Program-made: the position numbers and the translations under genes
Notes under the pieces: generated by a model
The model's input: the letters and a program-made list of their open reading frames with translations, nothing else
What the model was told of the DNA's origin: nothing
The model's database searches: none
In this document: one piece after another, positions 1-64,000 of the stretch
Layout of the letters: every line of letters starts with the position of its first letter
How positions within the stretch are numbered: the first letter of the stretch is position 1
NCBI GenBank assembly: GCA_965649765.1
Contig: OZ287748.1
Coordinates: forward strand, 99,014,001-99,078,000
Reading direction: 5' to 3'
DNA: 64,000 bases
Origin: Bispira polyomma
Lineage: Eukaryota

Positions 1-509
1 GTGTCAGATTTATATTTGTAGGGGTGCCAAGCGGCATTGAGTGTAAAATGTTTGAGTTGTGTGTGCTAGTCAGAGTGTGCGCTGATGCCTTTTTTAAAGA
101 CAACTCTTGTTGTATATTTGTTACGAATATACTGGAACAGTTCCAATTCTTTACTGTTTCATACTACTTAACAGCTTTCAGTAATCCAATAGACTCAATA
201 TCAACGCAGAAAAATGACTTTCTCTTTACTTTTAAACACTAAAGAAAGAAAAATGCCTTCAGCTTACAAGAGCACAGTGTAATATTATACCCACACATAA
301 CACATTGCCAACCACCTGTGTATGGACACTGCAAACACTATATATATACAGCTACTGGCAATCCATTGTGCTTTGCAACTTCTAAATTAACACCAAACAC
401 CAAACCAGCCCAGTTTCTTGGCCTAGGCTTCCAGCCCTTCAGCCCACATGGGCCCTTTTGTTTTATCCCGAAAACAGTGCAGACACTTTCGTGTGTCAGA
501 TGAGATCAG

Positions 510-1201
510 GGGCCGTATTCACTAACGGTCTTAAACTAAGCCAAAACTTAGGCTAAGCCCAGTCTTAAATTTAAGACTTTTGTCTTAGCTAAGTTTTGTC
601 TTAAAATGGTATTCACAAAAGGTGACTTAGCTAAGACTATGTTAAGACAAAAGTCTTAAATTTAAATTGTTCTATTTACAAAAATACAGAATAATATTTA
701 CATTTTTACACACACTAATATACTATACAATTATTTAGGCCTATATAAACTTCCCAGAGTTAAAAAAAATCATTAAATAAGAAATTATTTTCTTTCATTG
801 GACTTAGACTTAAGACTGGCTAAGTCCCCTTCAAAGAATATATGATTAAAAATATGTTAGGAATTATACTACCTTTTATTTAACTCATCACAGGTTACGG
901 TAAGGATTGTTTGTTATTTTATGTCATAATATCAAAGTTAAATGTTTATAGTTTGTTATGCACTGCAAATTTACAATGTTTTATTTATAAAAGTTGTGTA
1001 AAAACCTAAGACTTTTTACTGTAAAGTTAAGCCCACTCCCTACCTGTCTTAAAGTTAAGCCCTTGGCTAAGCTAAAACTTAGGCTTAGCTGTTTTGTGAA
1101 TACCGCTAAGACTAAGGCTTTTGTCTATGTCCTTTTTACCCAAGACAAAAGTCTTAACTTTAAGCCTAAGACTTGGCTAAGTCTGTTAGTGAATACGGCC
1201 C
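510..1201. mobile_element. Non-autonomous Harbinger-like MITE (~690 bp)
   Basis: TIRs GGGCCGTATTCACTAAC (510-526) / GTTAGTGAATACGGCCC (1185-1201); flanked by CAG and CTG; internal CTTAG/CTAAG-rich palindromic subrepeats; no coding capacity. Confidence 0.8.
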
Positions 1202-1329
1202 CTGATGATTTAAAAGCTTCAGATTTTTTTCTTGCCAATTTTGAGGTGTTTTTGTGGAAATGTAATTCCAATGAAATGTGACAGCCAGAAACATATTTTT
1301 ATCGGCTACAAGGGATCATAAATTCGACT

Positions 1330-1730
1330 ACATATCAAGTACCGCATTATGTTCAAGACCCATGTCACTACATACAAAGCTGTCAACTCTTGTCAGACCC
1401 CATATCTTGCCTCATTGCTGTCTTTCAGCAGGCTTACTCGGGGAAACAAAATCTCAGTCTCTAATACTATAACCAATAAACAGATTGGATCCTATGTCTT
1501 CTCTGTTGCAGCACCAAACCAATGGAACAATTTACTAGCCAATATAAGATCATAGGAAACCCTCTCAGGTTTCAGAAGCAACCTTTATACCCATCTCTTC
1601 AGCCTTGCTTATCGTTCTCCATAGACACCTTTCTCCTCCACATCACCTCCCCAATCACAAATCATGGAACTATTATGATTTAAACAACTTTGTCAATCAT
1701 GTTGCACTTTAGAAGATGCCTGGCCTCAAT
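1330..1730 (+). mobile_element. L2/CR1-group LINE 3' fragment with 3' tail
   Basis: Translates ...PYLASLL...FSVAAPNQWNNL... (typical L2 ORF2 C-terminus); degenerate tail GCACTTTAGAAGATGCCTGGC at ~1704-1724 like that of the 29.6-kb LINE. Confidence 0.75.
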
Positions 1731-2198
1731 CTATCTTATATGACAACAAAAGAATCTATAAAATCAACCAACGTCGGCAAAATAGACGTATAGGCTTATT
1801 TATATGGTAGTTTTTCACTTCCAAAGCTGCTAAACACCCTATAACATGTATATAAAAACACGCAAGTACTAGAACGATTTCTGATGACAGTAACAATGAC
1901 ATCCTCTAGGTTATATAGATAGTAAGGCGGCAAGATTGTATAGTATTTACTTGTGATATATCTAAATGTTCTATATTCATTACCTCTGCCAAGGAGGTGA
2001 TGTTTTTACCCAGTTTGTCTGTTTCTCAGCAAGATTACACACCCACATAAACAAATATTACTGAACAAGCTACACATGACATTTGATTAACAGATAGACA
2101 TTGATATGGTGGAAGAATCCAATCCATTTGGAGCAGATAAAAGGGAAACGTTTTGGTGCCTTAGCAGACACATGACCTCTACCCATCTAGATTAAACC

Positions 2199-2508
2199 TA
2201 GACCGAGTTTTTACTGATGTGTGGTTGTTAGCAACAAAGCGGTTAGCATACACAAAAGAAAAACTATCATCTTTCCATTTAGTCTGTAGTTATTTATTCA
2301 CTAATCTACTAGCGGTACACAATATTATAACTTATGGCCAACCTATAACGACTTATTTACATAAATATCAGTATATGAAAATATTTCTGTATATTTCCCA
2401 TTGTATAGTATATATAGTAAATAGCCGCATCAGATTTGTGAAGTATTGCCTATGGTAACCGCTCTGTCCCTTGCCATGCATACTGCCAGTTAATCAAAAC
2501 TCGGTCTA
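2199..2508. mobile_element. 310-bp non-autonomous DNA transposon with 9-bp TSD
   Basis: TIR TAGACCGAGTTTT (2199-2211) / AAAACTCGGTCTA (2496-2508); perfect 9-bp direct repeat GATTAAACC at 2190-2198 and 2509-2517. Confidence 0.85.
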
Positions 2509-2589
2509 GATTAAACCATGTGTTCAGTATCATTTTTCATTAAACTGTGTAGGAGGTATGAGGTTAAACTTCACCAGTTATGTATTACA

Positions 2590-2800
2590 TTGTGGCCTTG
2601 TGAGTTACATGGTTAATTTAGGAATGCAGTGGAGCTGAACTTGAGTCCTGTCTTAGGCTGCCAGGTACAGGCAGGTCAGATGATTACTTAAAATGATAGT
2701 CCTCTGTCACTGGGTCCCATCGCCTGTAACAGGCTTAAGAATCATGGGAACATTCATAAATGGTCAAGAATCTGTCATCTATTTGGGGGAATAAAAGTTA
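2590..2800 (+). mobile_element. Degenerate SINE (same family as 42570-42847)
   Basis: GATGATTACTAAAATGATAGTCCTCTGTCACTGGGTCCC...ATAAATGGTCA matches the reverse complement of the 42.6-42.8 kb SINE body. Confidence 0.5.
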
Positions 2801-2899
2801 CTTACTAAGTCTGTATCACAGAAACCCAGCAGATAATGTATCAATTTCATGCATCATCCAGAACATACAGTTTCCAAGTGTTTCCTTTTGGAAATAAAT

Positions 2900-4616
2900 T
2901 TTCTCACAACGAATTGACATTACTCGACACTTTTGGGTTCTCACAGTTTATCTCCGCTTCAACCCACATCCACAATAACATACTCGATCTTTGTAATCGC
3001 AAGACTAAATTCAAATCTCATCAGAGAATCATGGGTAACTGATGGGATTTCAGATCACCTAGCAACCTTTGCCTATTTAAATTTACCAATACCTGCCTCA
3101 CATAAACCTTGTGTCATAAAATACAGAAACATCAGAAAAATCCATATAAACAAATTTAGAGACGATATTCTGGAAACTAACCTCATCAAACATTCATGCA
3201 AAAATGCTGAAAGCCTAAGCTTACAATATAACCACTGCCTTTCTACTATCCTTGAAAAACAGGCACCATGGGTATCTAAAACCCTTCCTCCAACCAACCC
3301 CCATGAATGGACCAACGCTGCCAGTACCAGAGGCCAAAAGACGCAAATGCCAACTTGAGCGTCAATGGCAACGCACAAAATCCTCCTTAGACAGAAGCCG
3401 TTACCGTATCGCCACAAATAATTACAACAGGCTAATAGCTGATGCCAAAAAGCAACATTACGACTCCGTCATCAATGAAAATTGGGATAATCCCAAAAGG
3501 TTATGGGCCTCCATAAACAAAATTCTACATCAAACATCAGAAAAAGTTCTCCCCATAAACCACTGCCTTACTTTTTTAGCCGAAAAATTTGGAAAATTTT
3601 TCATAGAAAAAATCAGCAACATTTGTGACACCTTCCCAACGATACATCATTTCAATCCTCCAGCCCCAGGATATAAGGTTTGTAACCTGTTTCATTTCAG
3701 TACACTGTCAGAGCTTGAAATTCTGAAACTCATTAAATCCTCTACTATTAAATCTTGTAAATTAGATACCATCCCAGCAGTTATTCTAAGTCAATGTCTA
3801 GACATTCTAGTCACACCCATAACAAACATATTAAATTTTTCTCTTCGGGACGGTGTTTTTCCCACCTGTTTCAAGACGGCAAATGTAACTCCCTTGATTA
3901 AAAAAAAAGGGCTTGATAAAAACCAACTCAAAAACTACAGACCAGTATCAAACCTAAGCTTTATCTCAAAAGTTATCGAGAAAGCTGTAGCTCAACAAAT
4001 TTCTGACCACCTGAATAGACAAAACATTGAAAATCGCCACCAGTCTGCTTATAGAAAATTTCACTCTACAGAAAGTGCTCTTTTTTCCATTAGCAATGAT
4101 ATCAATCTTGCACTAGACCGCAACGACACAGTGGCCCTCACCCTTCTGGATCTCTCAGCTGCATTCGACACCCTTGATCATGTCCTGCTCTGCGACACTC
4201 TCAAGCAGTGGTTTGGTATAAATGGCAGTGTCCTTAAATGGATCAGATCCTACCTTACTCTTAGGGCACAAAGAATTAAATTAGATGATCACCTATCCAC
4301 TGTCATCAATAAACACAGTATCAAACACCACATGTCTATCTCTCTCTCAATCCACAAAATGCAAATACTAACATAGACCTACTTGCAGACTGTCTGTCTG
4401 ACGTCCAGGCGTGGATGAACTACTCCAAATTAAAACTTAATCCTGACAAACCAGAATTCATCCTCATAGGAAACAAGAAAAACAGTGAACTCCCAAAATC
4501 TCTGTTTCCCATCTCCCTGCTGGGAAAAGACATACTACCTTCCAAAAATGCTAAAAACCTGGGTGTCACTTTCGATTCAGCTTTTTCGTTTGATACTCAT
4601 ATTGCCAACATCTGTC
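2900..4616 (+). pseudogene. L2/CR1-group LINE ORF2 remnant (APE endonuclease C-terminus + RT), internally deleted
   Basis: ISDH endonuclease motif (ORF 2933-3358); NYRPVSNLSFISK, QSAYRK, LLDLSAAFD (ORF 3252-4376); KLNPDK; highly similar to the 29.6-31.7 kb copy; ends abruptly at 4616. Confidence 0.92.
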
Positions 4617-5601
4617 CCCCACTATTACTCACTATACCCACGGATTTGAATGCCCTCTGGGTGAACCTCTGTCTGATCCTGTCAATTTCACTGAGATTGT
4701 CCCACTTGACAGAGCCCCTTTTTATTTCCGACAGCACTGCTGCATGCGCGCGCTTGGCTGTGGGCCACGACAGGTCCATAGCATCTTGCATTAGCAAGTA
4801 TTGATATTGCATCATATTCTCGCGTACCTTCTCATCCGGTTCCTGGACGACGCATCGAGCAAAACCCTGGACCCATTGAAATATTGTTAGCTCTTCATAT
4901 GTTGGTAGCTTCATATTGTCGTTCAGGTGGCAGTGCTCGTGGGGCCAGAAGACAGCGACACATACTCTCTGGTCACCCAACCGATATTGACCTGACTTAA
5001 TTCCCCTCTTTTTCACAATACCTGAAATCTCCTCCCGTGACATGTCGTCATATAGGCGTAGCCATCTGTCGACTTCATCCTGGACGTCAGAGTCTAAACG
5101 TAGAAAGTCCAACGTTGGCAGCTTCTGCACTGGAGATGCCTCCCGACGACGGCGTTCCTTATTGGCAACCGGTCCCTTGTGAGCTTTGGGTGAGCTATGG
5201 GCCGAGGGCCTGGAGACAATAGAGAAACAACTTTCTGCACATTTTTCTTGGCGACTAACCCGTTGCTCTAGGTCTGTGAATCTGTCTAGCACCTGATCCA
5301 GCTTGTCTATAACATCAGTATTGCGCAGTTTTGTTGTCTTCTTCTTTGGTGGTTTTACAGTTGCTTCTTCTTGCGATTGGGTGTCTTCTGCTGGTCCCTC
5401 GGACGTCATATTGGGCCTTACTTGAGGGGCAGTCGATGGACCTGGTTCCCCTACTTTGGCTGCTTCTGAATCCGTGGAGGACACAGAGTGATCTATTCTT
5501 TTGCATGTACACAATTCTCCTATTGGGCCTGTGTGCATGGATCTACATGCAAAGCATCTCTCCCTTGTTTTACTCCTGGTATTATGTATCCTAGGTCCCA
5601 T
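4617..5601 (-). CDS. DIRS-type retrotransposon gag-like ORF1 (3'-truncated by LINE junction)
   Basis: N-terminal CxxCxxxHxxPxGxxC knuckle (CFACRSMHTGPIGELC), coiled coil, WPH...YEELTIFQWVQGF...LMQDA...W; the same motifs lie upstream of DIRS RT/RNase H/YR at 59.3-60.2 kb. Confidence 0.75.
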
Positions 5602-6107
5602 GTTGTGGCTATGTCAATTGGGACTATCATACAGTGAACACGTGTGTAAATAAAACAGTTTTTGTGTAAAAGGCAAACCTAAAACCAACTTAGTAAAATT
5701 GTGTATATGTCCAGAGAATTAAAACTTTGATAATATCCAATTTTTTACTTGTACACCCACCAAATTTAATTTCAGAATAAAGGATTTGGGGGGATTGTTT
5801 ACCAGAATGCTTGGCTTTTGGCAGGAAAACATTGTGTCCCTTAATTGGGTTCTTAATGAATTGTTTGCCACATGTGTACCCCCTTTGGGTGACATTTATT
5901 GGTAAATAATTGACCTATGCATTTGTAATGTTTACAATATGTGTCTCCTGTTCTGGTTGACACTCATTTGATAAGAGAAACAAATTCAGCTATAAAGTCC
6001 TCATGTCCTCATCTTAGGCAACTGATAACTAACGCTGCCTACCCCCGCATTCAACCTAATTTTGGGTATATAAATCACTTTATGACTTGTAACCCTTCAG
6101 TTGTGAA

Positions 6108-6969
6108 GTAGAGGGAGACATGCAGGCAACTACAATAAATAAAATATATTTTCTCGTGCAATAAATCATTAGCTTAAAAAAAACAATCTAGGAATGGTTT
6201 GTATGAGATAATGTAAAGAATGCAATGAGGGGGCTATTCACTAGTCACTTATCAACACTTTTTGAGCATAGAAGTACATGCAAATTTATAAATGTTTTTA
6301 TATAGATATGTGAATATATTATCTTACACTCGTGTTCACACATTTAGTCACACTTTTAATACAAAGTCCCGGTAAAACACTTAATTTAAATCGATCATTT
6401 CCTATTAATATATTTTTGTGTCAATGTTGTAGGTGTTAATTTTTACCATTTTTTTTAAATTTTGTAAACCAGTTACACCAAACTTTTGTAAGTTACAACA
6501 CTTGCGCTACTAGCCCCGGTTCCACTGGCTGTCCCGTTAGAATTCGTTTAAAAAATCAATTTGCATAGGTTTTGCATGGAATTTGTTGGGTTTAACATAA
6601 TGGTACATAAACTGACATGGGAGATGTTACGCAAGAAATTACAAATTTAAACTGTTAAAAATTTGGACATGCAAATGATGTAGCGTGGTTCATTTGTGTA
6701 TTACACAGTCACGCGCAAACTGGTGGAACTATAAATTTGATATTGGTTTGCCGGCAAAGGCGATCACAAAAAGTGTATTTTTTAATTGCATCAGATAAAC
6801 CAGATACAACAATACTAAGTGTGTGACCCTGTTTGGACCATTTAGTTCACACCATTGGGTATTTCCACAGTGTTTGTGCTTATTCTCATTATAATATGAG
6901 CAAGGCATGGCCTTTGTGGCCTTATTTGTAGTTTGTTTAACACGCTTGCTATGGATCTCCCCCGTTCCG
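6108..6969. repeat. Dispersed repeat, copy 1 (probable non-autonomous DNA transposon)
   Basis: Colinear with 43244-44119 (TAGAGGGAGACA...AAATCATTAGCTTAAAAAA...GCAATGAGGGGGCTATTCA...CAATACTAAGTGTGTGACCC...ATATGAGCAAGGCATGG). Confidence 0.8.
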
Positions 6970-7079
6970 TTTGACATAACATTTTGAAAATGTTTGGATG
7001 ACGAAAACAAACTTCGGAGACAGGTGACGGAAGCCAAAACGGATAGGTATATAGGCCCTTTAGAGATATTACATAATCT

Positions 7080-7380
7080 TAACATAAATCCCCTAATATC
7101 GGCGTTTTTCTTTTCTTGCATGGTGCAGCAAAAGCCAGTCACCCATTGTGTCAAATTTAGCAGATTATAAGTAATTTTGTCCTTACTTTGGCCAGCCAGG
7201 ACAAATAAATGTGGCCATGTTACCCTTTTTTTTTTTTGTGATTTAATTTTATCTGTACCTATATCGCTTATTTCTGCTATCTGCTTGAGCCAGCATTCAA
7301 CCTTTCGTTGAATTCTAGACTCCGCCAAGTGAGGGAAGAATATTTGGTGTATCCATATTGGTGTATTCACCGCCATAGTT
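7080..7380 (-). pseudogene. DIRS gag-like fragment
   Basis: KIKSQ...WPHLFVLAG...YNLLNLTQWVTGF, homologous to 4617-5601 and 60044-60241. Confidence 0.7.
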
Positions 7381-7459
7381 GTCTGTGTTACCAGTACTCA
7401 CTAATGTGTTCTAAGGTGTCTTTTTTTTCTACAGCTAGGCGGATTAACAGCAACAGTTG

Positions 7460-7600
7460 ATCAGCATTCACAAATATTCTTAATCTTAGAATTACTCTTA
7501 TTCTTAAAATATTTTTCAATCTAAGAATCTTTTTTTAAGAAACATTCTAAGACTAACTGTAATTCTAAGAATAAGAATCATTGTCAATACCAGCCAAGTT
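7460..7600. repeat. Small degenerate MITE remnant with TTCTTA/TAAGAA subrepeats
   Basis: CATTCACAAATATTCTTAATCTTAG... and ...TAAGAATCATTGTCAATACC form an imperfect inverted pair. Confidence 0.4.
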
Positions 7601-8797
7601 CTGATTCTGGATTTTTTTAAACTAAATACTTTGCAGAAGTTTTTTTGGGGGTGGCTTTGTTACTTTGAAGCGCATTAAGTTTATTACCAATGTTCTTTAC
7701 TTGGTCCAAAATCCTTGATTGACCTTGTTCTGTGCATCAATGGTGTCTTTTTAAAGTACCTGTTTTTTACATCCCTGTTAGATAGATTTTTGTTTGTGCT
7801 TGTTCCATTATGCCGTGGTCACACTGAGCTTACGTTTCGCTTACGCCCAAAAAAATGGCAAACGCAACAGCTGCGTAAGTGTTTGCGTACCATACAAAAA
7901 ATACATATGTAAAAGACCAAAATTGAAAATTTTGGGGAAGTTTTCAAAAGCGTCTTCTTTTTGGACTGCTCGAAATTTCTTACATTTTTGAGATTTTGGC
8001 CATTTGCGGAATAAACGGCTTTAAAACGTAATTGAAACAAAATCAAAGCGTATTTTGCATAATTTGACATGATGGAAGATTTTCAAGACGGATGGGTCAT
8101 TTATTACACATTGCATCCATTTTTACAGCCGTTTTTGTCCAAAAATCAATGTTTACGTTTGACCCGTTTTGATTAGGTACATCAAGCACACCCTGTTCGA
8201 TATTTCGTTCAACCCGCATGCAATTTCGTTCAACTTGTTTATCAAGCCGTTTACTTATTTTCATTACGTTCACTACGCTTCCATTTCGTTCACCACACTC
8301 TTACTTTGTTTGATTCGCTTGTGACCCCACAATTTCGATGTTTATTTTAATGTGAAGTATGCGGGTGCTTTCGTCATTCGCTCAATACTTCATCTAATGC
8401 GTCATACGCTACCAGGAGGCATCATGCTCTTGCATCATTCGAAATTCACAGTTCATTGTGCACAGATGTGTTTGCAAGTTTTAGAAAGTTTATAACAGTA
8501 TTGTCCCCCATTTGCAAAATGGGTAGCGTTACTACAAAGAGGAAAGCATCACTTTTACCTTCGCTACAGCCAGAGGACAAAATTGTGAAAGAGACTCAGA
8601 TTGACACTCAGATTAACAGTCAGGTGGATATTATCACACAAGATAAGGAACTTCCAGATCTTTCCCAGAGCCAGACCAAGACACTTGCAAAGAATTGGAG
8701 CTAGCTAGTGAAATTGACCCACACACAGGAGGAGGATCTGTTGGATTGGTTGAAGGAAACACCGGACTTGTGGTCATGGGAGCTGAGTATGTATGCA

Positions 8798-9380
8798 TAG
8801 ATTGATGTCGGGAAAAGTGTTAGATATTATATGTCATTTTATATGTAATTTTATATGTCATTGTTTCCTATTTTAATTAATGTAGCCCCTCTATTATCTG
8901 GCCATAGTGAGGGAGTAGAGTTTTGTTTGGATAATTAGATTGATGTGGGGAAATGTGTGAGAGAATATATTGCTATTATATGTCATTTATATGTCATTTT
9001 ATATGTCATTGTTCCCTCATTTTAATTAATGTAGCCCCTCTATTATCCGACTATAGTGAGGGAGTGGGGTCTTGTTTGGATAATCAGATTGATGTTTGTG
9101 GATAATGTGTTTAGAGATTATCGTGATATGATATCTCATTTTAATTCATTAATTAATCTAGGCCCTCTATTATCCGACCATGGTGAGGGAGTGGGGTCTT
9201 GTTTGGATAATCAGATTGATGTTTGTGGATAATGTGTATGGAGATTATCGTGATATGATATCTCATTTTAATTCATTAATTAATCTAGGCCCTCTATTAT
9301 CCGACCATGGTGAGGGAGTGGGGTCTTGTTTGGATAATCAGATTGATGTTTGGGAATAATGTGTTTGCAGATTATCTTGA
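8798..9380. repeat. Intronic tandem repeat, ~128-150 bp unit, ~4.5 copies
   Basis: Recurrent GCCCTCTATTATCCGACCATGGTGAGGGAGTGGGGTCTTGTTTGGATAATCAGATTGATG. Confidence 0.9.
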
Positions 9381-10000
9381 TAGCATCTTTCATTGCATCT
9401 TTTTCTCTATAGGGGAACAATTGCTGCAGTGGTGGACCAATCTTCGCAACATCTATGGCCGCAATACAGACATTCCCGCCTCTAGATCTGCGCCTGCGAA
9501 ACACACGTTGAGGGTGAATTGGGTTCTTGGAAAGTGTGCCTTCCTGAGTGGCAACATCGGGTGGATGACAAAGAGGAAGAACACTCTCTTGAAGTACGAC
9601 CGTACCAAGTTGTGGGTCAGTCCATCAGCAGCCAAGCAATCCACTAAGCAATCCACTGAGCAACTAAATGAGGCATGCAGTCAATCAGGATCCTTGGATG
9701 ATGTGCAAGAGCAGGATGAACGCACCCCAGATTCTCAGTTGTCAAGATCTAGTTCGCAAACACCCAAAGGGTCAGGTGCACGCAGCTCTATAAGTGAATC
9801 AATCAGTGGTAAGCTATTGCAACAGCTGAATGACACTACACACCTGCAGCTACAGATGAGTGACTACTTCAAGGAGGTCAGTAGCAGGCAAACTGGTCGC
9901 TGTCATCAATTTTTTTAACATATTATGTACAGATGCTGAAGTCATCGAGGATGGCTACTGGTTAGACTGCAAAAAAGACTTGTTAGCTGTGGTTTATAGG

Positions 10001-10200
10001 TATTGTATTGTACATTTTTAATGCGCCTTATTGATGCTAGGCATCTTCTAAGGTGCAACATCAGAATCAATCAGCCAATAGAAAAATCGAAAACATAGCC
10101 AGGTTGTAAGGATGGATGCGTCAGCGCCCAGGGAGAGGACTACGGCGGATAGGTGAGCCTGAAGAGATAGGTTTTAAGCTTTCTCCTAAAACCAGACGTC
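10001..10200 (-). mobile_element. Short L2-type LINE 3' end inserted in the Harbinger MADF gene
   Basis: Minus strand FRRKLKTYLF, tail stem-loop homologous to 29662-29695, (ACAAT)n terminus. Confidence 0.8.
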
Positions 10201-10429
10201 CCCCTGGCCGTCTAAATTTCCATGATCATCGGCCAGTGCAACCTTGTCTAGCTTTTTAAAGGCCAGCGGAATTGTCAAAGTGAACGAGTGTTTTTTAGAG
10301 CCAGCCTCACCAGGCTGGCCTTTCATGGACGTGTCACCCGTGGACATGTCTATGTTATGTTCTACCTCTACCCCAGCTTCAGGCATGTTAAAGGATAATT
10401 CCTTGTTGGACACCCCTGCTCAGCCTGAT

Positions 10430-10700
10430 ATTGTGTCTACTTTCTGCACTACTGATGTTGTGTCTACTTTCTCCAATACGTGGGCCTAGTGTGTCTGCTT
10501 TTTCTAATGCTGGTGGTCTGCCTATTGTGTCTACTTTCGGCAATACTGGTGTTGTGCCTCATGTGTCTACTTTCTCCAATACTGGTGGTTTGCCTCGTGT
10601 GTCTCCTGTCTCCAATGCTGGTGGTGTACCTCGTGTGTGTCCTTTCTCCAATGATGGTGTTGTGCCTCGTGTATCTGCTTTCTCCAATGCTGATGTTGGG
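10430..10700 (+). repeat. Tandem repeat with mostly 39-bp units (~7-8 copies; VSTFSNTGGLPRV-like)
   Basis: Unit GTGTCTACTTTCTCCAATACTGGTGGTTTGCCTC..; ORF 10431-10853 reads through. Confidence 0.85.
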
Positions 10701-11499
10701 CAAGTCTTCCTAAATACTGAACTAGAACATTCTAACGTTGTTCAAGGTCAATCAGCAGTTGGAGTAGCCAATCAGGTGGGAGATGTACCAGCAGCAGCAG
10801 ACAACCCTGACATCATCTCTATTGAAAAGTTGCACCACAGTGGCCAGATTTAGTGGTTTGTCATTATTAATCTAGTCCTAATTATATCTTTATATTATTT
10901 TTGGGTCATAATTATTGGTTTATATTTATAACAATAATGTTATAGTATTTAATGTTTTAAGTATCTGAGCAAGTAATGGTAAAATTATTGGACTTGTTAT
11001 TACACCAGGCTTTTAAAAAAACAAATAACCTCTAGTGCCAAGTTTAGTCGTCTGTGAACTTACAATATGTCATAGTTCTAATGATATAGTTATATGGTTT
11101 TTGTTATTGGGTATATTAAGTTGAACTGATGAAGCAGTAACATAATTGCTGAATAACATAATTGAATGACATTATTGAATTAACATTACTGCATAGACAT
11201 TTATAAAGATTTTTCCATGAAATTATTAATAGAAATTATCAATTAAAATTTAACATTATTGAACAATATTGTAAATAAACTTTTTCTATTCCATTCTTGA
11301 ATAATATTATGATTGAAATTAATGCATTTTCAATCATATTGATCAAGTAAAATCTTATTCGGATAATTTGATTGATGTGGGAAATTTGTACATTTCAGGG
11401 CTCCTCTAGAATCAGGTTTCTAATTTAAAACAATTTCTCAATTCCATTCTCAAACAAAGTTATAAATTAAATGAAACATTATTACATCAATTTTTTTAA

Positions 11500-13240
11500 A
11501 ATACATTTCTCCTCTCTTGCACTGTGCATGACCTTCACAGTTCTCCATCTGGTCGCTTGCACTGTGACCTCCACAGTCCTACATTTCCCCTCTTGCACTG
11601 TGACGTCCTCCATCTCCTCTGCCTGAGCATCACAGTGCTACATTTCTTCGGTTGCACTGTGCCTCAGCCCCACAGTCCTCCATCTCTGTTTCACTGTGAC
11701 ATTCACAGTACTACAGTACTACATTTTTTCGGTTGCACTGTCACAGTCCTACATTTATCTCCTCCTGCTTCTGGGGCGGGAACATTTTGAATACTTCTAA
11801 CCTCTAACATTGTTCCCATATTTTAATTGATTATTGTGGCCCCTCTATTATTCGACCATAGTGACCATTATGAAATACAATTAAATATAACATTATCAAA
11901 CAAAATTAGATATTATTACATAATTTTTAAAAAATACATTCCTCCAGTTCACTATGACCTCCACGTGCATCCACTTCTTTTTTGCAGGTGACCTGCACTC
12001 TTCTGCAGTTCTGCATTGTCAAACACTGTAAGCCTCTGGTCTCCTCATATATAAAGGGTCTAATGGGATTGTCCTTGGTGGGACTTCCTTTCCCTTTAAC
12101 AGAGTTCTGCCATGAGGTGACCTGAACGTTGCTCCATTCCTTCCTCCAGTTTACTGTCTGCGACCTCCACATGCATCCACTCCTTTTTTTGTCGGTGACC
12201 TCCACATGCCTCTACTTTATCCATTGCAGTTGACCTACATTACTCCACTCCTTCCTTGAGGTTGACCTCTACTTACCTCCTTTCTTTTGCTAACATACAT
12301 TTTGGGTACCCTTTCTTGTGTGTGATCTCCACCTGCATCCATTCCTACTTTTGCAATTGACCTCCACTTTTCTGGACCCATTGCAGGTGACCTCTGCAGT
12401 GGTGATATTGTTCATGGTGGATCACCTCCACATGCCTTAACTTCAATCTTTGTAGGTGACCTCCTCATCCACTTTTTCATCTTGACCTTTAGGTTACGAA
12501 ATATGCTATCTCTCAGAAACCTGTGTTTACCAGATTATCACAAAATCACATGTTTCTATTGGCAAATTTCCGGCGGGGTCATGTTATCTCTGCGCATGCG
12601 TCATACACCTAGATTAGCGGATGTGTTGAGATAACCTCTACATTATTCATACCCCTTTTTTCTGGTGGAACAGGTTTATTTATTTCCCAAAGTAGCTGTT
12701 GCACACAAGCTGTTTGTAAATAAAACTACACGTAAAATAAAATGTAATTATAAATAATATAATAACTTAATAAAACATTATTACAAAAATTTTTAAAATT
12801 ACATTCCTCCAGTTCAATGTGCTTGACCTCTACATTCATCCACTCCTTTCTTTGAGGGTGACCTCCACTTGCATCCATTTCTTGTGGGTGACCTGTACGT
12901 TCCTCCATTCTCTGCTTGAGTTTTTCTTGTCTGTGACCTCCACATTCTTCTTTGCAGGTGACCTTCACTTTCCTGCACTACTTGCAGGTGACCGCTAGAT
13001 TGTTCAATCCTTTCAGGTGGATGACCTCCACATGCCTTAACTTCTTCCATTGCAGGTGACCTCCACATTCTTCTTTGCAGGTGACCTCCACATTCTTCTT
13101 TGCAGGTGACCTCCACACTCCTGCATTATTGGCAGGTGACCGCTACATTGTTCAATCCTTTCAGGTGGATGACCTCCATATGCTCTTTGTCTGTGACCTC
13201 CACATGCATCCGCTTCTTTTTTGCAGGTGACCTCCACTGT
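11500..13240. repeat. Three blocks of degenerate ~25-bp minisatellite (TGCAGGTGACCTCCAC core)
   Basis: Blocks ~11500-11760, 11935-12480, 12800-13240, each starting with a similar ATACATTCCTCC-like sequence after an AT-rich tract. Confidence 0.85.
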
Positions 13241-13725
13241 TTACGTGTGAAATCTTCCTCAACTTCTGTACACTCTTGAGTGCCCTCATTGGGCGCCTTA
13301 ACCGGAAGTTTGGTTCATCCTGCAGTGACATTTCTGCTTACCAAATGTGACCCTCGCATTCGATCACTCTGGTTCATCCTGTTGTGACAGTTCTGCTCAT
13401 CAAAAGAGGCACTCGCATTCTATCGCCCGGCTTCAGTAAAGCTAGTCGCATTAGTTACAAAATGGGTCACAGATCTCTTCATGCTTTTCCTAAGTAAAAT
13501 AAAATTATAAATAAAATAAAGAAATGAATAAAATAAAATCATAAATAAAATAAACTTAAAAAAACTTAAAACACATATACACGTAATACAAGTTCTACCT
13601 CTATCAGTGGGGGTGTCTACAATGCTGCTGCTGTTATTATTGTTGTCTTGATTTATCTTCTTTCTATAGTCGTTAATATTGATGACTTGTAGTCGAACTG
13701 TTGTCGAAGTCCACGATGTGTGGGA

Positions 13726-14030
13726 GGTTTGACAGCTGATGAGGCTGCTTAGAAATGGCAAGGTCGCAGATTGTAGGTTTTCTGCATGTTCACTTCCATT
13801 TTTACCTCACTGTCATCCTCAACGTTTGACAGCTGATGAGGCTGCTCAGAAATGGCAGTGTATCTTTTGGGTCGCAGATTGTAGGTTTTCTGTATGTTCA
13901 CTTTCATTTCTACCTCACTGTCATCCTCAAAGTTTGACAGCTGATGAGGCTGCTCAGACATGGCAGTGTATCTTTTGGGTCGCAGATTGTAGGTGTTCTG
14001 CATCTTCACTTCCATTTCTACCTCACTCTC
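13726..14030 (-). repeat. 117-bp coding-like tandem repeat (~3 copies) with TYNLRP motif
   Basis: ORF 13749-14015: EDDSEVEMxVxxQKTYNLRPKRYTAxSEQPHQLSN repeated. Confidence 0.85.
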
Positions 14031-14169
14031 ATTGTCTCAGTTCACAATGTCATTCCAAGATTTGTGCCTTCTCTTTGGGCGATGCTTTCGATTGTTTTTA
14101 AATCTACCCTCGTCATCATTATAAAGTGAATTAAAATTATAAATAAAATGAAATTATTAATATATTTAA

Positions 14170-14920
14170 ATGATAAATAAAAAAAATAAAATTATAAATA
14201 AAAAAATAAATTACACATTACACTGTTTACAATTGTCAATTACATTCTACACTTACACCTTCAATGGTGTAAAGTTGAATGAAAGAACTCTACCAACTCT
14301 TGCACAGAATTTTTTGAGTTTATTTGTTCCTATGTGCTTCTTTCTATTTAGCTTAATTATGTCATCTGATGATGTATCCATTTTGTCCTAATTGGATGCA
14401 AAGTCATAAATGAGTCATTGATAATGGGATTATCATCTTCTCCTGACCAGGGGATTTAAGAAATGGGGAAGCGTTGCATGGTCATCCTTTAACGTTTAAG
14501 AGGTTGTTGAAAATCAATTAACTTAAAGTAAATAAAATTATAAATAAAATAAAATTATAAATAAAAAATAAATTAAACATTACACATTGTCAACTACATT
14601 CTACACTTATACCTTCAATCGTGCACAGTTGAATAAAGGAACTCTACCAACTCTTGCACGGGATTCTTTGAGTTTATTTGTTGGTATGTGCTTCTTTATA
14701 TAGAACTTTATAATGTCATCTAAGGTCTTCTATAAATGCATCATTATCATCTTTATCTTCTCCTGACTAGGGAATTTTAGAAATGGGGAAAGTGTTGCAT
14801 GGTCATCTCTTAAAGTTTAAGAGGTTAAACTTAAATAAGAGGTTAAACTTAAATAAAATAAACTTATAAAATTAGAAATAAAATAATAAATTAAACATCA
14901 CACATTACAATTACATTCTA
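14170..14920. repeat. ~350-bp direct duplication of an exon-like module plus AT-rich spacer
   Basis: 14230-14500 vs 14580-14825 share CTTACACCTTCAAT..GAACTCTACCAACTCTTGCAC..GAAATGGGGAA; minus strand reads DDIIK..KKHI.TNKLK..ARVGRV then a GT donor-like site. Confidence 0.75.
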
Positions 14921-15354
14921 ATCTTGAGAGAGGTTGATCTTTATCCTGTGTGTTGTGATTTCCTGTATCCTCTTCTTCCAAACTATTGCCATTCTCTTCC
15001 AGAATTTGTGTCTCTGCATTACTCTTTCAATAACACCACATCGTGCAGTTACATTTTATTCGATTTCTTATCATTCAATTATGTTGTTCAGTAATTGTTT
15101 TCTTGGATGCCAATTCTCACCCAGCAAAGTACATTGTTGATACCTTACAGTATCCAGAGTAGCAGTTTTAATGTATTGGTGATGTAGTTTCTCACAAAGT
15201 AATGCCAGAGTAATGTATTGGTGATATAATTGTGATGTACTTTGTTTTGTTACAAATTAAAGTAAAAGAATTTTGGATTTCAGTTACTTGTGTTATTTAA
15301 TCTTATCTTTTTATTAAAATTTTACCTTTGCAAACCAAAGGGCTAGTTATTTGG

Positions 15355-15780
15355 TTTTGGGTTTGAACCCAGTTGATGTTGGTTAAGACAATGTCCATTT
15401 GAAACTTTTGAAAGTCAAATGACTAGTTCTTTGTTCCTGGGTTTGAACCCAGTTGATGGTGGTTGGGATAAATGTCCCTTTGAAAGTCAGATGACTAGTT
15501 CTTTGCTCCTGGGGTTGAACCCAGTTAAGAGTGGTTGAGACAATGGCCATTTAAAACTTTTGAAAGTCAAATGACTAGTTTTTTGCTCCTGGGTTTGAAC
15601 CCAGTTGATGGTGGTTAAGATAAATGTCCCTTTGAAAGTCAGATGACTACTTCTTTGCTCCTGGGTTTGAACCCAGTTGATGGTGGTTGAGATAAATGTC
15701 CCTTTGAAAGTCAAATGACTAGTTTTTTGCTCCTGGGTTTGAACCTAGTTGATGGTGGTTAATTGCCCTTTGAAAGTCCA
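15355..15780. repeat. 72/80-bp tandem repeat, 6 copies
   Basis: GGGTTTGAACCCAG-like motif at 15359, 15439, 15511, 15591, 15663, 15735 (spacing 80,72,80,72,72). Confidence 0.92.
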
Positions 15781-16000
15781 TCCTGGTGAAATTCCTATAA
15801 CTGGCAGGGTCCTCAGCCTCAAGCTCTGCAACAGGTGCTCGTAGAATTGAAAGAGTGGTCTCCTGAGTATCCAGGGCCTGGTCCACACCTGACTCTGCCT
15901 TCTCCTTTTCACCACACCTACCTGTTCTTCCATACCTACCCGTTCCAAATATTGAGTGGCATTAAAATTTTCTGCATCGCTTGTACTTGACCATCATAGC
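15780..16000 (-). pseudogene. Harbinger transposase N-terminal fragment
   Basis: RRRQSQVWTRPWILRRPLFQFYEHLLQ/EAEDPASYRNFTRM, the typical PIF/Harbinger transposase N-terminus; DDE core absent. Confidence 0.8.
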
Positions 16001-16491
16001 TTGTTGCAGGACCTGGAATTGCTTAAGGCGTAATCTAAGCGTACTTGGAGCGTAAGTGAAGCAGCTGAAGCGCAATAAAAGCATCCCAAACATAGTGAGT
16101 GGAATCAAAACATAAGGGAAACGTTATAATACATGACCGAAACGTATTGAACATTTCCAAACGTAATAAATAACGTGCCAGGCGTGACAAGCGTGATTAA
16201 AACGGCAGCTAAAAATCACATTCCATGCGTGTCAATATGTGGAAGAAATGGGAAAAAAAAGATTAAATGTGCCTAAAGCGTGATAGAAGCGGCTTGGACG
16301 TAATTTTGGGCTTACGCTTGTTTACGCTAAAAAAATTAACTTTGTTTACTTGCGTTTCCTCATGTTTGCGAAAAAAAACCGTAAGTGAAATGTACTCAGT
16401 GTGGCTACGGCATTAGGTAGCTAGTGTATTATATTATATAATATAAATAGAATTTACAGCATGTTGTACCCTAACACTATAGGACATCTTC

Positions 16492-16730
16492 TGCTGTGGT
16501 CACACTGAGCATGTTTGTGTTTACGTTCTCTTGTTTTAAACGTAAGCAAACGGAAATAAATAAAGTGAAAATTTAAGAAAACGTAACAAAAAATCGATGT
16601 TTGGGCCATTTTGTACACATTTGTACACACATTTAACATGTTTTATTAGCCGTTTAAATTATGTTTGTACCATTAGCTACGTTTTAAAGTACGTTAGTCA
16701 CGTTTTCTAAACTGGTTTCGATCTCGTTCT
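16492..16730. mobile_element. Harbinger MITE left-end fragment related to the 7811 TIR
   Basis: TGCTGTGGTCACACTGAGC start; similar to 26381-26640. Confidence 0.6.
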
Positions 16731-18827
16731 CATGACATAGATGGCTTTCAAATATCTAGGAAAAAATCTGAAATTTGCCGTGTCCTTGAAATTAGGCCTT
16801 AGTTTCTAAATGGACACTGGCTGGAGGACAAATTTACCTTTTTTTCAAGTTAAGCATATGCTAGCTGTTCAAAACTTCATCAAGCGTTAAACTACACCAT
16901 GGACTAGATAAAGTTTGAATACCTAGGACAAAATATAGAATTTGAAAATTTGTTGGGACTTTGAAAGTTGGCCTAAGTCTCTGAATGGACACTGGATTAT
17001 CTGTCAAAATATTTTATCTGCTGACCTGTCTATTTCAAAGTAAAATAAGAAAATATTATCTGTCGATCTGTCAACCTATAAGTTACAGAAGAAATTTATC
17101 TGTCGCCCTGTCAACCTATACGTTACAAAAAAAGCCCCCACAGATAGAATTGTAAACCTATCCCCCACCTTCTCTTTTGTCATTTCCCCCTTGTTGCCAC
17201 TCTATATGCAAATGACATTCATGCTTTTCAGTGGGGTTGAGCATTACTCATAAAACCCCAAAATTGAAATAGACTTAGATAACACTAGTCTTTCACAGGC
17301 ATTATATAGCATTAATATTCCTGATTCACAATATACCATTGGACAGAGTACAAGAATTAAATACTTCTTTACCAATCCTAATCGCCCTTAACAGGCTAGC
17401 TATTACTTTAGGACATTGTTCAGTAAAGTGTTTACTTGTATATATTTTCCAAGACATGTGCTTTCCCCCAACGGAATATATCATGAAAAATGAGTTATTT
17501 AGTTGGCCAAAATACAAATCGTATTTTACAAACAAATAAAATAAAAAATAAATATATTAAAACGGGGGACACATCCTTAGTACCAAATAGTCATAACTAC
17601 CGAAAATGAAGTAATAATTATATAAAAAGATGGTCCATAGTGCTGTCTACACCTTCAGATTTTTCCAAAGCAATATCTTGGTAAACGCCCTTAACTGGGC
17701 ATACCAAGATAAACATACAAATTGCAATATTAAAGCTTCTATCAGTTGGTGAAACAATAAAAACTATTCAAAAAGAACAGTTTTCAGATCTCGGATGGAG
17801 AATCACAGCGATTTATGCTGCGCCAATTTCTGCCTGCATGCTTACAGTACCCTTTTCGAGGGTGTGACCTGGGAATTACCCTAAGGCCAAAACTAAAATA
17901 AATCCAACACCTAAGATTCATGATATGGACACATGGACAGATAGTATCACCCCTAATATCAATTTCTTTTATAATCCATGGGTACAGATGCATCGAGACA
18001 GACACATGGACAGAGAGTATCTGAAACACCCATCTCTGATGTCTTTCGAAATGACGGGGATGCCTTTTTTCATTTAGTGTATTACAATGTTGAGACAGAT
18101 CAATTTGTGTCTAAAACTTTAAAGTTACTCTGTTTGTGTACATTTTATTTTATTTCTAGTGTGTTACCAGTGTATAAGTAAAGACTTGGGGAATGTATTA
18201 GGTTATATGTCGTGTAAAACACTTTTTGACAGAGATATATATAAGTTTTCTATTTAGGTATATGCAAATTTGCAAATATTTGTGTGTACATTATTGAATA
18301 TATTATCCCACACTCATGTTCTTGCATTTAGTGAAAATTAAATGCCGTCATACCATTGTCTTTTTGACTCTTGGATGTTTTTTTTTAGTAAGGTCGAAGT
18401 ACATTTATGATAAGAAAGTAATGATAAGGAAACATAAAGCAATTATTGATAGAAACATCACACATAACGAAACAGCATTAATAAACCTAGAAAATTGCCA
18501 TACATAACAATGGCCACGTGAAGCACCCAAATTACTTGAATACATTTAGATAGATTCTTTTCGATTAATTAGTATTTTTTTTTATTTAAAAATTCACACT
18601 CACTATTTGCAACGATTTGCGTACTGCTAATGAACATGGTCAGAACTGAGAAGAAACCGGTATAACTGAACTTGTCCGTGTTTTAGTAAGTCGTCAGAGA
18701 TCAGGGGTGGTCGTCAAAAAGAATTTACTCTAAAACTGTTGTCTTAACCAGTTTAATTAGTTGAAAAATATTATTTCAAAAATCTGATTGGCCAAATCAA
18801 ATACTAAATCTAACAAATAAAAACTAA

Positions 18828-19380
18828 TACCGAGGTCACTTTTACACGAATGGCAATTACGAACTTGTCACGAATTAATTTGTGACAGTAGGTCTTGGTA
18901 CTATGTCTGGAAACATGTCGTACCTGACTTGGTTATGTAGTGATCACACTGTCCACGTTCTCTCGACCTTTTGAACACCGTTCTGAGAACCTGTGTGAAC
19001 TGGAGTGAATGTCTAACATCTAGACATAAACTGAGCATAAACATGTGAGATCAGCAAGAACGGGAGACAGAGCCAGAAATTTTGAACGTTTAAAACTTCC
19101 GTGGGTGGTTGGCTCTGAAAGCACATCTTGAGAGAACTAAAGAAAAGGGGCAAAAACTGCTTAGAACTTGTGTGATCTGGCCAGAACTGGAATAATTTGG
19201 TGTAATCTGGAGCAAACGTTATACGAACGTGTGATAAACTGCTCAGATCTGTCATAAATTGGTGATATCTGGTCAAAACGGCGCATATCCTGGGTCTAAA
19301 CGGGGCTAAATGGGGCATGAACAGGGGATGCAAATTTTCTCCTGACCAGCCAAGTTCTAATAATTGCAAGTAAACTGGTA
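18828..19380. mobile_element. Probable Harbinger-type MITE
   Basis: Imperfect TIRs TACCGAGGTCAC / GTAAACTGGTA, TAA on both sides (18825-18827, 19381-19383). Confidence 0.5.
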
Positions 19381-19968
19381 TAATACCCCTGTTCAACTTA
19401 GCCAATCATAGCTCCCGACCATCCCAATCTAAGGCTTGTTAGCTACTCGAGGGTTTAATTGGTAGAATCAGGACTTGCTCTCAAGTTAACTCGGGGCAAT
19501 CGGGAGCAAAGAGGAGCTTGCAACGACTTATTGTTAGGCCCTAACCACCTATCTTTACAATCGTCCCTGCCCAGGACCCAAATCGGAAGCAATTTCAAAG
19601 AAAACCATAACGATAGGTCGGGAAGCTACCAACTTATTGGCCGTTGTCTCCGAGTTATTCTGTCATGTGCTAAGGATAAGTCCTTGAAGTGTAAAGATAA
19701 CTAGGGCGTGGCTTTTGATAGCGCATGAACAAACCCTCGAGTGTAAGGATAGCTCGGGAACACGGAAAACAACTCAGGGCTGATAACGAGTCAAATCGGG
19801 GGACAAAAAACATATAAAAGGATGCCGTGACAGTAAACGTCACCTCATTTAATTTTTAGCAGGGAAGAGTACACATCTGCAACTGGAAATTCAATCGGCA
19901 ATATATATTATAGATTTATGTCTTTTTTTTTTGTGAGCTAGAAGTTTAAAAGTTTTTCTTGCTTAAAT

Positions 19969-21510
19969 ATGCCACCCAGGAAGAGAGGAAGGAAGATGAA
20001 GATGGCGACTTTTGATGAGGAGGATAGGGAGTTTGATGTTAACAGACCTAAAGTCAGGCTTTGACAGTGGTACCAGAAACCCAGTTATCACAGTTATCGC
20101 CCAGAACAAGAAACAGCAGAGACCCAAGGTACAGAGGGACATGATTCAACTGGTGATACCGAGGTTGCAGTCCTTTCAAGGAAGCAGAGGAAGGGGCAGA
20201 TGAAGACAGTGTTAATGACCGAAAAACTGGAGGAGGCTGTCATTGACTTCACAAGTGGCTATACAACGAATGCCACACTGACCATAAGGACAATCAAAAG
20301 AGGAACATGGCCTTTGAGGAGTTCTTCGGGCCAAGGAGCTTGATGCCGGGGAAGTCAAGAAGTGGCTCCAATCCCAGCGCACCATTTACTGGAAGCTGAG
20401 TGTGCCAAAGTCAGGTCAAGCCCCCCCCTCCCCCCCCCTGAGTTGACAGACAGACAGAACTGGGTGAAGGACAACTTTAAGTTTCTGCGGCCTCACATCA
20501 TCTGCCAAGTGAACAGGATGGCTGGCTCCAAGCCCATATCACCTGCCTCTGCCTCAGCTTCTGTTTTTGCTGATCGTAGGTCCAAGACACCAACAGGGTC
20601 ACAGTCCAACACAGACAAGGCTGACTTGGAGATGGAGGATTACATGCCATTGCTGTCACTAGCCACACTTTCACAACAGTTATCTGCCTTTGGAGGGCAG
20701 TCTACTTCAACGCACTGTGATGCAATGGCAGTCGACTTCAAGAACAGCATGTCCAAGATGGAAGATAGGATAGTTTCCTGAATGACACCGTAAAACGAAA
20801 ACCTGAGAGACTAAAAGCCACCTTTATAAACTGGCTGTCCTTAGAGACTGAAAAACTGTCGAACACTTTGTTCAACACCTTCAGGAAAGAGGCCTTCACC
20901 TGGTCAGCAACTTACAGGAATGGGCTGAACAGGGGGTTGAATTCACCCATTTCCAGCAACAACCACCACAGTATCAACCATTTCAACCACAGCCGAGTAC
21001 CTCCTATGGCATGGGGCCACCTACTTTTTCCCATAGCAGCAACAGCCACCACAACAGTATGTACAGTACATCAACCAACCACATGCCAGACCACAGATCC
21101 CACAGCTCCAAACCCTTTACCAATCAAGACAGTTTAACGACCACCAACACCAAGTGGAAGAGTTGCCAGTATATCTAGCATAACTGTTCTGGCATTAGAC
21201 ACCCCGGGTCAGTTGAGTCAAACATTCTGAACAGTTCTGCAGTGTCATCAATGGTCAGAAATATGGGCATAGGCCCAGGGGATATCAGCTACCAGAGCAT
21301 AGACACACTTTCACATTATGAGCATCAGATCACAGACACAACCAATACAGCCTCAACCTCAGCCATCACAACAACCTCCACCACCCCAGTTGAATCTGCC
21401 AAATCAGTAGAGTGTACATATCAAAACCAATTGGCCCGTTTCAGGGCCACCAAAATGTTTCAAAAACAGTATCTGAGCTGTTTGTTGAACCCCAAAAAAA
21501 CCTCACTGTA
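19969..21510 (+). pseudogene. Harbinger MADF-like protein gene, frameshifted
   Basis: MPPRKRG start; LEEAVIDF..WLYN..HKDNQKR; KKWLQSQRT; LTDRQNWVKDNFKFLRPHI; Gln/Pro/Thr-rich tail. Confidence 0.75.
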
Positions 21511-21614
21511 AGAAATATACTGGCCCCACATATAACTTATCACACATACACACATAACAAAAACAATACTTGGCCCCTCCCAACAGAAATAAAAATCTGC
21601 TGTTAAATTTTTAA

Positions 21615-21870
21615 CCTGTGAAAGCCCACCCAATATATGTTGGAGTTGTTGGGCAAGACAAGAATTTGTCCAGGTATTCATCAATGATTGCCACAACTCG
21701 GGGACCAACTTGGTTATGGTGGACCTCCCCACTGCAAAGGAGTAATGTAGAGAACTGTAGGTCTCCCCAGTGGCCAAATGTCTCACTGTTATGTCGATCT
21801 TCAGTCCAGGGGACAGTGGCTTTCTAAACCAGGTGGCCTGCTTCTCGATCCTATGCCCCACCCTCCTCTC
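21615..21870 (-). pseudogene. Harbinger (HARBI1-type) transposase fragment, HTH region
   Basis: IEKQATWFRKPLSPGLKIDITVRHLATGETYSSLHYSFAVGRSTITKLVPE, a conserved PIF/Harbinger transposase segment. Confidence 0.88.
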
Positions 21871-22278
21871 TTAAATCTGTCTGGATTTAAGTTAAGCTAG
21901 GGTTTACAGGTGACAATCTTGGGCATTGCGAGGTTTCCGCTGATGTTAATTACCAGGATTTGTCGGAAGAATCAGTAACCATTCTGAGTTGCAGCATCTC
22001 TGAGTTGTCTTAACGATCGTAAGCAGTCCTACCGCCTTATCGTCCCAGATTGGGGAGGTCTAGGCAGCCATTTGTCCACCGGGAGGTCAAATCAGGTCAA
22101 TTGTTGAGATCAATCAGAAGTCCCTCCGACTTATCGTCGCTCGAAAGTCTTCACGATTATAATTGTGTGATACAGATCTTCCTGTGCTTTTCTTCAAAAA
22201 TCGGGGGCCGAGTGCCCACAATGCATCATCGGGAGGCTAGCCCCGATCAATTGGCTAAGTGGAACAGCCACATATAAA

Positions 22279-22546
22279 CAATAATAATAATAATGCATTT
22301 TTAACGTGCTTTATTGATGCCAGGCATCTTCTAAAGCGCAACAGCAGAATCAGTGATCCAATCGTAAAGTCCATGGGCATAGCAAGGTCGTAAGGGTAGG
22401 GGGGTTAACAGCTGGTTGATCAGCAAGCAACCAGATTGAGTATTAACCCCCCCTGTAGCATCCGGCGGCAAGGGGCGCAACTCCCTTTCACGCTTCACAT
22501 GGTGAAGGGTGCCGTAGCAAGAACCTGGACAGTGTGACTGCCACAT
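22279..22546 (-). mobile_element. SINE (or LINE 3' UTR) carrying the L2 stem-loop tail and (ATT)n
   Basis: Tail GCGCTTTAGAAGATGCCTGGCATCAATAAAGCAC + (ATT)n; non-coding body whose start ATGTGGCAGTCACACTGTCC recurs at ~33941. Confidence 0.7.
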
Positions 22547-22952
22547 TAGTGATCCAAAAATATATTGAACTATTCAACTAAGGGGTTGGTATATTTTGTG
22601 TTTATTTAAGATGGCGTCTTGCCACTTTGATTTCTATGTTTTAAGAGAAGCCCCACTACTTTTGGCGGCAAACTGAGGGTTAACTATGGCAGTGCCCCCT
22701 CCCCCCAGCTAATTGGGACAAATAGGGGAAGTCTAAAGGTGTTAAGCTGGAGTGGCAGCACTGACCTTGCTAGCCCTTATACCCTTCACTGTTGTTGGAA
22801 TAATCAAAATTCCAATTAATTAAAGGAAATGCTACATGGCTTACTTAAATATGGTTCTATATTAATAGGGTAACCACCAAATTTCTCTGATAATTGCGAC
22901 TACTGGTGTAAAACCACGTACACATAAAAATTATTGAATTGTTTTGAGTAAT

Positions 22953-23617
22953 TACCAAAGCCTATACAGGTCATATAAAAAAAAAATTATCTCGTAATTA
23001 CGAGATAGTGCTATGTCGAAATTACGAGATAATTTTTTTTAAAAACGAAAACAAACTTTTTTAAAAAACAAAAAACAAACTTTTTTTAAAAACGAAAAAC
23101 AAACTTTTTTTAAAAACAGAAAACAAATATATGCAACGTTGTAATTTCAACATAGTGCTATGTCGTAATTTCAACATAGTGCTATGTCGTAATTTCAACA
23201 TAGTGCTATGTCGTAATTTCAACATAGTGCTATGGCGTAATTTCAATATAAGACTGTCTTGTATTTAAGAGATGAGGCTTTCTCATGATTACAACATTCA
23301 TGTTCATTTAAAAAATAAAAAAATAAATAAAAATACCTACATATTGGCCTTATGTTAAAATTACGACATAGCATATATTTGTTTTCCGTTTTTAAAAAAG
23401 TTTGTTTTTCGTTTTTAAAAAAACATTGTTTTTCGTTTTTAAAAAAATTTGTTTTTCGTTTTTAAAAAAAATTATGTCGTAATTACGACATAACACTATC
23501 TCGTAATTATGAGATATAAGTCGTAATTACGAGATATATGTCGTAATTACGACATAACATTATATCGTAATTACGACATAAAAAGTTTTTTAGGTTTGAC
23601 CTCTATAGGCTTCCGTA
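22953..23617. mobile_element. Palindromic MITE with internal 24-bp tandem repeats, 3-bp TSD
   Basis: Ends TACCAAAGCCTATACAGGTCA / TGACCTCTATAGGCTTCCGTA; AAT on both flanks (22950-22952, 23618-23620); inverted A-/T-rich arms; TGTCGTAATTTCAACATAGTGCTA repeats. Confidence 0.85.
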
Positions 23618-23879
23618 AATAATATCAGAACCGGAAGCTGTCTTTTTGGCCCATATAGAAGAACAGTAGTGAAGTATTACTATGCTACTATGCTATGCTA
23701 TATAGTTTAGTATAGTTCTTATATCTCACGTGTTTAAGATTTCTAAAAGATAAAATGATGGATGCTAATCCTCAACCACCTGAACATGCCAATGTTTCAA
23801 TACAGTGATTAAGCATTAAATGGCCATCCAATAATAGTTATAGGTATCTATAGTGATTACAACGAAGTATCATCAAATT

Positions 23880-24120
23880 TAAATATATATCATGACTGCC
23901 CTTTTCTACTTATTCTGAAGTGAATAACCCTGGATTTACCCTTGAAGATGCTTAGTTTCCACTTGGGGCACCATTCATGTGTACTGGTTAAGAATATTAT
24001 AGTACTAGACCTATTGACAGTTCTTGAGAGCAATACTTTTGGGAACTGACTAGGCTTTAGGAGTAAATTCACAATTTAAATGACTTGTATAAACCCCCTA
24101 GGTTGGACAATGTCTATCTT
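23880..24120 (-). mobile_element. Highly degenerate LINE RT fragment
   Basis: HEWCPKWKLSI..KSRVIHFR resembles the RT thumb region of CR1-group LINEs. Confidence 0.4.
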
Positions 24121-26380
24121 AGAATGACTGTGTTAATATAATGTTGTTCTCAGCTTTATTAAAAGGATATAAGTAGATGTAGCTGTGAATTGTTATGTCT
24201 GTTTTCATGTATAATTAGAAATGTCTTTCTTATTTTTCATGGTAAATATTAAAATCTCAGTAAATTGAATGCTTATTGCTTTAATGTCTGTTTTGTAAAA
24301 TGTATTTTCTGGTGATACAATGTGAAACTAATTTTAAAAAATGAATTAATAATAATATTGTTGTTAATTTTAGACCAATAATACTGGAAGTAATGCTTAC
24401 ATTTAAAAAGTTGTTAACATGTTAAATTTTTAATTTTGGATTATATCTTATTCATTAATTAGGTGTGCCCAAACAAGCCATTAAATCTGTCCAGTTAAGA
24501 CATTTTTTATCTGAAGTTGTCTGATAAATCTGATAAGTGTTTTAGTCTTGTTTTCGGGATCTGTAACTGGTACAGGAAGGTCTGTTTTTTCAAAAATCTG
24601 AAATTGTTGAGCGGGCTTTCTATATACATTTTGTATGAAATTTGGGCCAGTTCAAAGTGCAGTGTTAGATTGTCTCTGTGTTTCAAATTGAGGGGTGCTT
24701 CATAAGCACTTTCGTTTATCTGGTGTAAAAATATATGTGGTACATGTGAATATTCTAAAGATAATTCATTAAATTAATGGGACACTTATCAACCTACACA
24801 AAGTAAATTAGGAAACTGGATTGATGATTTTTTTCTGGAGTTTGAAAATGGTAACACTCTGATAATCTAATTACTGACCATTTTAAATATACATGTCTTA
24901 TCTGTTCAATTATATGATATTTTTATTTGTGCTGAGAATAAATTGTTAAACTTATCAAAAAAAATAAACAAAAATGTTTACAACAAACAGTCATTTAAAC
25001 TGCAATTTTAAAAAAAATACCACACGCTTACTAACAAACTAGTATCATGTGGCACATGAAGTAATAGGGTGCAACAAAAGGGCATATAAAGTGCATATCT
25101 TATCATAGTGATATAATGTTTAAAGTGTACTGGTTTGATTGTAACTAGTTTTTTTGGCTTATTCACTTTATCTGGTGCAATACTTTATGTGGTATATGTA
25201 GAAAAACTGAAGATAATTCAAGATTAAACTCATACGACATTTATCATAAAACATAACTTGTCATAAAAAATGTCATGAAACTTGTCAAAGTTTGTCAATT
25301 CCTTGTTTATAATGTGTATGATGACTTCAGAGCAAAACTTTATAAAAAATTATATTTAGACTGTAGTATATGTAGTGATAATTTGTTTCCAATTGTTATG
25401 TCAACTAATAAAGTTTATTCCTTAGATCTTATGTAGGACAAGCATGGCATACAATAAATACCTTACTATATAATATATGTTGAGGCTTTTTTCTATTGTT
25501 ACATTTGAGTATTGATTTATTTTTTATTTTCCTATTTTGTGTGATAATATAAATCGTACAATTTTCTTATAAAATGTCACCAATTTAAAATTATGACTAA
25601 AGTGTCTTATAAGCCTACCTAAGGCTGGGTTTGTTGTATGTAATACTTTTATTCTCATTTATTTTTGTATACAAACAGGATACTATATAAATGATATTCT
25701 ATTCTATTATAGCTACGTAGCTGGTTTTTTTTTTTACATATAATGATTACAATGTGCTACTAAATCATAAAGTAGAATGTATCTGATTCATGTTTTTTTT
25801 TGTTTTTTTTTTGTTCTCTCCAAATATATGTAATGGTGTACATGTACATTTATACTATTGTGTATGATAAATAAATTAAATAAAAATATTATACAAATTA
25901 TATTTATAAAAAAGAATGATGACCTCATGATTATTGGTTCTTGAGGTTTATAATTGTTACACATTAATAATCTAATTAGTCATATGCTATGCAAATATGT
26001 TTAATTTTGTCATTTTATACTCACCTGTCTCATCTGTTAAATTATACACCTTCATAAACTTATTATATTTATATTTTGTTGTTATATCTTGTTTAAAATG
26101 TGTTTAAAATGTCTATTTTTTTTTTGTTGTTCCACCGAAAAATGTTATATGTTTGGTAGAATTGTGGGTAATATTTTGGCTTTAAAGTTTAGGTGCGGCG
26201 AATTTTAGGTAGAATGGCGAATTCTAGATATACTTGTACTAAAATACACGGCCCACTTAAAGGTCTAGAGAGCTACATGTACTTACAACAAAAAGGTCTT
26301 AGCCTCGCCTTCAGGCTTAAATCTAAGACTTTCCTTCCTCTTAACTTTTACTGAACAAGGTCTGAGATTTCTGTGTCTTT

Positions 26381-29208
26381 AGCACTGGTCACACAAAGTA
26401 CATTCGGGTTTACGTTTAAATGTTAGTTTTTTTTAAGAAATGTAAGCAAATGGAAATTATCAAAGTGTAATTGAAGAAAACATAACAAACACGTTTGGTA
26501 CACACAATTAATATATTTGATAGCCGTTTCAATTAAGTTTGTAACTTTAGCCACGTTATTAATTACTTTTGATCTTATAACCCTCGTTTTAAATAGGTTG
26601 CATTCGATTAATTTATGTCTTTCACGTTTCTGGTTATCATTTGGATGTATAGTATGTCTTTGGATGTATAGTATGTCTCAGACCTCAGACGAGAGTTGGC
26701 CGATACGGCCTTTGTCAAGTCTCCTGCTGATAATGCAACGGATCTATACACGCAGTACTGTGCCGACCTACAATCTCTCCTAGAACGCCATGCTCTGTGT
26801 AAGTCTAAGATATTGAAGAAGCCTGTACCTGAGTGGATTACTGGTAGGTACCGAGAGTTGAAGATGCTGCGTAGACAAGCTGAACGGACATGGCGCCGTA
26901 ACAAAACTACCGCAAACAGGTCGCGACTACGCCAATGCATCACCAGGTGCAATAACACCATCAATGATGTCAAACGTATATACTACACCAACATGATCAC
27001 AGAAAGCGAGTGTGACTCAAAGAAACTCTGGGAGAAATTAAACAGCACCCTACACCGGAAAAAACAGACTATACTACCCGACAACAGCAATAGTAAATCA
27101 CTGGCAAACATTTTTAGTACTTTTTTTACTGATAAAATTACCAGAATCTGTGATAGTTTCACATCAGCTGCCCCAAATGCTCCTTTACCATCAGCTCCAC
27201 CAACCATCTTCAACCGTTTCTCCACAGTAACTGTTGATGAGGTTAGGAAAATTATACTTACATCACCCATAAAATCTTGCTTGTTAGATCCGTGGCCTAC
27301 ATTCCTTGTTAAGGAATGTATTGACATTTTATTGCCCTCAATCACCAAACTTGTTAACCTCTCATTGGTCAATGGCGTCTTTCCAAATGATTTTAAAAAA
27401 GCCATTGTCACTCCTTTAATAAAAAAATCTTCTCTCCCAAAGGCTGACTTGAAAAACTACCGTCCTGTCTCAGGCCTTTGCTATATCTCTAAGTTGGTTG
27501 AACGCATGGTCGCCTTATAGATCAAACAACATATCGATGTTAGTAATCTATGCAATAAGTATCAGTCAGCGTACAGAAGTGGTCATTCTACAGAGACTGC
27601 ACTACTCTGCATCAAAAATGATGTTCATATATCTTTATCTAAAGGTATGCCTACTGCCTTAGTACTGCTGGATCTGTCGGCGGCATTTGATACTATTGAT
27701 CACAAAGTTCTTCTTGAGTGGCTATCGTCTTGGTTTGGTATCAACGCTACTGCACTTAAATGGTTCACGGCGTATTTGTCTGATAGATTCCAATCAGTCA
27801 AAATTGGCACCATCTTGTCCGACCCTACATGGTTAAAATTTGGGGTTCCCCAGGGCTCAGTCCTGGGTCCTATTTTGTTCTCAATGTTTACCACCCCACT
27901 CAGCAAGATCATTGCTGCATACAAAAACATAAACTTTCACTTCTATGCGGATGATACCCAATTGTACATCCACCTTACACCCGATTCTGCCCAGGCAGCT
28001 TTCACCTCCTTACAGAACTGCCTTGTCGATGTACAACACTGGATGGCAGCAAATAAACTCAAGCTGAACCCTGATAAGACCGAGTTTATTTTGTTTGGCT
28101 CCAAGTTGCAACGGGAAAAGCTGTCCAGCTGTTTCCCAGTTGATATTCTTGGCAGCAGGCTTTTCCCAGCTGACAAAGTACGCAACCTGGGCGTGTTGTT
28201 TGACTCTGAATTCTCCTTCTCCAACCATGTTGCATCCGTGTGTAGATCATTTTTTGTTGGCCTCCGTGATTTCAGGTGAATTAGGCGTTATCTAACCAAA
28301 TCCACTGCAATCACTGTTGCCAACGCCTTGGTCAGCAGTAGGCTTGATTACTGCAACTCTCTGTTCCGTTCCCTATCTTGTAGTGACCTCAAACGTCCCC
28401 AGAACGTTCAACACTCATTGGCTCGCATCGTGGCCAAAACTTCTAAATTTTCTCATATTACTCCTGTACATTAGTCACTCCACTGGCTCCCAATAAAATA
28501 TCGGGTTGCTTTCAAAATTGCAACAATTATATACAAATTTCTAAATTCTGGATCACCCACCTATTTCAGCTCCCATCTATCCAAATATACATGCTCAGTC
28601 AGGACTAGGCGCAGTAACCCTAATAAGTTATATCTTAACATTCCCACTTTCGACCCTCGCATCCACAAATCCAAAGTACATTTCAATCATTGCCTTGCTC
28701 ACGATGGCCCCTTCATATGGAACAGCCTGCCTGATCATGTTCGCTTGGCTCAAACGTTCTCCTCTTTTAGGAGTAAACTGAAGGCATACCTTTTCGAACA
28801 GGCCTTTCCACCTTAGCCATCGCAACCATCCCGGTAGTCTCTCTCGTTATGACCACCATCCTTCCCCCATTTTTGATTTTTTTGATTAATGCTTAGATTA
28901 GTTGCGCCTTAGAATTTGTTGTAAGCGCTATAAAAGTACGATTAGATTAGATTAGTGCCATTTTTTACCTTCATATACTCACTTAAGACATGTCAGACAT
29001 CTCATATGTTTCTTCCAAACTAACCAACCACTTCAATGGAGAGTGTTGAAAATGGCCCCAAATGTAGCTTTGTTTCGTCCTGCTCAAAATGATGGTTTTT
29101 TCTGATGTTGTACTTATGCAAGTATACGTTCCACTATGCCTAATAGGTTCACTACTCAAATAAAGTTTTTGTGCGCAATCAAAACATCAGTCCAGTGTGA
29201 CCGGGGCT
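26381..29208. mobile_element. Harbinger MITE split by a LINE insertion
   Basis: Left end AGCACTGGTCACAC, right end GTGTGACCGGGGCT; left part similar to 16492-16730. Confidence 0.55.
26680..28955 (+). mobile_element. 5'-truncated L2/CR1-group LINE, RT domain nearly intact
   Basis: NYRPVSGL, LLDLSAAFDT, GVPQGSVLGP, YADDTQ, KLNPDKTE, SRLDYCNSL, LHWLP; a few nonsense codons (27518, 28277); tail GCGCCTTAGA..AAGCGC + (GATTA)n. Confidence 0.95.
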
Positions 29209-29633
29209 TAAGTCAAGTTGGCAGTATTCGACAAGGCAACAAGTTTAGGTCTTTTTGGGCGGCCAAGAGGTCATATGTTAAGTCAGATTAGCAATGTGCT
29301 TAACTTTTACAGTAAAAAGACCAGCGAATGGATTCGGTACTGATGTCTATAACCTCTACTGGTACCAAATTTAGTAGCTAGTAGTTTTGAATGTTGAGAC
29401 AAGAGAACTTGTTTTTGTTCACTTAAACCATATATTCAACTGATGCTGATTCTAATTACACAGTTTACTGTAGAATTGTGTTTTTATTGCAAACAACAAA
29501 GCTATGTGATGGGTCATATTTTATGTCCCACCTTTGACTACATGTTTGGGTTCCTTAGTGAATGCTCCATACAGAAATAAATGGGTTCAAGTGTTGGGGC
29601 TTTCTCCACTCCCAAAGAAATCCATATATTTAT

Positions 29634-31727
29634 ATTATTATTATTATTATGGATTTTTAACGCGCTTTATTGATGCTAGGCATCTTCTAAAGCGCAACAG
29701 CAGAATCATTAGTCCAATCATTAAGTCCGTGGAAATTGCAAAGTCGTAAGGAAGGAAGTGGGAGCGTGCACGAGGAAAGCTAAGGTGGGTAGGCAAGATT
29801 AAAAAGATAGGTTTTAAGCTTTTTCCTAAAACCGATAAGTGTATCAACTGATCTGAGGTCGACTGGGAGACTGTTCCATAACCGTGGAGCTGCAGTGGAG
29901 AATGCTCTGAAACCCGCCTTTCTGATTGGTCTGACCGAAGTGACAGAAAGTCTGTTTCCTCTCTTACGGTTACTGAAGGAAAGAAGGGAGGCAAGGTAGG
30001 GTGGCTGTTGAGTGACTACAGCCTTAAAAGTGGTAACGTGAATCTTAACAAAATTCGAGATTCAATGGGCAACCAGTGTAATTTTTTGAGGTAAGGAGTG
30101 ACATCTGTGCGACAACCCAGGCGAAAAATGACCCTACATAGGTAGTTTTGGATGGACTGGAGCTTTTTAATGTTTGACTTGTTTGCTTCGTACAAGAGAG
30201 AATTGCAGTAGTCGAGGCGGCTACTCACAAGGGCATTTGCCACAGTTATCGCTGTGTCCATGGACAAGTGGTTTCTGATTCTTTTGATGTCACGTATGTG
30301 GTAATAGCAGGAGCGACAGATGTTGGCAACATGCGTATCAAACGAAAAAGCTGAATCAAAAGTGACACTCAGGTTTTTAGCATTTTCGGAAGGTAGTATG
30401 TCTTTTCCCAGCAGGGAGATGGGAAACAAAGATTTTAGGAGTTCACTGTTTTTCTTGTTTCCTATGAGGATGAATTCTGTTTTGTCCGGGTTAAGCTTTA
30501 GTTTGGAGTAGTTCATCCACGCCTGGACATCAGACAGACAGTGTGCAAGTAGGTCTATGTTAGTATCTGCATTTTGTGGATTGATGGAGAGATAGACTTG
30601 AGTGTCGTCTGCATACATGTGGTGCTTTATATTGTGTTTATTGATGACAGTGCTGAGAGGATGTGTATAAAGGGTGAAAAGTGGAGGACCAAGGACGGAT
30701 CCCTGGGGTACTCCATATGGAAGTTTTATGGAAGATGATAGGTGATCATCTAGTTTAATTCTTTGTGCTCTAAGAGTAAGGTAGGATCTGATCCATTTAA
30801 GGACACTGCCATTTATACCGAACCACTGCTTGAGAGTGCCGCAGAGCAGAACATGATCAATAGTGTCAAAAGCAGCTGTGAGATCTAGAAGGGTGAGGGC
30901 CACTGTGTCGTTGCGGTCCAGTGCAAGATTGATATCATTGCTAATTGAAAAAAGGGCACTTTCTATAGAGTGAAATTTTCTATAAGCAGACTGATGGCGA
31001 TTTTGAATGTTTTGTCTATTAAGGTGGTCAGAAATTTGTTTAGCTACAGCTTTCTCGATGACTTTTGAGACGAAGCTGAGGTTTGACACCGGTCTGTAGT
31101 TTTTGAGCTGGTTTTTATCAAGCCCTTGTTTTTTAATCAAGGGAGTTACGTTTGCCGTCTTGAAACAGGTGGGAAAAACACCATCCCGAAGAGAAAAATT
31201 TAATATATTTGTTATGGGTGTGACAAGAATGTCAAGACATTGACTCAGTATAACTGCTGGGATGGGATCTAAGTCACAAGATTTAATGGTAGAGGATTTG
31301 ATGAGTTTCAGAACTTCAGGCTCTGACAGTGTACTAAAATGAAACAGGTTACAAACCTTATATCCTGGGGCTGGAGGGTTGAAGTGATGTATCGTTGGGA
31401 AGGTGTCACGAATTTTGCCGATTTTTTCAATAAAAAATTTTCCAAATTTTTCTGCTAAAAAAGTAAGGCAGTGGTTTATGGGGAGAACTTTCTCTGATGT
31501 TCGATGTAGAATTTTGTTTATGGAGGCCCATAACCTTTTGGGATTATCCTGATTTTCAGTGATGATGGAGTCGTAGTGTTGCTTTTTGGCATCAGTTATT
31601 AACCTGTTGTAATTATTTGTGGCGATACGGTAACGGCTTCTGTCTAAGGAGGATTTTGTGCGTCGCCATTGACGCTCAAGTTGGCGTTTGCGTCTTTTGG
31701 CCTCTGTAATGGCGGCATTGGTCCATA
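29634..31727 (-). mobile_element. 5'-truncated L2-type LINE with open RT frame and complete 3' tail
   Basis: ORF 30016-31140 with GVPQGSVLGP and YADDTQ; frameshifted C-terminus RAFSTAAPRLWNSLP; stem-loop tail and (TAA)n; same family as 2900-4616. Confidence 0.95.
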
Positions 31728-32099
31728 TTGTACAATCAAGTTCTACCTGTATATTTTAGTTTAAATTAAGAGCTGGTTTTTATTCCTGACATAAATACCT
31801 CAATACAATAACAATAGGTACAAAAACTTCCTGGCACAATTAAGTGTTGACCAAATAAATTAAGCCTACGACATAATAAATGATGACAATCTAGACATTT
31901 TAAGGGTTATTAATATGCGGCCCTTGATATTTTATCTGTAAGTGTCTGCACGTACGTCAGCCAAAGTGTTCACTAAATTACTTAAACCTAAAAAGTATAT
32001 GCTGATAACCTAAATATCTCAAGTTTAATTAATATACCACCCTTGATAATTGATCTGTGTTTGGAGGCACGTAGACATGATGTATTCTCTAATCAAATA

Positions 32100-33345
32100 T
32101 CATTGGTTCATCCTTGAGATTCTGGCGTCAGTGGGGGTTTTCTACAGAATTTTCTAGGTGCAGACATCGTCTCCTACGAGTGTATTATGGCTTAAGCTGG
32201 CCATCGTAGGGTATCCAAGGTTTCTGCTCCCATCTATAATGTTTGCTTTCAGCTGGCTAGAATTGAAGATCTGGGCATTAGATTAAGCTTCCATTTGCGG
32301 TCAACGTCAAACCACAGGAAACTGGGCATCCACTAGTCCCATCAGCACAATCTAGTAAAATTCCTTGTAATAATAAAAAACTATGATCTTGTTTTCTTGT
32401 GGCACTGTATTGCTATATGTTTGCTATCAATTGACCCGAAACACTCCTCTTGGGCCGTGATCTATAGTATTGTGCATACCATTGATACATGGTATGGTTT
32501 AGTTAGGTTCTGGTGACCAGTAAGTCTATCAAAATAAATATTCAAAAATTCCACAGCCTTTCCATAGCCCCCATTTGTCTAGTCATGACTTATTTATTGT
32601 GTCTCCATCAATGGACATGAATAAACTAACTCTGAGGATAGTTTTTGAGAGTCCCTTTATAGTGACCATTCCAGACTTCTTATCTGTAATTCCATCAGTG
32701 AGACGTCGAGATCAACCCCCCAGTAACCCCCAAGATAAGTCCCACAAACCCCACTGATATGCAAACAGATAAGAGTATGTACAAGATAACCTAGGAACCA
32801 CAAGGAACACAATAATCGTATGGAAATCGAACTGGTTCATGCAGCATAACTGCATCCCCAGCGGATTTATTGCAATTAACGAATGACATATGTAGACCCC
32901 CCTGTGGGAGATTTCCGGTTATGGATCTCATAAAAAGCAATCCAATTAATGTACGTTTACTATAAAGGTGTCGCCAACATGCTCTGATTGTGTTGTAATT
33001 TCCTTTGAACGCACAATGACCCGATTTGGGAGGGATGTTGCATATGTCGATAGGGAATCATTAGCAATAAACGTTGATTACAAACATACAGGCATCGACG
33101 CAGGTAAACAAAGTCAATCCCAAGGCAATAGTGCCTGTTGGCCCTTAATATAGAGAGACTTCTGATGGATCTAAAACATACTACGTTTCCCCCTGTGCAT
33201 AATACACCAAATGGTTAGCACATAAAAAAACCTGCTATAGTTGTAACATGTTTTCCTATGTATTATGACATGTTTTGTGCAACCCCAAAAGTTTCTGGAA
33301 ATTCTTCGATCAGATGAAATAGGGTTATGGACCTTACAGACCGCT
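32100..33345 (+). pseudogene. Tentative endogenous viral element, mononegavirus/chuvirus-like L (RdRp) remnant
   Basis: Ordered degenerate motifs across frames: TGHPLV (32321-32338), INVDYK (33067-33084), IVPVG/IERLL (33128-33164), YYDMFCATP (33261-33287), GLWTLQT (33322-33342); many stops/frameshifts. Confidence 0.4.
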
Positions 33346-34229
33346 GACAACACAACACTACAACAAAATAGAAATAACAAAGCATATATTGATTATTCAA
33401 ACTAGTCCCAGCACGACACTATACCACACTGCAATTTGACTTGGAGAAATCTCTAACAACACTTTTTGTCATTAAATTGCCTTATATGTATTATGTATTA
33501 TACCATATATCACTTATATGGATTATGTAGTGTGGTGTCGTGTGTATATCACTGTCGTGTAGTGGTGTGTCGTCCCCTGTTGTGTACTGTAGTTGACGGT
33601 TTGTAAGGCTCTTAAGATGAAAAAAGCTTTCATTATTTCCTGTTTTTCCCCATTTTTAACACATGGGAGGCACTTTTAAGGTTGAATATTTTTTATCAGA
33701 AGAGGAACATGTTGCTTTTGTGGTAGACTGAACGCTTTATGTCAGTGACCTGATTTAACTGAGGGGAGGGCAATCTGACTTCACCCTGGACACCCCATCA
33801 CATCCAGCCATGAACTACAACATAACACGATTTTGGCTCTTTTATGTTGGAGTAGATCGTTCATATTTTGTAGTCGTAAAATACCAGGGTTATGTTCACA
33901 AAATGTCTTGTTCAGTGCTCAGGCTTAAATCAGACACCTTATGTGGCAGTCACACTGTCCAAGTTCTTGTTACGTTTTTAACAGTTTACTCCCGATCATT
34001 AGAACTTAGCTGGTCTGGAGAGAATGGAGTAAAATGTTCATTTGGAATAATAAATAGTTCTGTGACACACCTACTTGGTTTTAAGTGGTGTTTTCTTAAT
34101 GACATCAATTGTCCTGTTGTACCATATAGGCAAACTTGTAGCCAGTGTAGTATCCATGTACATGCTTGTTCCAATTAGTGATGTAAGAAGTAATCCAAAC
34201 AAGGCGCTGATATCCAAAAAGGGAAGGTT

Positions 34230-34520
34230 CAGCGGCGAGCAGAAGGTCATTACCAAAAAAGCATCCACCACTAAAGGGTGATAATATGGAGGAGGTAGGC
34301 CAGTCTGAAAAGGTAGGTTTTGAGATGGCTTCTGAAACCAGGGATTGTACCCTGTGATATGACAGTCTCTGGGAGCTTGTTCCATTCAACAGGAGCAGCG
34401 ACAGCAACGCAATGCCTGTCGATTTTCCTATTTGGACGGGTTGAGGAAACAGAGAGGCAGTTTCCCAGGGTGGGGCTGCTAGATACTGCCTTAGTGCGAT
34501 AATACATTTCAAGATGGTGA
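34230..34520 (-). mobile_element. L2 LINE 3' fragment
   Basis: VAVAAPVEWNKLP...FRSHLKTYLFRLAY. Confidence 0.8.
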
Positions 34521-34539
34521 AGGTTCCATCCTGTCACTT

Positions 34540-34980
34540 GACTGTTCAATTTAAGAAAACAATCTTGTTTTTATAAATATATATGCACCCACGAAGAACA
34601 AAAACTCTCAACAAGACTCATTTCTTGAGTTAGTACAGAGATACAGTGATAAAAAATTGATGATAGGAGGCGATTTCAGTGTTAAATCCTGATTGGGATA
34701 GGAAAGGTGGCTCTATTGAATCTCTATCTCATTATTGTACAATTATGCAAAATCTAATGAATGAAATTGCCAGTGTAAAGATTATAAAGAGAGTCCAAAC
34801 TGTTGTTATTTTGCTTAGATGAAAGGCCAAAGGCATTGAGTATGGCAAAAAATCTAAATATTCCTGGAATTTAGAAAAACGTAAGTTCTACATGAAATAC
34901 ATGAAGAAATTTAAAAGCAAATCGTTCTCAACTTAGTGAAGACCCCCACTTTAGAACTAGAATAGAAGAAGCAGAGAAAT
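34540..34980 (+). mobile_element. L1/Tx1-like LINE endonuclease-region fragment
   Basis: INIYAP, IGGDF and NLEKR-like motifs, degenerate. Confidence 0.55.
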
Positions 34981-35004
34981 TGTCATATGGATTATGTAAT
35001 CCCG

Positions 35005-35545
35005 GCGCTTTCAGTTCTGGGGTACCAGTCTAATTTTGGTCACAGTTGGTACTATAAAAGGCCATTCAATTTGAATTTTCCCGCCTTTTCACAAAATGTT
35101 TACAGAATAGACAACATTGAAATGCCACAAAGGATTTTTAACGAAGAGTTTGTGTTTTAAATTGTATTTTAAGTGTTTATAGTACTTTTATTTTAACCTT
35201 ACTCTCGCATAATGCCACATATTGAGGTGTACAGTTGTTTTTATACAAGAGGCCAGTTGGTATACATGTGCTTACAGGAATGTATCATTCGAGGAATCCG
35301 TTGCTGATGTCGACCTGGAGAAAGCAGCACGAAGGTCAGCTCCTGATGGCCTAGCAGCAGTATCAAGCCAGATCCTTCTGCAACTACAAAATATGGGCCA
35401 GGTGATGGAGCGAATGAATCAACAGGTGCTTCTCACCGAGGCGGTGTTGATGGCGGATCCCAGCAAAACTCAGGCAGGTAGTTCAAATTCTAGCAGTAAT
35501 TCTGTAGTGTTGAAAGTATTATTCCCAGTGTTGAACAGTCTCTAG
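35005..35545 (+). mobile_element. DIRS 5' end + gag fragment
   Basis: CAGTTCTGGGGTACCAGTCTAA..GTACTATAAAA matches 59033-59090; QILLQLQNMGQVMERMN matches QILAQLQAMGQMMERLN at ~59450. Confidence 0.7.
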
Positions 35546-35758
35546 AAATGTGGTTGTTTGATTTGAAGGTCAATGTGGTATCATTGACCTTGAAGTTTTA
35601 ACTAAGTGTTATAACTTAGGTAATATGACCTTTTGTAGGTAAGTTGGTAAGATGAAGTCAGATGCAGTTTGGGATAAGTTTATTGCAAACTTTCTTTGCT
35701 TCTATATACATCTATACACAAAAATTCAAATTAAAATTTTTAAAATGCCAAAGCCAAA

Positions 35759-36466
35759 TTAGAATTTTGAAGAAATTATAGAAGCAAAGGTAGAGGGGAT
35801 AATAGAAGCAGCGTGGGAGGTTGATTGAAGATAAGCCCAAACTGCATCTGATTTCCAACATCCATGTTTCTGAATGTGTTGGAGTTGTACATTTGAATTG
35901 AAGGCTAGTGATGCACCTGATCGCCTAAAACAATGAAAAGAGTGTCCCTCATGGGGAATGTTGAGATATGTCAGTATATGTTTTAAAGCAATTCTTAATT
36001 TTGTGTCTGTTAGACATTTCCCTCTATCTGAGGGGTCCGCCAGCAGTGGAGCCTTGCTAGACATTGGAAATTTGTTAAATAGGGTTTTTGCTGAAGTAAC
36101 AGGGCATAACCAGGGATTGCTTAAAGCAGGTAGTTGTATTATATCTGTATGTGATCTTTTTTGGTTTGTCTTCGACCATTTTAGGATCAAATGTATGCCA
36201 GGGTGTGCAAACAGCACATCATTTCTGGTTATATGTCTAGTTGGATCAAAAGAAGTTCCACAAGTGGAAGTTATGTTCGAGATCCTCAAAAAACCAAAAT
36301 AAGCAAAAAGAAAGGCTGTCCTGAATAATTCAGGGCAATACAACTGGTTAGAAGCTTTTGAAATTTCCAATAATTGGTGTAGGTCGAAGACGCCCTTGAC
36401 CTTTGGTGAGAATTTTGATGATAAGTCTATTGATTTTTGGTAAATTTTCTGGTGTTGCTTGTGCAA
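35759..36466 (-). CDS. Tyrosine recombinase catalytic domain of a DIRS/Ngaro-type retroelement
   Basis: Open 235-aa frame with FLRIS (R), WSKT (K), CPV, HCFRRSGA (HxxR), HGCWKSDA, WAY (Y). Confidence 0.9.
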   Translation of the reverse strand: MHKQHQKIYQKSIDLSSKFSPKVKGVFDLHQLLEISKASNQLYCPELFRTAFLFAYFGFLRISNITSTCGTSFDPTRHITRNDVLFAHPGIHLILKWSKTNQKRSHTDIIQLPALSNPWLCPVTSAKTLFNKFPMSSKAPLLADPSDRGKCLTDTKLRIALKHILTYLNIPHEGHSFHCFRRSGASLAFNSNVQLQHIQKHGCWKSDAVWAYLQSTSHAASIIPSTFASIISSKF

Positions 36467-36839
36467 CTTCTTAAATTATAATGCCCATATAATAGAAAGG
36501 GCGCCAAAACACCTGACTACATAAGCTTGCCATTGGCTTAAATAATGCATTTTGATAGGCTACTGCCTGGTAAACAATTTGTTTATAAGAAATACTGTAA
36601 AGTGTACAATTTCTGCGACTGAGTGGTCATGCCTAAAATGCAGTGACTGTCATTTTTAAAGAAAAATGCTTCCATCTAAAGTCAAGTCACAGAGTGGCGG
36701 GGTGTTGCTGTTTTGGTATAAAGGGTAGTTGAATGGCCCCCGAACTACGGGTTTGCTGAAAATTTCAAAACTAGGCCCAGTTATGATGATTTTAGGGGAC
36801 TCCAAATACCCGTGAAATCACAGTTATATCCTGAAAAAT

Positions 36840-38390
36840 GTACAGTCACACTGGGATTGGCAGCTCCCTTATTGGTCAAATACGGCTTTCCACTTGACAT
36901 AAAGTGCGAAAACATCAGCCAATCAGATTGCACTAATTACGAAGCATGCGAATATATATTTAAAGGAAGAATGTCAATTTGGTGCCATTTTGGACCCTTA
37001 TATAGGCTGGCCATTGTCGACCTCAGCTGGCCTCTCCGCCAATCAGGTAATATAGGCGCTTCCTCCACTAAATATTTAGGTACTGATTTCTTATTGTCGT
37101 ATCCTTCTATAGATAATCTAACAAATGATGTGGTAAAATAACACAAAACGGTCCACGCGTAGATTGAACTGGATGCCTGTTTAACTGGCATAGGCGGTAT
37201 ATATGCAAATCAAGTATATAAACTAACAATACCCCATGAAATGTCGCATGATAATATTGCCTCTTTAGACATGCTCACCACATTGGTGGCATTATGAATC
37301 AAAACGTGGCAAGGAAAAAGAGTAGTTTTTAAATGCAGTGTTTTGGAAAGTGGTTGCACCAAAGATCCGGTTCTGGCAACATATACCAAAAATAGTTATA
37401 TGTGGGCCTGTCGCTTATTGCTAGCATATTTAGAATTTCTAAGTTTCAACAGTGAGTGTGTCACAGATTCACAGATTGCCAACCATTTGTCGGCAGTAAA
37501 AGCCAAATATGTTTTCTTCCATGTGAAAGTGGATGTGTTTTCTGATCCAAGAATTTCATATTATACCAGGGCCTTGTTAGTTAACAGACCCCTTCAAGTC
37601 AAACTTAAAAGTCTTTTTGACATTCCACTTTTGTTAGATAGAATTCAAAAATGTGACTGCACCTGCATGGGGTAGGTTTTCAAAGACATTTACAGCTTTT
37701 TACGACTTTCAAACTTGTGCCTACATTCTGTCGCCAGTTTCTCTCCATTGAAGCACCTGGCCAGAGGGGACGTTCTCTTCAAACCGGGCTATGTAATAAT
37801 CCTCATTAAATAGACAAAACTATGCAAACGAATGACACAGTGAAATTACTGTCTCTTCCAGCTTTGCCCAATTCTAAACTCTGTTTACTTACTGCTATTA
37901 AAGTGGTTTAGGCCTTACCCCCTCTGGCAAGATTGCCCACTATTTCAGTACAAACTGGCCGGTTGTTGGGGCCCAGTGACCAACACTTTTAGAAATGCTG
38001 GACCTCAAATCTGACATTTCACGCTTTCCGGCGTTCAGATGACACATTCACGTTTAATAACAACGTTCGTCTACAAGACATCCAGCGTCATGGCACCTGG
38101 ATGTCGGACTGTGTCTGGCATTATATAACTGACTCGGCCCAGGTCGGAATGTATGTAGTTGATTTCTTCTGCCAAGCCCTACGGCATACATCCTAATGTA
38201 CTTGGTGTTTGGTAGACTGGGACATCTCATGTCCCCCTGCAAACAAAATATATACAAGTATAATTTCATAATTTCAAATGATATTTAACTTAAATTCAAA
38301 ATTTACTTAATCTTAAAGTTAATTCACTACTTTAATTTATGGTAACCTAAATTAAATTCCTTACCTGAATTTATGGTTACCTTGACACCG
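36840..38390 (+). mobile_element. Fragmented DIRS element (RT start, RNase H, YR, 3' terminal region)
   Basis: WDWQLPLLVKYGFPLD; ELDACLTGIGG; DPVLATY; FLRLSNL; FHAFRRS; terminal ATTTATGGTAACCT repeats as at 62830-63060. Confidence 0.85.
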
Positions 38391-38660
38391 AGGAACTGAT
38401 GCACTGACTTAGGAACACATATGACCTGGGTTTGATTCCAGGATGGGGCCCCAGGAGAGGCAGAGGCATACTGGCCAGGTTAACCACTTAAATGCTAGCC
38501 CTCTGTCACAGGATGACCACCACTTAACGGTTAGCCTAGTGGTCAATACACTGTCTTAGCAACACAGATGACCAGGGTTTTATTCCTGTTTGGGGCTCCC
38601 AAGTTCAGTGTGATACAGTGGCCCAGATGACCACTCAATGTGTGTCCTTGGTCACTTGAT
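38390..38660 (+). mobile_element. Two tandem degenerate tRNA-derived SINE copies
   Basis: A-box-like TAGCCTAGTGG, B-box-like GGTTTGATTCC, GATGACCAC..TAAATG body repeated twice. Confidence 0.5.
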
Positions 38661-39344
38661 TCCATCTATCATTTGCAGTCTGAAGAAAGTTAGGGACATT
38701 ATTCAATGGTAATCTTCAAGTCTAGATGTTAACTAGGTGGGCTGTTTGTTAGTGCTGTTGGTTGGTTGTACTTATTTATCCATGGGAAGGTAACTTATAT
38801 TTTGAATCCCTTAATCAGCTATACTTTGCTGTTTATAAATAGGACTATAAAATACAAAGAACAAATGATGACCTGAAAAATTAAAGTAGACCTTCGGCTT
38901 TAGAATTTCAGAACTAGACGCAGTTTTTCAAGAACAAATGAGCTATTTGTCCTTAAACAGGTCAGGATGTAATAGTTTCATACAATTAAAGGAATTGAGG
39001 CAAATCTATCTTACTGTAGATTTGCCGAATTAAATGTAACTTAAACAGTTGTTACATAATTAATTCATCTGTAAAAACTGTTATTTTTAGAACTGTCGAA
39101 TATAACCAAATTAAATCCAACTTATTGGTCAATGCAGATAAGGGTTCTATACTACCTTAAGGATATCAGTGACTTTTAGACGTGCTTAGTGGACAACAGT
39201 CAGTTTCCCCTTTAAGGTCACTTGACCCCAAACTAGGTCATCTTCATCTTTTTTTGTAGGCTGTCCGTGTGTGTAGTTGGAAATGTTTATTCTTGAGGAA
39301 TTTTTGTAAGAAAAAAAAACGTAGTTCAAGGCCTCAGGTTAGTT

Positions 39345-39436
39345 TGCCAAATGCATGCTATAGGGTCGGGATTTGAACCTACGCCCACAGAGGTGGGTGG
39401 TAAGGGTGTTGCCACTAATACACCACAGAGGGCCAC
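39345..39436 (-). mobile_element. tRNA-derived SINE head
   Basis: Minus strand TGGTGTATTAGTGG...GGTTCAAATCCCG; no acceptor stem. Confidence 0.5.
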
Positions 39437-39679
39437 CTTAACATTAGTTTGCAAAGACAGCTTTATGGAAATGTATAATATTGTCTCAAAAAATACAAAA
39501 GAAATTGACACACAGAGAGTTTATAAACAAAAGAATAACAAGTATGAAACAGTAAATTCCACAACAAGGCATTTAGGTTTAAACGGAAAAACTCAATGGT
39601 ACAAGGGTACTTCCTAACAAATTTATTATGCAACAATATCATATCTTTTGTGACTTTGTTTACAGGCTCAGCAAAAATA

Positions 39680-40022
39680 CTAACTTCTGACGTCCATCTT
39701 ATCATCTATGCTGTCTCTCAGCAATTTCACCGGAGGTAATCGTCTCTTCACCTCAAGTTTCCTACCCTAAAAATCGGCTGGTTCAAAATCCTTCTTAGTT
39801 GCAGCACCTGTTGAGTGAAATAGTCTCCCTACCAGTCTTCGGACTGAGACAAGCACCATAGAATCATAGAAAAAAGCATTCGTCTGCTGGTCACGACTGA
39901 ACTCTGATCATGAACCTTTTTCTGTCTACCGGACTATCCTTTTGCACACTTATTAGGATATGCGCCACAGACGATGCCTGGTCATCGATTGTGGCACTAT
40001 AGAAGTAAAAGCATTAACATTA
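39680..40022 (+). mobile_element. L2 LINE 3' fragment with stem-loop tail
   Basis: GSKSFLVAAPVE*NSLP; tail GCGCCACAGACGATGCCTGGTCATCGATTGTGGCAC. Confidence 0.65.
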
Positions 40023-40157
40023 ATCCAAGGATCTAGTTTTTAATAGAATCTGCTTGTGAAATACGCCTAATATGCCTAGCGGAGTTAGAGATAATAAAGC
40101 CTCGCTCACCCTCTTCCTCCCGACCCCCCATCCCCCACATTGAGAAGACGACTTACT

Positions 40158-40397
40158 GATAGGTGGAATTGTCACTGCTACTGTTGTTACAAGCATGGTT
40201 GTCATGGTCATTTCCATGGCAGTAGTGGTGGTTGTCAAGGGCCTGGCAGTTGTGGTGGTAGCTTCTTTAGTTGTGGTCTCCGGCTCCATTGTCATGGTAA
40301 TGGCGTCTTTGGTGGTAGTCATTTTCTACCTCGGTGGTTGTGGTCACTTCCTCGGTGGTAGTTGGGGCCTCAGTGGTGGTGTTCTGGTCGTTTCTGG
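40158..40397 (-). CDS. Thr-rich mucin-like exon (one apparent frameshift)
   Basis: Acceptor ..ACAACTAG, donor ATCA|GTAAGT; TTTEAPTTTEEVTTTTEVE / MTTTKDAITMTMEPETTTKEATTTT; frame switch at an A run (~40322). Confidence 0.55.
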
Positions 40398-41739
40398 CTA
40401 GTTGTGGTGGGTGAAAAGATTGATTGTGATTGAAAGAAAACATCAGCATTTACCACATACACCTAATTTTTGTCAAACTATGAATCTTGGAATATTGTAG
40501 TTTCTAATATTAAGTCTTATATTTAAACAGAAACAATTTGCATACACAGCCTTGTTTTGAAGTCAGTTTTGGGTGAAGATCCTTTTCAGAGAACTGACAA
40601 CAAAACAAAAATATTAAAATTGGATTTAAAAACGATTGTTTATATTTTTGGGGTTCGCCTTATAATATGCAGTAAAATATGTCGGCAATATTATTAGGCA
40701 TTTTGAAAATGCCATTTGTAAATTTCCTGTTTAATTACTAATATTATTTAAGGTTATTGCAGATGAGTGAAAATATAAGACGCTTACATTATGACTATAG
40801 CTAGGTGGTTAATATTTTCGAATTTTTATATTGTTGTGATCAAGTTTCCATGTGTTGCTTTTGTATGCGCATATGCATAGCAAACTAGTATGCAATGAAT
40901 GGCCGCTCCATTCTGATCTTGTTTAAAGACCTTTATCCTAAAAAAACCTCATATAAAAAATAATGTTTCATTCAAGTTTTTTTTAGGAGAATCACACAAT
41001 GCTACTTAGGATCCTAATTATTTGTATAAATTAGTGTTAGTGTCCAAAGCAGCTGACTAAGCGCCCAAATCGAACACTCATTTCATGTTATGAAATAAAT
41101 AGTTAAACATTAAACATATGTTTTGATCATAAACTTTTATATACCTTCAAAATAGATTCCGCTACCCGGCTGGGTAGGCATATGTACAGTCACTCAATGC
41201 AGACCATTACACATAGGTCAGCAGCCAGCCAAGTTTGTCCCAGGGAAGATGTTACAGTCTGTAACAGTAGTTAGGGTGATATGCTCAGGGTGGGTGAATA
41301 AGAGGAAGGACCTTTCCTTTACTAGAAACAGGCCACACAGTCCCAAATATCGACATATTCATTAAATTCAAACTATTTTTCACGGGAGGTGGGTTGGGCT
41401 AAATTTACCACTGTTAACTTGCTGCTTTTGGAAACAATAATGCCTACATACTAGAAAAGAGGGGAACTCAGCCAGATATTTTTTGAGGTATGGATAGACA
41501 TCAGTAGAGATCCCAGGATGAAACATGACTTGACAAAGATAGTTTTGAATAGGCTGCAGCTTTTATATGTGGGATTGTTTTGCGCCAAGCAGGAAGGAAT
41601 TGCACTAGTCCAGACGGCTGAAGACCAACCACTCGTGTACTCTGAAAGGCAGGTTGACTGAGGATAAAACAGGATCATCCAGATTGATTTTTGGGGTTCT
41701 GAGAGTCCGATAGGATCTGATCCAATCAAGGACAGTGCA

Positions 41740-41845
41740 ATTTAGTCGAAACCATTGTTATAAGGTGTAGATCATGGTCTATGGTATTAAAAGCTGCCGA
41801 AAGATCTAGAAGGGTGAGGGCTACAGTTTCATCATCATCCAAGGT
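41740..41845 (-). mobile_element. L2 RT micro-fragment
   Basis: ALTLLDLSAAFNTIDHD. Confidence 0.7.
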
Positions 41846-42569
41846 TAATGTCATTACATTATACAATTATATTTCTTATACAATGAATTATTTTGCAACC
41901 AATACCAAAACCAAAATTGTACATTCAGTTATACCCACTACATTTATATACTTAGACTTTATCACTTTAGACTGTATAACCTGTAACTACTTAATACATA
42001 CATTGTCACATTTACAAGCACAAACTTTATACACCATGAACCTGTATTACAATCTCAAGCCATACCTCGTCACATAATAAACTGTACCGTACATCAGCTG
42101 CAATGAACTATACACCCAAAAACAGAATTCTATTTTATACGCTATGACAGTGTAATGTAACCTCAGGCTATTAATTGCGACATGACTGAACACGATTGTG
42201 ACCACTTGATTTTATGTGTTTCTTTGTGTAATTTAATTACCAAGAGCAGTTATCAAAGAGAGCTCAAAATGTTTTTTTTATTGCTGTGACGTCACAAACA
42301 TGAAATGTCATTAACCACACCAATTATCACTATAATATATCGCTATACCAACAGCTCAGAACTTTGACAGCAGTTTAGTTCATCCTCTGTTAGAAACACA
42401 CAGACGTGACCTATCCCTTTTTATCAAAACTTTGGGGAAGATTGGTATGCAATATATTCAGAAACTCACTTTGTTTTTATTCAATTAAAAGACAAATATT
42501 TTGTAATCAGATTTATACTCAGCATATATCTACCTTCATCTGGTATTTAGAGTGATAATTAACTGACTG

Positions 42570-42847
42570 TAACAGTCAATTGCATCAGGCACTGTCATTT
42601 CCCTAACTGAGGAGTGAGACTTGAGGATGACCATTTATCGACGTCCTCAAGGGTCTTTAGCCTTCCACTGGAAAGGGGACTCAGTGGCAGAGGACCGCCA
42701 TTTTAAATGGTCATCCGAGCCACTAGGCAAACGTGTGTACACATCCTGCCCAAGGATGTTATACCACTCATTAAACTAACGGCCTGTACCGGGAATAGAA
42801 CCCAGGATCTTCTGATCATCAGACCAACTCCCTAACCACTAGGCCAC
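42570..42847 (-). mobile_element. tRNA-derived SINE
   Basis: A box TGGCCTAGTGG, B-box-like GGTTCTATTCCC, CCTTGGGCAGG core-like segment, GGATGACCATTTAAAATGGCGGTCC body; related copies at ~2600, 38400 and 56370-56525. Confidence 0.8.
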
Positions 42848-43243
42848 AAGAAAGTTGGTAAACTACTCGGAGCTTACTAAGCAATTAAGGAAATACACTT
42901 TGTATAGTTAGAATATGTACGTTTCAATGACTAAATGTACGTGCTATAAGTATATGTTTTGTTCAAAAGTGACTTACTTATAAGCCCACATGGGCTGTGT
43001 AAATGCATATGCATGGTGATGCCTATGTACAATAGCGCACTTGTTCAGTCCTGGGAAATTGTATGTAAAACATATACATTTGGGGCTTGTCCTAAAACAG
43101 TATGTAATTTGGCTTGGCCTTACAAAAGTACTACTTGTCTAGGTGTTTGAGATTAGTCTAATACTGGGCCAAGTGTATGCCCGAAACATACTTGAACAAG
43201 GATTGCATCAGCATCACGCGCCTATCTGTGCTTGAGTTAAACA

Positions 43244-44119
43244 ATAGAGGGAGACATTCAGGCGACTATAATAAATAAAATCTTATGTATCATTATAAAA
43301 AATCATTAGCTTAAAAAAGAAGTCAAGGAGTGGGTTGTATTGAGATAATGTAAAAAATGCAATGAGGGGGCTATTCACCAGTCACTCATAAACACTTTTT
43401 GACCATAGAGGTATATGCAAATTTATAAATGTTTGTACATACATATGTGAATATATTATCCAACACTCCTGTTCACACATTTAGTCACACTTTTCATACA
43501 ATATCCTGGTAAAGCACCCAATTTAAACAAGATTCTTTCTTATTAAAATATTGTTGTGTCAATTTTGTAGGTGTCAATTTTTACTATTTTCCAATAATTT
43601 TGTTTTGTAAGAAATTTCAAATTTTGAACTGTTAAAAATTTGGACAAGCAAACAGTATAGCATTGTTCATATGTGTATTACACATAGTCACGTGCATTTA
43701 TGTATCATGTCAGAATACGCCACGGTTTGCAAAGGCGATCAGAAAAAGTGTATTTTTTTACTGTATTTGCATAAAATAAACCAGTGTCTTTTTAAAACTT
43801 TATTTGCATAAGATAAACCAGTTGCAACAATCAATACTAAGTGTGTGACCCAGTTTGAACCATTCAGTTCACACTTGTTTTGGGTATTTTTGGCAGCGTT
43901 TAAGACCAAACCTTAATGGGTTTTTTTTTTTTTTTAATTTTTATTGCGGCACTAATATTTTGAGTGTAGAAAAAAACTTATTTTCCATGGCCAAGCAGGC
44001 AGTACAAATATGTTTGAATAACGTACCTGCCGTTTCATGGCTTTTTGCTTATTCTTATATAATATGAGCAAGGCATGGTGGCCTTATTTGTGGTTTGGTT
44101 AACATTTTGCCCCCTTCCG
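43244..44119. repeat. Dispersed repeat, copy 2 (see 6108-6969)
   Basis: Colinear direct copy of 6108-6969. Confidence 0.8.
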
Positions 44120-44399
44120 AGAGAAATCGTTGGCGTCGTCCATTAAGCGGCGAATATACCTTTAATACAGTTTAGTACAAGGATTTGGGTACAAGGATTC
44201 GTTCTATCTTTTCCTTTGTATACTAAGGCTACCATTTCACTAGCAATAGGGACTCTTCACACAATGTTTTTCATCAATCCACACGTACTTTACCAAAGAT
44301 AAACCCACATACATATTTGGCCTGCATTCCTTCTGTAAAGAATACATTTGACACAGTTGTCAGTATATAGGTTACTTCTCTTGGATAGCCTGTTAAAAC

Positions 44400-45010
44400 T
44401 CTATTTCATTGTAACCATTCAGGTTCACTGGCAGTCAATATAAGATTAAGTTTTTGCCTATCAGTTGTTAAGGTAATCTTACTCAAAACAGTGATCAAAG
44501 TTATATGAACTGGGCATGTCTGGCAGTTTCTTGAAACGTGCACAAAAGGGGTTAGAAATGTTTTTTGAAAATACAAAGAAACTTTAACAGTTAGTTAAAA
44601 TATCATGAAGACCCGTGTTCATGCTATACTTTTTGTTGATTATTTTTATTGAATTGTAAAACAGTTTGCATCAAGCAATGTGCAATTTGTTGATTCTTAC
44701 ACCCCAATTTTTCGCAATTCAATGTAATATTGTTTGTGTTGATAACTTTATTTTCCTGTGTTGGCAGTCTGAGAGTATTATTGTGGCTATATAATGCAAC
44801 CCGGTCTTCCTGTGTTGAAAATTTCACAATTTGGCTTGTCTGGTTATGACACAAAGTCTCCTTCTGCATACTCAAGATAAATATGAGCACATTATTGCCA
44901 ACATGATGTTATGATACGTTCCTTAAGGATAGAAGTCGTTTGCTGAGGTAGATAAGTTGTGCATATTCAGTTACTAGCATACTAAAATTATCTCTCCGCC
45001 CACCCACATG
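44400..45010 (-). mobile_element. Degenerate LINE endonuclease fragment
   Basis: ICTTYLP and KVINTN-like APE motifs, heavily eroded. Confidence 0.35.
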
Positions 45011-45149
45011 GTTAAACCTTCTTCTGACTATCTCACTACAGACTCACCATATGCCATATTTATTAAATGTCTTAAATTTAACTGCATGCTTCATCTCAAA
45101 TGCTACATTATGGCAATCGGTTAATAAGATCCTCCATAAAGTTACCAGA

Positions 45150-45620
45150 CTGTAACAGCCTTACTGAAGCAGCTATTATGTTTGGAAAATAATCTTTCTT
45201 AAAATATTGATAAAACCTTTATGGCTTTCAAACGATCCACTTCTGTGAACATCCCAACTCCACCACACAAACCATCTGCTTTAAATAAGTTCATCTGTTG
45301 GCCCGGCAACAGTTGTGACTTTCGTAGGATTCTTCAGCACCTAGGTATGGAAAATGCTGCTGAATTTGCAAATGCCCTAGTGTCAAGTCGACTTGATTAT
45401 TACTACTATATCGAATTGGCAGGGGCAAATAAACAATTTTTACAATAATTGCACAGACTGCCTATTGAGTTCCTCATTTTTAAAACTGTCCCTGTGCAGC
45501 AACCTGCTTACATATCATATATGCTGTCTTCCTGCTTTCTCTTCGTACTGAGACATATATCACAGGGTTCAGGAAAAAGCTTAAAACACATCTGTACCAA
45601 CTCACTTTTCCACGTTAACA
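45150..45620 (+). mobile_element. Degenerate L2 fragments
   Basis: ANALVSSRLDY, LHRLP, QPAYI. Confidence 0.65.
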
Positions 45621-46068
45621 TTCGTTTGCTGGTCATGAACCTTTTATCAATCTATTCTTTGTCTATTTTTGTATTAAAATTTTTAAGTTTGTTTTTGATA
45701 ACAAGTGCTGTAGTATAGTACATAATAACAAGACAGACATTGTTAGGGATGCCAGTGTAGATATGTTTTATTTGTAGACTACCAGTGCCATATTGTTGTT
45801 AATATTAGAATGCAGAATGCTTCTATAGACAGTTAAAACCTTATAATTACCTTACCCTTATTATCTCTACTTAAGCAGGATTCCCACTTGGCAGGGCGCA
45901 TTTAAAAAATGTGTCTAAGTAGGACTTTCGAATTTATTCAACATAAAACGTAAATTGATTTAACAGAGTTCTACTTAAAGGGGTTTGATAATAATATGAA
46001 TATATGTGTTTATATCCCATACATACTTGTAATTTAACCAGCCAATAGAATTTGTTGATTTCGTGCAG

Positions 46069-46275
46069 ACACACAGGGTGGTTCACTCCACAGCACAGAT
46101 TGGACAACACAAACCCAGGGTGTCCTTTTCCTACTTTGTACAGCCAGACAGCAACCGTCTGGTCGGCTGTATTGATGGCTCTGAGAAATACCAGCCTATC
46201 CTCGCAGGGGAATTTGTGAATATAAGAATAGCTGGAACTGACTATCAAGGGGAAAAGGTCCCAGATTTTCCCTGA
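46069..46275 (+). CDS. Terminal exon of a 2-oxoglutarate/Fe(II)-dependent oxygenase (IPNS-like family)
   Basis: Acceptor TTGATTTCGTGCAG; THRVV...RVSFSYFVQPD..V.CIDGSEKYQPI: distal iron His, RxS 2OG-binding motif, family-typical C-terminus; stop at 46273-46275. Confidence 0.85.
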   Translation, partial: THRVVHSTAQIGQHKPRVSFSYFVQPDSNRLVGCIDGSEKYQPILAGEFVNIRIAGTDYQGEKVPDFP

Positions 46276-48209
46276 TATGACTGATATGATCATAGAATAG
46301 AATATACATTAAATCTAGATACCTTCAAACATTGAAATGTTTTTTGGTGAGGCTTTTGTGGTAGTTACATGGTAGAGGTTATATATACCCTTCTATTGGG
46401 TAACAAAACACTAAATTCCTTAACTTTGACCACATTTGGATGAAAATTAGAAGTAATTCCAAACATTAGAATGCATTTTCTGTACGTTTTGGTGTCAAAC
46501 AAGTACTTACAGATAAAGAGATTGAATATTATTGGGTCCTACGTTTGGGTGCCACCCCATAAGGAAGTTACACATCGCTTTATCCAGATGAAATCCCCCA
46601 TAATATCATGATTAGGGGGGAGCAAAAGAGTTGTATGCAGCATCAGAGTTTCACTTCAAAACTAAATAAAGCTATTGACTAATATCTTGATCTTTCAACA
46701 GATCCTAAACACCACTTAATTGGGTCTTTTAAAATATCTTCAATGGTGGCTTAATTCACTACATGGGGCCTTCAAACAACTTTGTGGCTTATTTCAGCCT
46801 TTTATTGTTTTATTGTTTCAAGTGCAATGCAAAAACGTTCACAAAAGCTATTAAGGTTATAGAGCGTCTAAAAGTACACCCAAACTACAATTAGGTCAAA
46901 TTACTCATTCAGTGTTGTCTTTTATACATATACACCAAGAATATTGCATTCAAAGATGGCAAAATCCTTGAATTATCCTGTGCACAGATTGTTGTTTTTT
47001 TTTGCTTTGGTGGCATAAAAATAATAATTTGGTTTCTTGTGATGACATTTATTACTACAAATCATTGGTCCCGCAGGAGTGATGGTGCTTTAGTCAAAAG
47101 TAGTTAATCTGCATTGACAAATCCATGGCTAAAATTTGATAATATTTCATTCTCCCAAAAATATTTTTGCTACTGTTTTATACTAAAATGCCTATTCTAT
47201 TTTACGGACCTTCTATTTTCCAAACAAATTCTTACTCTCCCAATATGGTCAGATAATAGAGGTTCTACTGTAGTTCGAGAAAATTTCATCCCTAGTTCTT
47301 TTTGTTGTAGTGTCAATTACATGCACAAAATGAAATACACACACTAAATATGTTCCCCCATTACAATATTGTATAGCTTAGAGATCAATATTATATTAAT
47401 TTCACACTCAGGAGATACAAGGAGTGTTTGAAAATTAAAGGCAAATTTGAAATGTGTAGGAGTACGAGTGTCAGATACAAAAACCTGTACATCAATGAGA
47501 ATGTCAGTTATGAATGTTGACAGCAGCTTTACTGTCCAATTAACAGTAGCATACTCAAAATTCTGAACTCTAGGCTGAATCAGGAATCGTTACTCAAGCT
47601 CTACTAAAAGGAGTAATTCATTTCTAAATATAAATTTTAAACATTGAAAAATTTTCCTTAGGTACATTCTTAAGCTACTGTGCCTGTCAAACTAAATAAC
47701 TAAATGCAGTTGTTAGCAGTATAATACACATAGTATATCAATATTATGTTAAAGTACTGTACTTATATTTATATTATGTTACTGTATTCAGTTTCATAGA
47801 AAGATGTAGAACCACTATCATTTCTTCTTTGTGTATAAACCTCACTGAGGAACTTCTTTTTTGGGGGATATGTTCACATTTCGAAGAGATATTCACAATG
47901 GCACAGTAATAAAAATTAGTAAAAAAGATTGATTAAGCACCAATTAAATCATCCAATGAGCTCAACACTTTGGGCTACTTGTTCTATCAAATGTATACAT
48001 ATTTTAAATAATATTACACAAAACAAAAAAGGTTGCATAACTCAATTACCTTAGTACACAAGCCACTTTTACCTACAAATACATTATATTTGTGTTCAAT
48101 ACTCGCATGGGTCTTCATGGCATTTTTTAGTACCTTCATGATTAATAACCATAATTGAATATATACATATGCATGTTATTGTCAATAACATTTCTTGAGA
48201 CCCATGGAC

Positions 48210-48413
48210 CTAGTTATCTCTATCCTTCTGTAGATTTGGGGGAAGATTCGCTGAGATTGTATTTTCAACATCATTTACCTCCAACTGTGATGTTAGTTTA
48301 GCTTCCATTGCATTACAAACCATTTGTGGTGCTTGGCTTGCTAGAACGGTTTTTACTATTTCAGTTGATTTCAGTTTCACCTCTTTTTCGATGATGCTTT
48401 TCAAATCATCGTG
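48210..48413 (-). CDS. Exon 2 (terminal) of caspase-like gene, helical/coiled-coil tail
   Basis: Acceptor TTTTACTTTTAG; phase 0, in frame with the donor at 49115 (LNK|HDDLKSIIEKEV...DRDN*). Confidence 0.7.
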   Translation of the reverse strand, partial: HDDLKSIIEKEVKLKSTEIVKTVLASQAPQMVCNAMEAKLTSQLEVNDVENTISANLPPNLQKDRDN

Positions 48414-49114
48414 CTAAAAGTAAAATAACAGGGTTGGTATTACAATACAAAAGTTAAAGGTATTACTTAGTAATTGCATAAATGCCAACATTATTTTAAC
48501 ATTAGCTATTGTTAATATTAATATTGATCAATTGCTTTGTTAATTCGATAAATCGATATACTAATATTTATTGATCGATGTAATAACTGAACAAATAGAA
48601 AAACAACACTTTAGTTTGCCTTAGTCTACAACTATCTATAACTGTTTCACTGCTTTTTAGCTGAGAGTTCATTGTCATGTGACGGAAATCACAACATCAA
48701 AGTATTTTTCACTCACTGACGGATGTTTAAATACTGAATAATTACCAATAAATCAAAATATTAAATATATATGTGTATCCGTACAGATTAGATGAATGTA
48801 AAAAATAACTGGGCCAATTCATATGTAATGTCTACTACAGAACATAAGTGCCAAGTAACAAAATTGCAAAGCTTGTATAAAAAGTCGATCAGTATTTTTG
48901 TGACATTTACAGTGCATACATATTATCTGTTGACCTTGGATGACCAGAGTAACGCATCTCGGCTAATGGCTCCAATAATAATTTTTATGTTTAAAGTTAT
49001 CACAAATATTGAGTTACCTTAATACTGTGCTAATTTACAAAGATTTTACAGATTGAACTACTTATTATTTCAAAATTACCTCTAAAACATGTAGGTGTTG
49101 TTCATGGTACTCAC

Positions 49115-50847
49115 CTTGTTCAATTTGGCCAGAAATAGTTGCTTTGTCAAAGTACTCGTGAATATTGGCAGTTGATAGTCATTTCCATTCACTCCCCATA
49201 CACCAGCAGATTGAATTAATTGGCCAGTGTGATGCAACATATCATTCATATAAACAAAAGCTTTTCCTTTTAAGGTTTTTGAATCAACATCCACCATGTT
49301 GCCTCGATATTTTACTCGTACAACTACTTCCATTTGGTTCACTTTACAATCCCTTAAAATCGGATCAGCCTCCCATGTATTGCCTACAATCTTGATCCTT
49401 CCCTGTTTTGTCTCTACATTTTGATAATCTAGCCTCAGTTGGCCAGATATTTCAAAGTGCTTAGTATCCCCAAAAGCTTTCAAACTTTCTGCAGGCACCC
49501 ACTCCTCACACACCGTCTTCATTCCCTGGTTCTGCAGCCATATAATCTCCCCTTTAAACTGGTATGGACTTAGTGTAAGGTCTTCAGCCTGTGCAAATCC
49601 AGTGTAGGTATTCCCAGAAACAAAGACTGGTCTGTATTTAGGTTGGTCATCCATTACTGTCGAACTTTGAGGCTTAACTTGCCCAAAACTGTTACAGGAC
49701 AAAGTTCCTCTTCCCAAGGAACTTTGATGACACAATTTGTACTGTTACAGGCAAAGAACTTCTTTATAGTGTTGTTACAAGTCAAGGCAGTCGATTCTGT
49801 CAACATCTCAAAGATATCTTTTTGTTCACTGTGCTTTCTCATAATACCAACTAAATTTTTTAAGAACCAAGACCCTTGTTTATTTGATACATAGCTTTGT
49901 TTTGTGTGCATTGTTGCATAGGCAACCAAGATATCTTTTCTGGTAATGGATGGCAACAATGTTGGTTTGTTGTCTTCATTATCGGATTGTGGACTTAAAT
50001 CAACACGTACAGCAGCTGCATGTGTGTCGTCGGCACCTCGACATGCTTGAAAAAAAAAGCATTTTGGAACATTTTTTAATGAGGCCACATTATTATGTGT
50101 AAAGGTGTTTATTATCTCTTCTTGAGTTATCACACAAACCTCATTGTTACACATTTCATCCTCTTGTCCATCCGTCCCTTGCTGACACATAATGATTCCT
50201 TTGTCAGTCCCATGGCTCAGTACAAACATGATGAATTTGTCATACTTTCTGTTTTCCTTTAAAAAGAGTTGAATATTTGATAGAGCTTTCCTGAACTGTT
50301 GACTGCTCAAATTTCTAAATGTTGACCCAAATAAATCTGTCTTCACATCAAAATTAAACATGTCACTTTTAAAGAGGTTTTCAAGCGACTCTATATCTTC
50401 CTTGTAGCCTAATAAAACCCGATTTTCGTCTCCCAATACTAATTCCTCAGGGATGAAGTTAGCCATAATAATACAAATACCCTTTCCTCCAGTAGGGTAT
50501 CTACTGGAATCCACATTACCAGAGGGGCTGCTCTCCTGTGTACCCAAATGAGGGAAGCCATGTGTATGTTGGCTGTCATATCTACTATTTTCTGGTGCCG
50601 GGGCAGAGATGTTCGTTGTAGTCTCACTGGTATAACGTATGTTATCCTGGCTACTTATTCTGTTGCCCTGTGTAGGGGAGTCATGTTGTGTATGTTTACC
50701 GTCGTCTTTACTCCCATTTTCTGGTGCCAGCGCAGAGGTGCTTGGGGTAGTCGCACTGGTATTAGGTTTGTTATCTCGGCTACTTGATTTGTTGCCCTGT
50801 TGTTCCAACTTATTGGACTTCCCAAAGCATGAGAGAAGTCGAGACAT
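49115..50847 (-). CDS. Caspase-like cysteine protease (C14A fold), main exon, with frameshifted C-terminal extension
   Basis: KGICIIMAN, FIMFVLSHG (50209-50217), PKCFFFQACRG (50035-50049), DILVAYAT, GSWF; second frame 49735-49115 ends at canonical donor AAG|GTGAGT. Confidence 0.9.
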
Positions 50848-50964
50848 GTTATTGGCAATCCAATAACTGTAAATCAGAACAATATTCTTCTTATTGTGTT
50901 ATTCTTTTAAATCGACAAATTTCTTTATCATGCCTTCTCACCAGAGTCTTGTTGCTAATAAATT

Positions 50965-51115
50965 AACACACACATACACACACCCACACACACTTTCGAA
51001 ACCAAAAGTACTAAAATACGGTATTTGGTTGACTTTCGAGTGTTGTAATCGGATCTTATCCAATCAGAAATAGGCTTTAATAACTTAGATAAATACAAAA
51101 CCTTAATTGGCTGAA
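50965..51115 (-). promoter_or_regulatory. Candidate upstream regulatory region of the caspase gene (CA repeat, CCAAT boxes)
   Basis: (CA)n at ~50967-50993; CCAATCAG ~51060 and ATTGGCTG ~51106; motif match only. Confidence 0.25.
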
Positions 51116-51352
51116 CACGCCAGTGGTATTTGGTTCGTGCATCAGTATGGTTTGTGTATGTACACGATGAATTTATGAATCAGTTTTTACTGTGTAAATA
51201 TATGAACTTTTGCTTTTAAAATGGGTTCTTATACGTTTTTTTCTGAAAAGATAGTTATCACGAAAGATTTAGTTTCATTGTGTCTATTGTGTATTGTATC
51301 CAGCCTACTAATAAAAATGTTCTTTTGATTTGCATTATATAAAACTGAATAC

Positions 51353-53219
51353 TACGGAAGAGTATAAGGGCCACCTTTTTTTTTTTTTTTTTTTTTTTTT
51401 TGAATTGTCGAGATAGTATCTCGATTAATCGAGATAATTTAGATGAAATTTTTTTTTATTTTTGAATTGTCGAGATAATATCTTGATAAATCGAGATAAT
51501 TTAGAAACAATTTTTTTTTTTTTGAATTGTCGAGATAATATCTCGATAATTCGAGATAATTAAAAGGAATTTTCTTTTAATTGTCACCATATTAATTATC
51601 CACCATGGAGAAGGAAGGTGTGTGATTGGCCAACTGAACAGCCAACATGGAAAAGGACACAAACAGTCATCGGGTCAAAGTTAATCAGCAGTCACAGAGA
51701 TCAAAAGTAGTTAATTAGCATATAGTCATGGGGTCAAAAGTAGTTAATCAGGGCAAGACACAAACCGTCATAGATGTCAAAAGTAGTTAATTAGGGCTAG
51801 ACACAAACAGTCATAGAGGTCAAAAGTAGTTAATCAGCAAACAGTCATAGGGTCAAAAGTAGTTAATCAGGGCAAGATATAAACAGTCAGAGTTAGAGTC
51901 AAAAGTAGGTAATCAGGCTTTTAACAAAAGTCAATTTCAACAAAATTGGTCAGTATTTATCCTTTTATCTACTAATTACAATTTTAGGTGACCAAGAAGT
52001 TAGGGCCATTTTAACATAATTAGGTTAACCATGAGTATAGATAACACAGTGACTTTGAGGTCACCTTACTAAACTATAGAGAATTACCATTTTAAATTAC
52101 CAAGGGTGACTTAAAGTCAACATAATGTGAATGACTTTAAGGTTAACATTAACTATAATAACCATGCTTTTAAGGTTAACTTTAATTAGGAAAAGTAGAA
52201 TGACTTAATGTCATCTACCCATTATAGCATACTACTAGTAAAGAAGAGACTTAAGCTCATCTTACATTCAGTTTAAGTTACTTAAATCTTTACTAGTAAC
52301 TCAGCAGTTTTAGTTAACGCAACCTTAAAGGCTACCTTTTAAAATAAACTGCCATTTATATTTAAGGGATTACTTGTAGTATGTTACAAATGCGTTATAT
52401 ACATAATTTACTAAAATGCCCAATCGCTATGCTATCAACTATTGTACATTGTAAAATAAAATATATTATACCAAAAAAAGAGAAAATCTTCTTAATTATC
52501 TCGATTTATCAAGATATTATCTCGACAATTCAAAAAAAAAAATAGGTAATACTGACCAATTTTGTTAAAATTGACTTTTGTTGAAAGCCTGATTAACTAC
52601 TTTTGACCCTATGAGTGTTTGCTGATTAACTACTTTTGACCTCTATGACCGTTTGTGTCTGGCCCTAATGAACTACTTTTGACCTCTATGACTGTTTGTG
52701 TCTAGCCCTAATTAACTACTTTTGACATCTATGACTGTTTGTTTCTTGCCCTAATTAACTACTTTTGACCCCAAGACTGTTTGCTGATTAACTACCTTTT
52801 GATCTCTATGACTGTTTGCTGATTAACTTTTGACCCGATGACTGTTTGTGTCCTTCTGCATGTTGGCTGTTCAGTTGGCCACTCACACACCTTCCTTCTC
52901 CATGGTGGATAATTATTTCAATTTATCGAGATAGTATCTCGACAATTCAAAAAAAAAAAAACAATTCTTATTATCTTGATTTATCGAGATATTATCCCAA
53001 CAATTCAAAAAAAATATATATATTTTTTTTCAATTATCTCGATTTATCGAGATATTATCTCGACAATTCAAAAAAAAAATTCTGATTATTTTGATTTTTT
53101 GGAGATATTATCTAGACAATTCAGAAAAAAAAATATTTTTTCCTTATTATCTCGATTTATCAAGATATTATCTCGAGAATTCAAAAAAAAAAAAAAGTTG
53201 GCCCTTTCACTCTTTCATA
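51353..53219. mobile_element. Foldback-like DNA transposon with ~600-700 bp modular inverted arms
   Basis: Tips TACGGAAGAGTATAAGGGCC / GGCCCTTTCACTCTTTCATA; ~60-bp palindromic TCGAGATAATATCTCGA units; 51594-51960 is the reverse complement of 52547-52913; GTCAAAAGTAGTTAAT subrepeats. Confidence 0.9.
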
Positions 53220-53262
53220 CTGTCTGATATTCCACTGAAATTCATAATTTACTCAAGGATAA

Positions 53263-53470
53263 TACGGAAGAGTGAAAGGGCCACATAGCATTCTTGTTGT
53301 AATTTTTTATCTTTATAAATCAATTCAATATTGATGTATCGACTTATGGACCTTGATTTATCAACGTTTTGTCTTAATATATCAACTTAGCTATCTCGAT
53401 TTATCAACTTGTTATGTTAATAAATTCAGATAAGTCGATAAAGACTTTATCAGTTTTCTAGCATAAATGG
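53263..53470. mobile_element. Left end of a second element of the same TACGGAAG family
   Basis: TACGGAAGAGTGAAAGGGCCAC followed by ATCGAC/TCGAT subrepeats. Confidence 0.6.
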
Positions 53471-53989
53471 CTGGGCGACACACATAAAGTTAATAAAAAC
53501 ATTATAGTAATAACAGTTTTGTATTAGTAATAAATATGGTAAAACTAGATGATCTGTTAGATTTTAGCGTTAACTGAGTGTTTTGAGGAATGTATGTATT
53601 TTGGTGGGTCTAAAAAGTGTCCTAATGTGAAACCCACACTGTAATTTACATTTCAGTTTAATCTATAAATACCTCAATTCAGGTCTCTCTCGGCATTTCA
53701 GGCAATATTTGTCTTCTTATGCATGTCAACTCCACGCAAGACATAGTAGAATCTAGGCTTACTTAAGTGTCCCTATCTTTGTACAATCAGTTCATAGGTC
53801 AAAAAGGCATTAAGATACCTTACATGCTCAGTGCGCAAAGTTTATCATCTGTGAACACATGTTAAATGATATATTTGGTAAAAGTTCTATAAATATCCCC
53901 AACAAGTAAGTTTACAAATGAATATATAGCTTATAAAATAAGCCTAGTACCACCAATTCAAAATAACATGTTGAAACTAAGACATAAAT

Positions 53990-54250
53990 CTGTTAACATG
54001 AGCTCACATATAAAAACTATGCTCACAATTTATAGCTTGTGCAGACAGATAAAAATATGTGCTCACAGTTTTTATCTGTTTTTTATCTATGTGCACAATG
54101 TAAAAAACTGTGCTAACGATTTAATAAACTCTGCACACGAGTTAAAAAAACTATGATCCGATTTAATAAACTGTGCTCACTAATTATACACTGTGAGGAC
54201 AAAATAATATGGGTAAAAACAAATTATAATGTCTCCGCCATGTCTCCATA
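53990..54250. repeat. MITE remnant with TGTGCAC-type subrepeats
   Basis: Repeated AAACTGTGCTCAC units ending ATGTCTCCGCCATGTCTCCATA. Confidence 0.5.
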
Positions 54251-56764
54251 CTTTTGCAGGGGCAGTGTTTAGAAAGTATGTAACTCGACTGGCTTACGAA
54301 AGTTACCAGCTAGAAATCAATCTCAAAAAAGAACCCACGTTTGTGCAAAGTATGCTTTTTATACATATAGCTAGATTACGTGTATATTGCAAAGTGCACC
54401 ATTTTTTTGGAAGATTATAACTGTCCAGCATGTGCTTTCAGTTTCAGATATTATGTTGAAGTGTTTATTTCAACACCCACTGTAGGTTGTTTGTATTTGA
54501 GCTGTTTGTAAATTCATTTGGAAAAGGATTTAATATAAATTGTTTTTTTTTTCCATCACTTGTGTAGTTTATTTCCTAGATACATCATTGCAAAATGCTT
54601 TCCTTATTTATAACAATAACTTGTATACTTGAGATGTTTCGTCATACGTATCACTTTATCTCATATGCACCATTTTTCCTTCATATATCATTTTATAGTA
54701 AGTAAAATTAGTCGCTAGCTCCTTGGCCTTTTATGATTCACCAAAAGTCTCCAACTCCACTCAAGTGAACTCAAATGTATAACTCTTTGGTTTACTGAGA
54801 ACTTGGAGAGTGGCAGTGGAGGCTAAAGGTGTAGCAATATTTTTTACTTTATATTGGAGAGCTGTGACGCAATTGAAGCACAGTAATTTATTAAAAATTA
54901 TATCTGTTTGGATAATATAGGATCATGCATTAGTTAATAGCTGTGAAGCAATTAAGGTCCAGTAATAATCACAAATTTTAGATATCTGTTCGTTATGTGC
55001 TGTCATGGTTGACACATTAACATTAAAAATCTGTTTTGAACAATAGACAACACACAAACAGCTGTTTAAATGGACATAAACTGTAATTTATATTATTCAT
55101 TTTGATAGAACTTTCATCGCTGAATGAACATTCCGAGTCTATGCGTCCTCTCTCTCTCTCTCACTAGAGATAAAGGGACCTTAGATTTGAGTTTAAGATT
55201 CTTTGAAAACATTATAATTTTTATATATTATTTATCCAGCAAGGATACTCAAACACCAAAACTGTACAGTGTAGCGTTATGATCCGCCTACCTTAAATAT
55301 AAAAACAACGACTCTGCAGGTATTAGCCTTCATGAAATCTCTAGCATAGACAACATAAAATATTTTCCTTATATTAGTGTACTTTTTCACAACTTCGCCA
55401 ATCTAATTTATTTGACCAGGTTTATTAAACATTGGCAATAAAGAACCTCTGAAATATTAAAGACAGATCACAGCTTGTATAAACTAGACTGTACATGAAC
55501 AACATTTGGCATGCTCATAAGAAATCTTTTTCTGCATTAAATCAAGACCAGGATAGACAACGGATTATAGATATAAATGAACTGATAGAATAGCCTTGCT
55601 TATGGCTCAAGTTTGTTACAAACTCTCTTTAATTTGAAACTAATTTAAGAAATATAATTTCAAATAGACAAGTAGAATTTAGCACAATGTATTCAATTAA
55701 TGTCAAGATATGCTGTGTCCAGCAATGTACGAGTACATCATGACAACATTAAATCTCTTATGTCATATGTTGAATACGTTCAGTATCAAATAAGACTCTC
55801 TTTTCAACTTGAGCCTTAAGAAGGGCGGCATGGACTTAATAGCAAGGTATGAAGCTTTCTCCAAATCCAAGTGTTATTAAAATATTTGTCGTTATAACTT
55901 TTACAAATATACTATGTCAATCTAGCATTATTTATATCTTGCATGCTATATTTAATATTTACAGTACTAGTATTGAGATCAAAGATTTACATGTCTCAAA
56001 TCACTCTATTGTCAGTAAATGTACCATACTTAGCTCTTTATGTTGAATATGCAAATACTGTGTCTTGAATTAAAAATATGTGTGTGTGTTTCAGATTAGC
56101 TAGAAACCATAATATAATAAGCTTGCATAACTAAAAGGGTCGACATCAAGTGTTAAAGTAAAAAAGTGTTATTTCCCCTTTCTTATAAAATAGACTTTCG
56201 CAGGCTCCAGTTTGGAATATATAACAATATTTAAATAAATATATATATATGAAAACAATATACTACCACAGATCAAAATGTTCAATTAAGTTTTTATTGT
56301 TTTCCAGAGTTTCATTATATAATCTCTTCTTCTAGGATTTAAAGTGCCAACTAGCCACTTTTTATAGCAAAGGTACTGTCATCCCGAACCAGCTTTGGTA
56401 GTTCCCCTAGCTGAATACAGGGGCTTTGGGATGATCATTTATCAAAGACCCCAAGGTTCTTTAGCCTGTTACTGGACAAACGACCCACTGAGTGAGGGTT
56501 GGCATTTAACTAGTCACCTGGGAAGCAATAGTACAGTGGTTTCAGTCTATAAAGTTAAAGTAACGTTCAATTCATTGATAATAATGAAAAAGGTATATTT
56601 TATATATGGTAATATTTGAAATAGATAACATACATTTGTAAATATTGCAAGATTGAGCAAAGTACTTATCTTAGGTACTCGGTTCTCATTAAATACTGGA
56701 CTTAGAACCCTGAGATTTTCACATCATTCATAAATTAAATGCCGAAATCCCAATATTGTGCCAA

Positions 56765-57320
56765 ACCTAATCTAACTTTTACAGCAACTTATCTCCATAC
56801 TAGCAGATTCTAAGACGCATGAAACAGAAATATCATTTTCATAATTTCATATAGCTATTAGATGTAAAATGGTCATGACTGTAGAGATGCCAGAATTGGA
56901 AATGAGGCTGAGGTGGAAAAGGCATGATAAAAAGGTAGGTTTTGAGCTTCCTTCAAAATCAAGTAAGTGAGAGGGCAGTGCAAATATCACGAGGCAGATC
57001 ATTCCACAGCTTAGGAGCATCATGTGAGAAACTATTGTAGAAATGGCTTTTTGACCTATAAACTGATCTTACAAAGGTATAGACACTTAAGAAAGCCTTA
57101 TCCGGCCTACTACACCTTGTATTGAGTTGACATGCAAAAGGAGAAAAGTAAGGACTGAAATACCAAGGGAAACCTGAAATGGGGTATTTAAAGATTAAGG
57201 TAGCAGTTTTAAATATTGCCCTATATTTGATAGGCAACCAGTGGAGGGTTTTTTGAATACGGGAGTAATGTGAGTAAACTTAGACTTTCATATTACTATC
57301 CGCACCAAACGGTTTTGGAC
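56765..57320 (-). mobile_element. L2 LINE 3' fragment
   Basis: LHWLPIKYRAIFK...SFSHDAPKLWNDLP; (GATTA)-type tail; duplicated at 63400-63870. Confidence 0.85.
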
Positions 57321-58989
57321 ACACTTTGAAGTACATCATGACAGCATTAAATATGCGTTAAAAAAGTTCTAAATTAAATGTAACTTTCTGATCATCTTGA
57401 GCCTTAAGCAAGGTGACTTGCATTTTATAGCTACAAATGAAGCTTTCCCCTGATCCAGGTTTTTATAAAAATATTTGTTGTTAAACCTTTCACATTGACT
57501 GTTGGTCCATATGTCAATCTAGTTTATATCTGACACGCTGGATTAAACATTTTAAATACTAGTATTGAAGTCAAGATTTACATGTCTTAAATTCCTCCAT
57601 TTTTAGTAAATGTACCGTACTTAGCTCTTACAATGCAAATATCTACAATTGTGTCTGAGGGTGTCTTTTAAATTAAAAAGATATGTGTGTTTCAGATCAG
57701 CGAGAAAACATAATCTTATAAGTTTGCATAACTGAAAGGATCGACAGCATATTTGACTGCGCGATAATATTTAATGAATTGTTATTTTCCCTTCCTTATT
57801 TTTGTTCCGTCAGACCCTTTTAGGAGGTTCCTATTCTGGTATTCCAGGTGATACTTTATTAATATCCTAAGATATGTGTGTATATTAGCACAATTAAAAA
57901 CCTTAACAATCAACACTGAAGGAGAGAGAGAATAATATATTCACATATTACATATTACATTCACAATCACTGTATTTTTACTTTTCCACAGACATAATTT
58001 ATTTATTTTTCTTTTGGAATGAAGAATATAAAGACAAATCACAGGGTTTAATCATAGGTATTTCTTTCTGTATTGCTATTATTACCACAGAAAATTCAAA
58101 TATTTTACATTAACACCAGTCACAAATAAAAGGTTCACTCTTAACGGCATTCTATTTAAATAATGCAGAGTATCTTTTGTAATATGCTAACAGCATCAAT
58201 AAATCCACACACAGTATAAACATTAATGAATATCTTTAACTTTGAGGTTATATGTTTTACAAAGTTATTACATGCAACACTGTCACTGTTGCTAGCCCAT
58301 TCTTTATATATGCAGTACTGGCCAATCGAAAATATCAATTTTTATGTTTTGCATACCTAATATTAATATTTTTAAGCTGAAATTTAGGTTCAGTACTTAA
58401 AAAATCTTTTTCCAAATGATTATTTTATGTAAGCATAGAAAAAACATATGTTTTACTGTTTCAACATCTCCAAATAACAAACACCTATCGTGTGACATAA
58501 GGCCCCACTTACACAATCTCTTTCGTCATGGTAGGATATTACTCAGAAGCTTATAATTAAATTCACACAATTTCTTATCAGAGATATACTTATATGTTTT
58601 ATATTTTGAATCTATATGTTGTGGTATAGTTATAATTATCTAAATTGAACAAATTATTGAAGTATTGCCAAGACTTCGGTTGAATAATCTTTAGTTTGAC
58701 AATTTCTATGTAATGTTCTTTTGTTGATCTATATTTTGGTGTACAAATTAAGGCATTCTGTATATTATCAAGTAGAAGGTAAACGTTTTAGTCCATATTT
58801 TACTCGATAAACTTCACTTGAATAGTTTGATTAGGTTGTCAATTTTGAGAGAATGTATGAATCACAGATTCTGCTTCAATAATTTTTCCTTCCTTATAAC
58901 ATAGACTTTCACAGGCTCCAGGTTCGAATATATAATATTAATAAAAAATATATACATTGTTGACGAATATAATCTTCTGTTTTAAGTAA

Positions 58990-61900
58990 AGTCATTAAAC
59001 TGTGTGAGGCACCACTAAGATGGTGGAGTGATCAGTTCTAGGGGACCAGTCTAACTTCAGTTCACGGTTCATTAAGTAGTACTATAAAATCCTCGGCATT
59101 TCAAATATTCTACCCTTTCAAACTCGGCTGCAGAACTAACAACTTAGGACAACAACGGAGGTCACCAAAAAAGGCGGCAATCTTACAAAGAGTTGATGTT
59201 TACAATTTCCTTTATATGTTTTTAGTATACTGGTTTTAATATACGAGTTTATATTATTATCACTTGATTTTATTGTAACGTGCATGATGCCTAAAGTTAA
59301 GGTGTATGGTTGTACCAAGTGTGGCACAAAGCACATTCCTCCAGTTGGTAGCAAGTGTAAAAATGTCTTATCCGAAGACTCAGTAGCGCAAGAGCTTATA
59401 TCCGATGAGAAAGGCATTGACGCTAGTTTGATTGCTTCTGATGGTCTGGGCAGATATTGGCCCAGCTCCAGGCAATGGGTCAGATGATGGAGCGACTCAA
59501 CAAACGTGTCTAGCTCACGGAAACAACTTTGTCAGAGAATGCTAACAAAAAACAGGTCAGTTCTGATATCGTTCCTAGCAAAGATTCTGCTTGCTCAAGT
59601 GGGGAAAGTATACAAAACAGTGACAACAATGTTGTCTCGAGTGTTCAGTCCTAAAGCAGAATGGGGGCGCGGTGGCCTAGTGGTTAGCAAGCATTGTGCT
59701 TCACAATCACTGGTCTCTCACCTCTGGACTGCATGAGTTCGAATCCCGTCGATGCCTATGTGGGAAAAGTGGTACTTCCTTACTGTGGGCCGCTGGTTTC
59801 AGTGCAGAACCTTGACCGACTGTATGCAGTGTTTCCTCCAGCGTTTCCAACTACCCATCCCAATATAACCTACTAAAAGGCACTAGAGTGGACGTTAAAT
59901 ATCCAAATTCAAATTCAAAATCCTAAAGCAGAATGCTAGTATTCAAAGTCAGGTTGATTTAAGGTTAGCTGAGCTCAAGTATCTGAATGAAAACCCCGTT
60001 AAAAGTAAGATAAAGTCACAAAGGGGCCGGAGGGGTTGATGTTTTGGTAAAGCGCTTGGTCGAGTGGCCCCAAAACCATGTACTCACGGGAAACTTTAAA
60101 ACCCGGCCTTGTTATGACGACCTTATTTTAAACCAGTGGATGTATGGGTTCACACGTATTATTCAGGATGAGAAGTCCCCCAAAACAAGAGATAATGCTA
60201 GACTACATGGCAGGACTGATGGAGGACTCCCAGGATGTTGATAAGCTTGATCGTCTTAGACGGGCCTACGCACAGAGACATGAGTAGCTTTTAAAATTCT
60301 GCTACACAGGGCGCCGGTAAAAGCAACACTTTGACAAAAACGGGCACAGTCAACTGTATATTTTATCAGGATGGGTCTTGTAAGTATCCGGGTAGCCACA
60401 AAATGGGTACCACGTTCTTTAAACATGCATGTGAAACCTGTAGTGGGGCACATAAAAGCAGTAGCTGCAGCAAAAAGCTTGCAAAAAACTAAGAGACTAC
60501 TGCAGCAAGCACGAAAACCTGATCAAGACGAAGTAAATAAATGTCAAAATACAGTCCTTACCCATAGGGTCAATGGAAACAGCACACAACCCGTCGGAGG
60601 TGTGAACCTTAACAATGTCAATTCCAAAACTGGTTGTCACACTGCCATTGTCCCATTTCCTCGTGGGAAAAGCACTGTGCAGAGCAAAGCTGGGGGTAAC
60701 TTTAGGAGGTGTGCAAATGAATCTACTAAACACAAGTGGCAATATCATAAATGATCCAAAGGGTGTGGCTGTAAAAAACAGATTATAAATACTACAAAAT
60801 GTAGACCAAATTAACAATGCCACCAACCAAGACCCAATTGTGGGTTCTGTTGTAGGTAATTACATAACCGGAGTAAATCGGGCTCAAAGAATGGGTAACA
60901 AAAAAAGGGTTAAGGCCCTCACACACCAAGCGGATCCAGTCAAATTCAATACAAGTGATAATACAATTTAAAGTGTAGGCACTGACAAGTATGCCCGTGA
61001 ACTCGAACAAAAGATAAATAAGAGAGACCTCTTGGATAGGGCTAAAACGTGTAAAACATACTGTGCTTGGCTTGACCAAAACAAGGTAGATTACGGTTTT
61101 ACCCTATTAACAGACTTGGGAATTAGAGTGTGGGACAGTGGTTCCAAAAATTATAGTTATGATATTTTGAACATGCATAAAATAATGCGTGAAGATTGCA
61201 GACAAAATTTTAGAGGATTACAAATTCCATTCAGCTCGCAGTTAAATCCTAAGAAGAAGGCCCAGTATCTTACAGCATATTGGGACTGGCAGCTCCCTCT
61301 ATTAATTAAATATAATTCCCCTATAGATGTCAGGCGTGAGAATATTGATCAGTCAAAAGTGAGTAATCATAAGTCGGTTAATAATTTTCCTCAGTACGTG
61401 GACACATATCCCGCTGATGAGTGTAAGTCTGGTACCATACTAGGCCCTTTTACAAAACCACCCATAGACAATATGCATTTCTCTCCTATGATCTAGTTCT
61501 ATCAATAGAAGAGTCATTGTAGATCTCAGCTGGCCTATTGGGCTTATTGGCTATTGTAAATGCAGAGGCGTCTGCCAGTATCTTGGGACGGAATTTCTAT
61601 TGTCCTATCCCTCTGTGGATAATATAACTAGGGACGGAATTTCTATTGTCCTATCACTTTGTGGATAATATAACTAGGGAAGTGGCAGAGTTTGGCAGAA
61701 GTTGTCACATTTTCAAAGTTGATATAAGCCCGTGCGTTTAGGCACATGCCTATTGATCCTGGGGATGTCGATTTACTTGGTTTGAAGTGCAGGTCCTATT
61801 ATCTGGACAGAATACTGAGGTGGTTTGTCTAGGTATCCTAATAAACACTGAGACTTTCACTACATCCATTCCTCCAGAAAAATTGGAGCAAATTAAAGCA

Positions 61901-63070
61901 ATATGTAAACAATGGTAGGGCAAAACTGCCTGCACTAAAAGAGAGTTCCAGTCACTGCTTGTCTCCTTGTTGTATGTATCAAAGTGTATAAAATGCTGCA
62001 ACTTCTCAGGTTTCGGGGATAACCACAGTAAAAACAGCTTTTCTGTCACAAGTGAGTTTAAAAGAGATTTGAAATGGTTTACCACCTTCATACAGCAGTT
62101 TAATGGGGTTAGTTTTTTTTGCCCGCAAACTAATACAGGCACAGGTCGAGCTAGATGCTTGCCTTACGAGAATGGGAGGTACATATGTCAATCAGGTTCA
62201 TAAACTCAATATCCCCAGTGAAATGACCCAAGACAATATAGCCTCCTTGGAAATGCTTAATATTCTGGTCGCTTTAAAACTCTGGGCCCATGCTTGGCAG
62301 GGCAAACGGGTACTTTTTAAATGTGACAACCAAGCAGTTCTCAGTGTCCTGACCAGTGGTCGCACACTAGACCCAGTTTTGGCCACCTATACCAGGGATA
62401 TCTACATGGTAGCTAGCCAGTATGATATTGACATTAAGTAATCCACATCTTAGGAGTTAAAAATAAAGTCGCAGACTTGTTATCCAGGTTGGATAAAACT
62501 AAGGAAAATTTCAAATTGCTGCATGAATGGGTGGGACCTGTCATATGGATCCCGACCCATACAGGCCTCTTAAATGTTGATAAGAGTATATAGTATGTGT
62601 ACAGTATGTATTTGTGTTTATGTATTAGGTTTACACCTGGTGGGATCCTTACTGACGAAGTTGGCCTGTGACAGGATACACACTGCCTTTGCAGCTTCTA
62701 CCTCTAACGCCTATAACAGCATGTTTGGTCTCTTCCTGACTTTTAACATATTCATGATTTGGCCAGTCAATCAGGTGAATGCGTTTCAGTTATTAGCTTA
62801 TTTGGAATTTCTTAATTATGGGGCATAAGGTAACCTTACATTTGGCTAGTACATAATGTACTCATCCAAATTATTTCAAAATCAAATTTTAATTTTATCA
62901 AACTTTATTAATTCACTTATCAAATTCAAATCTAAACTTAATTTTTAAAAATTAAATTCACCCTTAACTTATGGTAACCTCAAACTTTATACAAATGTCT
63001 CCATAAATTTATGGTTACCTTAAAAATTTTCTACTTGATTTATGGTTACCTTATGCCCCCTCAAACTCAA
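58990..63070 (+). mobile_element. DIRS-type retrotransposon, near full layout but decayed (gag, RT, RNase H, YR N-terminus)
   Basis: gag CTKCGTKHIPPVGSKC (59284), WPQNHV..YDDL..QWMYGF (60044); YWDWQLPLLIKY..NHKS..ILGPF (61032); FKVDIS; CLGILINT; ELDACL...EMLNILVALKLW...CDNQA (62103); LLAYLEFL (62800); TTTATGGTTACCTT terminal repeats. Confidence 0.9.
59664..59920 (+). mobile_element. Full-length tRNA-derived SINE with 15-bp TSD, inserted in DIRS gag
   Basis: A box TGGCCTAGTGG, B box GTTCGAATCCC, GTTTCCTCC body motif, (CAAATT)n tail; TSD TCCTAAAGCAGAATG at 59649-59663 and 59921-59935. Confidence 0.92.
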
Positions 63071-63399
63071 CTGTATATATTTAATGTTAGCTCTAGCCTT
63101 AGTCACTAACAAAATATACCGCAATTGTTTTACTGTGTTCTATTAAGGCAACTTCTTACTGTAACTGGCCCATGAGGAACTGTGCTATATTTAAAATTAA
63201 ATAATAAGTAAGAAAGGCTAAGAACTAATAAGAATGAGCTTTATTTCTGGGCTCCTGGCCCCACTTCCGGGCCCTATTTCCAAGCTCTTCTGGACTTTAC
63301 TTCTGGGCCCCACGTTATATTTTCATATTATTCATAAAATTATAAGTAGATAAATAACTTATATATTAACAAAAAGCCGGAATTCAAATAGTTTTTGAG

Positions 63400-63870
63400 A
63401 TCTAATCTAATCTCACTTTTATAGGGCTTATTTCCGTGCTTGCAGATAGGAAAATCATTTTCATAATTTAATATAGTACATTGGATGTACAGGGGTTATA
63501 ACCGTAGAGACGCCGTAAATGGAAAGGTGGAAAGCCTTGCTTTGAGCTTCTTTATAAAACAGGTAAGTGATGAGGCAGTGCGAATATTATGAGGCAGATC
63601 ATTTCACAGCTTAAGAGCATCATAAAAGAAACTATTGTTGAAATGTCTTTTTGACTTGAGCTGATTGTACCAAGGTAGGGACACTTATCAGGCCTACTTC
63701 ACCTTGTATTGAGTTGACATGCATAGAGAGAAATGTAAGAACTGAAATTCTGAGAGAGACCTGAATTGAGGTAGTTATAGATTAAGGTAGCAGTTTCGAA
63801 TATTACAACATATTCGATAGACATCCAGTGGAGGGTTTTTAAACAGGAGTAATGTGAGTAAAGACTTTCT
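63400..63870 (-). mobile_element. L2 LINE 3' fragment (duplicate of 56765-57320)
   Basis: Colinear with 56765-57290; (GATTA)n tail on the minus strand. Confidence 0.8.
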
Positions 63871-64000
63871 CATCACTAGCAAATGACAATCAGAGTCAAA
63901 CGTTGGGACTTGGAGCCAAACAGAATGATTTCTCCCTTATCCAGATTTAACTTATTGGCAAACATCTACTTTTGAACATCATCAAGGCAGCGTTTTAGGT

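What the first reader, a model, noticed from the sequence alone, without database searches (positions are those of the whole stretch)
48210..49735. Unknown beta-rich domain downstream of the caspase, reachable only by a frameshift
Seen: the caspase frame stops at 49654. An overlapping frame (49735-49115, 207 codons, no stops) runs to a canonical GTGAGT donor and splices in phase 0 to a 67-aa terminal exon. It contains two 26-aa segments with G/G/W in identical register (ISGQLRLDYQNVETKQGRIKIVGNTW and LKGKAFVYMNDMLHHTGQLIQSAGVW). Established: animal caspases usually end soon after the p10 subunit. Inference: the ancestral protein is a caspase fused to a C-terminal domain I do not recognise, and the frame break near 49735-49750 is an assembly error, a recent disabling mutation or a recoding site. 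Together with the altered S1 pocket, this is the best candidate for an undescribed protease-effector or sensor module in the window.
Basis: partly seen in the sequence, partly recalled or inferred. Interest (0 to 1): 0.75.

Follow-up and report, generated by a model that had tools for sequence, protein, structure and literature searches.

The report
Caspase with orphan domain in loop
The "unknown domain after the caspase" is a folded 190-residue domain of no known family, inserted inside the caspase's substrate-binding loop in a small invertebrate gene family, and the copy in this window carries a real frame-breaking change and is probably a young pseudogene.

Summary
The caspase frame stops at 49654, a second frame is open over 49735-49115, and a GTGAGT donor and a phase-0 67-codon exon follow.

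The reading is partly right. The second frame ends in the caspase's own last strand (YQLPIFTSTLTKQLFL). The beta-rich domain is therefore an insertion of about 190 residues in loop L4, not a C-terminal add-on.

Six other loci in this genome carry caspase, insert and last strand in one open frame. A profile of the insert found 11 proteins among 1.84 billion representatives. All are caspase-embedded or fragments.

The insert matches nothing in Pfam, PDB sequences, Foldseek, VIA or BFVD. The model has pLDDT 82 and the best Z is 3.9.

The frame break lies at 49640-49677. It is about 20 nt longer than the nearest paralog and is identical in contigs of three DNA runs, so it is not an assembly error.

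The window copy and both its closest relatives are damaged, so a young pseudogene is most likely. No RNA data exist. The scan's index lists no note on the paralog loci.

The parts
49654..50847 (-). Frame A. It holds an N-terminal Ser/Thr/Pro-rich stretch of about 130 aa, then the caspase catalytic domain (SHG, QACRG) through helix 5, then the first ~26 residues of the insert (FFACNSTNCVIKV...CPVTVLGK). It runs on into non-homologous LSLKVRQ and the stop TAA at 49656-49654.
   Evidence: PF00656 E 1.4e-27, profile 16-208/233. (alignment A1). (family profile vs caspase-3, E 1e-27).
49178..49755 (-). The inserted orphan beta-rich domain in loop L4. The part 49755-49678 is read in frame A and the part 49639-49178 in frame B.
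   Evidence: about 195 profile positions lie between caspase-3 residues 252 and 261. AlphaFold2 model of the paralog's insert, pLDDT 81.9; no known family or fold.
49640..49677 (-). Frame-break zone inside the variable linker of the insert. It is 38 nt where the nearest paralog has 18. The alignment places the extra ~20 nt at about 49645-49664. Frame B is the -1 frame relative to frame A.
   Evidence: alignment A3.; contigs of X1, X2 and X3 span 49127-50956 with 0 other letters and 0 gaps.
49115..49177 (-). The caspase's last beta strand and a short tail (YQLPIFTSTLTKQLFLAKLNK), read in frame B.
   Evidence: profile 459-473 (QlpvisStLtkklyl) aligns to caspase-3 261-275 (QIPCI.SMLTKELYF), colinear with the main match..
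48414..49114 (-). Putative 701-nt phase-0 intron, GTGAGT...TTTTAG.
   Evidence: donor-like xAG|GT 5-16 codons after STLTK in all 6 family loci whose nucleotides were printed; the acceptor is conserved in the paralog. No transcript evidence.
48210..48413 (-). Putative terminal exon, 67 codons plus stop (HDDLKSIIEKE...DVENTISANLPPNLQKDRDN*).
   Evidence: the L002 paralog has the same acceptor and a 57-codon open frame in the same phase (HEHANEIIEKE...FDVDDVERTN*); a third, decayed copy keeps ...DDVENTISANLPKNPQREENN* after three stops.

Best explanation
The window holds one member of a small, lineage-restricted subfamily of caspase-3-like cysteine proteases.

**Architecture (shown).** In this subfamily an orphan, mostly beta domain of about 190 residues is inserted into loop L4. 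That is the loop between helix 5 and the last strand which, in known caspases, forms one wall of the substrate groove (a recalled point). The catalytic His (SHG) and Cys (QACRG) are kept. Both arginines that bind the substrate's aspartate in ordinary caspases are replaced. After the insert come the normal last strand, a phase-0 intron and a short terminal exon.

**The window's copy (shown, then inferred).** An indel of a length not divisible by three, about 20 nt relative to the nearest paralog, lies in the variable linker inside the insert. It throws the rest of the insert, the last strand and the tail into the -1 frame. A ribosome reading frame A stops at 49654 without the last strand, which lies at the dimer interface in known caspases (a recalled point). 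I infer that this copy is a recently inactivated pseudogene, in a sub-clade whose two other copies are also damaged.

**Intact relatives (inferred, not shown).** The inserted domain most likely acts as a built-in recognition module beside the non-prime side of the active-site groove. It could bind substrate or ligand, or act as a lid, on a protease that no longer cleaves after Asp.
For: **Architecture.**
- The family profile A6 (13 full-length members) hits caspase-3 at E 1e-27 in two colinear stretches. Profile 11-263 aligns to residues 36-252, and profile 459-473 aligns to residues 261-275.
- Caspase-3 R64 aligns to Leu and R207 to Val. SHG or GHG and QACRG are present in 13 of 13 members.

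**Uninterrupted relatives.**
- L003, L004, L005, L006 and L007 carry everything in one open frame of 485-582 aa. L002 has one of 426 aa.
- The window's copy is the only one of the 7 loci with a full insert that is split into two frames.
- The profile search found 11 proteins at E<=0.001 among 1.84 billion representatives. Seven are caspases of 480-541 aa with the insert at about residues 255-500. Four are fragments. The 8 that were scanned with Pfam show only PF00656.
- These proteins are 35-64% identical to this genome's paralogs, in ortholog-like pairs.
- In three such pairs the insert is 49-55% identical, against 61-64% for the core.

**Fold.** The model has pLDDT 81.9 and pTM 0.67.

**Frame break.**
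- The linker is 38 nt here and 18 nt in L002.
- Contigs from 3 runs (2 samples, 1 study) with even depth across the intron agree exactly.

**Decay of the sub-clade.**
- L002 lacks the first 167 codons.
- L010 ends after SHG and has 3 stops in its tail exon.
- Between the window and L002, dN/dS is 0.56 in the core and 1.05 in the insert.

**Recency.** Under neutral drift at d=0.15, frame B would stay open with P about 0.03 and frame A with P about 0.002.
Against: - No RNA run was found for this organism. Expression, the 701-nt intron and the absence of a frame-restoring splice are therefore untested.
- Both frames are free of stops over 397 and 207 codons. This fits a very young pseudogene, but it fits a gene that is still used equally well.
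- A 47-nt GTTAAG...TACAG segment (49678-49632) would restore the frame if it were spliced out (my reading).
- The three runs may come from the animal that was assembled, and contigs drop rare variants. A polymorphic or heterozygous break cannot be excluded.
- The dN/dS of 1.05 in the insert could reflect diversifying selection rather than decay (a single pair only).
- The position of the insert relative to the groove rests on alignment to caspase-3 and on recalled caspase structure. I made no model of a full-length member.
- No function of the insert was tested.
Confidence: 0.68

Rival explanations
1. The gene is functional. The frame is restored in the mRNA by a tiny intron (for example the 47-nt GTTAAG...TACAG at 49678-49632) or during translation by a -1 ribosomal frameshift at U UUG GGC (49689-49681), giving a full-length insert-bearing caspase.
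For: - Frame B is exactly the -1 frame.
- Both frames are long and free of stops. This is unlikely under long neutral decay.
- A GT...AG segment of 47 nt (2 mod 3) lies at the right place.
Against: - The 47-nt segment has a weak donor (GTTAAG). Its removal would delete the KYR residues shared with L002.
- The only other intron inferred here is 701 nt.
- The heptamer is not of the canonical kind; that Y is normally A or U is recalled knowledge.
- The 100 nt downstream fold no better than shuffles: z +0.43, with 126 of 200 shuffles at least as stable.
- The site differs in L002, which needs no shift.
- The two closest relatives are plainly broken.
Confidence: 0.12
2. One reading: a complete caspase is followed by a separate C-terminal effector or sensor domain, and the break is an assembly error.
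For: - The domain is real, conserved and always fused to a caspase.
- Pfam's match ends before it.
Against: - The caspase is not complete before the domain. Its last strand follows the domain, and Pfam's match stops at profile position 208 of 233 in the window's frame A.
- Contigs of three DNA runs reproduce the break with 0 differences.
Confidence: 0.04
3. The second frame belongs to a separate gene or a transposable-element fragment that merely overlaps the caspase's end.
For: None beyond the change of frame.
Against: - Only 7-8 loci in a 1.04-Gb genome match, and every one lies inside a caspase gene.
- All database relatives are caspase-embedded or fragments.
- The frame ends in the caspase's own last strand.
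Confidence: 0.01
4. The break is real but polymorphic or heterozygous. An intact allele exists in the population and the locus is a functional gene with a segregating null allele.
For: Stop-free frames imply that the break is young.
Against: No variant was seen in three runs from two samples. However, contigs drop minor alleles and there is one study only.
Confidence: 0.15

Closest known systems
Effector caspases (caspase-3/-7; MEROPS C14A, Pfam PF00656)
   Same: - They are the best solved relatives, with caspase-3 at E 1e-27.
- The order of elements is the same.
- SHG and QACRG are kept in 13 of 13 members.
- The last strand has the same motif, Q.P...S.LTK.LY.
- There is no long pro-domain in most paralogs.
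   Different: - About 195 positions replace caspase-3 residues 253-260 in loop L4.
- Both Asp-binding arginines are replaced, R64 by Leu and R207 by Val.
- A putative extra terminal exon is present.
Paracaspase MALT1 and metacaspases (C14B)
   Same: They have a caspase fold with a His-Cys dyad, a specificity that is not for Asp, and extra folded or long segments attached to the catalytic domain. These properties are recalled, not tested here.
   Different: - As I recall, their extra parts lie after the domain (the Ig3 domain of MALT1) or between p20 and p10 (type II metacaspases), not in L4.
- As I recall, their S1 pocket is acidic. Here the aligned positions are Leu and Val.
- In sequence the family is nearest to caspase-3, -7 and -8.
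Annelid and other lophotrochozoan caspases with unusual pro-domains (PMC11463336)
   Same: These are lineage-specific domain gains on caspases in invertebrates. I saw passages only.
   Different: - The passages I read describe N-terminal pro-domains (Z-binding, kinase, TIR, ROC, ankyrin).
- The words 'insertion' and 'additional domain' occur 0 times in the main text.
- Its supplementary tables were not available to me.
[quoted passage not shown]
   Same: A lineage-specific long insertion in an effector-type caspase, with a regulatory role. I saw only the start of the abstract in a search listing.
   Different: That insertion is the linker between the large and small subunits, according to the abstract. 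It is not a folded domain in L4.

Membership tests
Caspase (Peptidase_C14, PF00656 / C14A) | Significant sequence match to the family profile | tested here: met
   - Window frame A matches at E 1.4e-27.
- 8 of 8 database relatives match at E 1e-22 to 1e-33.
- The family profile matches caspase-3 at E 1e-27.
Caspase (Peptidase_C14, PF00656 / C14A) | Catalytic His (SHG) and Cys (QACRG) | tested here: met
   The window has LSHG and QACRG. They are present in 13 of 13 full-length members.
Caspase (Peptidase_C14, PF00656 / C14A) | Asp-binding arginine pair of the S1 pocket (caspase-3 R64 and R207; numbering taken from the alignment) | tested here: not met
   The profile aligns Leu to R64 and Val to R207. 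The ..V....GS motif is present family-wide; the pattern caught the right motif in 12 of 13 members, and P0007 was read instead.
Caspase (Peptidase_C14, PF00656 / C14A) | Last beta strand directly after helix 5 and a short L4 loop, in one reading frame | tested here: not met
   The strand is present but displaced by about 195 positions in the family. In the window it lies in the -1 frame.
Caspase (Peptidase_C14, PF00656 / C14A) | Cleavage after Asp; activation by inter-subunit cleavage | not testable with these tools
   This needs enzyme assays.
Intact protein-coding gene (window copy) | One uninterrupted frame through all conserved elements | tested here: not met
   Frame A stops at 49654 and the remaining elements lie in frame B. 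The break is reproduced in 3 of 3 runs.
Programmed -1 ribosomal frameshift site | Canonical slippery heptamer plus a stable downstream structure, conserved in relatives | tested here: not met
   - The only candidate is U UUG GGC, which is non-canonical by recalled rules.
- The downstream 100 nt give z +0.43.
- The paralogs need no shift.
Any described protein domain family (for the insert) | Sequence or fold match | tested here: not met
   - Pfam: no match for the window's frame-B piece (E<=1). Apart from PF00656, the only match in 8 relatives was a sub-threshold Fer4_ETF_QO hit in one of them (E 0.079, 13.6 bits against a cut-off of 24) (E<=0.1).
- PDB profile search: only caspases among the 60 rows shown of 234 matches, and in the two alignments printed the match lies outside the insert.
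- Foldseek on PDB: 0 hits at E<=0.001, best TMq 0.18 among the rows shown.
- VIA wide search: best Z 3.9 of 48,161 chains.
- BFVD: 0 hits at E<=0.001.
- ESM Atlas: no usable hit.
- No library of predicted cellular structures was available.
Transposable-element fragment | Many dispersed copies independent of host genes | tested here: not met
   There are 7-8 loci and all lie within caspase genes.

The most novel reading that the evidence does not exclude
The intact members of this family are active caspase-fold proteases that have given up aspartate specificity. They carry, in the L4 specificity loop, an orphan folded domain of a fold not seen in solved structures. That domain would serve as a built-in substrate- or ligand-recognition module (an exosite, a sensor or a lid). 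This would be a new architectural class of caspase, evolving quickly in one invertebrate lineage, possibly in defence. The window's copy would be a recent casualty of that turnover, or would still be used through a tiny intron.
Probability: 0.3. Interest if true: 0.8.

Novelty: new variant of a known kind. Interest (0 to 1): 0.6.

Why it matters
In caspases, loop L4 shapes substrate choice, and the two S1 arginines define cleavage after Asp (recalled knowledge).

This family keeps the catalytic dyad in 13 of 13 members, has lost both arginines, and has grown a folded orphan domain exactly in L4. It would be a natural experiment in re-aiming a caspase. It could also reveal a new fold and a new mode of substrate or ligand recognition in invertebrate cell-death or defence pathways.

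For annotation, it shows that an apparent 'caspase plus unknown ORF' can be one gene whose last strand lies beyond a large insertion. It also shows that this particular locus should be flagged as frame-broken, not corrected.

Tried and rejected
**Searches that found nothing**
- Pfam on the frame-B piece and on the terminal exon gave nothing at E<=1.
- The first AlphaFold2 model, from 6 sequences, was poor (pLDDT 65.3). Its Foldseek search gave nothing. I replaced it with an 18-sequence model.
- Foldseek on PDB, the VIA wide search, BFVD and the ESM Atlas gave no convincing relative. The weak VIA rows (KOW/SH3-like, PilZ, FN3, ERH; Z<=3.9) are below the tool's own noise level, so I do not use them.
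- The word-indexed protein search found only 1 hit of 259 candidates for the insert and 1 hit of 698 candidates for the caspase part.
- No RNA run was found, so the splice and the break could not be tested in transcripts.

**Ideas tested and rejected**
- Internal repeat: rejected. The shuffle control in that script failed to parse.
- Assembly error: rejected.
- Programmed frameshift: no support.
- TE or separate gene: rejected.

**Partial or corrected results**
- The genome search with the terminal exon alone missed the L002 counterpart. I found it later by tblastx and DNA alignment.
- tblastx among the downstream regions of the other paralogs showed only matches in all frames and on both strands, which are DNA-level repeats. 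No shared terminal exon stood out.

**Literature**
- Five searches and passages of PMC11463336 turned up no caspase with a domain in L4 or p10. The other papers were seen only as listings with the start of their abstracts.
- Supplements are closed. The caspase tables of PMC11463336 could hold members of this family.

**Not attempted**
- I did not determine the organism.
Every search, alignment, fold and dN/dS estimate used the pieces separately or used intact paralogs.
Full report
**What is in the sequence**

On the minus strand an ORF of 397 codons (50847-49654) matches the caspase family: PF00656, E 1.4e-27. The match ends at profile position 208 of 233, so the end of the domain is missing.

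A second frame is open from 49735 to 49115, while the other two frames are full of stops there. It runs into AAG|GTGAGT at 49115/49114. A TTTTAG acceptor at 48414 opens a 67-codon exon in phase 0 that ends at 48210.

**The domain is an insertion, not an appendage**

The second frame ends in YQLPIFTSTLTKQLFLAKLNK. A search of the window's own genome with the frame-B protein found seven further loci.
- In L003, L004, L005, L006 and L007 one open frame of 485-582 aa holds the caspase, the unknown domain and this terminal motif. L002 has one of 426 aa (alignment A1).
- A profile of 13 full-length family members hit caspase-3 in the PDB at E 1e-27, in two colinear pieces. Profile 11-263 aligns to caspase-3 36-252. 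Profile 459-473 (QlpvisStLtkklyl) aligns to caspase-3 261-275 (QIPCI.SMLTKELYF).
- The second piece is weak on its own (conditional E about 1e-3), but it is colinear and was found in both alignments shown.

So about 195 positions replace caspase-3 residues 253-260. From recalled caspase structure, that is loop L4, between helix 5 and the last strand. It forms one wall of the S4 side of the substrate groove, and the last strand lies at the dimer interface.

The same alignment puts Leu opposite caspase-3 R64 and Val opposite R207. Both Asp-binding arginines are therefore lost family-wide, while SHG or GHG and QACRG are kept in 13 of 13 members. This agrees with an earlier first-reader note on the same ORF.

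**How widespread, and is the domain known?**

- A profile of the insert alone (A2, 6 rows) was scored against 1.84 billion representative proteins. It gave 11 hits at E<=0.001, of which 8 were at E<=1e-10.
- Seven hits are proteins of 480-541 aa with the insert at about residues 255-500. Four are fragments of 100-319 aa.
- The 8 scanned with Pfam show only PF00656, apart from one sub-threshold hit at E 0.079 in one of them.
- All come from unnamed ENA contigs. They are 35-64% identical to this genome's paralogs, in ortholog-like pairs: P0013/L004 at 60%, P0002/L003 at 54%, P0003/L007 at 57%. The family therefore diversified before at least one speciation.
- In those three pairs the insert is 49-55% identical, against 61-64% for the core. 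It is thus constrained in the intact lineages.
- Within this genome the profile finds 7 loci with a full insert. L008 has an in-frame loss of the insert's middle. It keeps the first hairpin and the last ~45 residues.

AlphaFold2 on L002's insert with 18 aligned sequences gave pLDDT 81.9 and pTM 0.67. The model is mostly strands with two short helices. The searches with this model and the insert found the following.
- Foldseek on PDB: 0 hits at E<=0.001, best TMq 0.18 among the rows shown.
- VIA wide search: best Z 3.9 of 48,161 chains, below the tool's stated background.
- BFVD: 0 hits at E<=0.001.
- ESM Atlas: no usable hit.

No library of predicted cellular structures was available, so 'new fold' is not shown. 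What is shown is that nothing matches among solved structures. The proposed 26-aa internal repeat is not supported.

**The frame break**

- Frame-A homology to the paralogs runs through CPVTVLGK, to about 49678. Frame-B homology starts at KYRPVF, at 49639.
- The 38 nt between these points correspond to 18 nt in L002. The alignment places about 20 extra nt at roughly 49645-49664. This linker varies in length across the family, so the exact event cannot be pinned down.
- Contigs of three public runs (two samples, one study) have even depth across the intron and hence look like DNA. They cover 49127-50956 with 0 other letters and 0 gaps. This rules out an assembler or long-read artefact. It does not rule out a minor allele, and the samples may include the assembled animal.
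- No RNA run was found.
- A -1 frameshift has no support. The only heptamer, U UUG GGC, is non-canonical by recalled rules, and the 100 nt downstream fold no better than shuffles (z +0.43).
- A 47-nt GTTAAG...TACAG segment would restore the frame if it were spliced out. It has a weak donor and would remove residues shared with L002. I give frame restoration by any route about 0.12.

**Pseudogene or not**

The window's two closest relatives are both broken.
- L002 is 58-61% identical. It lacks the first 167 codons, through a deletion equivalent to window 50328-53220.
- L010 lies 43 kb away on the same chromosome. It keeps only the N-terminal half, ending just after SHG, plus a tail-exon remnant with three TAG stops.

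Between the window and L002, dN/dS is 0.56 in the core (dS 0.38) and 1.05 in the insert (dS 0.29). This is a single pair, so relaxed selection and diversifying selection cannot be separated.

A simple neutral simulation shows that the open frames would rarely survive the whole divergence. At d=0.15, P is about 0.03 for frame B and about 0.002 for frame A. The break must therefore be young relative to the duplication.

My reading is a recently disabled copy in a decaying sub-clade of an otherwise intact family.

**The terminal exon**

- In all 6 family loci whose nucleotides I printed, a donor-like xAG|GT lies 5-16 codons after STLTK. The seventh region, downstream of L003, was missed by my pattern.
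- L002 has a 4.5-kb larger gap. After it comes the same polypyrimidine-CAG acceptor and a 57-codon open frame in the same phase, sharing H..(x)5IIEKE and DV(D/N)DVE(N/R)T with the window.
- L010 keeps the last ~25 residues.

Transcripts are still needed. No shared terminal exon was recognisable among the more distant paralogs.

**How it probably works (inference)**

In intact members the catalytic machinery is conserved and the S1 pocket is no longer basic. A constrained folded domain sits at the tip of L4, next to the non-prime side of the groove. The most economical guess is a built-in recognition module (an exosite, a ligand sensor or a lid) on a protease with a specificity other than Asp. 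None of this was tested.

**Comparison and novelty**

By homology the family belongs to the caspases, nearest to caspase-3, -7 and -8. It fails the Asp-pocket criterion, and L4 is expanded by a domain.
- Known analogies place their extra parts elsewhere. These are the Ig3 domain of MALT1, the metacaspase linkers (both recalled), the unusual pro-domains of annelid caspases (PMC11463336, passages) and the long inter-subunit linker in molluscs (PMC11543851, start of abstract in a listing).
- Five full-text searches found no description of a domain inserted in L4 or p10. Supplements were closed.
- I rate it a new variant of a known kind, with interest 0.6. The family is noteworthy. The window's copy itself is most likely a young pseudogene.

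All searches used the pieces apart or used intact paralogs.

Noticed in passing
L008 1471-2511 (-) = G000:C10 about 48.54 Mb: This paralog has an in-frame loss of the middle of the insert. It keeps the first hairpin (FFPVNKANVKVEVFHDNKW) and the last ~45 residues before YQLP. It lies between L003 and L004 in what looks like a tandem cluster on C10 (48.45-48.59 Mb).
   Followed up: partly
L010 2066-2611 (-) and 1480-1680 (-) = G000:C1:99104216-99107359, 43 kb beyond the gene and outside the window: A third copy of the window's sub-clade. Its 181-aa ORF is 55% identical to residues 29-217 of the window's caspase and ends just after SHG. About 400 nt further on lies a remnant of the terminal exon with three TAG stops.
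   Followed up: partly
L002 232-843, L025 and L018 (G000:C7 about 14.737-14.744 Mb): The nearest paralog has lost the equivalent of window 50328-53220, which includes the start codon and 167 codons. In its place are about 610 nt holding a short tandem repeat (TTAGGTAACCCTAAC-like units). It also carries about 4.5 kb of extra sequence between the main exon and the terminal exon.
   Followed up: partly
window 50460-50847 (-): The N-terminal ~130 residues are Ser/Thr/Pro/Asn-rich, with a repeated T.TT.(x)S/A.APEN(G/S) motif. The intact paralogs L004, L005 and L007 lack this extension. L010 shares it.
   Followed up: no
window 49113-49168: Contigs of all three runs break here. A 44-base piece there has higher depth, and run X3 has an alternative 81-base piece with 2 differences. 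This fits words shared with the L002 paralog, whose sequence is nearly identical around LFLAKLNK|GT.
   Followed up: no
L005 and L006 (G000:C6 27.72 and 27.80 Mb, opposite strands): Two near-identical intact family members lie about 83 kb apart in inverted orientation. Their C-terminal tails are identical.
   Followed up: no
window 41500-41870 (about 7.3-7.7 kb downstream of the gene), L019 and L022: Stretches downstream of the window gene, L003 and L007 match each other in all frames on both strands. They look like a shared dispersed repeat, not an exon.
   Followed up: no

Follow-up and report, generated by a model that had tools for sequence, protein, structure and literature searches.

Specificity for Asp defines caspases and rests on a pair of arginines in the S1 pocket. 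We describe a clade of caspases in which both arginines are replaced while the catalytic dyad is kept in nearly every member. One copy lies in the DNA analysed here, a stretch of 64,000 nucleotides from Bispira polyomma (the window). The finding is the family; the copy that was flagged is the wrong one to study. Our preferred reading, to which we give about an even chance as a whole, is that the locus is a member of a lineage-expanded clade of true caspases, either broken recently or assembled wrongly, that the S1 pocket was rebuilt once in an ancestor and then kept, and that the intact members would be active proteases with a P1 preference other than Asp. The clade descends from caspases and probably resembles them in fold and catalysis. 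Since both S1 arginines are gone, it should not be filed under Asp-specific caspases.

If this is true, the replacement of both arginines in a conserved animal clade with a retained dyad, seemingly by the same route on two occasions, would amount to a natural switch of specificity within true caspases. Such enzymes would escape the DEVD and IETD substrates of invertebrate cell-death work and probably its Asp-based inhibitors. Proteins of this kind are mis-named in databases ('caspase-2-like').

S1 pocket and catalytic residues

All features of the gene lie on the minus strand. Its first piece is an ORF of 397 aa (49654-50847) with a PF00656 domain (Pfam, E 1.4e-27); it encodes a low-complexity N-terminus, p20, the linker, p10 in large part and the beginning of an insert, and terminates early at a TAA. 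The first-pass annotation had read an intact dyad from the SHG and QACRG motifs. This holds: the catalytic His212 (50212..50214) lies in the former, and Gln267 and the catalytic Cys269 (50041..50049; Cys269 codon, 50041-50043) lie in the latter. The L-x-G-Y-x-x-D motif (50395..50415) has Leu145 (50413-50415) at the site of caspase-1 Arg179, a clade-specific Tyr148 (50404-50406) and the conserved Asp151. The S-Y-V motif (49888..49896) places Val320 (49888-49890) at the site of Arg341.

Preference of caspases for Asp is set by three side chains, Arg87, Gln184 and Arg233 in caspase-7 numbers (PMC4357240). Replacement of both arginines had been proposed from a register aligned by eye, and the same register is returned when a profile built from 12 family members is aligned to the PDB entry of caspase-3 (E 4.5e-33). 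Leu145 falls on caspase-3 Arg64 (equivalent to caspase-1 Arg179) and Val320 on Arg207 (equivalent to Arg341), while the family Tyr, Asp and Gln fall on Thr67, Asp70 and Gln161. Two of the three Asp-selecting side chains are thus replaced and Gln stays. The register is therefore right. Nor is the replacement due to chance, since both arginines are missing from all scorable rows of the clade. An upstream Arg, placed by the annotation three residues before the Gly (ENRVLLG), had been suggested to compensate. The actual distance is four residues; this Arg143 sits in an insertion missing from the sister copy L011, and its column holds Arg or Lys in only 11% of the clade. Compensation is ruled out because the position is not conserved across the clade.

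The clade in the genome and outside it

A search of the genome (1.04 Gb, 75 contigs) gave 22 matches at about 21 related caspase loci, with the domain mostly in one exon. Both arginines are gone from every locus that covers the S1 sites. Caspases of the ordinary kind, with introns in their genes and an S-W-R or similar motif, are encoded in this genome as well. Outside the genome, a word search gave one relative; in the large profile search then run, about 30 among the best 150 hits show the same pattern. The outside relatives that were traced to their source belong to five samples (ERZ22147071, SRR20820736, ERZ23499075, ERZ27279858 and ERZ27264416); one of these, ERZ23499075, was taken from marine biofilm and is cited in PMC6355793. 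A tree built without the S1 motif columns puts genome copies and outside proteins into one clade of 47 rows (FastTree, SH-like 99), which has SH-aLRT 97 in a quick IQ-TREE run on a 24-row subset. Its members are only about 30-40% identical to each other. Several genome paralogs each pair with one outside protein, meaning that the paralogs are older than the species split.

Within the clade the Arg179 site is Leu in 84% of rows, the Arg341 site is Val in 93% and the Thr/Ser site of helix 1 is Tyr in 95%; the helix-1 Asp and the S1 Gln (Gln283) are at 100%. Both S1 arginines are absent from 45/45 scorable clade rows and present in 90/106 other caspase domains. As the 45 rows share ancestry, they count as one event, not 45. 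His and Cys are both kept in 45/47 rows. The only rows to lose either belong to one orthologous pair, L019 and P0021, in which His is lost from both and Cys also from P0021; L019:1042-2262 and P0021 thus make a conserved pseudo-caspase pair inside the clade. Two further members, P0042 (from SRR20820736) and P0052, have an L1 motif that is altered further; ahead of the last strand they carry a long segment, which does not match the insert studied here.

The annotation had pointed to orthologues with the same substitutions and to their dN/dS as a check, and to orthologues all carrying Arg, a sign of pseudogene drift, as the opposite case. Homologues in other species do carry the same replacements, and cross-species dN/dS is 0.13 (CI 0.07-0.21) for L009 and P0002, 0.18 for the insert of L004 and P0010, and 0.25 for L005 and P0001, the other cross-species pairs being saturated. 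The opposite case does not occur: 0/45 scorable clade rows have Arg at either site. Drift of a pseudogene is ruled out as the cause of the arginine loss, which is family-wide, cross-species and accompanied by purifying selection. For the window copy against the broken copy L002, dN/dS amounts to 0.55 for the core and to 0.96 for the insert. The recent duplicates L005 and L006 (G000 C6) are 94% identical with dN/dS of about 2 (interval 0.9-9), possibly a case of positive selection.

The same residue set is found in three proteins of Styela clava (XP_039258481, XP_077971471 and P0160), which have L-x-G-Y-x-x-D, [FY]-V and an intact dyad. They carry the automatic name 'caspase-2-like', and we found no paper on them. 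Two of the Styela proteins were compared outside the S1 segments; their nearest neighbours are Arg-type caspases (37-38% to P0111), and no clade member is among the top eight. Forcing the Styela proteins into the clade was rejected in a quick tree of 27 rows (p-AU 0.02). Convergence would be a better reading of the shared Leu/Tyr/Val set than deep common ancestry, and we regard it as fairly probable. If it is correct, the same three changes happened twice, which argues for a selected new pocket and not for decay. A broader proposal can then be made, tentatively and at somewhat less than even chances. In annelids and ascidians, animal caspases derived from C14A would have abandoned Asp at P1 on at least two occasions, through identical Leu/Tyr/Val substitutions, giving active proteases of a signalling or death pathway apart from Asp caspases, with an uncharacterised beta domain added in one subgroup.

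Some clade members have a CARD-like N-terminus (L012, Atlas 0.90, is a lead), with no Pfam match. Insert-type members, the window copy among them, are without it. In the window copy the N-terminal low-complexity region (50500..50847) contains an in-frame duplication with 129-nt spacing and has no CARD or DED by Pfam. An N-terminal Cys followed by basic residues (50820-50847) is common to this copy, L069 and P0001 and is a possible palmitoylation anchor. In the intersubunit linker, an Asp occurs at +10 to +14 after the catalytic Cys in 23/42 clade proteins versus 62/104 others. At +6 to +10 a conserved [TV]-[QKR]-A-A-[GA] replaces the usual D-x-G-V, with Ala at +9 in 83%. Self-cleavage at this Ala-Ala was considered and set aside as a weak lead only, since in ordinary caspases a structural Gly-Val stands at these positions, and the Styela proteins keep it.

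State of the window copy

The annotation had treated the ORF as a whole caspase. This does not stand, because the copy is frameshifted and the 397-aa ORF stops short of the last core strand. The frameshift (49640..49690) shows as a net 20-nt difference in the DNA alignment with the sister L002. This is best interpreted as a single missing base near 49679, in addition to a length difference that keeps the frame. The second gene piece (49082..49687) is an open frame with no stop down to 49082. It belongs to a downstream ORF (49082-49735), in a different frame from the first, that terminates in the last core strand of p10. This strand (49130..49177), the dimer-interface strand of caspases, is encoded in the second frame only. 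Between it and the last helix of p10 lies a beta-rich insert of about 195 residues (49178..49765), which the frameshift splits. A p10 complete in one frame is absent from the window copy and present in the paralogs L003-L006, L008-L010, L012 and L013. As assembled, without the last core strand, the window copy would be inactive. Its two pieces were analysed separately, and modelling relied on intact paralogs.

A genome search with the downstream ORF returns the same loci as the caspase part. Insert and last strand are in frame with the caspase part in L002-L006, L008 and outside proteins including P0001, P0010 and P0017, so that a separate downstream gene is ruled out. A short intron spanning the break seems unlikely: the GT-AG options found by eye were 22-39 nt long and led into stops. 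Neither piece contains any other stop; by a rough calculation, about 11 and 4 would be expected had they been neutral over half the distance to L002. Hence the break is either recent or a consensus error. It has also to be considered whether the break is functional. The stop of the first piece overlaps the ATG of the second (TAATG, 49656-49652), and stop-restart or frameshifting there could yield either a second chain made of the insert and last strand or a protein of full length; the two open frames fit this too. However, no paralog or outside homologue is interrupted at the same site, loss of one base suffices as an explanation, and open frames are also what one would see in a null allele of recent origin or after an error in the consensus. 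We regard a functional break as the least likely of all the alternatives weighed here, and a recent break or an assembly error as the reading to keep.

The three nearest sisters are broken also: L002 is without its 5' part, L011 ends after SHG, and L069 is a fragment with a stop. Together with the broken window copy this looks like birth-and-death turnover, and the insert subgroup is turning over fast. In the paralog L007 (L007:1273-2355) most of the insert is deleted in frame and the last strand is kept. DNA upstream of the window caspase (about 53200-57970) is 85-93% identical to DNA upstream of L002 (L066, G000 C7), compared with 76-79% for the genes themselves; this could reflect either a repeat common to both or an exchange that took place later. 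A foldback-like element (51386-53199) with long nested inverted repeats and subrepeats of 43 nt and about 60 nt lies upstream of the caspase ATG, at a distance of about 540 bases. Elsewhere in the window Pfam finds three reverse-transcriptase ORFs and one weak tyrosine-recombinase-like ORF (3252-4376, 27647-28279, 30016-31140 and 35759-36466).

Fold, specificity and known relatives

An AlphaFold model of the intact paralog L003 (pLDDT 76.9, pTM 0.67) is closest to caspase-8 (4jj7, Z 24.3) and caspase-3 (Z 23.7), with lower scores for cFLIP (3h13, Z 20.8), MALT1 (19.7) and metacaspases (17.1 or less). The insert occupies residues of about 246-455 of the model and is separate and nearly all-beta. 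The structural alignments match about 215 residues over a span that reaches from residue 1 to about 466, so the chain returns to the core in the last strand and the insert forms a separate part. The insert has no Pfam match and no word-search match, only Atlas 0.75, and was seen in only one subgroup among the clade and outside proteins compared.

The clade resembles canonical caspases (C14A; caspase-3/-7/-8) in sequence, fold, the SHG and QxCxG motifs, the S1 Gln, the final strand motif and, in some members, a CARD-like prodomain. It differs from them by the Leu and Val at the arginine sites, the new Tyr, a mostly single coding exon and, in one subgroup, the insert. Leu at the Arg179 site occurs also in MALT1 and metacaspases. 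The annotation had remarked on a resemblance to meta- and paracaspases (C14B), and this stands for the first site, where Leu and the L-x-G-x-x-x-D pattern of metacaspases are found. It does not extend further: Gln is kept, there is no acid at the sites of MALT1 Asp462 and Glu500, and the closest folds are those of caspase-8 and caspase-3. Two residues before the catalytic Cys the clade has Gln (100%), not the Asp of metacaspases. With MALT1 it shares the caspase fold, the absence of S1 arginines and the helix-1 Asp. It has Gln and Val at the two acid sites, however, and no death domain or Ig domains were found by Pfam around the clade protease, unlike in MALT1. Tree, fold and missing acids rule out a para- or metacaspase identity. 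The genome has a separate MALT1-like gene, L054 (G000:C2:14921988-14925626). Its one open frame (862 aa) matches PF00656 and begins with a region resembling a death domain, so that it looks like an intronless MALT1-type paracaspase.

In clan CD, the choice of P1 is set by helix 1/L1, L4 and L5 (PMC4357240). The ancestral change would have been Arg179 to Leu, Arg341 to Val and Thr/Ser to Tyr on helix 1, with the Gln and the His-Cys dyad retained. TbMCA2 uses helix-1 Cys92 and Asp95 for P1 (PMC4357240). The clade Tyr stands three residues before its Asp as Cys92 stands before Asp95, and this spacing suggests that Tyr probably lines S1. A pocket of Leu, Tyr, Val and Gln, with a single acid, would lack positive charge and would most likely take a neutral or small hydrophobic P1. 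A precedent exists in another, bacterial family of the clan, the MARTX cysteine protease domain (C80), whose hydrophobic pocket accepts Leu (PMC4357240). When all active readings are added together, intact clade members are quite probably active cysteine proteases; a neutral P1 in particular would be right about half of the time. Members with CARD-like prodomains would be activated by clustering, as in initiator caspases. In insert-type members the extra beta domain would sit in the last substrate-flanking loop, probably as a ligand- or substrate-binding module.

Other suggestions can be made regarding what the altered pocket does. If the helix-1 Asp is exposed by the loss of Arg179, with the Tyr stacked against the side chain of P1, intact members could be active on basic P1 residues (Arg or Lys), as MALT1 or gingipains are. 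This Asp is conserved in all clade rows, and the Leu is shared with MALT1 and metacaspases. One helix-1 Asp suffices in gingipain R, and MALT1 uses three acids including helix-1 Asp365 (PMC4357240, PMC4626109). But the other two acids of MALT1 are replaced by Gln and Val in the clade, the Tyr one turn before the Asp may fill the pocket, and the Asp may be structural, being conserved in ordinary caspases too (98%). We find a basic P1 rather unlikely. Specificity for Asp or Glu could survive through another basic residue: Gln is kept, and Lys or Arg stands in the column after Leu in 28% of clade rows. No conserved basic residue lies near either site, however, and the share of rows with Arg at both canonical positions is 0%, which leaves this suggestion hardly any probability.

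A third kind of suggestion is that the clade consists of regulatory pseudo-caspases with little or no turnover, serving as partners in heterodimers or as scaffolds in the manner of cFLIP. In its favour are the loss of both specificity residues, the CARD-like prodomains, which permit scaffold roles, and the persistence of the pair that has lost the dyad. Pseudo-caspases of the cFLIP type likewise combine a caspase fold with an altered active site, but known pseudo-caspases usually lose Cys or His, whereas almost every row of the clade retains the dyad, the Gly that follows His, and the Gln. Its replacements are fixed at particular residues and not free. A clade of pseudo-caspases seems to us as doubtful as one of proteases for basic P1, and we prefer active proteases with a non-Asp P1. 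From the prodomains and the fast turnover only, we infer a role in immune or death signalling parallel to that of Asp caspases. A gasdermin match (G000:C14:9745685-9746065, E 1.9e-8) is a candidate substrate.

No paper on the clade was found in a literature search without most subscription journals. A 2024 survey of lophotrochozoan caspases, including 17 annelids, reports unusual prodomains (PMC11463336); its annelid section and the passages that term searches retrieve contain nothing on S1 residues or on such a clade. A survey of bivalve caspases notes dyad changes only (PMC7836458).

One further observation concerns the mitochondrial sequence of the same assembly (L065, G000 C75), in which the genetic code of cox1 and the position of cox2 after it indicate a protostome-type invertebrate. 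In it cox1 and then cox2 adjoin, no tRNA being detected between them, and a repeat-containing non-coding stretch comes after cox2. The cox1 gene uses the invertebrate mitochondrial code.
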